Assembly (NCBI GenBank): GCA_963826785.1
Contig: CAWGYD010000005.1
Location: 224,001-288,000, forward strand
Source: an uncultured delta proteobacterium
Lineage (GTDB): Bacteria > Desulfobacterota > Desulfobacteria > Desulfobacterales > Desulfosalsimonadaceae
Direction of reading: 5' to 3'
Length of the DNA: 64,000 nucleotides
Positions 1 through 64,000 of this stretch are shown in pieces (within the stretch, counting starts at the first letter, position 1; each line of letters begins with the position of its first letter). The notes beneath the pieces were generated by a model that saw nothing but the letters and a program-made list of their open reading frames with translations, did no database searches and was not told where the DNA came from. The translations under genes were made by a program, and so were the position numbers.

Positions 1-64
1 AATTCCTGGTGGAGCCGGCCATCCGGTTTCTCTGGGAGCGGATCGGAGCCGCACTCCTCCGGAA

Positions 65-1258
65 TTGAAGGGATCCTTTTTGGAGAAACCCAGCATCTTC
101 TGCATTCACTGGATCCGCACCGCATATCTGTTTCTGCTCCGCTCGGGCAGATCGACGCTGGCCCTTTCCCTGATGGTGGTGGCCGCAGTCGCGAGCCTGA
201 TCTTCCTTTCCGCGTTTGCCGTAGGGGTAAACGACGCCATGATCCGCAATTCCGTGGGACTTTTTTCAGGTGATATCTCCGCAGCCGGCCTTCCTTCCGC
301 AATGACCCCGCAGGACCTGCGGGTGAAGGGGGTCACCCGGGTGCTCAAGCGGGTCATGATTCCCGGAACACTTTCCTATGCAGGCCATTTTGAAACCCTG
401 ACCCTGATCGGCATCCAACCGGCCAGGGAGCGGGAAACCACGGCCTTTCACCGGAAGATCATCCGGGGAACCGGCCTTCGTGCAGATTCCTCCCATATCT
501 TGATCAGCACAGCAGTGGCGGAAAAATTGGGCGTCGATACCGGCGCGGTCATCCGGTTTACGGCAGGCGGCGAAAAACAGACAGTGGAATTGACGGTTTC
601 AGGTATTTACCGCACCGGCATGCCGTTTCTTGATCAGGAAGCGGCCTTGTGCCCGGTCGATGTTCTACCGGTCAACCCCGGGGTGTGGTCGGCCGCCGTA
701 TTTGTAAAAGCCGGGGTCTCCCCCGAATCCATCGTTTCTAAATATCACCGGCTTTTCGGCCGGACCGGATCATTTATCACCTGGAAGCAGATGATGCCGG
801 ACCTGGTGCAGCTGATCCAGCTGAACTTCATCTCCATGAGCATCGTCATGGTTCTGGTTTTCGGGGTGGTGTCCCTCGGGATCGCCTGTGCGTTTGTCGT
901 CTATATTTTCCGGAGCCTGCGGGAGTACGGCATCATGAAGGCCATGGGCGTGACCTCCGGCGAGGTGGCCTTTCTCATCGCCGCCGAGGTGGTGCTGGTC
1001 AACCTGGCGGCCTGCCTGGCGGGAGGGGTGATCGGCGCGGCGGCGGTGGTTATGTTTTCGCATATCGGCATCGACCTGGGGCATTGGACCAGCTACAACC
1101 CGTATTTTGCCGTTTCCGGGGAGATTTTTCCCCGTCTGACCCCGTACTCTCTTGTGGTTCCACCCGCCATGGCAATCATCTTCGGCCTTTTCTCCGCCAT
1201 ATGGCCGGCCCTGCTGGTGGCCCGAAAGCAGGCGGTCGATATCCTGAGAGGGGCGTGA
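65..1258 (+). CDS. ABC transporter permease, FtsX/MacB/LolC-E family
   Basis: N-terminal TM, periplasmic region, three C-terminal TMs and an REYGIMKAMG motif; adjacent to an ATPase; start codon uncertain. Confidence 0.85.
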   Translation: MKGSFLEKPSIFCIHWIRTAYLFLLRSGRSTLALSLMVVAAVASLIFLSAFAVGVNDAMIRNSVGLFSGDISAAGLPSAMTPQDLRVKGVTRVLKRVMIPGTLSYAGHFETLTLIGIQPARERETTAFHRKIIRGTGLRADSSHILISTAVAEKLGVDTGAVIRFTAGGEKQTVELTVSGIYRTGMPFLDQEAALCPVDVLPVNPGVWSAAVFVKAGVSPESIVSKYHRLFGRTGSFITWKQMMPDLVQLIQLNFISMSIVMVLVFGVVSLGIACAFVVYIFRSLREYGIMKAMGVTSGEVAFLIAAEVVLVNLAACLAGGVIGAAAVVMFSHIGIDLGHWTSYNPYFAVSGEIFPRLTPYSLVVPPAMAIIFGLFSAIWPALLVARKQAVDILRGA

Positions 1259-1262
1259 AGAG

Positions 1263-1952
1263 ATGATCCAGGTACAACATTTGACCCAAACGTTTGCCTC
1301 GGGCCGGGGCCGGCTGCAGGCCCTTTCGGATATCTCTTTTTCAATGAAACCGGGCAGCGCCGCCGCCATCATCGGCAAATCCGGATCCGGAAAGACTACG
1401 CTGCTCAACTGCATCGGCGGGCTCCTGCGCCCGGAGCAGGGGAGGGTGACCTGCTTTGGAATCCCGATCCATGAACTGGGGGGAAAAGCGCTGAGCCTGT
1501 TCCAACGAAAGCGCCTGGGGTTTATTTTCCAGCATGGAAACCTTTTGTCCTATTACACGGTGGCCGACAACATGGCCCTTCCGCTGATCCTGAACGGGGT
1601 GGGTAAAAGGAAGCGCGAACACCGGGTGGCCTACCTTCTGGAGCGGATCGGCCTTCCCGGCGTCAACAATGCCCTGCCCGGCGAACTCTCGGGCGGGGAG
1701 GCCCAGCGCGTGGCTGCCGCCAGGGCCATCGCCCATTCCCCGCAGCTCATCCTGGCAGACGAACCCACCGCCAGTCTCGATTCCGAAACCGGCAAAGACC
1801 TGGCTGCCCTTCTGTTTGAAATGGTAAAAGCCGAAAAAAGCACCTTGATCCTTTCCACCCATGACCCTGAACTCCTCCATGCAGCCGACCCGGTATTCAC
1901 CATCCGGGACGGAAGAATCGCCGGGGGAGAAATGAACAACGGAGGGCTTTGA
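1263..1952 (+). CDS. ABC transporter ATP-binding protein (LolD/MacB-like)
   Basis: Walker A GKSGSGKT, signature LSGGE, Walker B ILADEPT. Confidence 0.92.
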   Translation: MIQVQHLTQTFASGRGRLQALSDISFSMKPGSAAAIIGKSGSGKTTLLNCIGGLLRPEQGRVTCFGIPIHELGGKALSLFQRKRLGFIFQHGNLLSYYTVADNMALPLILNGVGKRKREHRVAYLLERIGLPGVNNALPGELSGGEAQRVAAARAIAHSPQLILADEPTASLDSETGKDLAALLFEMVKAEKSTLILSTHDPELLHAADPVFTIRDGRIAGGEMNNGGL

Positions 1953-1955
1953 TCG

Positions 1956-2204
1956 ATGAAAACCGCAAAACGGCTATTCCTGATATTTCTTGCCGTCATT
2001 TCATTTTCCGGCTGCGCCTACCGGTACTACCTGGGAATGCACGGCCCGTCCATCCGGGAGTTTCCCGACATTCACAAAGGATACACCGAAGACTCCCAGT
2101 GCCTGGCCTGCCACGGGCCGGGCAGCGATTCCACCGCCACTCCCACCACCCATCCCGGATTTACCGGCTGCCTGAAGTGTCACAATGACAAGGAAAGTCA
2201 GTAA
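1956..2204 (+). CDS. small diheme cytochrome c lipoprotein
   Basis: Signal peptide with lipobox-like FSGC; two CxxCH motifs (CLACH, CLKCH). Confidence 0.75.
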   Translation: MKTAKRLFLIFLAVISFSGCAYRYYLGMHGPSIREFPDIHKGYTEDSQCLACHGPGSDSTATPTTHPGFTGCLKCHNDKESQ

Positions 2205-2320
2205 CGGGTTTTTACCAGATAAATGGGTTCGATTTCCGGAGACAAATGCCTGCGGATGGGAGCCAGCGAAGTTTCAGCACAGGCGCACTGGCCGTGTCGA
2301 CTCTGTGGCTGTTCGCAGCA

Positions 2321-2782
2321 TCATCTTCCCATGCGCAGTTCCACAACGTTTTGAAACCGGCTGACAACGTAGTAGCAGGAGACGTTTAAGCGCATCAGCT
2401 GCGTGGACGGAGATGTTGCGAAATCGGATAGATGGGGATGTTTTTCAAGGAAAATATTTCGCAGCGCGATCAATTCATCGTCCGAAGCCACATCCACCGC
2501 TCCCGTGGCGGTGACCGCCAGGGCCTTAGCAAAATCAGAGGGTGCATTCGACCGGTTGTCGATCATCATCGCCGCCCGCGGGTCGGATTTCAGGTTCGCG
2601 TATTTTCGCGTGGCGGTTCCGGTTGCGAAAAAAATCGCCTTCAGATCCCCTGAGCAGGCAAATGCCATCAGGCTGGTATACGGCTGCCCGTGATCATGGG
2701 TCGCCAGAACAGCCAGACCCTGTGAGGCCATCAGGTCAGTCAGTGCACGCCACAATTCTTCTGTCGGATGTTCTTCATTCAT
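2321..2782 (-). CDS. pyridoxamine 5'-phosphate oxidase-like FMN-binding split-barrel protein
   Basis: LAVLAT..GQPYTSLMAF and TRKYANL motifs. Confidence 0.8.
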   Translation of the reverse strand: MNEEHPTEELWRALTDLMASQGLAVLATHDHGQPYTSLMAFACSGDLKAIFFATGTATRKYANLKSDPRAAMMIDNRSNAPSDFAKALAVTATGAVDVASDDELIALRNIFLEKHPHLSDFATSPSTQLMRLNVSCYYVVSRFQNVVELRMGR

Positions 2783-2790
2783 CGGGTTTA

Positions 2791-3357
2791 TTAATTCCTC
2801 AGTAAACGTGAAAATAAATGCAATATCCCCATTCCGCCATGCCCGACGACATATGCTTCAATCAACCCCGTCAATGTTTCATGGATTTCCTTTACGGACT
2901 CGGCCCAGGGTGCCATGAAACGCCAGGAAATAAACCAGGAGAATCCCGATAAAACAACCAGGGTCAATGCCCCAAGGCCCAGCCCCTGCACAATGGCCGC
3001 CATTCCATATGGACTTGCATCCGGCAGCTGGAATCGCTTCAGCTGCAAAAGATCCTTTTTCAATTGGGCGAAATTGCCATAGAAGTACGGGAAAAAATGT
3101 TTAAACCCATGATTTTTCATTTCGATAAAGATGAAAATAAAGGTAATCGGCAGCAGGGACAATCCGGTGCCGATGTGTATCCATGTTCCATAATATTCGG
3201 CGGCCTTTCGGCTGACCTCACCGTTATTCGCAAATCCCATGAAGTTGCTGACGATAATCTGGCTCAAGACCAAAAACAGAATGGCAATATGAAGAAATCG
3301 AACCGCCGGCGGCTGCTGTTCGCGCAAATAATCGGATACGACATGTATGACGCGCAT
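2791..3357 (-). CDS. cytochrome b / b561-like membrane protein
   Basis: Four TM segments with His residues (RFLH, WIH, EIH, GH); ATG at 3357 has an RBS; the longer ORF runs into a repeat. Confidence 0.7.
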   Translation of the reverse strand: MRVIHVVSDYLREQQPPAVRFLHIAILFLVLSQIIVSNFMGFANNGEVSRKAAEYYGTWIHIGTGLSLLPITFIFIFIEMKNHGFKHFFPYFYGNFAQLKKDLLQLKRFQLPDASPYGMAAIVQGLGLGALTLVVLSGFSWFISWRFMAPWAESVKEIHETLTGLIEAYVVGHGGMGILHLFSRLLRN

Positions 3358-3378
3358 TTTATCACCTTTCATTTGTTT

Positions 3379-3511
3379 TGATGCATTCGTAAAAAGTCGG
3401 GAATTTCCGCACCCGTCATTCCGGCGCAGGCCGGAAACCAGTTTTTTCAATCTGTCCTGGACCCCGGCCTGCGCCGGGGTGACGAACTTTGGACTCTTTA
3501 CGGTTTCATCA
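3379..3511. repeat. miniature inverted-repeat element family A, copy 1 (contains a CGTC-type REP doublet)
   Basis: Ends TGATG..CGTAAAAAGTC / GACTCTTTACG..CATCA; internal CGTCATTCCGGCgcagGCCGGAA and CCCCGGCctgcGCCGGGGTGACG. Confidence 0.85.
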
Positions 3512-3563
3512 TTTGTTAATGCATCCGTTATTCCATTGCTTTTGCCGCATGCCTTCCTTTGAA

Positions 3564-4847
3564 TCAGGAAAACGTCTCCTTTGGCGGGTTGTAATAGCCC
3601 AGCCGCAGAAACTGGTATTTTTTTTTAAGTTCACGGATCAGGGCGGGAATGCCCATGGCAGGGGATGGCGTGTAGCCGATGGCACTAAAGTAAAGATCCG
3701 GATCGATATTCAAATTGCGGGTCTGGATCATGTTTACCGGCATGGTGTCCAGAAAGCGGTACAGGGCCTGGACCTCTGTTTCCATGTCCGTGAACCCGGG
3801 CATGAAGAACAGGTTGATGGAAACGAAAATGCCGGCCGAAAGAGACACCTCGATGGCGGACAGGACGTCTTCGAAGCGATAGTTCACCGGATGGTGATAG
3901 GCCAGGTAATACTCCCGGGTGGGGGAGTTCATGCTGATACGGATGGAATCGAGCCCCGCTTCGATGAGCTTTCGCGCCATTTCCGGGTTCGACCCGTTGG
4001 TGTTGAGATTGATCGTTCCCCTGTCCGTTTCCTGCCGCACCATTCTGATGGCGCGCACCAGGTCCTCCCCCCGCAGCAGGGGCTCCCCTTCGCACCCCTG
4101 GCCGAAGCTGGCCACCGGCGTTTTCACCTTTTTAAAATGATGAATGATCACGTCGGCGATCTCTTCGGGGGTGGGCTTGAAATCAAGCCTGTGCTGGGGT
4201 TCGGTGAATCCGGACCGGTCGTCCTGGTGGGAGAGGCACCCGATGCATCCGGCATTGCAGGCCGGGGAAGTGGGAATGGGGGCTTCGTAGCGTTCCAGAA
4301 AGAAGTTGCGGGCGCACAGGCAGTCGTATTGGGTGGAGCATTTCGCCAGCTGCCGGATCAGCCGGTTTTTGGGATATTTCGCCTTTTTCCGGCGGATGGC
4401 TCTTAAAAGGGCGTCATAATCCTGGTGAATCTGCGGATCCGACCGGGGGTCTTCGTCGATGCGGATGGCCGGCACGTAAAAATCTTCGTCCATGAACACC
4501 ACCCCGGAATAGGCCCACAGGGGAAGCACCGGCGCATCCGGGGTTTTGTGACTCGCCGGAAGATAGGTCCGCAGATATCCCGAAGACAGAAAGGCCGAGA
4601 CCGCCCACGCGGGGCCGCCTTCTGGCGTTTTTCGCATGATTTTGTTTTTGCGGGTTAGCCGGTCATAATAGACCGGGTGCCGGCCGGGCAGGTAATAGAG
4701 ATAGCTGCCGAAGGGAAGCTTGATCAGATCATGCCGGTCCACCCGCACCCATTGACTGCCGGTGCGGAAAAGGGGTTCCCGGTCCGGATAGTCATAGACC
4801 TGCTCCTTCTGGTCGGCATATACAAGATCCACGGGACGGTGCTTCAT
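3564..4847 (-). CDS. radical SAM protein, function unknown
   Basis: CNAGCIGC motif and FGQGCEGEP; ATG at 4847 overlaps the upstream stop. Confidence 0.85.
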   Translation of the reverse strand: MKHRPVDLVYADQKEQVYDYPDREPLFRTGSQWVRVDRHDLIKLPFGSYLYYLPGRHPVYYDRLTRKNKIMRKTPEGGPAWAVSAFLSSGYLRTYLPASHKTPDAPVLPLWAYSGVVFMDEDFYVPAIRIDEDPRSDPQIHQDYDALLRAIRRKKAKYPKNRLIRQLAKCSTQYDCLCARNFFLERYEAPIPTSPACNAGCIGCLSHQDDRSGFTEPQHRLDFKPTPEEIADVIIHHFKKVKTPVASFGQGCEGEPLLRGEDLVRAIRMVRQETDRGTINLNTNGSNPEMARKLIEAGLDSIRISMNSPTREYYLAYHHPVNYRFEDVLSAIEVSLSAGIFVSINLFFMPGFTDMETEVQALYRFLDTMPVNMIQTRNLNIDPDLYFSAIGYTPSPAMGIPALIRELKKKYQFLRLGYYNPPKETFS

Positions 4848-6340
4848 GAGCCGGTATTTCCCTTCCCCGGTTTTCGATGGGACTGCGACCAGAGATACAG
4901 GGCAATGGCCGTGGCCGCAGATGCGTTTAACGATTCCACGGCTTCTGCAATGGGAATGGAAATGGCTTTTGGCCGCAGGTGAGCCGGCAGACCGGGGCCT
5001 TCCAGTCCCGGGAGGAAGGCAAAGGTATCCGGAAAATCGATCCTGGAGATATCTTCTCCTTCCCCGGACAGGGGGAGAATGGCCAGACTTTCGGGCAGTT
5101 CCGAAATCGAAGGGCCCTGGTACAGGTCTGCGTGAAACAGGTTGCCGCCGGAGGCCCGGATGGTCTTGGGGTGATACGGATGGGCGGATTCGGCCAGCAG
5201 GATCACCTGGTCCACCCCGAAAGCAACGGCCGACCGGATCACGGTGCCCACGTTTTCCGGGTCCTGGAAGGGGACCAGCAGGCTGCACCCGGGGAGCAGT
5301 CCTTTTTCGCACTGCCAGGGTTTGATGGGCGGGGTGCGCACCAGAAGCAGCGGGGCGCCGGTATCGAACGTATCGAGGGCCTTGAACAGGCCCGGGGCCA
5401 GGGCATACCATTTAAGGTGCCCGGGGGCGCCTTCCGGCGGCATCTGGCGGGTGTCCGGCGAAATCCAGGCATCGCAGAGATCCGGAAACCGGATCAGGAT
5501 TTCATGAATCGGCTTGGTGCCGGCAACGATGGCCATTTGATGCTTCTTGATGCCCCGGCCCGTAAGCAGCTTCTTTAAGGTCTTGAAGATAGGGTTCTGT
5601 TCGCTTTCGATTTCGTGAAAGGTGTACTTTTTCATGGCAGAAGATTTTTTCTCCGCGCCCGAGGGCACCAGGCGCTTGAATACCACCAGCCGGCGGTCGT
5701 GGGAAGTGTGCGGGATCCGGTAGGCAATGTCTTTTTCCAGTAAAAATTGTCCGGAAAACCGGTTTGCGGCATCCGCGATTTCATCCTCGCAGTGGGGCCC
5801 CTTCATGAAGATCACCTGTCCGCCTTCGGACACGCAGCCGGAGACCCGCTGGAGGGTATCGGGGATCTGTTCCACCGCCCGGGTGATCACGCCGGCAACG
5901 GGGGTTTCGAATCTTTCGGTGATGCTGTGGGCAATCACCCGGGTTTCTTTCAGGTTCAGCTGCTGAACCGCCAGGTTCAAGAAATCCGCCCGGTTCTTCC
6001 GGGTTTCGGCAAGAATCACATTCAGGTGCGGAAAGGCGATTTTCAAGGGAATGCCCGGCATGCCGGGGCCCGTCCCCAGGTCGAGCAGGGGGGAGGGAAG
6101 ATCGATCAGCTGCCCGGGCAGGATGGAGTCCACATAGAGTTTGAGCACCATGTTGGTAAAATTGTGAATCCGGGTGAGGTTCAGTTCGGGATTGAACCGG
6201 CGCAGTAATCTGTGATAGGACAACAGAAGGGCCATCTGGTCTTCTGAAAATTCGATCCCGGAGCGCTTCAGGAGTGACGACATCTCCTGCAGCCGCCCCG
6301 GGTCGGCATGGTCAGGTCGGTTGTTCATTTTTGCGTTCAT
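4844..6340 (-). CDS. rsmG: 16S rRNA m7G527 methyltransferase RsmG fused to a TrmH/SpoU methyltransferase
   Basis: N-half NLTRI and LDLGTGPGMPG; C-half QDPENVGTVIRSA and VESLNAS. Confidence 0.85.
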   Translation of the reverse strand: MNAKMNNRPDHADPGRLQEMSSLLKRSGIEFSEDQMALLLSYHRLLRRFNPELNLTRIHNFTNMVLKLYVDSILPGQLIDLPSPLLDLGTGPGMPGIPLKIAFPHLNVILAETRKNRADFLNLAVQQLNLKETRVIAHSITERFETPVAGVITRAVEQIPDTLQRVSGCVSEGGQVIFMKGPHCEDEIADAANRFSGQFLLEKDIAYRIPHTSHDRRLVVFKRLVPSGAEKKSSAMKKYTFHEIESEQNPIFKTLKKLLTGRGIKKHQMAIVAGTKPIHEILIRFPDLCDAWISPDTRQMPPEGAPGHLKWYALAPGLFKALDTFDTGAPLLLVRTPPIKPWQCEKGLLPGCSLLVPFQDPENVGTVIRSAVAFGVDQVILLAESAHPYHPKTIRASGGNLFHADLYQGPSISELPESLAILPLSGEGEDISRIDFPDTFAFLPGLEGPGLPAHLRPKAISIPIAEAVESLNASAATAIALYLWSQSHRKPGKGNTGS

Positions 6341-6391
6341 TGGCCGGTGCTTTATTTCTTGCTGTCAGCTGATCGTTTGGGACAATTTCTG

Positions 6392-7153
6392 GTGAATGGT
6401 TTAATCGATTCCCGCCCGTTTTTCTTTGTTCCCCGGTGGCCGGTGTTTCATGAGGACAACCACCTGCTGGTCCTATATAAACCAGCGGGCCTGTTAATTC
6501 AAGGAGATCATACCAGCGACCCCTCCCTGCTGGATCTGGCCCGGGACTGGATAAAGGAGCGCTACCGGAAACCGGGCCGGGTTTTTATGGGCATGGTGCA
6601 CCGCCTGGATCGCCCGGTGGCCGGCATTATCCTGTTTTGCCGCACCTCAAAAGCCGCCGCACGGATGAGCGAGCAATTCCGGCAGGGGACGATCAAAAAG
6701 ACCTATATGGCGGTGGTGGAAGGGCATCTGCCCGCGCCTTCCGGCCGCCTGGTCGATCATCTGCATCGCCAGGGCCGCTCCAGCATTGTCGCTGCCGCCC
6801 CGGACGATCGCAGCAGGGAAGCCTCGCTCTGCTACCGGGTCTTGGCAAGCGAAGGGGAGCGCAGCCTGGTGGAAATCGACCTGGAATCGGGCCGCCATCA
6901 CCAGATCCGGGTTCAGCTGGCCCATGCGGGGGCGGTCATCCTGGGAGATCTGCGCTACGGCGCCAGAGAGCCGATGCCCCAGCGTCAGATTGCCCTGTTT
7001 GCCAGGCGGCTGTCTTTTGTTCACCCCACTCTGAAACTGCCCTTTGAATATGAATGTCCATACCCGGCGGGATGGCCCTGGCCGTGTCATCTCGATGGTC
7101 CCGATGCCCCCCCCTGGAACTGGGAAGATCTGCGATGCCTCCTTCCAAAATAA
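6392..7153 (+). CDS. RluA-family pseudouridine synthase
   Basis: KPAG, HRLD and GRHHQIRVQL motifs; start uncertain (ORF open from 6308). Confidence 0.88.
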   Translation: MNGLIDSRPFFFVPRWPVFHEDNHLLVLYKPAGLLIQGDHTSDPSLLDLARDWIKERYRKPGRVFMGMVHRLDRPVAGIILFCRTSKAAARMSEQFRQGTIKKTYMAVVEGHLPAPSGRLVDHLHRQGRSSIVAAAPDDRSREASLCYRVLASEGERSLVEIDLESGRHHQIRVQLAHAGAVILGDLRYGAREPMPQRQIALFARRLSFVHPTLKLPFEYECPYPAGWPWPCHLDGPDAPPWNWEDLRCLLPK

Positions 7154-7489
7154 TTGCCGGCCACCATCGTCGATCCCAAGTCCCCGTCGATTTACAGGTC
7201 ATAATATAATCATTTGAATTAATATCTAAATTTTTTTGGAAGCGGCCGACCGGCGAGCCAAAATCCAGCGCTGTTTTTCCATGAAAATTTATTTTTTTCG
7301 GCCCTCACTATTTCCTTGACACATTGTGGTTTTGAGATCACATTCCGACGAAAAAGGGCCGGCTTTTTGCCGGTTCCGAGCACGACAGGACCCGTCTGGA
7401 AAACACGGGCAACGCCTGGAAGCGGGCGACGTTTTTCAGATGGATTTTTCACTCGGTTAACGCAGCCATTTATGAATGGGAGACACACG

Positions 7490-8818
7490 ATGCAACAACC
7501 CCTGATTGCCCATCACGACGCAGCAAGCATCATCGAACAGGATGAAGAGGTTGAACCTCCAAGTCCCGTGCCGCTTTCCGCCAATCGCCGGGAAGCCCTT
7601 CTGCTCACCCCCGCCTCCTCCGTTATCCCCCTGCGCCGGAGTTACCGCCGGAAAACACTGAAGACTTTAAATAAAACGCAGATATTTCGTAAACAGTTCT
7701 ATCCCCATATACTCAACAAAGACTGGAACAGCTGGCAGTGGCAGGTCAGAAACCGGATCTGCTCCCAGGCCCAGATCACCCGCTTTCTGAGCCTGACTTC
7801 AGATGAGGAAAGCGCCTTTTCATACCTGAAAACCAAATTGCCGCTGGGCATCACCCCCTATTACATGAGCCTGATGCAGCGGGAAGGATCGGATTATCCG
7901 CTGCGCAAGACGGTGGTGCCCACGGTGCACGAGTTTTTCAAACTCCCCGGAGAGCAAAACGATCCCCTGGGCGAAGAGCACCAGAGCCCGGTACCCGGAC
8001 TGGTGCACCGGTACCCGGACCGGGTGCTGCTGCTGATCAGTGACTTCTGCGCCGCCTACTGCCGTTACTGCACCCGTTCGCGCATGGTGGGGCGCGGGAT
8101 CATCCACCCGGGTGAAAACCGCCTGGAGCGGGCCTTCGAATACATCCGCCAGACGCCCGCCATCCGGGACGTGCTCCTGTCCGGCGGAGACCCGCTGACC
8201 CTTTCGGACAAGAAGCTGGACTGGATTCTGTCCAAAATCCGGGAAATCGAGCATGTGGAAATCATCCGGATCGGGACCAAAACCCCGGCGGTGCTTCCAC
8301 AGCGGATCACTCCCCAGCTGGTGAAGATCCTCAAAAAATATCACCCGCTGCTGATGAGCATTCATTTCACCCACCCGGACGAATGCACGCCGGAATCCGC
8401 CGCCGCCTGCGCCATGCTGGCGGATGCGGGAATTCCCCTGGGGTCCCAGACCGTTCTGTTAAAAGGGGTGAATGACCAGGTCGATACCATGAAAAGCCTG
8501 GTTCACAACCTGCTCAAGATGCGGGTCCGGCCCTATTACCTCTACCAGTGCGACCCGGTCACCGGCACCAGCCATTTCCGGACGCCGGTGGAAACGGGTG
8601 TGGAAATCATCCGCGGACTGCGGGGGCATACCTCCGGATACGCCATTCCCACCTATGTGATCGATGCCCCGGGGGGCGGCGGCAAGATTCCGGTCATGCC
8701 CGATTACGTAGTGGATCGCACCGAAACGGAAGTGATTCTCACCAATTTTGAGAACCGGATATTTCATTATCCGACCACTACCGTGGAAACGGGCGAGGTT
8801 TGTCCCGGAGGCAACTAA
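7490..8818 (+). CDS. KamA-family radical SAM/PLP aminomutase (lysine 2,3-aminomutase-like)
   Basis: HRYPDRVL, CAAYCRYCTR, LSGGDPL and PGGGGKIP (PLP lysine); RBS GGGAG upstream. Confidence 0.9.
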   Translation: MQQPLIAHHDAASIIEQDEEVEPPSPVPLSANRREALLLTPASSVIPLRRSYRRKTLKTLNKTQIFRKQFYPHILNKDWNSWQWQVRNRICSQAQITRFLSLTSDEESAFSYLKTKLPLGITPYYMSLMQREGSDYPLRKTVVPTVHEFFKLPGEQNDPLGEEHQSPVPGLVHRYPDRVLLLISDFCAAYCRYCTRSRMVGRGIIHPGENRLERAFEYIRQTPAIRDVLLSGGDPLTLSDKKLDWILSKIREIEHVEIIRIGTKTPAVLPQRITPQLVKILKKYHPLLMSIHFTHPDECTPESAAACAMLADAGIPLGSQTVLLKGVNDQVDTMKSLVHNLLKMRVRPYYLYQCDPVTGTSHFRTPVETGVEIIRGLRGHTSGYAIPTYVIDAPGGGGKIPVMPDYVVDRTETEVILTNFENRIFHYPTTTVETGEVCPGGN

Positions 8819-9316
8819 ATGGAAACCCATATCTGCCTGTGCGCCCTGTGCGCCGGGCGCGGTCTGACCTGCTGCCAGGGGGCGGACCGGGATATTTTCG
8901 TCACCGCCGGTGATGTCCGCCGGATCAGCGGCATCACCGGCCATCTTGATTTCTTCGAATTCCGGCGACCGGTGAATACCGCCTACTGCGGGGATGATGC
9001 AGACCCGGTCTGGTCGCTCAAAGTATTTCGGCCGGACGGGACCCGCCGGGTGCTGAAAAAAAACCCTTCCGGCGACTGCATTTTTCTGACCCCAAACGGC
9101 TGTGTGCTGCCCCTGCATTTGCGGCCCCTGATCTGCCGGCTTCACCCGGTGGACTATACAGCGGAGAAAATCCTGCCGGAATTGGCGCCGGGATGCCCGG
9201 TGGACCTTCTGGAACCCGGCGCCAATCTATTGCAGTCCATTGGAATCGACCCGCAGGAAGTGATCGGATGGCACCGGGCCCTCTATGCGGAAATCACATC
9301 GGAAAATACATTATGA
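8819..9316 (+). CDS. YkgJ-family cysteine-cluster protein
   Basis: CALC..TCC, CIFL..GC and RPLICRLHP motifs. Confidence 0.8.
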   Translation: METHICLCALCAGRGLTCCQGADRDIFVTAGDVRRISGITGHLDFFEFRRPVNTAYCGDDADPVWSLKVFRPDGTRRVLKKNPSGDCIFLTPNGCVLPLHLRPLICRLHPVDYTAEKILPELAPGCPVDLLEPGANLLQSIGIDPQEVIGWHRALYAEITSENTL

Positions 9317-10338
9317 AAATCGGACTCACCTATGACCTGCGGTCGGAATACCTGGCCATGGGGTACAGCGAAGAAGAAACCGCGGAATTCGACCGGGACG
9401 ACACCGTTTCCGCCATTGAAGAGGCCCTGCAGCAGCTGGGCCACGACACCGACCGGATCGGACATGCCCGGCGGCTCACCGAACGGCTGGTGCACGGGGA
9501 CCGCTGGGACCTGGTGTTCAACTTCGCAGAAGGGCTTTCCGGCCTTTCCCGGGAATCCCAGGTGCCGGCCATCCTGGATCTGTATGAAATCCCCTATACC
9601 TTTTCGGACCCCCTGGTCATGGGGCTTACCCTCCACAAGGGAATGACCAAGCAGCTGGTCCGCCAGGGCGGGTTCGCCACCCCGGACTTTGCCGTCATCG
9701 AGTGCATGGAAGACCTGGAGAAGGTGGGCTTTGATCCCCCGTATTTTGCCAAACCGGTGGCCGAAGGGACCGGGAAAGGGATCACCGCTCAATCCGTCAT
9801 TTCAGGTCCGGATCAGCTCCGGCATGTCTGCGCTCAGCTGCTCCGGCAGTTTGACCAGCCGGTGCTGGTGGAGCGGTTCCTGGACGGCAGGGAGTTCACG
9901 GTGGGGCTGGTGGGCACCGGCAGGGATGCGCGGGTGCTGGGGACGATGGAGGTCATCCTGCTGGAAAACGCGGAAAAGCAGGTCTACTCCTATGTGAACA
10001 AGGAAAAATGCGAGGAGCTGGTGAAATATCGCCTGGTCAGGCCCGACGGGGACATTTCCGTGGCCGAGACCGAACGCCTGGCCCTGGGCACCTGGCGCCA
10101 CCTGGGGTGCCGGGATGCCGGACGGGTGGATATCCGGTGCGACAGCGCGGGAAAACCGTTCTTCCTGGAAGTCAATCCCCTGGCCGGCCTGCATCCGGAG
10201 CACTCGGACCTGCCGATCCTGTGCAGCCACCTGAAATTTTCCTTTGTCCGGCTGATCGAAGCGATCGTGGCATCGGCTTGTCAACGTATCCGGACAACCG
10301 CTCTGCCTGCCGCAGGATCAAAATGCGCATCGTTATAG
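9313..10338 (+). CDS. D-Ala-D-Ala ligase-like ATP-grasp enzyme 1
   Basis: KPVAEGTGKG, GREFTV, GRVDIR and LEVNPLAG; ATGA overlap with upstream gene. Confidence 0.88.
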   Translation: MKIGLTYDLRSEYLAMGYSEEETAEFDRDDTVSAIEEALQQLGHDTDRIGHARRLTERLVHGDRWDLVFNFAEGLSGLSRESQVPAILDLYEIPYTFSDPLVMGLTLHKGMTKQLVRQGGFATPDFAVIECMEDLEKVGFDPPYFAKPVAEGTGKGITAQSVISGPDQLRHVCAQLLRQFDQPVLVERFLDGREFTVGLVGTGRDARVLGTMEVILLENAEKQVYSYVNKEKCEELVKYRLVRPDGDISVAETERLALGTWRHLGCRDAGRVDIRCDSAGKPFFLEVNPLAGLHPEHSDLPILCSHLKFSFVRLIEAIVASACQRIRTTALPAAGSKCASL

Positions 10339-11879
10339 CCCACAATGCGGTAGATGATTCCTCTTCCCTGGACGAGCAGGATGTGCTGGTTCAGGCCCGG
10401 GCCGTGCAGGAGGCGTTGAACTGCCTGGGCCATTCGTCATGCCTGCTGCCCTGCAGCCTGGATCTGGCGGCCTTCAAGCGCGAATTGGCGCAGTGGCGGC
10501 CCGACCTGGTGTTCAACCTGGTGGAATCCCTGGACGGCCGGGGGCAGCTGATTGACTTCGTCCCTTCCATGCTCGACTGCATGGGCGTCCCGTACACGGG
10601 AGCCTCTGCCGCATCCATCCATTTGACTTCCGGCAAGGCCCAGGCCAAGGCCCGTATGCGCGGCGCCGGCCTGCCCACGGCAGAGTGGGTCGGCCCTTTT
10701 CCGAAGGATGCCTGGTCGGTTCGGGATCTGCCGGTCTCCGCTTTTCCAGGGGTTTTTATCATCAAATCCGTGTGGGAGCATGCCTCCTTTGGATTGGCCG
10801 GAGACGGCCTGGTTGAAGCAGAATCCATGGATGACCTGGCAGCGGCATTGCAATCGCGGGCACCGATTCTGGGCGGCGCCTGTTTTGCCGAGCGGTACAT
10901 TGAAGGAAGGGAATTTAATCTTGCCCTCCTGGCCGAACCGGATGGCGTACAGGTCCTGCCGCCGGCGGAGATCATTTTTGAGGGATACGGCCCGGACCGG
11001 GTCCGCATCGTCGATTACCGGGCCAAGTGGGAGGCCGACTCCTATGAATACAGCCACACCCCCAGAAGGTTTGATTTTCCCGAAACGGAAGCCGCTCTGC
11101 TGACCGCATTGACCGAAGCCGCGCTTAGCTGCTGGCGGGTCTTTGATTTGAAGGGGTATGCCCGGGTGGATTTCCGGGTGGATGCCGACGGCCGGATTTT
11201 CATCCTGGAAGTCAACACCAATCCCTGTCTTTCCCCTGATGCCGGGTTTGCCGCCGCCCTGGACCGCGCCGGCATCCCTTTCGAATCCGCCGTCAGCCGC
11301 ATCATCGAGGATGCGCGCCGGCCGAAAGGCTTTGGAGGGGGATTTCCTGAAAAGCATTGTGCGCCAAATGACGAAATCGCCCCGGCCGGTAATCCACCCG
11401 GCCTGAACTTCCGTTACGCGCCGGACCCGCAGGATGCGGCGGTGGTCCGCCAAATCATCGAAGAGACCGGTTTTTTCCGGCCGGATGAAGTGGCGGTGGC
11501 GGTGGAACTGGTGGAGGACCGGCTTTTAAAGGGTCCCGCAAGCGATTACGATTTCGTCTTTCTGGAAGAAGCGGGCCGGGTGGCCGGATATTCCTGTTTC
11601 GGCAAAATCCCCTGCACCGTGGACAGCTACGATCTCTACTGGATCGCCGTGCGCCCGGAACTCCAGAAAAGCGGCCTGGGACGAAAAATCATGGTCGAAA
11701 CCGAGCGGCTGATCCGAAAGCGCGGCGGGAATCGAATCTATATCGATACCTCCCAATCCGAAAAATACGAGACCACCCAGGCGTTCTACGAAAGATGCGG
11801 ATACAGGGTGGAAGCGGTTCTGCCCGATTTCTACATGCCGGGGGATGGAAAAGTCATCTACTGCCGCCGGCTTTCATGA
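10323..11879 (+). CDS. D-Ala-D-Ala ligase-like ATP-grasp enzyme 2 fused to a GNAT acetyltransferase
   Basis: GREFN, YARVDFR and LEVNTNP; C-terminal GNAT motif QKSGLG and FYERCGY. Confidence 0.88.
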   Translation: MRIVIAHNAVDDSSSLDEQDVLVQARAVQEALNCLGHSSCLLPCSLDLAAFKRELAQWRPDLVFNLVESLDGRGQLIDFVPSMLDCMGVPYTGASAASIHLTSGKAQAKARMRGAGLPTAEWVGPFPKDAWSVRDLPVSAFPGVFIIKSVWEHASFGLAGDGLVEAESMDDLAAALQSRAPILGGACFAERYIEGREFNLALLAEPDGVQVLPPAEIIFEGYGPDRVRIVDYRAKWEADSYEYSHTPRRFDFPETEAALLTALTEAALSCWRVFDLKGYARVDFRVDADGRIFILEVNTNPCLSPDAGFAAALDRAGIPFESAVSRIIEDARRPKGFGGGFPEKHCAPNDEIAPAGNPPGLNFRYAPDPQDAAVVRQIIEETGFFRPDEVAVAVELVEDRLLKGPASDYDFVFLEEAGRVAGYSCFGKIPCTVDSYDLYWIAVRPELQKSGLGRKIMVETERLIRKRGGNRIYIDTSQSEKYETTQAFYERCGYRVEAVLPDFYMPGDGKVIYCRRLS

Positions 11880-11896
11880 AAGGAAATGGACCCGGC

Positions 11897-12050
11897 GACA
11901 CCCCCCTGGCCCCCCTCAAGGGGGGAATACCCTTGGGTGGTTTTGCGATTTTAAATTAGATCCGCCTCAACAGATTACTGATTCTCTATCTTATTTTTCC
12001 CTTGGAGGCACAAAACAAATTCCCCCCTTGAGGGGGGCCAAGGGGGGTGT
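11897..12050. repeat. inverted pair of C/G-run hairpin repeats (family C)
   Basis: ACACCCCCCTGGCCCCCCTCAAGGGGGGAAT and its near reverse complement between convergent genes. Confidence 0.8.
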
Positions 12051-12078
12051 TTCGCTTCGCCGCCCCCCTCCGCCTTCA

Positions 12079-13803
12079 TCATTCCGAATTTTTTCTGCGT
12101 TTCCCCGGCGGTTTCCCCTTTTCGCCCACCACCACCTTCTTCTGCGCTTCCTTGTTCTTGAGCCCTTTTTCCACATACAGCGGTTCATCGTTCACCAGGT
12201 CGGACCCGGTGTGATACATGGCCGAGGCTACGGTCGACGGTCCCGGGGTGAAAATCTGGATCTGTTCGGGCGTGAATTTGAAATTTTTGCGGATAAACGA
12301 TTTGAGCGCCCGCATGTCGTCCATGGTGCATCCGGGGTAGGCGGCGATGAAATAGCAGGTTAAAAACTGCTTTTTGCCAAGCGCCCGGTTGGTCCGGTCA
12401 TACAGGGCAATGAATTTTTCGGTGAATTCGCCCCCGGGCTTGCCCATCAGTTTCAGGACATGATCTTCCGAATGCTCGGGCGCGATCTTGAGCTGTCCCG
12501 AGATATGGTGGGATGCTATTTCCTCCAGGTATTTTTCTCCCCATTTCCGGTCCTGCAGCACCAGGTCGTGCCGGACCCCGGACCCGATGAACACTCGCCG
12601 GATTCCCGGAACATTTCGAATGCGGCGCAGCAGCTCGATCTGCCGCTCATGGCTGATTCCCAGCCGGCTGCAGGCGGCCGGCACCAGGCATCGCTTGTGG
12701 GCGCACAGCCCCTTTTCGCTTTTGCGGCCGCAGGCCATGCCATACATGTTGGCCGTGGGTCCGCCCATGTCGGTGATGATTCCCTTGAAATCCGGGTGTT
12801 GGGTTATTTTTTTCGCCTCCCGGAGAATGGAGGCTTCGCTCCGGCTGATGACGGCTTTTCCTTCATGAACGGCGATTGCGCAGAAATTGCATTCCCCGAA
12901 GCACCCCCGGTGGGTGGTGAGGGAAAACCGGATGGTTTCCATCGCCCGGACCGGACCCTGGGCCTGGTGGACGGGATGGACCGCCCGCTCGTAATCGAGT
13001 TCAAAAATGCGGTCGAGATCCTCGGGCGAAGGAGGAAACTGCGGCGGGTGATGGACCAGGTAGCGGGTGTCCTGCAGCTGGCACATGCCTTTTGCGGTAA
13101 ACGGGTCATTGTTTTGATAAAACGTCTGAAACATTTTCTCAAACGCATGCGTATCGCCTGCGGCCTCCGCATGGGACGGCAGCACCAGGTAGCCGTCCGG
13201 CGCTTCTTTGGCCGCATGGCAGGTTCCCCGGATGCCGGTGAGCGATTCACCCCTTTTGATCCGCGAAGCGATTTCCAGAATGGTCTTTTCCCCCATGCCG
13301 TAGACCAGCAGGTCGGCTTTGGCGTCAAAAAGGACCGAGCGCCGCACGCTGTCCGACCAGTAGTCGTAATGGGAGATGCGCCGCAGGCTGGCCTCCATGC
13401 CGCCGAGCACGATGGGGCGAGTGCTTTTGAAATGCCTTCGGATCAGGTTGGCATAGGCGATCACGGCCCGGTCCGGCCGCCGGTTGTTCTGCCCGCCGGC
13501 GGTGAGGTCGTCTGATTTTCGCGGCTTCATCGTGGCAGTGGTGTTGGCGATCATGGAGTCCATGCATCCGCCGGTCACGCCCCAGAAAAGGGCTGGTTCA
13601 CCCAGGCGGGTGATATCGGTATCCGATGACATGTCCGGCTGGGCGATGATCCCCACCCGGTACCCGGCGGCCGCCAGGGTTTTGCCGATCACGGCCACCC
13701 CGATGTGGGGAGAATCGATGTAGCTGTCCCCGGTGACCAGGATCACATCCGGATTCGGCCATCCCAGGGCATCCATTTCTTTTCGGGTTGCGGGTAGAAA
13801 CAT
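12079..13803 (-). CDS. YgiQ/UPF0313-family radical SAM protein
   Basis: MFLPAT, GDSYIDSP, RGCFGECNFC and APEH motifs. Confidence 0.9.
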   Translation of the reverse strand: MFLPATRKEMDALGWPNPDVILVTGDSYIDSPHIGVAVIGKTLAAAGYRVGIIAQPDMSSDTDITRLGEPALFWGVTGGCMDSMIANTTATMKPRKSDDLTAGGQNNRRPDRAVIAYANLIRRHFKSTRPIVLGGMEASLRRISHYDYWSDSVRRSVLFDAKADLLVYGMGEKTILEIASRIKRGESLTGIRGTCHAAKEAPDGYLVLPSHAEAAGDTHAFEKMFQTFYQNNDPFTAKGMCQLQDTRYLVHHPPQFPPSPEDLDRIFELDYERAVHPVHQAQGPVRAMETIRFSLTTHRGCFGECNFCAIAVHEGKAVISRSEASILREAKKITQHPDFKGIITDMGGPTANMYGMACGRKSEKGLCAHKRCLVPAACSRLGISHERQIELLRRIRNVPGIRRVFIGSGVRHDLVLQDRKWGEKYLEEIASHHISGQLKIAPEHSEDHVLKLMGKPGGEFTEKFIALYDRTNRALGKKQFLTCYFIAAYPGCTMDDMRALKSFIRKNFKFTPEQIQIFTPGPSTVASAMYHTGSDLVNDEPLYVEKGLKNKEAQKKVVVGEKGKPPGKRRKNSE

Positions 13804-13907
13804 GTTGGCGTAAACGTATAATGATTGAGTAAATGGGGTTTGCCAGAAAGTAACACCGGAAATGGCATTTTAAAGGCGAAAAGTCCAGGTGAAAGGTTGA
13901 AAATCAC

Positions 13908-15408
13908 ATGATTTCCGATAACACGCCGGTAATCGCAGGCGTCTGCCAGTATACCCAGCCGAAGGAGACACCGGATCCCCTCGATCCCCTCCATCTCATG
14001 GCCGGATCCGGCGCGGGGGCCATCGCCGATGCGGGGGTCTCCCGTATGGCGGAAAAGGTGGATGCGCTCTTTGTGGTCAACCTTTTTTCCTGGTCGTACC
14101 GGGATGTCTGCACCGACTTGTCCCGGCTGCTGAAAATTCATCCCGGTCATCGGCACTATTCCGACCTGGGGGGAAACAGCCCCCAGGCACTGGTCGGCAA
14201 GGCCGCTGCCGGCATTGCCCAGGGCCGATACCGCGCGGTGCTCATCGCCGGGGCGGAAGCCGGAAACGCCATCCGCCGTGCGGGCAAGGGGCAGATCGAA
14301 CTGAACTGGCCGGAAAAGCAACCGGCCGGGCAGTCACGCTGAAAATTCCCGGCCGCCGTTCACCTCCTATGAGATGACCTATGACATTTTCGCGCCGGCC
14401 CATACCTATGCCTTCTTCGAAAATGCCATGCGCGGCGCCATGGGATGGTCCATGGATGCGCACCGCTTCATATCGGGGCGCGTTTGCGAAAAACTCTCCG
14501 CCATTGCCGCGGCCAATCCCCATGCGTGGTCCCGGGAAATAAAAACAACGGAACAGATCATCACCCCGGCGCCGAACAATCGCATGGTGGCATTTCCCTA
14601 CACCCTGCGCATGAACGCCAACATCCATGTGGACATGACCGCCGCCATTCTGCTGACCAGCGCAAAAGAAGCGCGGGCCGCCGGAATTGCCGAAGAGAAA
14701 TGGGTTTACCCCATGGGGAGCGCGGGCCTAAACAACATCTGGAATGTGGCCCGGCGGCCGGCCCTCCATGATTCGCCGGCCATGGGGGCCTGCGCCCGGC
14801 TGGCCCTGGACCAGGCCGGGTGCAGTGTCGATGACATCGACTTTTTTGATTTTTACAGCTGTTTTCCCTGGGCCGTGGAGGCGGCCTGCCTGGAACTGGG
14901 TATCGGCATAGACGATCCCCGTGATTTTACCGTGACCGGCGGCCTGCCGTATTTCGGCGGCCCGGGCAACAACTACACCCTGCACGCCATTGCCGAAGTG
15001 GTGGAGCGCATCCGGAAAGACCGGTCCCGAAAAGCCCTGGTCACCGCCATGGGATGGTTCAACACCAAGCTTGCGGCAGGAATTTACGGAGGTGAACCCT
15101 CCGCCCGGGGCTGGACGGAAAGAGACGATTCTTCCCTGCAGGCGGATTTGCAGCAATCCGAACTCCCGCCGCCCGAAGAGAAGCCGGAAGGGCCGATGAC
15201 CGTGGAAACCTATATCATCTGCCACGACCGCACCGGCGCCCCACAGCACGGCACCGTCATCGGCCGCCTGCAAGACGGCCGCCGGGCCATGGCCTTCATG
15301 GATGCCGATCCCGGGCGGCTTTCGGAACTGGAACGAATCGAACTGATCGGGGCAAAGGGGAGGGCGCACCATGACCTGAACAGCGGCAAAAACTGGTTTT
15401 GCCTGTAA
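13908..15408 (+). CDS. thiolase-like acetyl-CoA acetyltransferase family protein (frameshift near 14340)
   Basis: GGNSPQ in the first ORF; DFYSCFP and TVTGGLPYFGGPGNNY in the second. Confidence 0.8.
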
Positions 15409-15486
15409 CCGGAATCGAGGCGGAAATCAGGGAGGGCGCCAGAATTGTAAAGAGGCTTCCACCTCGTGTCCGGGGTTCCTGATTCT

Positions 15487-16245
15487 TCATATCTTTTTCA
15501 ATTTCAGGTTGACCTTGCGCACGTGCGGTTTGAATGACCGCATCCCGCCGCCGCAGCTGACCACCTTCAGCACCGCCTCGGGATCGTTGACCGCTACACC
15601 CGACAGACACGTCACGGGCGTGTCTTGAAATATCTCCGGCAGAAGAGGCGTCGATGCGCCCAGGATGACAACTTCCCGGCAGTTTTTCGCCGCTGTCATC
15701 AGATCATCGATGGTTCCGTTGATGATGGAAGTGGCCGTGATCAGGGCCACCTGGCAATCCGGCAAAAGGTCTCCGATCCGGCTTGCGGGCAGCAGATCAC
15801 CTCTGGGCCGGTCGATCTGCTCAAAGATCAGCAGTTCTCCGGCTTTTTCCTTGAGTTCCGCCACCATGGGGGCAAAATGGCCAACCATTCCCACCCGGTC
15901 GTCCGGTCGGACATCTGCCACCGCCGCCCTCGACCCCGACAGGACATGTTTTGCAGGCGGACGGATGATGGCATTGGCCGCGGCCAGAGCCACGGAGACG
16001 GCCACGTGGTTGTCCGAAGACATCAGCCCGATCAGGTCCCGGACATACTTGACGCCCGTCAGAGTCCGGCTGTCAAACCGGTCGCAATGGGCGGGCAGAT
16101 CCTTCAACAGCGTGGCCGCAAGGCCGACCCGGCCGTCTTCGGTCAACACCGCCGTGTATCCCAGCCCGATGCGGATGTCCCGGACCTCGAATTATCGCAT
16201 GCGGTCGCAAGATGTTTTTTGATCTTTTGCCTTCACAATCTGCAT
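15487..16245 (-). CDS. DUF364 (Rossmann-like) domain protein, 5' end frameshifted
   Basis: VGMVGHFAP, ITATSIINGT and LGASTP motifs; IGLGYTAV upstream; start approximate. Confidence 0.7.
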
Positions 16246-16342
16246 ATTCGTATTCCAGGCCAAGAGATTGATATCTTATCACCGCAGCCTTAATGTCCTA
16301 ACGTCTGGAGCGTTGGCGTATCAAACGCAAGTATCAAACTTT

Positions 16343-16471
16343 TGATGCATCGTAAAAGTCGGGAATTTCCTTACACGTCGATTCCGGAGAAGGTCAGAAT
16401 AGTTTTTTCAAGTGGATATGATAAATGTCTGCGCTGGGGCGACGAACTTCAAGCTTTTAACGGGTCCATCA
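16343..16471. repeat. family A miniature element, degenerate copy
   Basis: TGATGCATCGTAAAAGTCGGGAATTTCC ... GACGAACTT ... CCATCA, colinear with 3379-3511. Confidence 0.7.
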
Positions 16472-16548
16472 ATTATAATCTTTTAGTGCACTAACGCAAA
16501 AATGATAATAGTTTCGGATAGGTAAATATTCCGATTGAACTCTGATTC

Positions 16549-17582
16549 ATGCATGCGGAGATTCCTATGTCCGGAGTAATCATTTACGAGCGGTTTACAT
16601 GGTTTCACAATCAGGTGAAGGCCGGAAGGTATCCCAATACACGGCATCTTTCCGAACGTTTCGAAATCTCCCGCCGTACGGCCAAGCGCAATATCGAATT
16701 CATGAAAGATCGGCTGGAGGCCCCCCTCGATATGATCATGCTCATCGCGGATATTTCTTACGGCAATGACGCGTTTGAATTACCCCATCTGCCGGTGACC
16801 CCGAAGAAGTGCTTGCGGTACTGATCGCCCGGCGTTTGTTGTCGAATACGGCAGGGGGATTCATCAGCAACGCCATGCGCCGGTTCGGCCGCAAACTGTT
16901 GAACCACGCAGTCGGTTTCGGCCTGGAAGCCCAGATCGCCTGGAACAGATTTTTTCCGCCACATGGCATGGGTTTTCCCCGGTGCCTTCGGATATTTTTC
17001 ATGTGGTCACCCGATCTCTTCTCGAACAAAAGCTCATAGAGTTCACTTATCATTCTCCTGCTATCAGAATCAACAACTCGCCGGACTGTTGAGCCCCACC
17101 ACTTACAGCATTATATGGCATCTTGGGTATTGATCGCCAAGTGCAGGCTCCGAAACCAATGGCGAAAATTTTACCTTGCACGGATGAGCAACTGGAAACT
17201 GCTTGATGAGATTTTCCAACCCAAGCCCACTGGAGGAATGGCAGAGCCAACTGAAAGGCGCTTTCGGAATATTTCAGGGGGGTCGCCTGCTTGCCCGTTA
17301 TTCTGCGTTTCAATCCATTTCAGGGCAAAATGGATCCGAGAACAGCAATGGCATTCCGAGCAGTCTTTTCAAGAGATCCCCGGCGGCGGAGTAGAACTTT
17401 GCATTCCCGTGGCGGATTTTCGTGAAGTCAAAATGATGATCCTCCAGTTCGGTGCCGATGTCGAAGTGATCGCCCCGGATGCCCTCCGCCTGGAAGTGGC
17501 TGAGGAAATCCGGAAAATGGACAGAATTTACGGCATTGAAAACTCAGCTGAAAACATGGGTAAAGCCCATAGTGATTTGTGA
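16549..17582 (+). pseudogene. HTH-WYL-WCX transcriptional regulator, multiply frameshifted
   Basis: N-terminal HTH (LSERFEISRRTAKRNIEFMKD), WYL segment (WVLIAKCRLRNQWRKFYLARM) and WCX tail (ILQFGADVEVIAPDALR) in different frames. Confidence 0.8.
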
Positions 17583-17606
17583 AATCTGGCCTTACAGAGG
17601 CCATTT

Positions 17607-17646
17607 TTAAAGTCCCCCTTTTAAAAGGGGGATTCAGGGGGATTTT
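17607..17646. repeat. C/G-run hairpin repeat (family C variant)
   Basis: AAGTCCCCCTTTTAAAAGGGGGATTCAGGGGGATTT, similar to 43895-43931. Confidence 0.7.
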
Positions 17647-17721
17647 CTTTCTCAACTCCCTTTGTCCCGATGTCGTTAATCAGAATAATTATATCAATCG
17701 AAACCCTTTTTTTTCACATGT

Positions 17722-17738
17722 GGGCCATGGAATGTCAC
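17722..17738. promoter_or_regulatory. possible WYL-regulator operator (imperfect GTGACA-N5-TGTCAC palindrome)
   Basis: GGGCCAtggaaTGTCAC just upstream of a TGTATAAG -10-like box, ahead of the HIRAN/cas genes. Confidence 0.3.
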
Positions 17739-17812
17739 CCCAGAGATTGTATAAGGGTATTCAGCATAATCTAAAATCCCAGAGTCCGTCCTCCAAAATG
17801 TGAAGGCGAGAA

Positions 17813-18207
17813 ATGAATCTCTCCAGGCGATCGATATTAAAAAATCATTCCCGCTTTCTACACAACCTCCCCGGCCTCTCCCCGCAAGGTGGAGGACGGC
17901 AAACCAGAAACCCGGGATCTGTTGCTCGACCGGCTTTTATATCGAGGGTTCCAGTTTTATAAAAGCCCCAATCTCGTGAGCCGCCTCAATGCGGGACTGC
18001 GTTCATCTTGCGGGTCGACCCCGCAAATGTATATGTGGAAATCCTTATCGACAACATCAAACTCGGCTTCGTCCCGCGGACGGAGAACAAGCACATCAGC
18101 CGGTTGCTGGGACAGGGTGCACAACTGACAAGCCGAGCAGTCGAAGTCGATCCGGGAGAGAGGATGTAGATGGTGAGGGTGGAGGTTGGGTTGACAATAG
18201 TGTTTAG
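17813..18207 (+). pseudogene. HIRAN-domain protein, frameshifted or degraded
   Basis: Manual translation: GFQFY..LNAG / FILRVDPANVYVEILIDNIKLGFVPRTENKHISRLLGQGAQL; N-terminus MNLSRRSILK. Confidence 0.7.
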
Positions 18208-18257
18208 AACAGGGACTTATTCAATTAAATTCCAAAATTATTGAAAGGAAAAAGACC

Positions 18258-19544
18258 ATGTCCGACAGTTTGACTCTTGAAATCTTAAAGCGGGCAGTGG
18301 CCGGCAAGGCCGCGGCTTTCCGTTGCATCACCGAGTATCAGCCAGCCGGAGGACCGGGGGACAAGATTTTTCCGCCAACTTACGAGGGAGGCAAATACGC
18401 CGTGGAAACACGCATGCTCGATGGGGAAGCCGTGGAATGCGTATTGCTTGATTCAGTACAGTCCCAGGCCAACCGGATGGAATTGGCACTTCTGGAAGCC
18501 TTTCGTTCGAAGCGTATTGATCTGCCGATCATCGAAACCCGTTTTAATGATGACCGTCTTTTGAAAAAATTCACGGTAACTCAGTCTTGAAGCGCCCCAT
18601 CGGATAGCGGATGCAATTTTCAGGGACAGTCAGATCGAAGAAAACGAGAACAAAATTATGTTCCGCAAATCAAAAAAAGGAAGAATCCTCGATTCTGCCG
18701 ATGTGCGGAACGCTACAGGGTTGTTTGGACTCTGCCCGACTGCCTTGGTTTTTGGAGTATGGGATTCAACCGGGCCGCGCGGAGGGCTAGGGGCCAAGAT
18801 CCAGAGAGCAATCGTGTCGGAGATCATCGGTATTTATGCCCAAGCAGGCAGGAAGACGAGCAGCCGGATCGACCCGCTCCAAGTGCGTTTGGATGCTGGA
18901 CCGCTTTATGCGCGTGCCGAAAAGAATGGCCACGATCCGGATTGGACCATCAACAAGGAATTGGCGGAGCAAATCCGGTAAAGATCGGTAAAAAGAAGGA
19001 TGGCAAACCCTCGGAAGCCAATCATAGTAATATCCCTCCGCATATCACGGACGGCGGATTTACTATCCGCAATGCTATACAGACGACCGTTCTTTCGCTG
19101 GCGGCGATTCGACGACTTCGATTCCCCCTGAACGGTCAGGGTGACTCGGATCTGGAGGTCGATATTGACGCCAGGACAGTTTTGGCGGCGCTCGGACTGC
19201 TTGCCGCCGTCATTGCCCGCGAGGAAGGCGCGGACCTGCGGTCAAGATGCCAACTTATCCCCACTGAGGATTTTGAATCGGAATTATTGGGGCAGCCGGG
19301 AAGCGATCCGAAAAAGTACAAAGTTGATGCCCAAACGGCCATCTCACTGTTCAATCAGGCCGTTGAACATGCCAAGGGAAAAAAGCTGCCGTGGGAAAGC
19401 GAAGTTATCCTGACTCCCCATACCGACTTGATCACACTGGTAAGCCGCAGCCAGCAAAAGGAAGCCAACAGCGAAGAAGAGGAAAGTGATGATGTTCGCC
19501 TTATGCATCAATTACCTGAATGGCTGGGTAATGGCGGCTGTTGA
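18258..19544 (+). CDS. csb1: type I-G Cas7-like backbone Csb1 (frameshifted)
   Basis: PAGGPGDKIFPPTY, LLDSVQSQANRME, PTALVFGVWDS and LRSRCQL across three frames. Confidence 0.9.
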
Positions 19545-21184
19545 TGGCGCCAGAAAAGAACGTGCTGAATGGCCACCTCACCCGGACCGTGTTTTTATGG
19601 CAATGTCTGCCGCCTGGTTTGAAACCGGGCAGGTTGACCGGGAGAAAGATGCTCTCGAATGGCTTGAAAAACTTCCGCCGCCCGAAATTGCTGCTACTGA
19701 TGCCGAATTCCGCCGAGATTTTTCAGGCGGGATTCCGGAAACCAGCTATGTCCCGGTTAACGATCCGGCTCTGAGCAAAAGGCTTCCAGAAACCAGCCAA
19801 TTTACAAAACTCAAGGAAGCAGGGCTCTGCCTTCTTCCAGATTTCAGACCCCGACAACCCCGTAAATTTCCCGTGGCCATACCTCATATCCCGATAGTCC
19901 ATATGATATGGAAGAAAAAACTCCCACCGGAATACAAGGACTCTCTATCATCTTTGTGCAGCAAGGTCGTTTCCATCGGGCATTCCGCCTCCTTGGTCCA
20001 GATGTGGCTCACGGAAAACCCGCCCACCCCCAACTTGGTCCCTGTGACCGGTTTGGCAATGCATCGTTTACGTGTTTTCAGTTCAGGCAGGCTCGAATAC
20101 CTGAAAATCCGTTGCAATCGGGAAGAAGTGATCCGGCACAGGGATCTGAATGCCGCCCAGGCGAATCTTGAGGAACAGAAAAAGGAAATCGATCAAAAAA
20201 GGAAGACTGCAATCAAAGGACTGAAAGGGACGGATAAAAAGATGGCGGAGGAACCTTATGTCCGGGATTTAGAAGCAATTGATAGCTCCCTTAAAAAATG
20301 CAAGTCAGAACTCGAAAGTTTCGGAGGCAAAGTTCCCAACAATTTATGGCCGGAACCTGGATTATGGCAGGGGTATGGCCGTCCACGGCCGTCGACCGGT
20401 CAGTCAATCCGGAAGTCTTTTTGACGAGCGGCTGATTATCATGAGCATTAATGGGAAGCGGTTGCATCTGACTTCGACCCTCAAGCTGACGGAAGCGATC
20501 CGCGGTGCATTGCTTTCCGCCTGCTCCGAACCGATTCCGGAATGGATTTCAGGACATCAGCCGGGCGGGACCCGGTCGCTCGATCCGCATATTGCGAACA
20601 TCCCCCTTCCTTTCGTGGGGCCGGCCCGATCGTGCGGACGGCCGGATCATGGGCGCCGCCCTGGCGCTGCCCAGAATGATCGATAAAAAAGAAGCCGGAA
20701 GAATTCTCGATCCTGGCTCAGGGACGAAAACGGGTTGCCTCGCCGGATCCGCCTTTTTGATGGGCAATGGCTGGAATGCGTAATGGAGCTCGAAACCCGC
20801 GAAACACCGCCTTGGAGCCTGCAAAGTGAACAATGGATCCAAGCGTCACGGATTTCGGGCGAGCATCACCCCGATTGTGCTGGATCGGCATTTTGATGGC
20901 AAGGACAAGTGGGAAAAGGCTGCCGAGGTCGTCAAAAACGCTTGTGAACGGATCGGCCTCCCCCGGCCGTAACGGGTGCTGCTGCACCCGGTGTCACTCG
21001 TGGAAGGTGCGCCACATTCTTGGGAATTTCAGCCCTTAAAGCGAAAGTCCGACAATGGGAGGATGCATCATTGCCATGGCGTGATCTTTTTTCCCGAGCC
21101 GGTGAGTGGCCCGGTTCTATTGGGGGCGGGCCGATTCAGGGGCTATGGGCTTTGCAGGCCGATGGAGCAGGGAGGTATTCAGCA

Positions 21185-21188
<4 letters not shown>
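19486..21188 (+). CDS. csb2: type I-G Csb2 (Cas5/Cas6 fusion), frameshifted
   Basis: EWPPHPDRVF near the N-terminus; C-terminal GPVLLGAGRFRGYGLCRP glycine loop. Confidence 0.88.
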
Positions 21189-24130
<2,942 letters not shown>

Positions 24131-24134
<4 letters not shown>

Positions 24135-25052
24135 AGGAGCTTGTTCTGAAAGGAATAGATGGGGCAAACCCGCTGGGGTTTCTTGCGGCAATAGGGACTG
24201 TGATAACGGCTCAGACATTTTCTACTGCAGTTTCAATGGGTTGGCGGAATGAATATGGCGCATGGCGGCCATTCTTATCCGGGTGCGAGGATGATGAAAC
24301 AACATTTACAGAGGCCATTGCCGTTGCTTTGTCCGCAACTTCTGTAGAACCATTCAATATAGATAAAAAATTGCCGTTTTCTGTGAAGCGCCTGGAGGGG
24401 GCACTCAAAAAGTATACAACTAAAAACAGATCCTAAGAACCGCCGTTGCGCCGACCTGCTGGCCGCATTGGGAAGCGAAGCCTGCATGGATAAAAAAAAC
24501 GAAAATTTTCAGGATACTTTTTTCCGAATGGTCAGAAGTGGCGATGCCGCCGGACAAGGCCTTCCACATTATGCGATTTCAATAAGAAACTCTACCGGCG
24601 TCGAGGAGCTTCGCAAGACATTATTTGAATTTTGGGATTACACGGACAGAGGGTTCAGTCTTCGTTGGAATCCTTTGGAAGACCAACGTTATGCCCTTCG
24701 ATGGCATGATCCGAGCAAAAATAAGGATGAATTTGCGCTGGGCACAATGAATGGTGCGAATACTCTCGCGCTTGAGGCATTATCGTTATTTCCTGTAGTG
24801 CCTTTACAGAATGATCTCGCAACAACAGGGTTTTTCAAAGGCAAACAACGACATGTATACTTTACATGGCCGATTTGGGAAGGAGCGGTTTCTGTCGAGA
24901 CCATACGCTCAATTCTCACTTTGCATGACCTCCATGAAGAAACCCCTTCACGGGAAAAAATGCTGGCACGTGGGATAATGGAAGTATTCAGGTGTGAACG
25001 AATTGCGCCAAATCAATATTATTGGAATTTTTCCCCTGCCATGCCGGTTTGA
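24131..25052 (+). CDS. short type I-G large-subunit-like protein (Cas8g2/Csb3-like), frameshifted
   Basis: [16 protein letters not shown]-terminus, LRWNP..DQRYALR and FTWPIW; directly follows cas3. Confidence 0.65.
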
Positions 25053-25315
25053 GGAGGATAAGAGAAATAAAACCCAGATGAATGAATCGGCTAATCCAAA
25101 AATCATGGATCTCAAACAAACTCATAGATGAAATGGCTAACTCATGATTTAATAGGCTATTGATTGGACAATTAATATGATATATAACTGATATAATTTA
25201 ACAAAATGATCAAGAGCGAGGAGCTGTCACGCCGAATGGAAGGGGTGACGGGCGCCGCCAGAAAATTTTTGCCGACGGTGTTAATAAGGACAATAAATGA
25301 CCATGCGGAGAAACA

Positions 25316-26396
25316 ATGAATGATTTTGTCGCAGGTGACCGTGTTATCCATCCCGAGGCTGGCGTGGGAACAGTCCACAAGGCTGGGCGCCAATATTACA
25401 CCATTGTTTTTGATGACGGCCGGGAGGCTATGATGCGCCGGGATCATCCTTATTTAAAACCTGCTGATTCGGATCCGACCAGAAAGCTAAGTCAGAGGAC
25501 GCTGAGTCCCTGGTTTGGCCGGAATCGACCTTCCGCATGGAAAGCGATGATGAGGAGCGACATTCCATGGGCTCGCACTGGAGCCCGTTTTTCGATGATG
25601 CGAGTGTAATTATGAAACGCCTGCCGGGCATTCTCGGTAAAGCTGTACCGCTGATGCCTGGTGCAAGCCCATGGTGGCCAAAACATTGTGACGCGTTACC
25701 CCCGGATTGGCCACGGGGCGCCCATTTGGTCTGGCCCGATCCAATGGGTGGCCTCGGTCTTACCCTGATTATCACTCCGGAAAACAATCATCTTTTAAGC
25801 TTATATCCTTTCTTTCCCAAGGGTGTTCAGCATCAACTGATGATTCACGAAATCTCCGTCTGGCCCTCAGGTGTGGAGGCGCAAATTACAGTCGATGCCG
25901 ACGGTTGTCCATTGAGCTTTTTCGACACCCGTTATTTGAACCATCGGGAATATTACAAGGCGGGACACCGTTATGAGTTTATCTCAGAGCCATCGCGTAC
26001 AACGCCGGCATTGCAAGAGAAAAGAGTATTCGCGTGAAACACCATCCCGAAGTAGCGCTTTGGTTGGCCGAGAGTACATTAGATAATCAGGTTGTTCCTG
26101 CTGTTGAGGAATTATGCTTGGAAGGAGCAGTCTGTTTTTCAGCTATTCCTGAATGGGACATCGATGATTACAGCTTTCGGGTTTCGGTGCGGGAAGTCAT
26201 GTCTGTTGAGGATATCCTGGGGCAGGCCGGATGGATTGTACAGGCGCCGATATTTCGCCTCGAAAACGAAAAGAATTTTGATTTGAATATTCTTATCACG
26301 CAACGCGCATGGCAATCGGAAAAACCTCCGGAAATTGGGATGGATATCGAAGGAACCTTATGGCTGCAGGGTTTTCTCTGGCATCCGGTGATTTGA
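25316..26396 (+). CDS. hypothetical protein with N-terminal Tudor/KOW-like motif (three frameshifted pieces)
   Basis: FVAGDRVIHPEAGVGTV; ORFs 25316-25609, 25537-26037 and 26034-26396 overlap serially. Confidence 0.5.
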
Positions 26397-26399
26397 GAA

Positions 26400-27025
26400 A
26401 TGGACATGAACTCAAAGGAAGCTATTTTTCCATCTCATTACGAAAAACTGGCGGTTGGTCTGGCTGGGCTCAGTCAGTACATTTGTCAGGAACTGCTCAA
26501 TCGACCGGCCCCGCAAAGACCCGCATGGGATTTTCCTGGGGAAATCATGCCACTTTCGGATCGTATGCAGCAGGCGTTTCAATTATTGGTGAAAAAGCTG
26601 AACATCTTTTCCGACCAGGTCCTGCCTCCCTCGAAATCGCTATCGGGAAATGAGGTGCAGGCGGCAGTTGTGGCGCTGTCCATGCCGGTGGAACAGATTT
26701 TGGAAATTTATCGCGAGCTGTGGCGGCTCTCATTTCCGGAAGCATGGAACCCGGACGGTACCTGATATCGGCAATGATGGAACGTCCCTTGCGTGACTTG
26801 CTTAATTTATTTGACAGATTCGAGTCGGTGATCAGTCATCCCGAGGTCGCGCCGGCAGAAGCGCGGCAGGGGCTCATCCGGCTTCATCTGGAATTGACGA
26901 TTGAAGTGGAAGTGAAGGCTTTTTCTCAATGGTGCGATGGCCTGCAGGAAACGAGGAAAAGATGTTCCGAAAACAGCCTGTGGTTGCTGGTGCTTGGATT
27001 TCTGTTAGGCCTTTGGTGGAGTTGA
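26400..27025 (+). CDS. hypothetical helical protein with C-terminal TM anchor (frameshift near 26735)
   Basis: Overlapping ORFs; ends LWLLVLGFLLGLWWS. Confidence 0.5.
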
Positions 27026-27069
27026 CTGATTATCAGGATCGAAAAACAATCTCCTCTAACTAAAAATAT

Positions 27070-27651
27070 GATGATCAGATCGAGATTTATAATCCGGGAA
27101 GGCTGCCTGAGGGCCTACGCGTGGAGCTGCTGCTTGCGGGGGATTACATTTCAAGTATCCGTAACCGGAAAATCGCGGATATGTTCAAGGAAGCGGGTTT
27201 GATCGAGAAATACGGGACGGGCATCCAGCGTATTCTGCGGGGGTTTGCCGATTATGGGTTGCCTGAACCGAAGTTCGAGGAGATCGGAGATGGATTCAGG
27301 GTAACGGTCTATAAACTGGAGGTGAAGGAAGTCACCCCCCAAGTCACCGAGCAAGTCACCGAGCAAGTCACCGAGCAAGTTACCGAGCAAGTTACCGAGC
27401 AAGTTACCGGCAGCCTGTTGAGACTCATCTCGTTTTGCACTGAACCCAGGAGCCGGCAGGAGCTGATGTCACATCTGGGCATCAGGCACCGGGAACATTT
27501 TCGTTCTAATATATTAGGAAAGGCGCTTCAATCAGGCTTGATCGACCCCACCATTCCGGAGAAGCCCCGCAGCCGTTTCCAAAAATACCGTCTCACTGAA
27601 AAAGGCAGGAAGATGCTCGCTGCAAGGACTCGAAAAGGGAAAGAACAATAG
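27070..27651 (+). pseudogene. 5'-truncated AlbA/RecG-C-type ATP-binding protein with C-terminal winged HTH
   Basis: IEIYNPGRLP, RNRKIADMF, EKYGTGI and TIPEKPRSRFQKYRLT; N-terminal domains absent. Confidence 0.7.
27331..27408 (+). repeat. 12-bp tandem repeat GT(C/T)ACCGAGCAA, about 6.5 copies (VTEQ)
   Basis: Read directly from the sequence. Confidence 0.95.
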
Positions 27652-27663
27652 GGAATTTCTGCT

Positions 27664-29364
27664 ATGACCCAGGAACCGATATCTGTCGAAAACCATGTCC
27701 CTCAGGAATTCATCCCCGCCCGCATGCTCAACGAATACGTGTACTGCCCGCGGCTGGCGTACATGATGTGGGTGCAGGGGGAGTTTGCCCACAGTGCCGA
27801 TACGGTTGAAGGGGCCATCCGTCATAAGCGGGTGGACAGGCAATCGGGCAAGCTGCCGGATCAAGAGGATGCCGGCGATGAAAAAATTCATGCCCGATCC
27901 GTTCACCTGACATCGGAGCGGCTGGGGATCACGGCTGTTATTGATTTGGTCGAAGGCGGGAAGGACGGAGTACAACCGGTCGATTATAAAAAAGGAAAGC
28001 GGCCGCACACTGCTGCCGGAGCTTATGATCCGGAACGGGTGCAGGTCTGTGTGCAGGGTCTTTTACTCAGGGAACATGGCTTCAAGACCGATTCCGGACA
28101 ATTGTATTTTGCCGGATCAAAAGAGCGGGTGGTGGTTAAGTTCGATGATGACCTGGTTGCCATGACCTTACAAGCTGCCGATGGCCTTCGGACCCTTGGC
28201 AGCATGGATCTGCCGCCGGAACCGCTTGAAGACAGTCCAAAATGCCCCCGGTGTTCACTTCTGGGAATTTGCCTTCCCGACGAAGTCCGTTTTCTCAATC
28301 ATCTGGATGACAAAATCCGGCCGGTCATGCCGGCTTCCGAACCGGGCCTGCCCCTCTATGTTCAGTCTCCCCGTGCGTATCTCCGCAAGGACGGGGATGT
28401 GATCGTCATAGAAGAAAATCGTGAGAAAGTGGCTGAGGCTCGCATCGGCGAAATCAGCCAGTTGGTGCTGTACGGAAGTTCGGTGGTGACCACTCCGGTT
28501 ATCCATGAATGCTTTCGCCGGAATATACCGGTGACCTACATGAGTTACGGCGGCTGGTTTCTCGGGCATACAATCGGAACCGGACATAAGAACGTTGAAA
28601 TCAGAACCCATCAGTATCGGGCAAGTTTTGATCCGAAAACGTGCCTCAGAATCGCCCGGGGGCTCGTTGCGGCAAAGATCGCCAATTGTCGAACTCTCTT
28701 GAGGCGGAATTGGAAAGAGAAGGAAAGTATCGAGATCCGTCCGGAAGATGTCTTCCTGCAATTTCGAAATGACATCCGGCAGGCAGCCCGGGCGGAAAGA
28801 ATCGATGAACTGCTGGGTGTCGAGGGTAATTCGGCACGACGGTATTTTCGAAATTTCGAGCAGATGCTCCTTCCGGACAGAGAGGAGATCGGTGGATTCC
28901 GATTCGATAACCGCAATCGGCGGCCGCCCACAGATCCTGTCAATGCCATGTTATCTTTTGCCTATGCCATGCTGACCCGCGAATGGACCATCGCGCTGTC
29001 CGCCGTGGGGTTCGATCCCTACAAGGGGTTTTATCACCAGCCGCGATTCGGCCGGCCGGCACTCGCGTTGGACATGATGGAGCCGTTTCGTCCCCTTCTG
29101 GCCGATTCCGTTGTCTTGACGGCAATCAACAACCGAGAAGTGACCGGAACGGATTTTATCAGGAGCGCTACGGGATGCAACCTGACCCCTGCAGGGCGTA
29201 AGCGTTTCATCGCTACATTTGAAAGACGTATGTCCCAGGAAGTCACGCATCCTGTTTTTGCGTACAGGATCAGCTATCGAAGGCTCCTGGAAGTCCAGTC
29301 CAGGCTGCTCGGCCGGTTTCTTTCCGGTGAAATTCCCCGATATCCCAATTTTATAACCCGGTAA
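27664..29364 (+). CDS. cas1: Cas4-Cas1 fusion
   Basis: Cas4 YVYCPR, VDYKKG and [10 protein letters not shown]; Cas1 [20 protein letters not shown] and LDMMEPFR; intact frame. Confidence 0.95.
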
Positions 29365-29374
29365 TCAGGAAGAG

Positions 29375-29665
29375 ATGATGGAACATTTTTATCTGGTTGC
29401 CTATGATATCTGTGATAATAAAAGATGGCGGAAAGTTTATAAAACCATGAAAGGCTATGGACAGTGGTTGCAGCTGTCCATTTTCCAGTGTCGATTGAAT
29501 AGAATGAAGATTTTGCTTATGGAAGAACAATTAAGAGATATTGTAAAACATGATGAGGATCATGTAATCATTGTTGATATGGGGCCGGCCCAGAATATCA
29601 AACCGAAGGTACGGAGCATCGGCAGAGCATTCGCGCCCATTGAAAACAGGTCGGTGATCGTGTGA
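29375..29665 (+). CDS. cas2: CRISPR-associated Cas2
   Basis: YLVAYDI and QLSIFQC, 96 aa, follows cas1. Confidence 0.95.
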
Positions 29666-29871
29666 TTTTTTTTTGCCGGTTCCACGCGAGCGGTGCTGAT
29701 GCACCTGATCCTCCGGCATCACTCGAAAAACTTAAGTTCTTTGAAAATTTGAAATATCAGGAACATTGATATGATTGGGAGCAAGTCGATTGATATTTGG
29801 ATAACAAAAACAGTGTGCCTCTCGCAAATGCCCTTGCAAAGACTGGCCAGTCGCCAGTTTTCGAGGGGGCA
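29666..29871 (+). promoter_or_regulatory. CRISPR leader
   Basis: Partly AT-rich non-coding segment between cas2 and the first repeat. Confidence 0.75.
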
Positions 29872-32550
29872 GATTTCCGGAGCAGAAATGCTCCGGCCTC
29901 ATTGAAGCGCATCGAAGCGTCCGGTTCGGTCATGTCCATGCGGTAGATTTCCGGAGCAGAAATGCTCCGGCCTCATTGAAGCACCACCTGATCGTACTTT
30001 TCGCGATCGGACTCGACGATTTCCGGAGCAGAAATGCTCCGGCCTCATTGAAGCGCCGGTGCATCGGTGCGTCATCTGCCAGCGGATGCGATTTCCGGAG
30101 CAGAAATGCTCCGGCCTCATTGAAGCTATCCTATGTTTCGGATAGTTTGATGATCCGGCCGGTGATTTCCGGAGCAGAAATGCTCCGGCCTCATTGAAGC
30201 TCCATAGCAAATGTCGATATCGGTCTACTGCGCATGCTGATTTCCGGAGCAGAAATGCTCCGGCCTCATTGAAGCGATCGCTTTCGTCTTTGATGACCGC
30301 ATCCGGCCATGGATTTCCGGAGCAGAAATGCTCCGGCCTCATTGAAGCCGATGCGCATGCGGGATTTCCAGTCGATGCTCGACGATTTCCGGAGCAGAAA
30401 TGCTCCGGCCTCATTGAAGCGTCATGTTCGGCGGTGAGTATTGCTGCCGCATGTCATGATTTCCGGAGCAGAAATGCTCCGGCCTCATTGAAGCTGATCA
30501 TGTCGCAGATCAGCACATGCACCAACGATCGCGATTTCCGGAGCAGAAATGCTCCGGCCTCATTGAAGCCGATGTCAACGGGTATGTCGTCAAGCTGACC
30601 GCTGCCGTAGATTTCCGGAGCAGAAATGCTCCGGCCTCATTGAAGCCCGCTGCACGTTGCAGCGAATGCATGTGGCAGTCATCAGATTTCCGGAGCAGAA
30701 ATGCTCCGGCCTCATTGAAGCATCGTGGCATGGCAACCTGAAATCGCGTCAATCGATTTCCGGAGCAGAAATGCTCCGGCCTCATTGAAGCTGCTGTGTC
30801 GTCGGCATCTGGTCGCATGCTCGAGCCGCGATTTCCGGAGCAGAAATGCTCCGGCCTCATTGAAGCGAGCGTCACCGGATGATCAGTCGCCATGCGTCGA
30901 TCGGATTTCCGGAGCAGAAATGCTCCGGCCTCATTGAAGCACGATATCCCAGCGGATCACAAATCGCTCGATACGATTTCCGGAGCAGAAATGCTCCGGC
31001 CTCATTGAAGCACCTGCCGCCGATGCGGATCGGTCGAGACGTCCTCGATTTCCGGAGCAGAAATGCTCCGGCCTCATTGAAGCTCGATGGCGGTCGATGA
31101 CTTGCGCCGAATCATGGTGATTTCCGGAGCAGAAATGCTCCGGCCTCATTGAAGCATCGCAATGCGTGCCAGTCGTGCATCGCCGACTGCGGATTTCCGG
31201 AGCAGAAATGCTCCGGCCTCATTGAAGCCTGACCAGTCGTCGCACCTGAATCTCGATCGACAGTCCGGATTTCCGGAGCAGAAATGCTCCGGCCTCATTG
31301 AAGCTGGTGTCAATCGATGATCCTTGCATCGGCAATCGACTGATTTCCGGAGCAGAAATGCTCCGGCCTCATTGAAGCGCTACCGTCAGCAGTCATGCGG
31401 TCAGTGCAGCTCGATCAGATTTCCGGAGCAGAAATGCTCCGGCCTCATTGAAGCATGACATACCGTCGGATACGGATTCGAGAATTTCTGATTTCCGGAG
31501 CAGAAATGCTCCGGCCTCATTGAAGCGATCGATACAGCGCAGGTTGTAGCCGAGTACATCTGACCGATTTCCGGAGCAGAAATGCTCCGGCCTCATTGAA
31601 GCGTGATGACCGATGCAATTAGCAGGCGACATCTTGATCGATTTCCGGAGCAGAAATGCTCCGGCCTCATTGAAGCCGAATGAGCGGCCGGGTGATCGGC
31701 CACCATGCTACGATTTCCGGAGCAGAAATGCTCCGGCCTCATTGAAGCCATCGATGCCAGCACGATGAACCGTGCCGCTAAGTCAGATTTCCGGAGCAGA
31801 AATGCTCCGGCCTCATTGAAGCTCGTCATGCCGTACGCTGTCGAGTGACCTTGTAGGCGATTTCCGGAGCAGAAATGCTCCGGCCTCATTGAAGCCTCAG
31901 ACATCGGCTTGCCGATGCACCCCCGAGCTGGGATTTCCGGAGCAGAAATGCTCCGGCCTCATTGAAGCATCAGTCATTTCTGGGCGATCCACGATCGGAC
32001 GATCCGATTTCCGGAGCAGAAATGCTCCGGCCTCATTGAAGCGCTGCGGCATGACAAATTCGTCATGACCAGGATGGCGGATTTCCGGAGCAGAAATGCT
32101 CCGGCCTCATTGAAGCTCCCTCGATCGGCCCTGGCAGCACCAGGGCTGATTTCCGGAGCAGAAATGCTCCGGCCTCATTGAAGCTACACTGATCACCGTA
32201 TTGGCCGCAATTTCGGACACCGATTTCCGGAGCAGAAATGCTCCGGCCTCATTGAAGCATCACTAGTACGGCGAGTGATACGGAGTTAATCAGTCGAGAT
32301 TTCCGGAGCAGAAATGCTCCGGCCTCATTGAAGCTCGCGTTAACCGTCAGCGTCCGAACACGTCTATCGGCGGATTTCCGGAGCAGAAATGCTCCGGCCT
32401 CATTGAAGCCTGCATACGGCCGTGACTAATACTGTTTTTCAGGATTTCCGGAGCAGAAATGCTCCGGCCTCATTGAAGCAGAATCAGGGCGTCTGAAAAC
32501 GGACGGATCCAGAGATTTCCGGAGCAGAAATGCTTCGGCTTCATTGAAGC
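29872..32550 (+). CRISPR. CRISPR array, 37 repeats of 37 bp (GATTTCCGGAGCAGAAATGCTCCGGCCTCATTGAAGC) and 36 spacers of 31-40 bp
   Basis: Repeats counted manually; 8-bp stem CCGGAGCA-GAAA-TGCTCCGG; last repeat has two substitutions, supporting + orientation. Confidence 0.98.
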
Positions 32551-32574
32551 AGCATATGGGTTTTCATCCGGAGG

Positions 32575-34230
32575 CTATTTCGTAAGTCTGCCGCACCCCG
32601 TTACTCTGCCGCTCTCCAGGAACAGGGCGTGGGTAATGGAGCGGGGGATTTCCTCCGCATAGTGGGTGACGTAGATCAGGCGGGTGGCGGTTTGGCCCGT
32701 CAGGCGGTCCAGCATGCCGATGATCATCTCCCGTTTTTGGGCGTCCAGTCCCTGGCAGGGTTCGTCCAGGATCAGCAGGTCGGGTTTTTTTACCATGGCC
32801 CGGGCAATGAGCGCCATCCGCTGCTGGCCGGCGGAAATTTGGTGAAACGGCCGCTTTTCCAAATCGGAAATCTCAAATGAGGCCATTGTTTTGCACGCGG
32901 CCTCTTCCTGGTCCGGGGTGGGGTTTCGGAACAGGCCGATGGAGTCGTAAAAGCCCGAGCAGACCACGCGGACGCAGGGCGTGTCCCCGGGATAAAACAT
33001 CCGCAGCTCCGGTGCCATCCAGCCGATATGCTTCTTGATGTCCCAGATGCTTTCCCCGGATCCGCGCTTCATGCCGAACAGGGTAATGTCATTGGCATAG
33101 GCCTGCGGGTTGTCTGCCGTCACCAGGCTCAACAGGGTGGATTTGCCGGCGCCGTTCGGCCCGAGAATGGCCCAGTGCTCGTTTTTCCGCATGGTCCAGT
33201 TCACCCGATCGAGCACCCGGACGCTGCCGTAGGTGACGGTGACATCCGTAAGACGGACCAGTTCGCCGACGTTTCCCTGCGCAATGGTTTCACCTTCCGC
33301 TGCTGCCGAGCAGCCGGAAAGTGTTTCAAACCGGGGGGGGCTCTCCGGTTGAACGGGCTGGGGAGCAAGCACGTCGTTGATTTTTCCCATGGCAACGACA
33401 TGGCGGTTTTCAAGGCGGACGGCGTGGGTGAACCCCTGGACCAGGTCCTGCGGACGGCTGACGCTCAGCACCAGCTGCGGGGTTGCCGACGACAGCAGGT
33501 TTTCGATCAGGCGGCGCAGGGTTTTCCGGGAAGGGGCATCCAGCCCGCTGAAGGGCTCCTTGAAGATAATCAGGCGGGGATTTCGAAGAAGCGCCCGGGC
33601 GATGCGGATTTTATGCTGCTCCCCGGAAGACAGGTGAATCAGCCGCCGATCCAGCAATTGATCCACGGCCAGGTTTTCCAGCAGATGCGTTTCATTGTCT
33701 GATCCCGGCTCATTTGAGTCAAAAAGAAAATCCCGGACCCGGGGGGAAGATGTTTCCAGCATGCTGTGCCAGCGGGCCTGGTAGAATCCGTCGCCAAAGC
33801 GGCCCCGGCCGTTGTCATCGGCAGATACGCTGATAATCTCGTCATGAGCATAGTGAGACCGTCCGCGGGGGTAGCGGGCCGGATCATCGAAATAATAGCG
33901 CGCCTCCATGCCGGGCCTGCGGGGTTTGCCCGCCAGGGCGGCTGCCAGGGCGGATTTTCCCGAGCCGGTGGGACCGAAGAGGATCCAGTGCTGACCTGTT
34001 TGTATCCGCCAGTCAAGATCTGAAAATTCAGTTGTCTCGGACCCGGTCGCCTTCAGGGTGATCAGGGGCCGGCCGGCATTCTTCTTGCCGCACCGGCAGA
34101 CCGCGCAGCGCGTGTCGCAGCACATCTGGCAGGAAAAGCAGTCCGGGCAGGGATGCTTTTTCTCCCCGTCCGGGTTCTTCTCCGGTACATAGACTTTTCC
34201 GGGCAGCCCGGCAACGGAGACAAAGGGCAT
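32575..34230 (-). CDS. ModF-like dual-domain ABC ATPase with N-terminal Cys-rich segment
   Basis: Two Walker A motifs (GPTGSGKS, GPNGAGKS), RGSGESIWDIKK; N-terminal CPDCFSCQMCCDTRCAVCRC. Confidence 0.8.
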   Translation of the reverse strand: MPFVSVAGLPGKVYVPEKNPDGEKKHPCPDCFSCQMCCDTRCAVCRCGKKNAGRPLITLKATGSETTEFSDLDWRIQTGQHWILFGPTGSGKSALAAALAGKPRRPGMEARYYFDDPARYPRGRSHYAHDEIISVSADDNGRGRFGDGFYQARWHSMLETSSPRVRDFLFDSNEPGSDNETHLLENLAVDQLLDRRLIHLSSGEQHKIRIARALLRNPRLIIFKEPFSGLDAPSRKTLRRLIENLLSSATPQLVLSVSRPQDLVQGFTHAVRLENRHVVAMGKINDVLAPQPVQPESPPRFETLSGCSAAAEGETIAQGNVGELVRLTDVTVTYGSVRVLDRVNWTMRKNEHWAILGPNGAGKSTLLSLVTADNPQAYANDITLFGMKRGSGESIWDIKKHIGWMAPELRMFYPGDTPCVRVVCSGFYDSIGLFRNPTPDQEEAACKTMASFEISDLEKRPFHQISAGQQRMALIARAMVKKPDLLILDEPCQGLDAQKREMIIGMLDRLTGQTATRLIYVTHYAEEIPRSITHALFLESGRVTGCGRLTK

Positions 34231-34231
34231 G

Positions 34232-35062
34232 TCAGCATCCGTTCGATGATGATGAGGAGGACGGTGTGATGCGTTCATCGTGGCAGAAAACCATCAGGTC
34301 GTCGTCCTTGGCGCAGGCAAGCGTCATGTTGACGGACCGGGCGAGTTCGACCGCAAGGGCCGTGGGCCGGGAAATGCCGATGAGCAGCTCCAGCCGCGCC
34401 CGGGCCGCTTTCTGGACCAGTTCATAGCTGACGCGCGAAGACATGACCGCAAAAGCGGCGGTTTCAATCTTTTTTTCCAGAAACACCTTGCCGATCGCCT
34501 TGTCTAAGGCATTGTGCCTGCCCACATCCTCTCCGAAAGAAAGGGGCGCACCTTTTGCGTCGAGGACCATGGCGGCATGGGCGGCCCTGGTCTGCTTGTA
34601 CAGGCGCTGAAAAGAAGAGAGCGAATCGGCAGCGGCCAGCGCCCGCACCGCCGGTATCTTAAACGAATGGGCGGCCGGTGTGAGAATCTGGTGGAGGTCG
34701 CTGATCACCTCCTTGCCGCAGATACCGCAGCTGGTCTGGCTGACAAACCCTTTTCGCAGCAGCAGGTCCGCCACTTTTTTCCGCCGCGCTTCCGTCAGGA
34801 TCAGGGTGACCACATTGACCCCTTCTTCGGTGCAGAACCCCATGTCGGAAATGTCATCGGGATGGTCGATGAGCCCTTCGGCCAGGCAGAACCCGGCGGC
34901 GTGGGGCATTTCATCGCCGGGGGTGCGCATGACCACGGAATAGGGTTGACCATTGACCCGAACGGCCAGCGGCTCCTCGACGATCAGTTCCTGGTCCTGA
35001 TATTTCCCGGTGCCGTTGGTGTAAACGAGCATGCGGTGTGATTTCGAATCATTTGTCATCAA
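34232..35062 (-). CDS. fdhD: formate dehydrogenase accessory sulfurtransferase FdhD
   Basis: MRTPG, SCGICG and EDVGRHNALDK motifs. Confidence 0.93.
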   Translation of the reverse strand: MMTNDSKSHRMLVYTNGTGKYQDQELIVEEPLAVRVNGQPYSVVMRTPGDEMPHAAGFCLAEGLIDHPDDISDMGFCTEEGVNVVTLILTEARRKKVADLLLRKGFVSQTSCGICGKEVISDLHQILTPAAHSFKIPAVRALAAADSLSSFQRLYKQTRAAHAAMVLDAKGAPLSFGEDVGRHNALDKAIGKVFLEKKIETAAFAVMSSRVSYELVQKAARARLELLIGISRPTALAVELARSVNMTLACAKDDDLMVFCHDERITPSSSSSSNGC

Positions 35063-35065
35063 TGT

Positions 35066-35617
35066 TTATATCCCGCAGGTAAAATCATCACATTCCTTGT
35101 CCGCCAGGATTTCCATGGCAAACAGGATGCGTTCTTCCTTGTCTTTCCGGTCCTCCGGAAGGAGGGCGTGCGGATGTTGATCGACCCATTGCAGCAGTTC
35201 GTTGCGAGCCGGAATGTTTTCGATGCCGGCGCCGATGACGGCACCGGATGCAGTATCCATGACGATGGCATCCTTTCCGTTGGTAATGACCGACAGCGGC
35301 GCCACGCGGGCGTCCAGGAGCCGCGCCGCCGACAGAACAGGGCGCTGGCGGGTCACCAGGGAGCCGGGCCGGAACACGACGATCATATCGGTAAACCCGG
35401 TGGCCCGGATGGCGAAATCAACCCGGAATTTACCGGTTTTGCCATCCACTTCAACCGGAATGGCCAGCCGGGGGACGATCTCGTCTTTCATGTATCCGCA
35501 GTTGACCACCAGGTGCCGGGCTATGAACTGGCGCGCACGTTCGTCATGGGTTTCGGGCAGTACCTCGCCGGTGAGATAATCGGTGATTTCGCCCAGGATG
35601 AGATGGTCTCTGCCCAT
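35066..35617 (-). CDS. stand-alone type I restriction HsdR N-terminal-like domain protein
   Basis: ERARQ..HLV..GY, VDF and VITNG pattern. Confidence 0.6.
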   Translation of the reverse strand: MGRDHLILGEITDYLTGEVLPETHDERARQFIARHLVVNCGYMKDEIVPRLAIPVEVDGKTGKFRVDFAIRATGFTDMIVVFRPGSLVTRQRPVLSAARLLDARVAPLSVITNGKDAIVMDTASGAVIGAGIENIPARNELLQWVDQHPHALLPEDRKDKEERILFAMEILADKECDDFTCGI

Positions 35618-35619
35618 GA

Positions 35620-36253
35620 TTACCTTCCGATCAGGAAAATGCCGTAGGTGGCCCGCAGGTTCGGCAGGAACCGGACATAGGCGCCGGTCCGGTCCTGATT
35701 GTCCGTATTGATGGACGCTTCCTTTAGTATACGAAAGCCGACTGCGGATGCAAATTTCTTGAAATCGGAGATGGAAATCACCCGGATGTTGGGGGTGTTG
35801 TACCATTCATAGGGCAGCTGGCGGGGTGATCGGGGCGCGCCCGGTCAACAGCAGCTGCAGGCGGACATGCCAGTGGCCGAAATTGGGGAAACTGACGATG
35901 GCTTTTTTGCCGACGCGCAGCATGGACCGGATCAGCTCCATGGGGGCGTACACCTGCTGCAGGGTCTGGCTCAGGATCACATAGTCAAAGGTCGGTCCGC
36001 GATAATCGTCGATTTCCTCGTTAATATCGCCCTGCATGACGGAAAGCCCCTTTGCGATGCAGCTGGCCACCCGGTATTCCACAATCTCGATGCCGGTTTC
36101 CCTGACCTGTTTGTGCTTTTTCAGGTAGAGCAGCAGATCGCCTTCGCCGCAGCCCAGCTCGAGCACCTGGAAGCGCCCGGGTGGATCCAGGAGGCGATGA
36201 TCTGCAGGTCATAGCGCAGGGTGCTGTATTGGCTGTTATCGGCATCTGTTCAT
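35620..36253 (-). CDS. metW: methionine biosynthesis protein MetW (frameshifted)
   Basis: [23 protein letters not shown] and VSFPNFGHW; follows metX; start approximate. Confidence 0.85.
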
Positions 36254-37412
36254 GGACGCTTTCGAGAAATCCCTTCACCAGATCGGTCAGACGGGCGGTT
36301 GGGCAGCAGAAAGGCATCATGGCCCCATTCGGCCTCGATTTCGCAGAAACTGACATGCAGGCCGCTTTTTTTCATGGCCTTGACCATGTCCCGGGACTGG
36401 TAGGTGGGGTAGAGCCAGTCCGAGGTAAAGGAGACCACCAGAAACCGGGGCCGACATCTGGCAAACGCGTTGACGGCGGAACAGTATCCGTCGGTCCGGG
36501 TCAGGTCGAAATAATCGGCCGCCTTGGTGATGTAGAGAAAGGAATTGGCATCAAAGCGCTCGACAAATTTCGGTCCCCTGGTAGCGCAGGTAGCTCTCCA
36601 CCTGGAAATCGGCGTCGAAATTAAAGGAGAAATCGTTGCTTGTCCTGGAGCCGGCGGCCGAATTTCTTGCGCATGGCCTCGTCGGAGAGGTAGGTGATAT
36701 GGCCGATCATCCGGGCCACGGCCAGGCCCAGATCCGGCTTCTGTCCGCCGTAATAATCGCCGTTGTTCCAGTTGGGATCGGCCATGATCGCCTGGCGGGC
36801 CACTTCGTTAAAGGCGATGGCCAGGGCCGAATGGCGCAGTGGTGGTGGCCAGCGGGATGGCGGAGGCCACCATTTCCGGATACGAAACGCACCACTGCAG
36901 CACCTGCATGCCGCCCATGGAACCGCCGATCATGGACAGGAGTCTTCTCGATTCCCAGATGATCGAGCAGGGCTTTCTGCGCCCGCACCATGTCCCCGAT
37001 GGTGACCACCGGAAAACGGAGGCCGTAGGGTTTGCCGGTTTTCGGGTTGATGGAAGACGGGCCGGTGGATCCCATGCAGCCGCCCAGCACATTGGAGCAG
37101 ATGACAAAATAGCGGTCCGTATCGATCCCTTTGCCGGGCCCGACCATGTTGTCCCACCAGCCGGGCTTGTCGTCTTCTTCGGCGTAATAGCCGGCCACAT
37201 GGGAATCGCCGGTGAGGGCATGGAGAACCAGGATGGCGTTGTCCCTTATCCTCAGTCAGGGTGCCGAAGGTTTCATAGGCGAGGGTGATGGGACCCAGCC
37301 GGGCGCCGCTGTCGAGCACCATTTCATCCGGCGGTTCGGCAAAGGTGAAAAATTTCTTTTTCACCAGGCCCGCGGAGCGCCCCTCCCTGTCGTGGGTAAT
37401 GTATTCGCTCAT
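36250..37412 (-). CDS. metX: homoserine O-acetyltransferase (multiply frameshifted)
   Basis: [26 protein letters not shown] and GHDAFL in successive frames. Confidence 0.9.
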
Positions 37413-37548
37413 TCAAGCTTCTTCAAATTTTTGATTCTCAATTAATTTAATCTGTTTGCAAAGTTAAATTCATTGGAAGCATTGTACACGGCTGCGGTTA
37501 TTGTTTTGGCAACCGACCGGTTTGACACCCCCCTTCGCCCCCCTCAAG

Positions 37549-38027
37549 GGGATAAGCGCTAACTTAACGCATAGTATCCCCCCCGTAATCATCCTTTATG
37601 TCATTCCGGCAGTCTTTTAGCCGGAATCCATTTAAATGATTGCGGGATACAAATCCTCCCAATCGGGATTCGTTCTCTCAATCAAATGCATTTTCCACTT
37701 TCGTTTCCAGTCTTTCAATCGTTTCTCTCGCTGGATAGCAGATTCCATACTTCCATGAAGCTTAGATACCAAACCAAAAAATGGACTCCATACTTTTTGG
37801 TGAACCCTTCCACGAAATTGTTTCTATGTTCCCAAACTCGCTTGATGAGGTCGGAGGTCACACCGATATAAAGGGTGCCGTTTCTTTTATTTGCAAGAAT
37901 GTATACCGCTGGTTGCCTGTTCATTTCGTCTTCCTGGATTCCGGCTTAAAGACTGCCGGAATGACGTTCTTAAGAGGAACGACAAATTAGAAGATATTGC
38001 ATCGGTCATTAAGTTAGCGCCTATGCC
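37549..38027. mobile_element. TIR-bounded miniature element (family B) carrying a REP-flanked GIY-YIG gene
   Basis: 19-bp imperfect TIRs GGGATAAGCGCTAACTTAA / TTAAGTTAGCGCCTATGCC; flanking direct repeat CCTCAAG; second copy at 56503. Confidence 0.85.
37632..37924 (-). pseudogene. small GIY-YIG nuclease, one frameshift near 37765
   Basis: AVYILANKRNGTLYIGVTSDLIKRVWEH then, in another frame, SAIQREKRLKDWKRKWKMHLIERTNPDWEDL. Confidence 0.88.
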
Positions 38028-38102
38028 CCTCAAGGGGGGAATTAATGGGAAGTGTCCCGGTGGCACTCAATGTGCTTTAACCCTATGCCTTTTAACACAA
38101 AG

Positions 38103-38128
38103 AGGGGGATCATCCGATCCCCCCCCTT
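38103..38128. terminator. probable intrinsic terminator downstream of cooS
   Basis: GGGGGATC-atcc-GATCCCCC stem about 30 bp past the stop codon. Confidence 0.5.
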
Positions 38129-38156
38129 TATACATGATTAATGATTTAAATCAATA

Positions 38157-40124
38157 TCAGGCCATCATTCTCCGGTCGGCCATATCGACCAGCACCCGCT
38201 CCCGGGCCTTGTCGATACCTAAAGCCGCGCGCTTCTTATCGATGTGGGCGATCATCAGGTCCGCCATCTCGATGGGATCGGGGGTAAAACCCCATTTCCC
38301 CATGCCCTGCTTTTCCATACCCGAGAACAGGAGTTCATGGAACTTGGTGTTTTCCACGATGGGGAAGGTGACCCCGAATACCGTGTACACGCCGGAAGCC
38401 ACGAAGTACTGGCCGATGGAAATGGCTTTTTCGCTCATCCACTCGGGCGCTGCCCCGGCCACGGGGAGATCGGCGATGCTTTCGCCCAGTCCGCCCACCC
38501 TGACCATTTCGGAGGCCGCGATCAGGATGCGGCTGTTGTCCACGCAGGAGCCGAGCCCCAGAACCGGCGGCATGCCCACGGCCTCGCAGACTTCCCGAAG
38601 GCCCGGTCCGGCCAGGTAGGCCGCCTCGGGGGTGTAAAGCCCCGCTTTGGCCAGGGCGATCTGGGAGCATCCGGTCTGAAGCACCAGGATGTCATTCTGG
38701 ATGAGCCGTTTGACCAGTTCCACGTGCACATAGTCCTGCTTGACCCGCGGGTTGGTGCATCCGACCACGCCGGCAACACCCCGGATGCGGCCGTTGATGA
38801 TGTTTTCGTTTAGCGGGGTGTAGCTTCCCCGGAAACTTCCGCCCAGCATGTAATTGATGTATTCGTAGGAGAACCCGTGAATGCTGGGGCTGACCTTGCG
38901 GGGAATCTGTACCGGATATTTCCGGTTTTTAAACCGGCTGATCGCCTTGATGACGATTTCATCCGTGCTTTCCCGGGGATTGTGCTCGTTGAACTCGATA
39001 TGTTTGGCGCCCTCGATGCGGCACCGGGGGTTGGTGGTAAACAGGTGGGTGCCGTAGCACTGGGCCACTTTTGACAGGCCCTGCTGTATGCACTGCACGT
39101 CCACGGCCATGGCATCCACCGCACCGGTGACGATGACCGCCTCGGTGGATGTAAAATTGCCCGCGTGCGGAATGCCGTGCCGGGAGATCATCTCGGCGCC
39201 GGAGCAGCACATGCCCACCAGGTTGATCCCCTCGGCGCCCGCCTTCTTGGCCGCTTCCACCAGGGTGGGTTCGTTTACCGAGGCCAGCACCGATTCGAAG
39301 AGATTGGGTTCATGTCCGTGGACGATGATGTTGACCTGGTTTTCCTTCAACACGCCCATGTTGACCTCGGTCAGGACCGGGGTGGGGGTGCCGTAGATGA
39401 TGTCGGAGATTTCGGTGGCCACCATGGAACCGCCCCAGCCGTCGGACAAGGCTGTCCGGCTCGACTGCCGGGTGATGTTCTCGTAATCCTGATCCACGCC
39501 CATGTGGGTCCGGTGCATCAGGTCCATGATTTCCCGCATGGCGCCCCGGGGGACCAGTCCATGCTTGCGCCAGGTCTCCAGGGTTTTTGCCGGCGCTCGC
39601 TTGGCAAACGGGATTTCGCCTTCCACCTGGGTATACGTGCGCTCCAGTTCCCTGTAAAGATCCATGGCCACATCTTCGATGGTGCGGCCCTCGGTTTCGA
39701 TCCCGATGGATTCTGCGATATTGATCAGTTTTTCCGGCTCTTTGATGGAGTATTCCGGAATATTGCCTTTGACCACTTCCCGGAACAGATCGAGCATGGC
39801 CATGCCGTGGTCCGTATGGGCGGCTGCGCCGGAGGCGACCATGCGGGCGAAGTTGCGGGCCATGATGGTATCCAGCGTAGCCCCGCAGACGCCGACCTTG
39901 CTGTAGGGGTCTTTTGCGTTCAGCCGGCACGGGCCCATGGAACAGTGCTTGCAGCAGGCCGAATCCGCGCCAATGGGGCAGGCCTTCATATTGGCGGCCC
40001 GGTCAAAACAAAGTTCGACGCCGTCCTTGCGGGCTTTGAGAATCATCTCACCCGTGGATTCACAGGTGGTGATATCTTTTATGTCCAGTACTTTGTCAGT
40101 GGATTTTTTAATATCCTTTTCCAT
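38157..40124 (-). CDS. cooS: anaerobic Ni-Fe carbon monoxide dehydrogenase catalytic subunit
   Basis: CCKHCSMGPC, HGHEP, GMCCSG, VGCTNP, GSCVDNSR and WMSEKA motifs. Confidence 0.95.
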   Translation of the reverse strand: MEKDIKKSTDKVLDIKDITTCESTGEMILKARKDGVELCFDRAANMKACPIGADSACCKHCSMGPCRLNAKDPYSKVGVCGATLDTIMARNFARMVASGAAAHTDHGMAMLDLFREVVKGNIPEYSIKEPEKLINIAESIGIETEGRTIEDVAMDLYRELERTYTQVEGEIPFAKRAPAKTLETWRKHGLVPRGAMREIMDLMHRTHMGVDQDYENITRQSSRTALSDGWGGSMVATEISDIIYGTPTPVLTEVNMGVLKENQVNIIVHGHEPNLFESVLASVNEPTLVEAAKKAGAEGINLVGMCCSGAEMISRHGIPHAGNFTSTEAVIVTGAVDAMAVDVQCIQQGLSKVAQCYGTHLFTTNPRCRIEGAKHIEFNEHNPRESTDEIVIKAISRFKNRKYPVQIPRKVSPSIHGFSYEYINYMLGGSFRGSYTPLNENIINGRIRGVAGVVGCTNPRVKQDYVHVELVKRLIQNDILVLQTGCSQIALAKAGLYTPEAAYLAGPGLREVCEAVGMPPVLGLGSCVDNSRILIAASEMVRVGGLGESIADLPVAGAAPEWMSEKAISIGQYFVASGVYTVFGVTFPIVENTKFHELLFSGMEKQGMGKWGFTPDPIEMADLMIAHIDKKRAALGIDKARERVLVDMADRRMMA

Positions 40125-40230
40125 ATAACCTCCGATTTGGGTTTGGGGGGGTTGGGTTGACCTGCATTTATCCCATTGGCCTCGACCACGAGATCAGGTG
40201 TAAACTTAACGTAATCATGCTTTGGAAATA

Positions 40231-40246
40231 TTCAAAACATGTGCCA
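40231..40246 (-). promoter_or_regulatory. possible sigma-54 promoter for cooS
   Basis: Minus strand TGGCACatgttTTGAA; one mismatch at the -12 element. Confidence 0.4.
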
Positions 40247-40511
40247 CAAAAATATAAAACTTTTTCCGGTATTTCCACCATGCAATATGTCACTGAATTC
40301 CATCCATTTCACCGCAGTTGGCAGAAAAGCCATAGAAATTAAGCAGTTTTCAAAACCCGAATCCGGGCTTTGAAAATGCCGGATTTGCGCTTTAAATGTA
40401 TCATTTTAAATGAAACACAACTGTATCGTGCGCGGTTTGGGCCGATGCATCCAACCCATCGCCAATCATGTTGCAGGCCGCAGCAATCGAATTGAATGAA
40501 CCCGGGGATCT

Positions 40512-40527
40512 TGGCACAGACTCTGCA
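40512..40527 (+). promoter_or_regulatory. probable sigma-54 promoter
   Basis: TGGCACagactCTGCA with correct -24/-12 spacing, about 50 bp before the ATG. Confidence 0.55.
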
Positions 40528-40575
40528 GATGCTTATTCCTGTGATACTGAAACCATAGCGAAGGGAGCAGAAAAC

Positions 40576-40935
40576 ATGATGCATTTACGTGATCTTCAAA
40601 ATAACAGGGAACTGGTCAATGAAATCGACTGGGAAATGACTCCGGAAGAGGCGGTGACGCTGTACCTGGAGTGGGGAAACAACTGGGCCCACGGCAAATA
40701 CGTAATTCGATCCAAAAACGATGTGTCTCATTATTTCGTGGTGTATGCCTGGGAAGACCCGCCGGTCATCTTCCTGGTCCGCCGCAATTCCGAAGGGGCC
40801 GAAGATATCGCCCGGATCTCGCTTCCCGAAACCCTCCGGAAGAAATTCATGCGCACCACCGGCATCAACAAGGGGGTGTATGCGGTGGAAGGCGAAATAC
40901 GGGAATGGCTCCAATCCGAATTGAGATGCCATTAA
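40576..40935 (+). CDS. DVU0772-family protein
   Basis: IDWEMTPEEAVTLYLEWGNNW motif; RBS GGGAG. Confidence 0.7.
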   Translation: MMHLRDLQNNRELVNEIDWEMTPEEAVTLYLEWGNNWAHGKYVIRSKNDVSHYFVVYAWEDPPVIFLVRRNSEGAEDIARISLPETLRKKFMRTTGINKGVYAVEGEIREWLQSELRCH

Positions 40936-41079
40936 ATAGTGGTCGAACGAAACAAGATCCCGACTGCGAAACGGATTGACATAGAAAAGCCGTTTTTTTG
41001 AAAGAATGGCCAATCATGATTATTCTGCTGTTTAAGCCCTCTGCCGCGGCATCCGATCATTTACGAGGGAGGCACCGAT

Positions 41080-43231
41080 ATGAACCATTTAAAAGACGAG
41101 AAAAGCCCCTATCTCCTCCAGCATGCGGACCAGCCCGTGGACTGGTATCCATGGGGGACGGCGGCATTCGATAAAGCATCCCGGGAAGACAAGCCCATCC
41201 TGGTTTCCATCGGATATTCCACTTGCCACTGGTGCCATGTGATGGCCCATGAATCCTTTTCGAATCCCGACATCGCCGATATCATGAACCGGCATTTCGT
41301 TTCGGTGAAGGTGGACCGGGAAGAGCGGCCGGATGTAGATACCATTTATATTACTGCCGTGTCCGCCATGACGGGCTCCGCCGGGTGGCCGCTCAACGTC
41401 TTTCTGACCCCCGACGGCAGGCCGTTTTACGGCGGGACCTACTTTCCGCCGTTTTCCCGCTCCGGAATGCCCGGGTGGCAGGATGTGCTGCGGCAGGTGG
41501 ACAAAGCCTGGCACGATCCTGCCCAGCGGGACAATATTGTCTCTTCGGCCACCGCCATCACCGACCGGCTGAAACAGTTCCTGGACGCTTCTGCGCCGTC
41601 ATCGGGCTCCGGTCTGCCCGACATCGCCATTGCGGATGCGGCGGCCAGGACCTTTTCCAATTCCTATGACGAGCGATTCGGCGGTTTTTCTCCGGCCCCC
41701 AAATTCCCGTCGCCTTCGGTTCCGCGTTTCCTGATGGCCTATTCATCCGCCAAATTGGGCGAAGGCGCCCGGCCCCTGGGAAACAAAGTGAGGGATATGG
41801 CCCTGCACACCCTGGACGCCATGGCCAGGGGCGGGATTTATGATCAACTGGGCGGCGGTTTTCACCGGTATTCCACCGACGAGCGGTGGCATGTGCCCCA
41901 TTTCGAAAAAATGCTCTACGACAACGCGCAACTGGTGCTGGCCTATCTGGAGGCCTGGCAGCTGTCCGGGAAAAACATGTTTGCCGATGTGGCCCGAAAG
42001 ACCGTTGCGTACGTGCTGCGGGACATGACCCATCCCGATGGTGCCTTCTATTCGGCCGAAGATGCTGACAGCAGCGAACCTGGCCGGCCGGATTCAAAAA
42101 AGAAGGAAGGCGCCTTCTATGTGTGGGCGGCCGATGAGATCCGGGCGCATCTCGACGCATCTTCCGCCGAAATTTTTTGTTTTTTTTATGGCGTCCGGGA
42201 TGGCGGAAACGCCGCCAATGATCCCATTCAACGAGTTTACGGGCAAAAATGTACTGTTTTGTGCCCACACCCCGGCGGAGACGGCCGAAAAATTCGGCAG
42301 AACGGAATCCGAAATCGCAACCATCATCGAAGCGGCCCGCCGGAAATTGTTTGCCCTGCGCAAAGACCGGCCCCGGCCGCACCTGGATGATAAAATTATC
42401 ACCTCCTGGAATGGACTGATGATATCGGCAATTGCCCGTGCATATACGTTGATGGGTGATCCTGCCTATCTCGCGGCGGCGCAAAAAGCGGCCGACTTCA
42501 TTCATGACCGGCTCTATAACCCGGCGACGGGCGACCTGTTCCGGCGCTGGCATTCAGGGGAATGCAAGGTGGCGGGAACATCGGAGGATTATGCCTTCTA
42601 TGTCCAGTGCCTGATCGACCTCTATGAAGCGGATTTTGACCCCGCAAACCTTCACCGGGCAAATGAGGTGAACCGCCATTTCATTGAGCGATTCTATGAC
42701 GAAGCCGACGGGGGCGTGTACCTGACCGGCGAAGATCATGACCCTCACCTGATCATGCGGGTCAAGGAATTTTCAGACAGCGTCATTCCTTCAGCCGCTT
42801 CGGTGGCCGCATTGAACATGCTGAGACTTTCTCAATTCACCGGCAATGAGCAATTTAAAAACATGGCGGAAAAAACCATTCGCCAGAGCCTGTCCCGGCA
42901 TTCCGGGCAGGGTGCCGCATCACCTTTGATGCTGGTGGCGCTGATGACCGCGCTGTCCCGCCACGTCCAGGTGATCATCTCGGGGCCGCCGGATGCCAAA
43001 GAGACCCGAAGCATGATCGGCGCCGCACGAAGTGTCCCGCACCTGGGCAAATCCATGCTGCTCATCGGCAGTTCGGAAAACAAAAAAATGCTGGCAGACC
43101 TGTTTCCGTTTATCGATTCGATTCCGGAACCCGATGGAAAGGGCTCTATGGCCTTTATCTGCCGTGATTATACCTGCGAACACCCGGTCACAGATCCGGA
43201 TTCGGTTCTGCGGCTGCTTCAGGCCATGTAA
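41080..43231 (+). CDS. YyaL/SPATA20-like thioredoxin-domain protein (frameshift near 42227)
   Basis: [25 protein letters not shown] and [13 protein letters not shown]. Confidence 0.9.
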
Positions 43232-43265
43232 TGAATAACATTTGACTCAAAGAAGGAGCGTATCG

Positions 43266-43469
43266 ATGACGAAGAACTACCAGATCAAGACCGCCTGTCC
43301 CCAGTGCGGATGCAGCGCCGTATCCCACCTGAGCCAGGAGGAGATGAAACAGCGATTCGGCCAGGTTCCCAACGTGGAGATGGAATGCAGTGAATGTATG
43401 TCCAAATACCAGGCGGAAATGAAAAAGGCCTGTCCCGAGTGGGACAATGACTGCAAAGCAGGGAAGTAG
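43266..43469 (+). CDS. small Cys-rich (possible zinc-binding) protein
   Basis: CPQCGC, CSEC and CPEWDNDC; RBS AAGGAG. Confidence 0.65.
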   Translation: MTKNYQIKTACPQCGCSAVSHLSQEEMKQRFGQVPNVEMECSECMSKYQAEMKKACPEWDNDCKAGK

Positions 43470-43528
43470 GAGGCGAAACACGCCCTGATGGGGCGCCATA
43501 TCAACCCGATGGAAAAGGAGGAAGAAAC

Positions 43529-43840
43529 ATGGATGTCAGAGATTACTGCAGCGGAATGGAATCGGAACTGACGGCGTGGAAGGCCAAACTGTTCGATGTG
43601 GCCGCACGGGCGGACCACCTGGGGACGGCGGAAAAAGACAAGGTGTGGTCCTATTTCAATGACATGAAGATCATCGTCCGGGAAATGGAGGACAAGATCG
43701 ACAAGCTTCGAACCGAGTGCCCCTCCGAGTGGAGTCCCCAGCGCAAGGAAATCGAGGATGCCCACGTGGATATGCGCTCAAAATACCAGGAGACCATGGA
43801 ATATATCGGAAAAGCCGCACCGGTATCGATTCCCGGATGA
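43529..43840 (+). CDS. hypothetical coiled-coil protein
   Basis: RBS AAGGAGG, host-like codon usage. Confidence 0.7.
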   Translation: MDVRDYCSGMESELTAWKAKLFDVAARADHLGTAEKDKVWSYFNDMKIIVREMEDKIDKLRTECPSEWSPQRKEIEDAHVDMRSKYQETMEYIGKAAPVSIPG

Positions 43841-43894
43841 TTCGATTGCCGCAGTTCGCTTCGACAAGAGCGAGTTTGAAATGATTGTGATTTT

Positions 43895-44018
43895 AAGTCC
43901 CCCTTAGAAAAAGGGGGATTTAGGGGGATTTTGGTGCGCCGGAATCTTAAATCCCCTTTTGTCTTCGCAGGTCCGACACCCCCCTGAGCCCCCCTCAAGG
44001 GGGGAATTTTAGGGGTGT
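43895..44018. repeat. cluster of C/G-run hairpin repeats (family C)
   Basis: AAGTCCCCCTTAGAAAAAGGGGGATTTAGGGGGATTT and GACACCCCCCTGAGCCCCCCTCAAGGGGGGAATT. Confidence 0.8.
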
Positions 44019-44042
44019 ACCAGCGCCTCCAACTTGCTCAGT

Positions 44043-44753
44043 TCACGGGTCGGAGTGGTCCCGGTACAGCCGGGCAAGCCTTTCCGGCGGCACTCCGGCG
44101 AGAAACAAAATTGAAATGATCCGGTTTCGAAGGGTGCAGGAAACAATTCCTTCCTTTTCCCATCGGCGCGGGGAGGTGACGGCTGCAGAGGGCAGGATGC
44201 GGACAAAACCGCCCGCGCGCCGGATCCGGCGCATCAGGTCGACATCTTCCATGATGGGGATTTCGGAAAATCCCCCCATTTTCTTGAAGAAGGACGCCTT
44301 GATGAAGATGGCCTGGTCCCCATAGGGGATCCGGGTGATGCGGGTTCGCAGAAAGGCGGCCTTTTCGATGATCCGGAAGACCGGCTTTTTCGAATCGATT
44401 TTCAGGCCAAAGGCGCCGGCCGATGTCCCGGGCCCGGCCAGGGCGCGTTTAATTGATGGGAACGCATCTTCGGGCAGCCGGGTGTCGGCATGAAGAAAAA
44501 CCAGGATGCGGCCGGCCGCTTCTGCGGCCCCGACATTGAGCTGCCTGCCGCGTCCTTGGGGCGATACGATTTTAATGATGCCGCCTCGGGAAATGGCCTC
44601 GATGGTCGAGCCGGATCGATCCCCATCCACCACGATGACCTCGAGTTCCGTACCCGGAAGGGGAGGGGGGAGGCAGGCCAGGGTCTCATTGATCCTGCAC
44701 GCTTCGTTCAAAACCGGGATGATGATGGAAATGTCCGGGAGCGGGCGCACCAT
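44043..44753 (-). CDS. GT2 glycosyltransferase, TIGR04283-like
   Basis: SIIIPVLNE, FLHADT, YGDQAIF, IMEDV and TSPRRW motifs. Confidence 0.85.
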   Translation of the reverse strand: MVRPLPDISIIIPVLNEACRINETLACLPPPLPGTELEVIVVDGDRSGSTIEAISRGGIIKIVSPQGRGRQLNVGAAEAAGRILVFLHADTRLPEDAFPSIKRALAGPGTSAGAFGLKIDSKKPVFRIIEKAAFLRTRITRIPYGDQAIFIKASFFKKMGGFSEIPIMEDVDLMRRIRRAGGFVRILPSAAVTSPRRWEKEGIVSCTLRNRIISILFLAGVPPERLARLYRDHSDP

Positions 44754-45514
44754 CAATCCTTCGTAAAAATGATGTCCCCGTAAAATGCCACCGCGGATTC
44801 TCCCGTGTTGTCCGAGTCGGTCATGATGGCCACGCCGGAGATATTCGGCGGTTCGGTGCCGAATGCCCGTTTGTAGTCCTCGTAAATGTTGCGCGTTTCG
44901 GTCACCCATTCGCCGACCCTGGAGCTGCCGGATTCGATGACGATCATCTTGACCCGGTCCGTGTACGGATTGTCCGTTATCCGGCCCTGTTCGGCCCGGC
45001 TGGCCCAGATGTAGTTTATGGCGCCGGTGGGGGGGTATTCGCCGTAAATCAGTTTTAGGGCCGAAAATTTGGCTTTTTCAAAAAACCCCACCCGGTCCGG
45101 ATCGTATGCAAAGGCGATGTAGATCCGCGCCGGGTAGTCATCCCCGGATTTCCGGGTAACATCCCCGTTTTCATAGATGTTTTCAATCTTCCAGCGCCAG
45201 GAAATGACCGGATACGCTTTCGGATCGATGGTGATCTTGCGGATCAGCCCGGAGGCCGAAGCCCGGCTGTCCGCCTTGATCACCGTGGTGCCGTCTACAC
45301 TTACCAGGCGATAGTCCGTGTGGGCGTCAATATTCTTGAAGGTCAGCGGCTTCCATTGATCCGGCAGTCCCTGTGAAGCATCGAGCGCAGAAAATTTCCC
45401 CACTTCAAGCGTTTTGTTTTCCGAGGCCGGAGACATTCCCCACGCCAGAAACAGCGTCAAAAGGGCCGCGGCCACTGCAGGGCCGGTCGAGGCAAATTTA
45501 TGAGTGATCATCAT
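44753..45514 (-). CDS. DUF3047 domain exported protein
   Basis: Signal peptide, KSGDDYPARIY and IMTDSDNTG. Confidence 0.8.
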   Translation of the reverse strand: MMITHKFASTGPAVAAALLTLFLAWGMSPASENKTLEVGKFSALDASQGLPDQWKPLTFKNIDAHTDYRLVSVDGTTVIKADSRASASGLIRKITIDPKAYPVISWRWKIENIYENGDVTRKSGDDYPARIYIAFAYDPDRVGFFEKAKFSALKLIYGEYPPTGAINYIWASRAEQGRITDNPYTDRVKMIVIESGSSRVGEWVTETRNIYEDYKRAFGTEPPNISGVAIMTDSDNTGESAVAFYGDIIFTKD

Positions 45515-46203
45515 TTTGATTCCATCAGTTTCAATTTTTTCAAGCACTGAATGGTTTGCGGGGCATCTGCGCCCCCTCGGGTCTGATTCTCTATGAACCC
45601 GGCCAGGTCCGGCCAGTCGTCGATGTCCTGCCATACACCGAGTGCGTGGATTTTTTTGCCTGCTTTTTCAAGTATTCCACGCGTCCGGGCATAAACCGTG
45701 TCCGTGCTCCAGGGAATGCCGGTAAACACGGCGGGATAAAACGTATTTTGCTTAAACCCGATCAGGTAATACCCGCCGTCTGCTGCCGGTCCGATCACGC
45801 AGTCATGGTCATCCAGGCGGTCTGCCGCCTCTGCAAGAAAGTGGTCCGGAAGATCGGGAAAATCCGATCCCACCAGAATGGCTTTTTGAAAGCCTGCGGA
45901 AAACGTGTCGGCAAAGGCATTTAACATTTTTTCGCCCAGGTCCGGGCCGGTCTGGGGAAAATAGTCAAACCGGGAACCCAGCAGGCGCTCCATTTCGGAC
46001 CTGCTTTCGGGCGGGAAATAGCAGATCCGTGGAACCAGCCCGGCGTGCAGGATTTTTTCCAGCATGTCGGTCAGGAAGCAGGAATAGAGTGCAAGGGTTG
46101 ATTCTGCTCCGATATGCCGGGCCAGCCGGGTTTTCACCTGGCCGGGCAGGGGCGTGCGGGCAAACAGTATGACGCGTAAATTCGTATCCGGGTCCTTATT
46201 CAT
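45511..46203 (-). CDS. TIGR04282/DUF2064-like glycosyltransferase
   Basis: PGQVKTRLA, DLGEKM, GPAADGGYYLIG and DID motifs. Confidence 0.85.
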   Translation of the reverse strand: MNKDPDTNLRVILFARTPLPGQVKTRLARHIGAESTLALYSCFLTDMLEKILHAGLVPRICYFPPESRSEMERLLGSRFDYFPQTGPDLGEKMLNAFADTFSAGFQKAILVGSDFPDLPDHFLAEAADRLDDHDCVIGPAADGGYYLIGFKQNTFYPAVFTGIPWSTDTVYARTRGILEKAGKKIHALGVWQDIDDWPDLAGFIENQTRGGADAPQTIQCLKKLKLMESK

Positions 46204-48362
46204 CTTTTTTTTCCGCGCCTGAACCGGTGGAATTTCTCCAGCAGGCGCAGTGCGCGCCCGGGGGCATGCGCTTTTTTCCATTCACCGGCGGCATACCGGT
46301 TGGCTTCGGCCAGCGTGGGATAAATGTGGATGGTCCCCAGAATTTTGTTCAGCCCCAGCTTGTACTTCATGGCCAGAACATATTCGTGGATCCATTCCCC
46401 GGCATGCGGCCCCACGATCGTGGCCCCGAGTATGGCATCCGATCCCTTGCGGGTGAGCACTTTTACGAACCCCTGCGCCTCGGATTCGGCAATGGCCCGG
46501 TCCAGGTCCTGCAGCCCATAGATGGTCACTTCAAAATCGATATCCTGTGCGGCGGCATCGGTTTCGTTCATGCCCACCCGGGCCACTTCCGGCTCCGTGA
46601 AAGTGGTCCAGGGGATCACCCGGTAATCGACCTTGAACTTTTTCAAACTGCCGAACAGCGAATTGACCGCCGCAAACCAGGCCTGGTAGCTTGCCGCGTG
46701 GGTGAACTGGAAGGGGCCGGCCACATCGCCTGCGCAGAAGATGGTGGGGATGCGGGTCTGCAGTCCGGCATCGGTGCGGATGGTGCCATCGCCGTTGAAT
46801 TCCACCCCGAGGGATTCCAGGCCGAAACCGGAGGAATTGGGTTTGCGCCCCACGGCCACCAGGATGTCGTCAAACTCGATCCGAACCTCCTGTCCCGCAT
46901 GATCGCAGACCAGGATTTTTCGTCCCTCCCGGATTAGAACCTGTTTGGCCTGGTGGCGGGTCAGCACCCGGATGCCGGTATCAGTAAATTTTTTTTCCAT
47001 AAATTCGGCGACATCCGGATCTTCCCGTCCCATGATCTGCGGCCCCATTTCCACCTGGGTGACCGCCGAGCCCAGGATGGCAAAAGCCTGGGCCATTTCA
47101 CATCCGATGGGGCCGCCTCCCAGCACTACCAGCCGTTCAGGCAGGTGCCGGATGGACCAAAGGCTGTCGGAAGTCAGGCAGCCGGCCTGATCGAGTCCGG
47201 GAATAGGGGGGACAAACGGCTTTGCGCCCGTGGCCACCACGATGGCCCGGGTGGTCAATACGCGGCCGTTCACCTCGACGCTGTAGGGGGAGGTGATCCT
47301 GGCCTCCCCGGTGATGCATTCCACCCCCAGACCGGAGTAGCGTTCAATGGAATCATGGGGTTCGATGGTCTTGATGATCCGGTGTACCCGTTCCATGACG
47401 TCTTTGAAGTCGAAACGGACGTCGGCGTGCGCGAATCCGAAGTCTTTTGCCCGTTTGGCGTAAGAGAGCACCCGGGCGCTTTTGATCAGCGCCTTGCTGG
47501 GCACGCACCCGGTGTTCAGGCAATCGCCGCCCATTTTTTCCTTTTCGATCAGGGCGACTTTGGATTTGACGGTGGCGGCAATGTAGGCGCTCACCAGCCC
47601 CGCGGAGCCGGCGCCGATAACCACCAGGTTGTAATCGAATTTTTTCGGCTTCTGGTATGGGGACATGGCCCGCCATCGGGTGATGCGGCGGTTGAGAAGC
47701 TTGGCAATCCAGGGGAACAGCCCCAGCAGGATAAATGCCAGGATCAGGTCGAAGGAGAGGATGTCCCCGGCGGACCGGATTTCGGCCAGCCGGGTGCCGG
47801 CATTGACATAGACCAGGGTGCCGGGGAGCATGCCGATCTGGCTGACGAGGTAAAACACGGCCGTTCGGATGGGGGTCAGCGCCATGGCCAGGTTGATGAC
47901 AAAAAAAGGGAAGACCGGCACCAGGCGCAGGGTGAACAGAAAAAATGCGCCGTCTTTTTTCACCCCTTCATTTATTTTTTCAAGCCGTTTTCCGAATTTT
48001 TGCTGAACGACATCTTTAAACAGAAACCGGGCCGCCAGAAAGGCCAGGGTCGCGCCGATGGTGCTGGCAAAGGAGACCGCCACCGTGCCTACAAGCAGCC
48101 CGAACAGTGCCCCCCCGGCCAGGGTCATGGCGGCCGCCCCGGGAAGGGAAAGGCCGGTAACGAGGATGTAGATCGCCATGTAGGCACCGATGGTCAATGC
48201 CTTATGGTCGGCGTACAGATTCCCAAGTGCCTGGCTGCTGCCCTTCAGATAATCTACGGTCAGGTACTGATCGGCACCCGAGGCAAAAAAAAGGACAACC
48301 AGAACCAGCACAACGACGATCAGACCTGCTTTCAATATGGTTTTGCGCTTCATAGCCACCAT
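46200..48362 (-). CDS. TVP38/DedA (VTT) membrane domain fused to a pyridine nucleotide-disulfide oxidoreductase
   Basis: LRLVPVFPF; GAGSAG, GGDCLNTGCVPSK and HIYPT. Confidence 0.88.
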   Translation of the reverse strand: MVAMKRKTILKAGLIVVVLVLVVLFFASGADQYLTVDYLKGSSQALGNLYADHKALTIGAYMAIYILVTGLSLPGAAAMTLAGGALFGLLVGTVAVSFASTIGATLAFLAARFLFKDVVQQKFGKRLEKINEGVKKDGAFFLFTLRLVPVFPFFVINLAMALTPIRTAVFYLVSQIGMLPGTLVYVNAGTRLAEIRSAGDILSFDLILAFILLGLFPWIAKLLNRRITRWRAMSPYQKPKKFDYNLVVIGAGSAGLVSAYIAATVKSKVALIEKEKMGGDCLNTGCVPSKALIKSARVLSYAKRAKDFGFAHADVRFDFKDVMERVHRIIKTIEPHDSIERYSGLGVECITGEARITSPYSVEVNGRVLTTRAIVVATGAKPFVPPIPGLDQAGCLTSDSLWSIRHLPERLVVLGGGPIGCEMAQAFAILGSAVTQVEMGPQIMGREDPDVAEFMEKKFTDTGIRVLTRHQAKQVLIREGRKILVCDHAGQEVRIEFDDILVAVGRKPNSSGFGLESLGVEFNGDGTIRTDAGLQTRIPTIFCAGDVAGPFQFTHAASYQAWFAAVNSLFGSLKKFKVDYRVIPWTTFTEPEVARVGMNETDAAAQDIDFEVTIYGLQDLDRAIAESEAQGFVKVLTRKGSDAILGATIVGPHAGEWIHEYVLAMKYKLGLNKILGTIHIYPTLAEANRYAAGEWKKAHAPGRALRLLEKFHRFRRGKKR

Positions 48363-48548
48363 TCGGGTTTGAAAATTGAAATACTATACCAAATTTCTAA
48401 GCAGTTTCCGAATCATATTGTTCCAATGGTTATGAATAACCCCTTCCATTCGTTTTGAACGAGTTGAATGGACCGATATTTAGACTTATGTTGTAGAAAA
48501 TCGGGTTGGGTCTGCTTCTAAACCATCGTATTCGAAAAGGGGGTATTT

Positions 48549-49183
48549 ATGGAATTTCAGGATGTGGTCATGAACCGGCGTGCAGTGAATTACTTTGACC
48601 CCGAAAAAGACGTATCCGATGAACAGATCCGGCAGATGGTGGAAATGGCTGCACAGGCGCCGTCCAGCTTCAACCTTCAGCCGTGGCATTTGATTCTTCT
48701 GCGCAGCCGGGAAGATAAAATGCGGCTGCGCAAAAATGCCTGGGACCAGGCCAAGGTCAGTGAAGCGCCGGTCACCATGATTGTTCTGGCGGACATGAGC
48801 GGCTGGAAGCCGGAAAACCGGTTCTTGCAGAACGCTTTTGAAAACCTGGTGAAGGTGGGGCAGCTCAAGGAAGAGCAGAAGGACTGGTTTCTGGGCGAGT
48901 GCCGGTCGCTGTATGGAGAAACCGAGGCCCGCCAGGTGGCATTTGCCAACAAGAATACCGGGTTTTTCGCCATGAACCTGATGCTTGCGGCCAAAAGCAT
49001 GGGCATCGACACCCATCCCATGGACGGGTTCGACCTGGAAGCGGTCAAGAAGGAGTTCAAGATTCCGGCCCATTACTGGGTTCCCCTGCTGCTGGCGGTG
49101 GGGTATTTCCGCCAGGAGATGACCCTTTTCCCCGCAAATGGCGCAAGCGCTTTGATGAGATTGTCGTACGTTTTGATGGATAA
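48549..49183 (+). CDS. nitroreductase family protein (frameshift near the C-terminus)
   Basis: RRAV, APSSFNLQPW and MDGFD; natural end KWRKRFDEIV lies in another frame. Confidence 0.85.
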
Positions 49184-49256
49184 TGATTTCTGCCTGTGCT
49201 ATAGAAATTTTTCGAAGATCCCGGGCACGATAACCTAACCGAAGGGAGGGCGCGAC

Positions 49257-49514
49257 ATGGCCGAAACCAACATTATGATTTATACCTTGAGTACCTGCAG
49301 CCACTGCAAAGCCACCAAGAAGTTCTTAAACGACTGCAATGTCGAATATGACATGGTGGATGTCGATCTGGCGGACAGCGAGGAACGCAAAGCGATCCTG
49401 GAGGATGTGAAAAAACTCAATCCGAGATGTTCATTTCCCACCATTAAAATCGGTGACAGGGTCATCGTCGGGTATAAGGAAAAAGAGATCAAGGAGGCCC
49501 TCGGACTCTCATGA
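49257..49514 (+). CDS. glutaredoxin-like protein
   Basis: CSHC and SFPT motifs. Confidence 0.88.
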   Translation: MAETNIMIYTLSTCSHCKATKKFLNDCNVEYDMVDVDLADSEERKAILEDVKKLNPRCSFPTIKIGDRVIVGYKEKEIKEALGLS

Positions 49515-49843
49515 AAGTTGAACAGCTTTATGAACAGTTGAAGAAAATCCAGGAATCCAAGGGGTATTTTTTCAACCGGGACAAAGATCTGGTTTTCGAT
49601 CTGCTGGATTCCCTCCTTCAGAACAAGGAGCGCTACGGCTATATGAACTGCCCCTGCCGCCTTTCTTCCGGCGACCGGGAGCACGACAGGGATATCATCT
49701 GCCCCTGCGTCTACCGGGAGCCGGATGTCGAGGAATACGGCAGCTGCTATTGCGCCCTGTATGTATCCAGAAAATGGAACGAGGGCGAAATCGAACACCA
49801 GTACGTCCCCGAAAGACGGCCCCCGGAAAAATTCGATTTTTGA
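49511..49843 (+). CDS. ferredoxin-thioredoxin reductase catalytic subunit
   Basis: CPC, CPC and CYC motifs. Confidence 0.9.
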   Translation: MKVEQLYEQLKKIQESKGYFFNRDKDLVFDLLDSLLQNKERYGYMNCPCRLSSGDREHDRDIICPCVYREPDVEEYGSCYCALYVSRKWNEGEIEHQYVPERRPPEKFDF

Positions 49844-49864
49844 TCATATTTAAAGCGATACTTT

Positions 49865-50722
49865 ATGGATTTGATTGAACCGGTCGAAAAACTGGTAGAT
49901 ATTGAAGATGCCCGGATTTCATTTCTCCATTACGGAAGCGCCGGTCCTCCGGTCATCCTGATTCATGCCACGGGTTTTCTGCCATGGCTGTGGCACCCCA
50001 TCGCCCAGGGGCTTTCCGAAAAATACCAGGTGTTTGCGCCGTATTTCTGCGATTACCGGTGTGCGGACCCGGAGGCGGGCGGACTGAGCTGGCGGTTTCT
50101 GGCCCGGGATCTGGTCTCTTTCTGCCGGGAGCTAAATATCGCCTCGCCATTCATGGTGGGCCATTCCATGGGCGGTGCGGTCATGACGATTGCCAGCGGG
50201 CGTTTCAATCTGCCTGTTCGCAAGATGGTGCTCATCGAACCGATTCTGCTGCCTCATGAACTCTACCAGGCCAAAATACGGGTGGAAGACCACCCCCTGG
50301 CCGGAAAATCCATCCGGCGCAAAAACGGGTGGTCAAATGCCGGCGAAGCCAGGGCCTACCTGAAATCAAAACCCCTGTTTGCCGCCTGGGATGAGCAGAT
50401 CCTGGACCTGTATGTCGCCCACGGGATGGTGCCGTCACCCGATGGCGGCCTCGAACTGGCCTGCCACCCCCGGCAGGAAGCCGCGCTTTTCATGGGCAGC
50501 ATGGCCTATGATCCCTGGCCGTATGTCCCCAATGTTAACTGCCCCGTTCTGGTGATGGAAGGGGAACACACCGAAAACAAGGGATTTATCGATTATCCCG
50601 GATTGGCCGGACAATTTCCCCGGGGGCATTACGTGTCCGTTGACGGCGCCGGTCACCTGATTCCCATGGAAAAGCCCCACACCGTGCTGTCCATTATCCG
50701 ATCCTTTTTTGAAGAAAAATGA
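49865..50722 (+). CDS. alpha/beta hydrolase
   Basis: GHSMG nucleophile elbow; C-terminal GH. Confidence 0.85.
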   Translation: MDLIEPVEKLVDIEDARISFLHYGSAGPPVILIHATGFLPWLWHPIAQGLSEKYQVFAPYFCDYRCADPEAGGLSWRFLARDLVSFCRELNIASPFMVGHSMGGAVMTIASGRFNLPVRKMVLIEPILLPHELYQAKIRVEDHPLAGKSIRRKNGWSNAGEARAYLKSKPLFAAWDEQILDLYVAHGMVPSPDGGLELACHPRQEAALFMGSMAYDPWPYVPNVNCPVLVMEGEHTENKGFIDYPGLAGQFPRGHYVSVDGAGHLIPMEKPHTVLSIIRSFFEEK

Positions 50723-50800
50723 TCATGTCCCCGCCCCGATCGTGAACGCAGCCATTCTCATGCAGTGAAGTCGAGTTCAACGGATAAAGGGAAAACCATC

Positions 50801-51124
50801 ATGGAGCAGGTATACCTGGCATATGTTACCGCCGGCAGCAAAAGCGAGGCCGTGGCCATTGGAAACGAGCTGGTGGAACATGGGCTGGCCGCCTGCGTGA
50901 ACATTATCGACAACATGAATTCCATTTATATCTGGGACGGCGAACTTCAGTACGACAACGAGGTGGTCCTGATCGCCAAAACCACCGAAGCCCGCCTTCC
51001 CGAACTGATGGAAAGCATCAAATCCAATCACAGTTATGACTGCCCCTGCATCCTCACACTGCCGGTATCGGGCGGAAACCCGGCTTTTCTGGAATGGGTT
51101 GCAGGCCAGGTGAAAAAACCATGA
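50801..51124 (+). CDS. cutA: divalent-cation tolerance protein CutA
   Basis: LAACVN, SIYIW and HSYDCPCI. Confidence 0.9.
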   Translation: MEQVYLAYVTAGSKSEAVAIGNELVEHGLAACVNIIDNMNSIYIWDGELQYDNEVVLIAKTTEARLPELMESIKSNHSYDCPCILTLPVSGGNPAFLEWVAGQVKKP

Positions 51125-51149
51125 TGCATCCGCCCAAAGAGGAATTTCA

Positions 51150-51671
51150 ATGGAACTGACGGATCTTTTACCGCTGGAACAATGGAAGCAGCTGGAGCAG
51201 GATCTGCACGAGCGCTCGGGCCTGGATGTCAATGTCTTCAACCGCGAAGGCATCCGGATTACGGATTACAAGCAGTGGGTCAACCGGTTCTGTCCCCGGA
51301 TCAAGGCCGATGACCGGGGCCAGAGTTATATCTGTGCGGTGGCGCACATGAACATCGCGGAAATGGCCCGGCAGTCCGGAGAACCCACCGCCGAGGAATG
51401 CGATGCCGGGCTGCTGAAATTCGTGGTGCCGATTGTGGTAAATGGTGAATTTCTCGGATCCATCGGTGCGTGCGGCCTGATTCTGGAAGAGGGGGAGGTG
51501 GACTCCTTCATGGTCAATAAGACCATTGGAATGGAAGAAGATGAAATCGAGGATCTCACTTACGACATCAAGCATGTTTCCCGGGCGGAAGTGGATCAAC
51601 TGGGGGATTACATTCGGGAAAGACTAAACCATATCATCGGCGATTACGAAAATAAAAAGCAATCGTATTGA
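51150..51671 (+). CDS. stand-alone PocR ligand-binding domain protein
   Basis: Conserved Cys pattern and CDAGL..VVPI. Confidence 0.75.
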   Translation: MELTDLLPLEQWKQLEQDLHERSGLDVNVFNREGIRITDYKQWVNRFCPRIKADDRGQSYICAVAHMNIAEMARQSGEPTAEECDAGLLKFVVPIVVNGEFLGSIGACGLILEEGEVDSFMVNKTIGMEEDEIEDLTYDIKHVSRAEVDQLGDYIRERLNHIIGDYENKKQSY

Positions 51672-51782
51672 CATTTTCTCAGTCAACAGGTTAGGTTACC
51701 CGCGATACGAAGATTGGGTTGCGCTGAGATCAATTCCCGCAGCATCTACAGCAACTACATTTATGGAATTCTCCCGATCGTT

Positions 51783-52601
51783 ATGAATGACTCTGCATTG
51801 CTGACGGCATCCATATATGCGGCTGTCGAAGCCGGCGTCGCCGCGCTTGAAATTTACGACAAGGACTTTGAAGTCGAGTTCAAGGCCGATGATTCGCCGC
51901 TGACCCTGGCGGACAAACAATCCCACCGGATCATTGCCGCCTGTCTGGCGGATTTCGACATCCCCATGCTCAGCGAGGAAGGCAAATCGATTCCCTTTGA
52001 AGCGCGTGGCGCCTGGCCGTCCCTCCTGGTTGTCGACCCCCTCGACGGAACCAAGGAATTCATCAAGAAAAACGGTGAATTCACCATTAACATCGCGCTG
52101 GTCTGCGATCGCCGGCCGGTGATGGGGGTCATCTATGTACCGGTCAAAAAACGGCTTTATTTCGCCTTAAAAGACCTTGGCGCCTACCGCCTGGACATTG
52201 ACCACCCGGAACACATCCGGCAAATCTCGTATGATCAACTCCGAAGCATATCGGATCAGATCCGTGCGGCGGCCGATCCGAACCGGCCGTTTACCATCGT
52301 GGGAAGCCGGTCCCATGCCACCCCGGAACTTACGGCATACGTGGCAGACAAGCGCAAGTCCCATGGAAATCTTGATTTTATCTCCGCGGGCAGTTCTTTG
52401 AAATTCTGCCTGGTTGCCGAAGGAAGGGCCGACGTGTATCCGCGCCTCGGGCCCACCATGGAGTGGGATACGGCGGCCGGCCATGCCATTGCCGAGGCGG
52501 CCGGCGCCGCAATTTTCTGCAGCGAAACCCGCCAACCCCTGTTATACAACAAACCGAACCTGCTAAATCCCTGGTTTGTCGTTTCAAACGGCAGGCATTG
52601 A
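51783..52601 (+). CDS. cysQ: 3'(2'),5'-bisphosphate nucleotidase CysQ
   Basis: DPLDGTKEF, GSSLK and TMEWDTAAG. Confidence 0.92.
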   Translation: MNDSALLTASIYAAVEAGVAALEIYDKDFEVEFKADDSPLTLADKQSHRIIAACLADFDIPMLSEEGKSIPFEARGAWPSLLVVDPLDGTKEFIKKNGEFTINIALVCDRRPVMGVIYVPVKKRLYFALKDLGAYRLDIDHPEHIRQISYDQLRSISDQIRAAADPNRPFTIVGSRSHATPELTAYVADKRKSHGNLDFISAGSSLKFCLVAEGRADVYPRLGPTMEWDTAAGHAIAEAAGAAIFCSETRQPLLYNKPNLLNPWFVVSNGRH

Positions 52602-52636
52602 AACTTTCCAACGAAATATCACCATGAGAGCGCGTA

Positions 52637-54349
52637 ATGACCGAAACCGTTTATGATGCCCACGGCGGCAGCCTGATCAGTCTGATTGTCGATGAGGATC
52701 GTGCCAGGCTGCTTAAAGAAATCGCCATGAACCTGCCCGATGTCGTTTTGAACGACCGTCACCTGTGCGACCTGGAACTGCTGGCCGTGGGTGGATTTTC
52801 ACCCCTCCAGGGATTCATGGTCCGGGCGGATTATGAATCGGTGCTGGATCGGATGCGGCTGCAGGACAACACCCTCTGGCCGCTGCCCATCTGTCTGGAC
52901 ATCTCCGAAGCCCAGGCCGGGCGGCTGGAGGTCGGCCAGTCGGTGGCCCTCCGTGATCCGGAAGGATTTCTGCTGGCGGTCATGCATGTGGAAGATATCT
53001 GGCCGGTGGACCGGGAAAAAGAAGCGAAAAAAGCCTATGAAACCATGGACACCTGCCACCCCGGCGTATATTACCTGATGAAAAAGTCGGGAGATTTTTA
53101 TATCGGCGGCCGACTGGAAGTCATCAGTTCACCGCTGCATTTTGATTTCAAGCAGCTTCGTCTCTATCCCCGGGAGGTCCGGCAGACGTATACCAAGCTC
53201 GGATGGCAGCGTGTGGTCGGGTTCCAGACCCGCAATCCCCTGCACCGCTTCCAGTTTGAAATGACCACCAAGGCCATGCGCCATGCCCGGGCCAATCTGC
53301 TTCTCCTGCCGGTGGTGGGGATGACCCGGCCCGATGACTTCGATCAATACACACGGGTTCGCTGCTACAAGGCCGTTGCCGGCCATTATCCGCCCGATTC
53401 CCATGTCCTGTCGCTGCTTCCCCTGGCCATGCGGCTTTCGGGTCCGCGCGACGCCATACTGGACACGATCATCGCCAAGAATTACGGCTGCACCCATTTC
53501 ATCGTAGGGCATGACCATGCCAGCCCCGGGCCGGACACAAACGGAGAACCTTTTTACGAATGCGACCGCGCCCGGTGCCTGGCCGCCGAGTTTTCCGGCG
53601 AAATCGGCGTCGAGATCGTTCCCTTCGAGGAAATGGTCTACCTCCCGTTTGAAGACGAATACCGCTCCAAGGACAAAGTCGCTGCGGGGACCCAGACCAT
53701 ATCACTTTCCGGCTCCGACATCCGGGTGCGTATCCGGGAGGGCCGGCGCATCCCCGAATGGGCCACCTTCACCGAAGTGGTCACGGAACTGCAGAAAGCC
53801 TATCCCCCTCCCCATCGGCAGGGCTTCACCGTCTTTTTGACCGGCCTTTCCGGTGCCGGCAAATCGACCGTGGCCAAGGTTTTGTATTCAAAGTTTTTGG
53901 AAATCGGGGACCGTCCGGTAACGCTGCTGGACGGAGACATCGTCCGGCGCAACCTGTCCAGCGAACTGTCCTTCAGCAAGGAGCACCGGGACATCAATGT
54001 GGCCCGGATCGGTTTTGTGGCCAGCGAAATCACCAAGAACAGAGGGATCGCCATCTGTGCGCCCATCGCTCCCTATGAATACACCCGCCGGGAAATCCGC
54101 ACCGTGGTGGAGCAATACGGCGGATTCATCGAAATTCACGTATGCACCCCCATCACCGAATGTGAAAAGCGCGACCGGAAAGGAATGTATGCCAAGGCCC
54201 GGGCCGGCCTGATCAAGGGGTTCACCGGCGTGGATGACCCCTACGAAGATCCCACGCGGCCGGAATTGCGGATCGACACCTCCAACATGACCCCGGTGGA
54301 AGCGGCGCAGGAAATACTGCTTTTTCTCGGAAAGAAAGGATACATCTGA
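52637..54349 (+). CDS. sat: bifunctional sulfate adenylyltransferase / adenylylsulfate kinase
   Basis: FQTRNPLH; C-terminal GLSGAGKS, LLDGD and FTGVDDPYE. Confidence 0.93.
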   Translation: MTETVYDAHGGSLISLIVDEDRARLLKEIAMNLPDVVLNDRHLCDLELLAVGGFSPLQGFMVRADYESVLDRMRLQDNTLWPLPICLDISEAQAGRLEVGQSVALRDPEGFLLAVMHVEDIWPVDREKEAKKAYETMDTCHPGVYYLMKKSGDFYIGGRLEVISSPLHFDFKQLRLYPREVRQTYTKLGWQRVVGFQTRNPLHRFQFEMTTKAMRHARANLLLLPVVGMTRPDDFDQYTRVRCYKAVAGHYPPDSHVLSLLPLAMRLSGPRDAILDTIIAKNYGCTHFIVGHDHASPGPDTNGEPFYECDRARCLAAEFSGEIGVEIVPFEEMVYLPFEDEYRSKDKVAAGTQTISLSGSDIRVRIREGRRIPEWATFTEVVTELQKAYPPPHRQGFTVFLTGLSGAGKSTVAKVLYSKFLEIGDRPVTLLDGDIVRRNLSSELSFSKEHRDINVARIGFVASEITKNRGIAICAPIAPYEYTRREIRTVVEQYGGFIEIHVCTPITECEKRDRKGMYAKARAGLIKGFTGVDDPYEDPTRPELRIDTSNMTPVEAAQEILLFLGKKGYI

Positions 54350-54352
54350 ATC

Positions 54353-55642
54353 ATGGCGACAAAGCCCGTCATTGCCGTTATCGGACTGGGATACGTGGGG
54401 TTGCCGGTGGCCGTCGAATTCGGCAAACGCTACCCCACCATCGGGTATGATTTAAAGGCCCATATGATCAAGGCCTATCAGGCGCACACGGACCCCAATG
54501 GCGAATTGTCCGCAGAAGAACTCAAGGCCGCGCTCCACCTTGAATACACCACGGACCCCGCAAGGCTTGCGGAAGCCGACGTGATCATCGTGGCGGTCCC
54601 CACGCCCATCGATGATGCCCGTCAGCCGGATCTCGGCCCGGTCCGGGGCGCTACGGAGACCGCCGGCAGGCACATGAAACCGGGGGCGGTGGTGGTGTAC
54701 GAATCCACGGTGTATCCCGGCACCACGGAAGAGGTCTGCGTTCCGATCCTGGAAAAGATGTCGGGCATGACCTGGAAGACGGATTTTCATGTGGGATATT
54801 CTCCGGAGCGGATCAACCCGGGCGACAAAACACATACCCTGCCCAACATCACCAAGGTCGTGTCCGGTGATACCCCGGAAACCCTGGATTTGCTGGCCGG
54901 TCTCTATGGGGCCATCATCCCGGCGGGGATTTATCGGGCTCCCAACATCCGTACCGCCGAAGCCGCCAAGGTGATCGAAAATACACAGCGGGATTTGAAT
55001 ATCGCCCTGATGAACGAACTCTCGGTGATTTTTGACCGGCTGGGGATCGACACCGTGGAAGTGCTGGAGGCGGCCTCCACCAAGTGGAATTTCCTCCCGT
55101 TCCGCCCCGGGCTGGTGGGCGGTCACTGCATCGGCGTGGACCCGTATTACCTGACCTACCGGGCGGAAAGGGCCGGGTATCATCCCGAAGTCATCCTGGC
55201 CGGGCGCCGGATCAACGACAACATGGGAAAGTTCGTGGTGGAAAAAACCGTCAAGCTCATGGCCCGGTCCTGCGAAAATATCATGAACGCCCGGGTCGGC
55301 ATTTTCGGGCTGACCTTCAAGGAGGACTGCTCCGACCTCAGAAATTCCCGGGTGACCGACATCATCTCCGAACTGAGCGCCTACGGCATCATTCCCCTGG
55401 TCCACGATCCCCTGGCCGATGTGGACGAGGCCCGGCGTATTTTCAACATCCGTTTGACCCCGTTTGAGGAGATGAAGAACCTGGATGCCATCATTATCGC
55501 CGTGTCCCACCGATCTTATAAATCCATGCGGGTCGCTGATTTTGCCGATCGGCTCAATTCAAACGGCTGCCTGATCGATATCAAGGCCATACTGCCCATG
55601 GATGAGGTCAAGGCATCCGGGGTTCATTTCTGGCGACTGTAG
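54353..55642 (+). CDS. nucleotide-sugar (UDP-GlcNAc/GalNAc-type) dehydrogenase
   Basis: GLGYVG, YSPERINPG and GGHCIGVDPY. Confidence 0.92.
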   Translation: MATKPVIAVIGLGYVGLPVAVEFGKRYPTIGYDLKAHMIKAYQAHTDPNGELSAEELKAALHLEYTTDPARLAEADVIIVAVPTPIDDARQPDLGPVRGATETAGRHMKPGAVVVYESTVYPGTTEEVCVPILEKMSGMTWKTDFHVGYSPERINPGDKTHTLPNITKVVSGDTPETLDLLAGLYGAIIPAGIYRAPNIRTAEAAKVIENTQRDLNIALMNELSVIFDRLGIDTVEVLEAASTKWNFLPFRPGLVGGHCIGVDPYYLTYRAERAGYHPEVILAGRRINDNMGKFVVEKTVKLMARSCENIMNARVGIFGLTFKEDCSDLRNSRVTDIISELSAYGIIPLVHDPLADVDEARRIFNIRLTPFEEMKNLDAIIIAVSHRSYKSMRVADFADRLNSNGCLIDIKAILPMDEVKASGVHFWRL

Positions 55643-56319
55643 GTCACTCTGATCCCGCCCCTTATTTTTTCGTAGTAGATGATATCCACGGGAATCGTTT
55701 CGTTTAGAAACGGCTTTGACGCATAGGAGGTCGGCTTGACGGAAACCGGTGTGAGGCCGATAAAGCCGTCGATCCCCTTTGTTTCTTCCTCCGGGGTGGC
55801 CAGCCGGTAAGTGGTGTTTTTCATGGCGGCGATTTTCTTGAGGACGCTTTCCTGAAACCGCAGTCCGGCATAGGTCTTGGTCAGGACCAGCTCACTGATC
55901 CAACGCCGGGTCATGGCCCGGTCGATCCCGGCCATGGCCGTTCTCATCTTTTCAACCATTTCATAGGTCTTTTCAGAAGCCTGATCAATGGCACCGGGAT
56001 GTTTGCCGGTGTACCACTTTACCCATTCTCCATAGCCCCGGCCCGGAAATTCCTGGATCAATTCCGACATCTGTCCCACCTGGTTGGGCCGGGTGGCCTG
56101 TGAGTTCTGGTTGGCCAGATTGAGCAGCTGGGTGGTGTACTTGGGGAAAGGGTCGGCGCTTCCCGCCACATCTTCCATGATGTCGGCCATGGCCAGGGTG
56201 AACCGAAGATCGTGCGTGGCATCCTGCGCCAGAACAGCCACCATGCCGCCGGATGCAGCAGCCGTTATCAGCCAGCAGGCAACCATCAGCATCGACCGGG
56301 TCTTCATGCCCATATTCAT
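55624..56319 (-). CDS. MjaI-family restriction endonuclease-like protein with putative signal peptide
   Basis: FPKYTTQLLNLANQNSQATRP..VGQMSELIQEF and EETKGIDGFIG..VSVKP; hydrophobic N-terminal extension. Confidence 0.75.
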   Translation of the reverse strand: MNMGMKTRSMLMVACWLITAAASGGMVAVLAQDATHDLRFTLAMADIMEDVAGSADPFPKYTTQLLNLANQNSQATRPNQVGQMSELIQEFPGRGYGEWVKWYTGKHPGAIDQASEKTYEMVEKMRTAMAGIDRAMTRRWISELVLTKTYAGLRFQESVLKKIAAMKNTTYRLATPEEETKGIDGFIGLTPVSVKPTSYASKPFLNETIPVDIIYYEKIRGGIRVTYSRQK

Positions 56320-56502
56320 GATGTTATCCCTCCTGTATCGTGATTGATTCTCATCACTTCATCTCGACAGATGATATATATCACGATTTCAGGAAAGATA
56401 AAAGCCATTGAGATTCAATTACTTATTATCTCATTGGGCTCATACCAACCGGGCGTTGATCCCGCTGCCGACGGGACACCCCCCTTTAATTCCCCCCTGC
56501 CA

Positions 56503-56751
56503 GGCATAAGCGCTAACTTAACGCATAGTATCCCCCTCGTAATCATCCTTTATGTCATTCCGGCAGTCTTTTAGCCGGAATCCAATGAATAGCAAAGGGT
56601 GCCGTTTCTTTTATTTGCAAGAATGTATACCGCTGGTTGCCTGTTCATTTCGTCTTCCTGGATTCCGGCTTAAAGACTGCCGGAATGACGCTCTTAAGAG
56701 GAACGACAAATTAGAAGATATTGCATCGGTCATTAAGTTAGCGCCTATGCC
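56503..56751. mobile_element. family B element, internally deleted copy
   Basis: Same TIRs and REP hairpins as 37549-38027; direct repeat CCTGCCA; only the first ~18 GIY-YIG codons remain. Confidence 0.85.
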
Positions 56752-56886
56752 CCTGCCAGGGGGGGGACTGAGGGGGGTGAGCCGTCCGGTAGTGAAAAAT
56801 TTTTTGGCGAATCCTTGATAAAATCGTAAAAAGTCTTTATGAGACAACATTGATGAAGCCGTAAAAAGTCGGATTTTACGCTTTCG

Positions 56887-58734
56887 ATAGGGGTCGGGAA
56901 AGGCTCTCGCCCTCCCCGCCCTCCGAACCGTGCGTGCGGTTCTCCCGCACACGGCTCTCCAGTTGGTAGTTTCAACATCGTGACTGGCGCGCCACAGCAT
57001 GGGCTTCGGTTAAGGTGAAAAGCCCGTGCTCAGCGAAAAATGCATTAGGCCAGCGTTTATGATCGGCCAGGCAGCGACCCATACCCGGTCGTCGCTTTTG
57101 TTTGCGCAAGACAGATCGCAGTCGGCGGCGGACAAAACCATCAATCATCTTAAAGGTAAATGGATTCGCATGTTTGAAGTAGCCAAACCAACCTATGAGC
57201 ATCGGATTCAAACTGCCTATTATCTGGTCCAGGCTCTCTCCACGGGATCGGCCGGTTTTGGCCCGTATACGCTCCCGCAGGGACTTGAGGCTTTTCTTTC
57301 GAACCCATCGCTTTCCGGCTTCAAACCGGTAACCCAGGAAGTCAAAGCCTTGTCCTTCTACTGTGCAGTCTCCCACGTGGGTTTTGTCCGGATGCAGGGT
57401 AAGTTCATTTTCTTTTACCCAGGCGCGTATGTCGGCCAGGGCCGACTGCGCTGCCTCTGCACTGGGACACATCACCACAAAGTCATCTGCGTATCGGACC
57501 ATGCGATAACCTTTTGTCCGCATCAGCACATCCAGCGGATGCAGGTACAGGTTCGCCAGCAGGGGACTGATCACCGCACCTTGCGGAGTTCCTCCGGTCG
57601 GCGTCCAGCGCTCCAGCCCACGGACGATATCCTGACCCAGGTATCCCCGAATCAGATCCAGAATACGCCCGTCGCTGATGCGCTCCTGCACTCGGATCAT
57701 CAATCGGTCATGCGGAATGGTGTCAAAGTAGCTCGCAAGGTCGGCGTCCACAACGTGCGTGTAGCCTGCCTTAATCAAACCGTCTACCTCCCGCAGGGCG
57801 TCTTTGCATCCGCGTCCAGGTCGAAAGCCATAGCTCGAATCCAGAAAGTCCCATTCGAAAATCGGCTCTATTACCAGCTTCAGCGCAGTTTGTACGATGC
57901 GGTCTTTTACCGCCGGAATGCCCAGGGGTCGAGTGCGACCCGGCCCTTTGGGTATCTCCACGCGCTTGACCGGCTGCGGCCGGTAAGTGCCGGCCTTCAA
58001 TGCTTCTTCCAGCTCCTTAAGATATTTATCCGCCTTCAACGAAAACCGCTCAACGCTCTGCCCGTCCACTCCGGCCGCCCCCTTGTTTCGCGCGACCTTG
58101 TGCCACGCCAGTTCCAGGGTGCCGGGACGAACCAGCTTGTCGATCAAGCTGAACCACTTGCCTCCTTTGACGCCGTTTTCCAGCGCCGCCAGCATGCGCG
58201 GCGTCCAAATCGAGGCTTCCACCCAGCACCAGTCCCGATGCCCGGTCTCTGCGCCTTGCTTAGCCGTTACCGGCACTGCCGGCGCTTTGCTTATGCTTTG
58301 CCTGTCGTTGGATTTCACGCATCTACCTTCCTGCCTCCCTTCCCTCGGCACGGTTTTGCTTCCCGCGCTTTCCGCAGCATCGGCTGCTTCGGTACTATGA
58401 AGGCTCTGACTCCTGCCTGCGTCACCTCGCAAACAGGTCTCTCCGCTTATCTCGCCACACCTTTCCGGCGTTCCACCTCCAACCACGTGATGCGCCCCGG
58501 CACCGCTTTACGCGCCAATACCCAGCGTACCGGACGATTTTCGGACTTCACCATGAATGAGCAGGCTCGTCGCTGCATCCCGCCGAATCAAGTTCGTCAT
58601 CCTGCGGACCGCCAGTTCGTCTCCGGTTGCTCTCCACCCCACCTCGCGGTGACGCAGTTACCCTCGACTACGGGGCCTTGGCTTACCCCGACACGGACTT
58701 ACACCGTGCTGATATGGCGCCTTTACGGACGCAC
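56887..58734 (-). mobile_element. complete group II intron (1848 nt)
   Basis: 5' GTGCG; domain V GAGCCGTGTGCGGGAGAACCGCACGCACGGTTC; 3' end ACCCCTAT; boundaries confirmed by the empty-site copy. Confidence 0.95.
56972..58318 (-). CDS. ltrA: group II intron reverse transcriptase/maturase, no endonuclease domain
   Basis: GAAGVDG, RPLGIP, GTPQG, YADD and FLGY; probable GTG start at 58318. Confidence 0.93.
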   Translation of the reverse strand: MKSNDRQSISKAPAVPVTAKQGAETGHRDWCWVEASIWTPRMLAALENGVKGGKWFSLIDKLVRPGTLELAWHKVARNKGAAGVDGQSVERFSLKADKYLKELEEALKAGTYRPQPVKRVEIPKGPGRTRPLGIPAVKDRIVQTALKLVIEPIFEWDFLDSSYGFRPGRGCKDALREVDGLIKAGYTHVVDADLASYFDTIPHDRLMIRVQERISDGRILDLIRGYLGQDIVRGLERWTPTGGTPQGAVISPLLANLYLHPLDVLMRTKGYRMVRYADDFVVMCPSAEAAQSALADIRAWVKENELTLHPDKTHVGDCTVEGQGFDFLGYRFEAGKRWVRKKSLKSLRERIRAKTGRSRGESLDQIIGSLNPMLIGWFGYFKHANPFTFKMIDGFVRRRLRSVLRKQKRRPGMGRCLADHKRWPNAFFAEHGLFTLTEAHAVARQSRC

Positions 58735-58852
58735 TCATTCCGGCGGAGGCCGGAATCTACTACAAACTAAGTTGGTTATAGACTCCGGTTTTCACCGGAG
58801 TGACGAACTTCGGACTTTTTACGGGTTCATCAACATTTGAAATGCATAATTT

Positions 58853-59806
58853 TTGCGCAGAATCTATAAATTCTCAGTCCCGCTTTGCGAGAAAATAACA
58901 CCTTACGAGCCCATCAAATTGATAGACAAAGATCCGCACTTTATCTCGGTGATTATCCCGAGCACCGGACGCAGCACCCTTTCCGAGACAAAAGACGCAT
59001 TAAACCGTCAGACCAGACCTCCCGATGAAGTGGTTGTGGTTTTCGACAAAAACCGAAAAGGACCGAGTTGGGCCAGAAATGAAGGGTTTGCAAAAACGAA
59101 GGGAGATCTGGTGGCGTTTACAGATGATGATTGTATTCCAGGGGAGGATTGGCTTGAGCGGATGGCGGCGGCGATTGACAAATATGACGCGGCCATGGTC
59201 AGCAGCCATTACCTTGAGACGGATCCGTTCCTTCAGGAAATCCGGCTCCGCCGACGGTTTCCGACCGAAGACCGGATCAATCCGGACGGGTTTGTGGGCA
59301 ACACCGGCAATGTCATCTATCGCCGGTCGTGTCTGGAGGAGTGCCTGAATGTGGACGGGTTTATCTTCAACCCGGTTTTTAAAACCTATGGGTGCGAAGA
59401 CATCGACCTGGTTTTCAGGTTGCAGCGCCGGGGACACAAAGTCGTGTTTATCGACAACCGGATCAAACACCTGAAAAAAATGACGCCTGTAAAATACCTG
59501 CGACACCAGTTTAGCAGAGGAATCGGCATCGGCATCCTCTATGGGACACAGAAGCCCTTCAAACCGGAGCAGGCACCGGATAAAAGTCTGCTGTGGGATG
59601 AGAAAAAGACAGGCCGCCGCGCCGGCAAGTGGCTGCTCATGATTTGGAGAAAAGTCTTTGGACCCTTTGACGGGCAAAGTTTTTCGACCGTCAGGCACTT
59701 TCTGGTTTTCTGGCTCGGTGAGAAAACACAGGCACTTGGTTTTCTATATGCGCTTGCGGTCAAATACAAAAAGAGGCATCCAATCAGCATGATGACGGAT
59801 AAATGA
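58853..59806 (+). CDS. GT2 glycosyltransferase
   Basis: SVIIP, ARNEG, FTDDD and CEDID; start uncertain. Confidence 0.85.
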   Translation: MRRIYKFSVPLCEKITPYEPIKLIDKDPHFISVIIPSTGRSTLSETKDALNRQTRPPDEVVVVFDKNRKGPSWARNEGFAKTKGDLVAFTDDDCIPGEDWLERMAAAIDKYDAAMVSSHYLETDPFLQEIRLRRRFPTEDRINPDGFVGNTGNVIYRRSCLEECLNVDGFIFNPVFKTYGCEDIDLVFRLQRRGHKVVFIDNRIKHLKKMTPVKYLRHQFSRGIGIGILYGTQKPFKPEQAPDKSLLWDEKKTGRRAGKWLLMIWRKVFGPFDGQSFSTVRHFLVFWLGEKTQALGFLYALAVKYKKRHPISMMTDK

Positions 59807-60948
59807 TGGAAAAGCCACTGATCCGACTGGCCGTCGGAATTCTTCGAACAATCCCGGAACCCGTTGCATATCCGCTGATCCGGCTCGCCGGCACGGTGCG
59901 CCGACGGTATGCCGTCCGGCGGAAAATTCCGGAGATGATCATTTTTTTCATCACCAACCGCTGCAATGCCGCATGCGACCATTGTTTTTACTGGAAGGAA
60001 GTCGCAGGGGCAGCGGATGAAATGTCTATACAAGAGATTGGGAAATTATCAAAGAGTCTCCGGGGCGTCAAAGCCATCAGTTTGACCGGCGGCGAACCGT
60101 TTCTAAGAGAGGACCTGGCGGATATCGTCCGGCTGTTTTCAGATGCGGGGGTCAGCATCATCAGCATTCCGACCAACGGCATCCGGTTTGAAAAAATCAT
60201 CGATTTTGCCAAAAACATGTCGGCAATCATCGGACACGCCACGCTCAAAATAAATGTCTCCATCGACGGGCCTCGGGAATGGCACGACCATATTCGAAAC
60301 GTCAAAGGCTGTTATGACAGGGCGATGAAAACCATCATGGGGTTGAAGGCCGTCATGGAAACCCGCGACAATTTATCCGTTGCCGTCGCCACTACCGTGA
60401 CCCATGGTAATTTGCCGTACCTGAAGGATTTCCTTCCTGAGCTGTGCCGGTTGAATGTGCCGCTGATCGTTTCACCGGTCAGGGGGGGCGGCAATAACAC
60501 CATCGGCATCCCTGTAAACATCAGGAGGGATTTGAATCCCCAGAATGCCGATATTCTCGTGTCGGCAGAGGAGATGGATCATCTCAGATCTCTGCTGACG
60601 GCGGCCGCGAACAAACAGGGCTTTGTAAACTGGAGTGCGTTTCAGCAGGTCAAACTGGAGATGATGGGCAATGTCATGAAACATCAGCACCGGATGCTCG
60701 ACTGCCTGGCCGGATATGCGGATGGCGTAATCTACAACAATGGTGATGTGGCGCTATGCGAGCCGACCAAACCGTTCGGAAACCTCAGGGATGTGGACAT
60801 GGATTTCAAATCGCTCTGGTGGTCAAAGGCCGCCGACGATATGAGGAAACGGACCAGGGGCTGTTTCTGCATTCACCCGTGCAACCTGGGCACAAACATG
60901 AAATATGACGCAGACTGCCTGAACAAGATCATCCGGAACCCAAAGTAG
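59803..60948 (+). CDS. radical SAM / SPASM-twitch domain protein
   Basis: CNAACDHC, TGGEP and C-terminal Cys cluster. Confidence 0.85.
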   Translation: MMEKPLIRLAVGILRTIPEPVAYPLIRLAGTVRRRYAVRRKIPEMIIFFITNRCNAACDHCFYWKEVAGAADEMSIQEIGKLSKSLRGVKAISLTGGEPFLREDLADIVRLFSDAGVSIISIPTNGIRFEKIIDFAKNMSAIIGHATLKINVSIDGPREWHDHIRNVKGCYDRAMKTIMGLKAVMETRDNLSVAVATTVTHGNLPYLKDFLPELCRLNVPLIVSPVRGGGNNTIGIPVNIRRDLNPQNADILVSAEEMDHLRSLLTAAANKQGFVNWSAFQQVKLEMMGNVMKHQHRMLDCLAGYADGVIYNNGDVALCEPTKPFGNLRDVDMDFKSLWWSKAADDMRKRTRGCFCIHPCNLGTNMKYDADCLNKIIRNPK

Positions 60949-61011
60949 AATGTTGCCGTTGGCGTCTGGCGCTCCCAGGGAACTTAACCCGGTTGATTTC
61001 TCACTGGTCCA

Positions 61012-61106
61012 ACACCCCCCTGGCCCCCCTCAAGGGGGGAATTTGGTCATAATTTCAAGGCATAATCCACCCTTGAGTTGTTCAGGGGGGAATTAAAGGG
61101 GGGTGT
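61012..61106. repeat. family C C/G-run hairpin pair
   Basis: ACACCCCCCTGGCCCCCCTCAAGGGGGGAATT, matching the copy at 11897. Confidence 0.8.
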
Positions 61107-61132
61107 GCCGGCGGCCGTTAGGATTCAAAATT

Positions 61133-61266
61133 TGATGAAGCCGTAAAAAGTCGGATTTTACACTTTCGTCATTCCGGCGGAGGCCGGAATCTACTACAAA
61201 CTGAGCTGGTTATAGACTCCGGTTTTCACCGGAGTGACGAACTTCGGACTTTTTACGGGTTCATCA
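61133..61266. repeat. family A element, intact (empty intron target)
   Basis: TGATGAAGCCGTAAAAAGTC ... GACTTTTTACGGGTTCATCA with two internal REP hairpins. Confidence 0.92.
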
Positions 61267-61311
61267 AAATTTCTTGCTGCAAAAACGCCGTCCGGCGGGG
61301 TCGGGTGCTCT

Positions 61312-62430
61312 TTATGCTGATGGTCGGAAATTGGATCGATGCCGGGCCTGCGCAAACAGCTCTTCGTAAATGGCCATATGTTTTTTCATGGCAATTTCGT
61401 TTTCAAATACCGCTTTCACATACTGATGGCCCTTTTCCCCCTGTTTTTGCCACCGTTGATCTTCCAGGAGAAACCGGAGTCCTTTTTCAAAGTCATTGTT
61501 CTTTGCATGGTAGCCGAATTGCGATGCAAACCCGTCCGGGTCCACATGGCTGAGGATCGCGCATTTGGCAGCGGCCGATTCGAGAAAGGAATTGGGGAGC
61601 GCTTCCCGGGTGGCGGTGTTTACCATGATCCAGCTCTCCTTTCGCATCCGGGCATGGTCTTCTGACGCAAACTGGTCGACAAAGCCAGCAAATTCCAGGT
61701 TCGGGATGTTCGCATATTTTTTTCGAAGATACGCCTCCCACCCCTTGTCCCGGGACTTGCCCATAACGATGAATTTCACCTGCGGAAATTTTTCGGCAAG
61801 ATCTAAAAACAGCTCCGGCCGTTTCCGCCTGTCCAGACGGGCAAGGTAGCATACGGTGGGCGTTTTCGCTTTTTCGATATTGTCCGGCAGTGAAACCGGC
61901 GTCGGCAGAAATTCGGGATCCTGCCGGAGATGGTACATTGTTTTGACTTTGGGGATCAAATAGTTGGCGATGGTATAGACCCGGTCCATCCGCCGAATAC
62001 ATCGACGCACGAACAGATTGTTTTCAAACAGATAATTATGCAGAACCTGCCACCGGTTCAGGGAGGGAAGCTCAAACTCCATTTTCCAGTCGGTGGTATC
62101 CCGGGGATCCCGAAACGTCACCATATGTTTTTTATGCGGCATGGATCTCAGGGCCAGAAAGGTGGTGAGAGACGGCTCGCAGGAATGGTAGATATCCGCG
62201 TTGCAGTTTCTCAGCAGGCGGGCCGCCTCAAACGGATAATAGGGAGAAAACCCGTACACGGTGATGCCGTCGAGTATTTCAACCGGCTTCTGGCCTTTTC
62301 TGCGGGGAACCACTGCACACACCGATACACCCCGCCGGGCAAGCTCCCCGCCGATGGTACGGGTGGCTCTGCCGAACCCGCCGAATTTTCCCCACGCAAA
62401 TATTTCAACGGATATGAGGCAAATCTTCAT
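61312..62430 (-). CDS. GT4 glycosyltransferase
   Basis: N-terminal GGFG, RKRP and EALPNSFLE motifs. Confidence 0.85.
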   Translation of the reverse strand: MKICLISVEIFAWGKFGGFGRATRTIGGELARRGVSVCAVVPRRKGQKPVEILDGITVYGFSPYYPFEAARLLRNCNADIYHSCEPSLTTFLALRSMPHKKHMVTFRDPRDTTDWKMEFELPSLNRWQVLHNYLFENNLFVRRCIRRMDRVYTIANYLIPKVKTMYHLRQDPEFLPTPVSLPDNIEKAKTPTVCYLARLDRRKRPELFLDLAEKFPQVKFIVMGKSRDKGWEAYLRKKYANIPNLEFAGFVDQFASEDHARMRKESWIMVNTATREALPNSFLESAAAKCAILSHVDPDGFASQFGYHAKNNDFEKGLRFLLEDQRWQKQGEKGHQYVKAVFENEIAMKKHMAIYEELFAQARHRSNFRPSA

Positions 62431-62884
62431 CAGGCGCAGCCTTCTATACGCATAACTAACATTTAGAAAAATAAACCGGGGACCGATCGACGGGTTGCCC
62501 GTCAGCCGATAGCGTCGCCGCCAAATTGCCGCCACATCGCCTTCATGTCCTGATGCGCCTTGGCGTTCAATGCGGTGTATGCGGTTTTCAGCATCTGCTT
62601 TACGTCATCCCCATGACGAAACACATGGTCCGAACTGCCGGCAAGTTGCCTCGGGTAATCGCCTTCAAGGGGCAGTACGGGAAAGGGGTAATCAAACAAG
62701 CTGAAGAGCCCTATAATACATCGGCCGGCGATACCGCTTTTCAAGATAATTGATCCAGTGTGTCGAGCGGGGTTTGAAACCGGTCCGTTAACGCCATTCT
62801 GTCGTTTAAAATCACAATCTGTTTTTTCATAAGTGCAAGCTAATACCACCAGAGGCATGGATTGCAAACGACTTTTTAAAATTT

Positions 62885-63013
62885 TGATGAACCCGTAAAG
62901 TCGGATTTTACACTTTCGTCATTCCAGCGAAGGCCGGAATCCAGTTTTTCCAATCGGTCTTGCCCCCCGCCTGCGCCGGGCTGACGAACTTTGGACTTTT
63001 TACGACTCCATCA
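62885..63013. repeat. family A element; its right end overlaps the trpA stop codon
   Basis: Same ends and REP doublet; terminal CATCA reads TGA on the minus strand at 63011-63013. Confidence 0.8.
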
Positions 63014-63818
63014 TACATGAACCGATTTCGTGGCCGCCTTAAATGCGGATGTCATCTTCCCGATGCGTTCCGCCAGATCGGAATTGCCGATGTTTTCTTC
63101 GATCATCCGCTCAAATGCGCTGCCGATAACCACGCCGTCGGCAAGGGCGGCTACCGCACGGACATCTTCATCCGTGGAGATGCCGAAACCCACGCACACG
63201 GGCAGATCGGTCACGGATCGCAGGATTTCCATCTGTCCCCCGATTTCAGAGGTGTCCAGCCCATCGCTGCCGGTCACGCCGGTCTTTGACACCAGGTACA
63301 GAAACCCGGATGCGGCCTTGGCGATTTTGGCCATCCGCTCCTTCGGGGTGGTGGGTGCCACCAGGTTGATGAAGGAAAAGGCGTTTTCATCCCAGCCGGC
63401 GATGAGTTCCCCGGATTCCTCCAGGGGCAGGTCCACCACCAGCAGGCCATCGGCACCCGACATGTCGCGCATCTTCATAGAACCGGTCGGTGCCGTAAGC
63501 CAGAATGGGATTGTAATAGGAAAACAGGATAATCGGAATATCCGTGAATTGACGGATCTGATCGGTCATTTCAAGAACGGTCGGCAGGCTGACCCCGTTT
63601 TTCAAGGCGCGCATGGAGGAGCGCTGGATGACCGGTCCGTCGGCAGTGGGATCGGAAAAAGGGACCCCCAGTTCCAGGATGTCCATACCGTTTTCACACA
63701 TGGCCCGAATGATTTTAGTGGAACTTTTCAAATCCGGATCGCCCGCCGTGACAAACCCTACCAGGGCTTTTTCCTGTTTTACTTTCAGGCGTTCAAATGT
63801 TTTTTTCAATCGGCTCAT
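63011..63818 (-). CDS. trpA: tryptophan synthase alpha chain (frameshift near 63470)
   Basis: [23 protein letters not shown] and DGVVIGSA. Confidence 0.93.
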
Positions 63819-63821
63819 TGC

Positions 63822-64000
63822 TTACGCTCCTTTTTCCACGGATGTGACGATCCCCAAATCCTTGTCCCCCCGGCCGGACAGGTTCACGATGATGATGTCG
63901 TTTTTGTCTCTGCTTTTTGCTTCCACGAGGGCGGCGGCCAGGGCGTGGGAACTCTCCAGGGCCGGGATGATGCCTTCGGTGCGGCAGAGCAGATAGAAAG
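63822..64000 (-). CDS. trpB: tryptophan synthase beta chain, C-terminal part (runs off the window)
   Basis: [14 protein letters not shown] and NLSGRGDKD. Confidence 0.93.

What the first reader, a model, noticed from the sequence alone, without database searches (positions are those of the whole stretch)
56851..58832. Group II intron apparently programmed to home into the conserved core of a dispersed REP family
Seen: removing 56887-58734 rejoins ...CTTTCG|TCATTCCGGCGGAGGCCGGAATC..., a 134-bp element matching 61133-61266 at all but 3 bases (empty junction 61168|61169). On the intron strand the 5' exon ends in a hairpin followed by GAATGA. Domain I contains GAGCCTGC-TCATTC-ATGGTGAAG (plus 58555-58560), exactly complementary to that exon end and at a plausible EBS1 position. 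The same GTCATTCC core occurs near 3415, 37600, 37958, 56554, 56682, 61168 and 62918. Known: IIC introns insert after stem-loops, but this intron has a full-length domain V with an AGC triad, unlike canonical IIC. Inference: an endonuclease-less intron uses a multicopy intergenic REP as a renewable safe target.
Basis: partly seen in the sequence, partly recalled or inferred. Interest (0 to 1): 0.85.

Follow-up and report, generated by a model that had tools for sequence, protein, structure and literature searches.

The report
Hairpin-seeking intron landing in REPs
A mobile self-splicing intron sits at the same spot of a small repeated DNA hairpin at three places in this bacterial genome, and most of its relatives in many phyla sit at a fixed distance behind a short hairpin too, each with a guide loop that matches its own target.

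Summary
Observation confirmed. An intact 1848-nt endonuclease-less group II intron (58734-56887) interrupts a 134-bp inverted REP pair. The genome holds 3 near-identical copies, all in this element (29 empty full copies), at hairpin-GA[A/G]TGA|C, in either arm. TCATTC (58560-58555) is the real EBS1: across relatives it co-varies with the exon end (248/300 Watson-Crick pairs, shuffles 94; held-out set 266/324, shuffles 97). The target is wider than one REP family: 89 of 111 distinct relatives have a short hairpin whose loop ends 10-12 nt before the junction (shuffles 1.8), almost never with a T-run. Targets include GTAG and CGTC REPs, at either end, and hairpins beside integrase+IS91 cassettes. 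The intron has a IIC-sized domain I without detectable EBS2, a full-length AGC domain V, and an RT clade outside the labelled C, D, E, F and g1 references; one member is 'Unclassified' in Miura 2022, which reports such introns near predicted terminators. It works like IIC with another geometry. Hairpin recognition is inferred, not assayed. I found no paper on REP targeting in nine searches; this scan noted similar cases on other DNA.

The parts
56887..58734 (-). Group II intron, 1848 nt, GTGCG...CCCTAT; two more copies in the genome (C5:304724-306571 identical, C10:18536-16689 one difference)
58442..58729 (-). Domain I (intron nt 6-293), IIC-sized, no EBS2 signal
   Evidence: consensus fold of 24 relatives, 57 of 72 pairs with a two-sided change; column scan; weak match to Rfam D1D4-3, 24.6 bits, below gathering 32
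58555..58560 (-). EBS1 TCATTC (intron nt 175-180), in the loop of the GAGCCTGC...GGTGAAG hairpin; preceded by C174 (58561), the likely delta base (inferred from position)
58483..58483 (-). EBS3, G252, pairs with the first base (C) of the 3' exon
   Evidence: best column for exon +1: 45 of 48 complementary, 36.2 expected
56972..58318 (-). RT/maturase ORF, YADD, no endonuclease domain; about 448 aa from the GTG at 58318 (start inferred from a GGAAGG upstream; longest ORF starts 58486, 504 aa)
   Evidence: TIGR04416 386.6 bits over cut-off 300; Pfam RVT_1 and GIIM only
56887..56959 (-). Domains V and VI; full-length domain V with AGC triad at 56956-56954
   Evidence: RF00029 alignment
58735..58757 (-). 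5' exon target: CGTC-type REP hairpin (8-bp stem, 4-nt loop) ending in IBS1 GAATGA (plus 58735-58740); loop ends 10 nt before the junction
56886..56886 (-). IBS3, first base of the 3' exon (C)
58781..58803 (+). Second, inverted REP arm of the same element, ending GAGTGA; site 58803|58804 is empty here, and the equivalent site is occupied in the two other copies
56850..56886 (+). Left part of the 134-bp host element, with a 21-bp terminal inverted repeat (56850-56870)
58735..58833 (+). Right part of the host element, with the terminal inverted repeat (58813-58833)
61133..61268 (+). Empty copy of the host element; 29 such full copies in the genome

Best explanation
This is a recently mobile, endonuclease-less group II intron of an unclassified lineage that picks single-stranded DNA targets by shape plus a short sequence. 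The excised lariat with its RT/maturase reverse-splices at a site where (a) EBS1 pairs with the last 5-6 exon bases, (b) EBS3 pairs with the next base, and (c) a short G+C-rich hairpin has its loop ending 10-12 nt upstream, in place of the EBS2-IBS2 pairing. In most targets IBS1 overlaps the base of the stem, so EBS1 must open the lower pairs and leave a 4-5-bp mini-hairpin directly beside the IBS1 helix. Each member has an EBS1 tuned to a palindrome of its host; here it is the CGTC REP pair inside a 134-bp repeat, which offers about 64 intergenic sites. Shown: boundaries, 3 of 3 copies in the element, EBS1/IBS1 and EBS3/IBS3 co-variation, fixed hairpin distance, absence of a T-run. Inferred by analogy with IIC introns: that the RNP binds the hairpin, that the target is single-stranded at a replication fork, and that nascent DNA primes reverse transcription.
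For: 3 of 3 genome copies at hairpin-GA[A/G]TGA|CG, one in the left arm and two in the right, while about 62 of 601 empty GA[A/G]TGA|C sites lie in the element (roughly 0.001 for 3 of 3 by my arithmetic, copies not independent). EBS1-IBS1: 248 of 300 Watson-Crick pairs in 50 distinct introns, 39 different hexamers, 5000 shuffles mean 94, max 131; held-out metagenome set 266 of 324 in 54 introns, shuffles mean 97, max 135. Unbiased column scan puts exon -1 to -6 on intron nt 175-180 in order and +1 on G252, with no comparable column for -7 to -14. Hairpin (perfect stem of 5 bp or more, loop 3-6, loop end 10-12 nt upstream): 53 of 64 sites vs 512 of 27015 flank positions; held-out with the same rule 44 of 58 vs 114 of 6687; pooled 89 of 111 distinct introns vs shuffle mean 1.8, max 7; symmetry centre 12-13.5 nt upstream in 80 of the 95 with any such stem; 328 of 364 loop-proximal stem bases are G or C. 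TTTT in the last 12 nt: 0 of 64 and 1 of 58. Multi-copy relatives: 8 of 8 intron starts in G041 and 7 of 7 in G048 follow such a hairpin, and the target is a multicopy repeat in G041 (29), G042 (13 matches, both strands counted), G048 (23), G049 (11), G051 (269), reversed-pattern controls 0. IIC precedent for shape reading: PMC10190682.
Against: No biochemical test. 22 of 111 introns fail the strict hairpin rule; several have a stem with one mismatch, but some have neither hairpin nor good pairing (L083, L175) or sit directly behind another intron's 3' end (L215, L126), and L224 in G042 has no hairpin. The 10-12 window was chosen after seeing the first set; only the second set is a blind test. 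Relatives are not independent. The 36 sites of the second REP family, with perfect IBS1 and IBS3 but a longer loop, are all empty; with 3 copies this cannot be told from chance. Copy 2 has hybrid flanks, which points to recombination or an assembly error rather than clean retrohoming. The 4-5-bp residual stem is much shorter than the 12-bp stem bound in the IIC structure, so the IIC contacts cannot be carried over as they are.
Confidence: 0.75

Rival explanations
1. Sequence-only homing plus survival bias: the intron reads EBS1/EBS3 and a few bases through its protein; copies persist in repeats only because such sites are harmless and many. The hairpin is incidental.
For: EBS1 co-variation is strong on its own; the repeats are intergenic; some relatives lack a hairpin.
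Against: Survival bias does not predict one fixed distance to the loop in unrelated palindromes, at both the tag end and the tail end of REPs and at IS91-linked hairpins; 7 paired bases leave 601 candidate sites in this genome alone.
Confidence: 0.11
2. An ordinary, divergent class C (IIC) intron inserting after terminator-like hairpins; the REPs merely act as terminators.
For: Domain I has IIC dimensions (EBS1 at 175, EBS3 at 252, against 184-187 and 231 in the E. rectale intron); best solved relatives are IIC RTs; no EBS2 signal; Miura 2022 found about half of g6/U1/U2 introns right after predicted terminators; the AU test does not reject a sister relation to class C, p 0.154.
Against: Full-length domain V with AGC in all 57 sites with a 3' end (49 by pattern, 8 read by eye); 5-6-bp EBS1-IBS1; no spacer and no T-run; class C references have the loop 12-19 nt away followed by a T-run (L111, L115, L234); RT clade of 14 rows (SH-aLRT 100) lies outside the labelled class C set (99); the target hairpin is not among terminator-like hits; a member is labelled Unclassified, not C, in Miura 2022.
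Confidence: 0.1
3. Passive spread: one insertion was copied with the 134-bp repeat, or by gene conversion between repeat copies.
For: The host element has terminal inverted repeats and about 32 near-identical copies; copy 2 carries left-site bases on both sides of the intron in a right-site context.
Against: Left and right arms are both used, in opposite orientation within the element; relatives show the same rule in unrelated repeats.
Confidence: 0.04

Closest known systems
Class C (IIC) group II introns, e.g. the E. rectale intron of PDB 7UIM and GsI-IIC
   Same: No endonuclease domain, compact domain I without EBS2, EBS1+EBS3 pairing, insertion just behind a DNA stem-loop (PMC10190682, PMC8643678 passages).
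   Different: AGC triad and full-length domain V; 5-6-bp rather than 4(+1)-bp IBS1; loop 10-12 nt from the junction with IBS1 overlapping the stem, against a 12-bp stem, 4-nt spacer and 4-nt IBS1; no T-run; RT outside the class C set.
'Unclassified' U1-U3 and g6 intron types of Miura et al. 2022 (PMC8919778) and Toro 2014 (PMC4244168)
   Same: A 68%-identical member (NZ_CP022993, 5' end 23112) is labelled Unclassified; about half of g6/U1/U2 introns were found right after predicted rho-independent terminators, including ones without a U tail.
   Different: The passages read give no EBS1 analysis, no REP or IS91 link and no hairpin geometry; the table does not say which of U1-U3 this is.
IIC-attC introns
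   Same: Use a non-terminator hairpin of another mobile system as landing site (PMC7923331 passages).
   Different: Class C RT and short domain V; target is the integron attC site. The integron-associated reference L109 groups with class C, not with this clade.
REP-targeting insertion sequences (ISPa11, ISPpu9/10, ISPsy8; PMC1525189)
   Same: Use REPs as multicopy intergenic landing sites.
   Different: DNA transposases, no RNA guide. That paper's table lists a P. putida group II intron at REPs in only 2 of 9 copies.
CGTC REP families (Di Nocera 2013, PMC3733652)
   Same: Host hairpin has the CGTC tag, 8-bp stem, 4-nt loop, and is paired as an inverted dimer within a longer palindromic frame, as described for H. 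neapolitanus CGTC-1.
   Different: The word 'intron' does not occur in that paper's main text; the exact CGTC family number could not be checked because the consensus figure is not held.

Membership tests
Group II intron with RT/maturase | GUGYG start, AY end, domains V-VI, RT0-7 plus X domain | tested here: met
Group II intron with RT/maturase | Splices and retrotransposes | not testable with these tools
   No RNA run listed; three copies 99.95-100% identical suggest recent movement
Class C / IIC | Short domain V with CGC triad | tested here: not met
   AGC, full length; CGC as the IIC triad from PMC7923331 and PMC10190682
Class C / IIC | Compact domain I lacking EBS2 | tested here: met
   absence of co-variation is negative evidence on 55 sequences
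Class C / IIC | Stem-loop upstream of IBS1 | tested here: met
   but at a shorter distance and overlapping IBS1
Class C / IIC | IBS1 of 3-4 bp, terminator T-run or attC as target | tested here: not met
   5-6 co-varying pairs; TTTT in 1 of 122 sites over the two sets
Class C / IIC | RT nests in class C | tested here: not met
   Outside the five-row class C set in a quick tree; sister relation not rejected; few references
Class F (g2-g5), IIB-type | RT groups with class F | tested here: inconclusive
   Not grouped with Ni.ha.I1 or B.th.I3, but the AU test does not reject it, p 0.236; no g4 or g5 reference was available
Class F (g2-g5), IIB-type | EBS2-IBS2 pairing | tested here: not met
   no complementary column for exon -7 to -14
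Classes D, E, g1 | RT groups with labelled references | tested here: not met
   D, E and g1 references form their own branches
g6 | RT groups with D.p.I1, Pe.th.I1, Al.or.I2, Al.ma.I1; IIC-like RNA | tested here: inconclusive
   No labelled g6 sequence fetched; an unlabelled Alteromonas macleodii intron (L108) groups next to class C and away from this clade
Miura 'Unclassified' (U1-U3) | Same RT clade as an intron so labelled | tested here: met
   L101 lies inside the clade and is labelled Unclassified; three other Unclassified references fall elsewhere
CGTC REP (host hairpin) | CGTC tag, 8-9-bp stem, 4-5-nt loop, multicopy, extragenic, dimers | tested here: met
MITE (134-bp host element) | Terminal inverted repeats, target duplication, autonomous partner with the same ends | tested here: inconclusive
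   21-bp inverted ends and constant length 134 in 27 copies; no longer element with these ends other than the three intron-bearing ones; my target-duplication script matched nothing and gave no result

The most novel reading that the evidence does not exclude
This is an undescribed class of group II intron, distinct from IIC, that reads a 4-5-bp DNA mini-hairpin at a fixed distance together with a freely re-tunable 5-6-nt guide, and that has specialised across phyla on the hairpin ends of single-strand (HUH-type) mobile systems: GTAG and CGTC REPs and the end of integrase+IS91 elements. It would be a second structure-reading solution among group II introns, with a IIC-like domain I joined to a IIA/IIB-like catalytic domain V.
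Probability: 0.4. Interest if true: 0.8.

Novelty: new variant of a known kind. Interest (0 to 1): 0.63.

Why it matters
Stem-loop targeting is described as unique to IIC introns (PMC10190682). A second lineage with a full-length AGC domain V, a longer guide and a different hairpin geometry would bear on how IIC and IIB introns are related and on whether shape reading preceded EBS2. It would explain why unclassified introns score as 'after terminators' in surveys, it adds an RNA-guided user of REPs to the known DNA transposases, and natural EBS1 swaps (39 hexamers among 50 introns) give a ready map for a compact intron that could be aimed at intergenic palindromes. The predictions are cheap to test.

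Tried and rejected
Single-sequence folding of domain I was uninformative (z -0.18, EBS1 region unresolved); the alignment fold and co-variation replaced it. Rfam D1-D4 models do not reach gathering score. DNA search of 41 related genomes gave 11 with a match but few whole introns. The pattern was one base too long for the 4-nt-loop targets: its counts (40 in G043, 28 in G047) are for related CGTC REPs, and its blanks in G044-G046 say nothing; G050 likewise did not fit its pattern. The target-duplication check returned no matches. Strand bias: GC skew is weak, and 2 of 3 copies lie on the G-rich strand, uninformative. No RNA holder listed. Contigs of four public DNA runs were laid: three hold near-identical intron pieces, two bridge the intron 5' end into the element, and two show a joint skipping exactly 1848 nt, but that may be any empty copy and the runs may include the source, so it is not counted as support; they could not test copy 2. 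The careful 87-row tree did not finish; the quick tree was used. Simon 2008 (PMC2525955) is not held, and the Zimmerly intron database and theses could not be seen; a description of this lineage's targets may exist there. The 604-aa antisense ORF 57026-58840 is taken as a shadow of the RT frame, not tested. Five Y1-transposase matches exist in the genome; I did not check their flanks. No protein structure or complex was predicted.

Full report
OBSERVATION. The intron runs on the minus strand from 58734 (GTGCG) to 56887 (...CCCTAT), 1848 nt. Rfam RF00029 matches 56959-56887 at 57.4 bits and shows a full-length domain V with an AGC triad. The ORF is a group II RT/maturase (TIGR04416 386.6 bits, cut-off 300) with Pfam RVT_1 and GIIM and no endonuclease family. 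Rejoining the flanks gives a 134-bp element equal to 61133-61266 at 131 positions.

THE HOST ELEMENT. The own genome (4.43 Mb, 11 contigs, 87.8% complete) gave 51 loci similar to the element, 29 of them empty full copies (at least 125 nt aligned, over 90% identity). The element has 21-bp inverted ends, a length of 134 between end motifs in 27 copies, and two inverted hairpins with the CGTC tag, 8-bp stems and 4-nt loops, which fits the CGTC REP dimers of PMC3733652 (passages). No longer element with the same ends was found except the three that carry the intron. The left hairpin motif occurs in 10 of 58 genomes of the family, own genome included.

THREE COPIES, ONE RULE. The intron occurs three times, 100, 100 and 99.95% identical, and these are the only RT matches in the genome. 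All three lie in the element, behind a hairpin, at GA[A/G]TGA|CG: the window copy in the left arm, the other two in the right arm, in the opposite orientation within the element. GAGTGA pairs with the same EBS1 through one G-U. The genome has 601 empty GA[A/G]TGA|C sites; 78 have a short hairpin at the right distance and about 62 are in the element. All three sites are intergenic by a simple ORF listing. Copy 2 is odd: in a right-arm context it has the left-arm base at -4 and 12 left-arm bases after the intron, a combination found nowhere else in the genome; short co-conversion from a left-arm donor or an assembly error could each give this.

In the first set the EBS1 loop was found by motif in 60 insertion sites (4 loci had no motif match), 50 distinct introns: Watson-Crick pairs with exon -1 to -6 were 47, 43, 44, 46, 38, 30 of 50, total 248 of 300, against a shuffle mean of 94 (max 131 of 5000), with 39 different hexamers. 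A scan of every alignment column, without assuming the site, put exon -1 to -6 on intron nt 175-180 in order, exon +1 on G252 (45 of 48, 36.2 expected), and found no comparable column for -7 to -14. In the second set (82 loci examined, 18 without a 5' end, 4 too close to a contig end, 58 distinct), 54 with the motif gave 266 of 324, shuffles 97, max 135. The consensus fold of 24 chosen relatives leaves EBS1 in a loop closed by a conserved stem, and 57 of 72 pairs show two-sided changes; the Rfam D1D4-3 alignment agrees, below its gathering score.

A HAIRPIN AT A FIXED DISTANCE. With the rule 'perfect stem of at least 5 bp, loop 3-6 nt, loop ending 10-12 nt before the junction', 53 of 64 sites pass in the first set against 512 of 27015 flank positions. 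The window of 10-12 was set on that set; applied unchanged to the second set it gave 44 of 58 against 114 of 6687 (two plasmid introns there were mis-started by 2 nt and pass once corrected). Pooled: 89 of 111 distinct introns, shuffles mean 1.8, max 7; the symmetry centre lies 12-13.5 nt upstream in 80 of the 95 with any such stem; IBS1 overlaps the stem in 76 of 91. A TTTT run in the last 12 nt occurs in 0 of 64 and 1 of 58. Of ten labelled non-clade references checked at published starts (an eleventh fell outside its locus), none met the rule; class C references had the loop 12-19 nt away and a T-run (L111, L115, L234; L114 has a T-run and no perfect stem by this rule), so L115 touches the window at 12.

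WHAT THE TARGETS ARE. Among 100 distinct introns with both ends, the junction falls in a YGTCA tag in 18 and a GTRG tag in 14; 68 are other, many at the tail end of CGTC REPs. The exact target is a multicopy repeat in the five hosts where a fitting pattern was run: 29 matches in G041, 13 in G042, 23 in G048, 11 in G049, 269 in G051, reversed controls 0. Intron starts fetched from such hosts (30 of 39 pattern matches fetched, 6 of them not introns): 8 of 8 in G041, 7 of 7 in G048 and 1 of 1 in G047 pass the rule; in G042, 6 of 8 follow the same REP (2 perfect, 4 with a stem mismatch), one follows another intron directly and one (L224) has no hairpin. A subgroup of 12 of 111 shares a CCGCG-loop-GCGG hairpin that is rare in its hosts (0-3 matches in five genomes); in the four loci scanned it lies just upstream of a tyrosine integrase and an IS91-type Y2 transposase. 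That this is the terIS end is recalled, not tested.

CLASS. The best solved relatives are IIC RTs. In a quick tree of 36 rows the query and 13 relatives form a clade (SH-aLRT 100) apart from class C (5 rows, 99; three labelled C in the Miura table, two unlabelled), D, E, g1, F-g2 and F-g3 references labelled from PMC3552965 Tables S1-S2 and the Miura table; an 87-row quick tree gave the same clade with 72 rows. AU tests reject neither a sister relation to C (p 0.154) nor to F (p 0.236). A member on NZ_CP022993 is labelled Unclassified in PMC8919778. That paper says nearly half of g6, U1 and U2 introns lie right after predicted terminators, with or without a U tail. The RNA is mixed: EBS1 at 175 and EBS3 at 252 are near the IIC positions 184-187 and 231, there is no EBS2 signal, yet domain V is full length with AGC in all 57 first-set sites with a 3' end. 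In the IIC structure a 12-bp stem, a 4-nt spacer and a 4-nt IBS1 follow one another; here there is no spacer and only 4-5 bp remain outside IBS1.

MECHANISM. Most likely (0.75) the particle reads a mini-hairpin plus 6-7 paired bases on single-stranded DNA, and each member's EBS1 has been tuned to an abundant palindrome of its host. The sequence evidence is shown; binding of the hairpin, single-strandedness and fork priming are inferred from IIC introns. Rivals: sequence-only homing with survival bias (0.11), a divergent terminator-type IIC (0.10), passive spread (0.04).

LITERATURE. Nine searches found no paper on a REP-targeting intron lineage. Seen: PMC3552965 parts 1-3 of 4, Table S2 whole, three rows of Table S1; PMC10190682 parts 1-2 of 5; PMC8919778 passages and supplement rows; PMC7306698 abstract, start and passages; passages of PMC7923331, PMC4244168, PMC3733652, PMC8643678, PMC8632793 and bioRxiv 10.64898/2026.09.22.753630; one table passage of PMC1525189 (a P. 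putida intron at REPs in 2 of 9 copies). Not seen: Simon 2008, Robart 2007, the intron database, theses, subscription papers, bioRxiv supplements and all figures; any of these may bear on novelty. Earlier notes of this scan describe REP-, hairpin- and IS91-end-homing introns in other genomes; none matched this protein by sequence and none is from this genome. They were read after the main tests and are not counted as support.

VERDICT. Real, well supported by comparative evidence, and broader than first read. A new variant of a known kind: it works like a IIC intron but fails the IIC membership tests on domain V, IBS1 length, target type and RT placement. Interest 0.63.

Noticed in passing
window 29872-32550: CRISPR array, 37 matches to Rfam CRISPR-DR16.
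   Followed up: no
G000 C5:304713-306607 (L001): Intron copy 2 has hybrid flanks: left-arm base at -4 and 12 left-arm bases after the intron inside a right-arm site; unique in the genome. Co-conversion or assembly error.
   Followed up: partly
window 56480-56790, 37600-37965: Second repeat family: inverted pair of long-loop GTCATTCC hairpins inside a larger repeat; 36 sites with perfect IBS1/IBS3 in the genome, none occupied.
   Followed up: partly
window 3379-3511 and 62885-63013: Diverged (73-74%) relatives of the 134-bp element.
   Followed up: no
L060, L067, L069, L072 (also L063, L065, L100, L101, L185, L190-L192 by motif): Subgroup of the intron lineage inserted at a hairpin just upstream of tyrosine-integrase + IS91 transposase cassettes.
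   Followed up: partly
L059/L215 (G042 C1:1395772-1397686) and L126: An intron copy begins directly at the 3' end of another intron, a head-to-tail tandem with no EBS1 match.
   Followed up: no
L100 and L101, intron start: These plasmid members start GTACG instead of GTGCG.
   Followed up: partly
G000 C4:236786, C4:322812, C6:215051, C6:850875, C8:290208: Five Y1-transposase (PF01797) matches; flanks not examined for REPs.
   Followed up: no
window 57026-58840 (+): 604-aa open frame antisense to the RT, also open in the other copies; probably a shadow frame.
   Followed up: no
G051 (host of L095-L099): A 22-nt palindromic repeat with 269 matches, target of at least five intron copies.
   Followed up: partly
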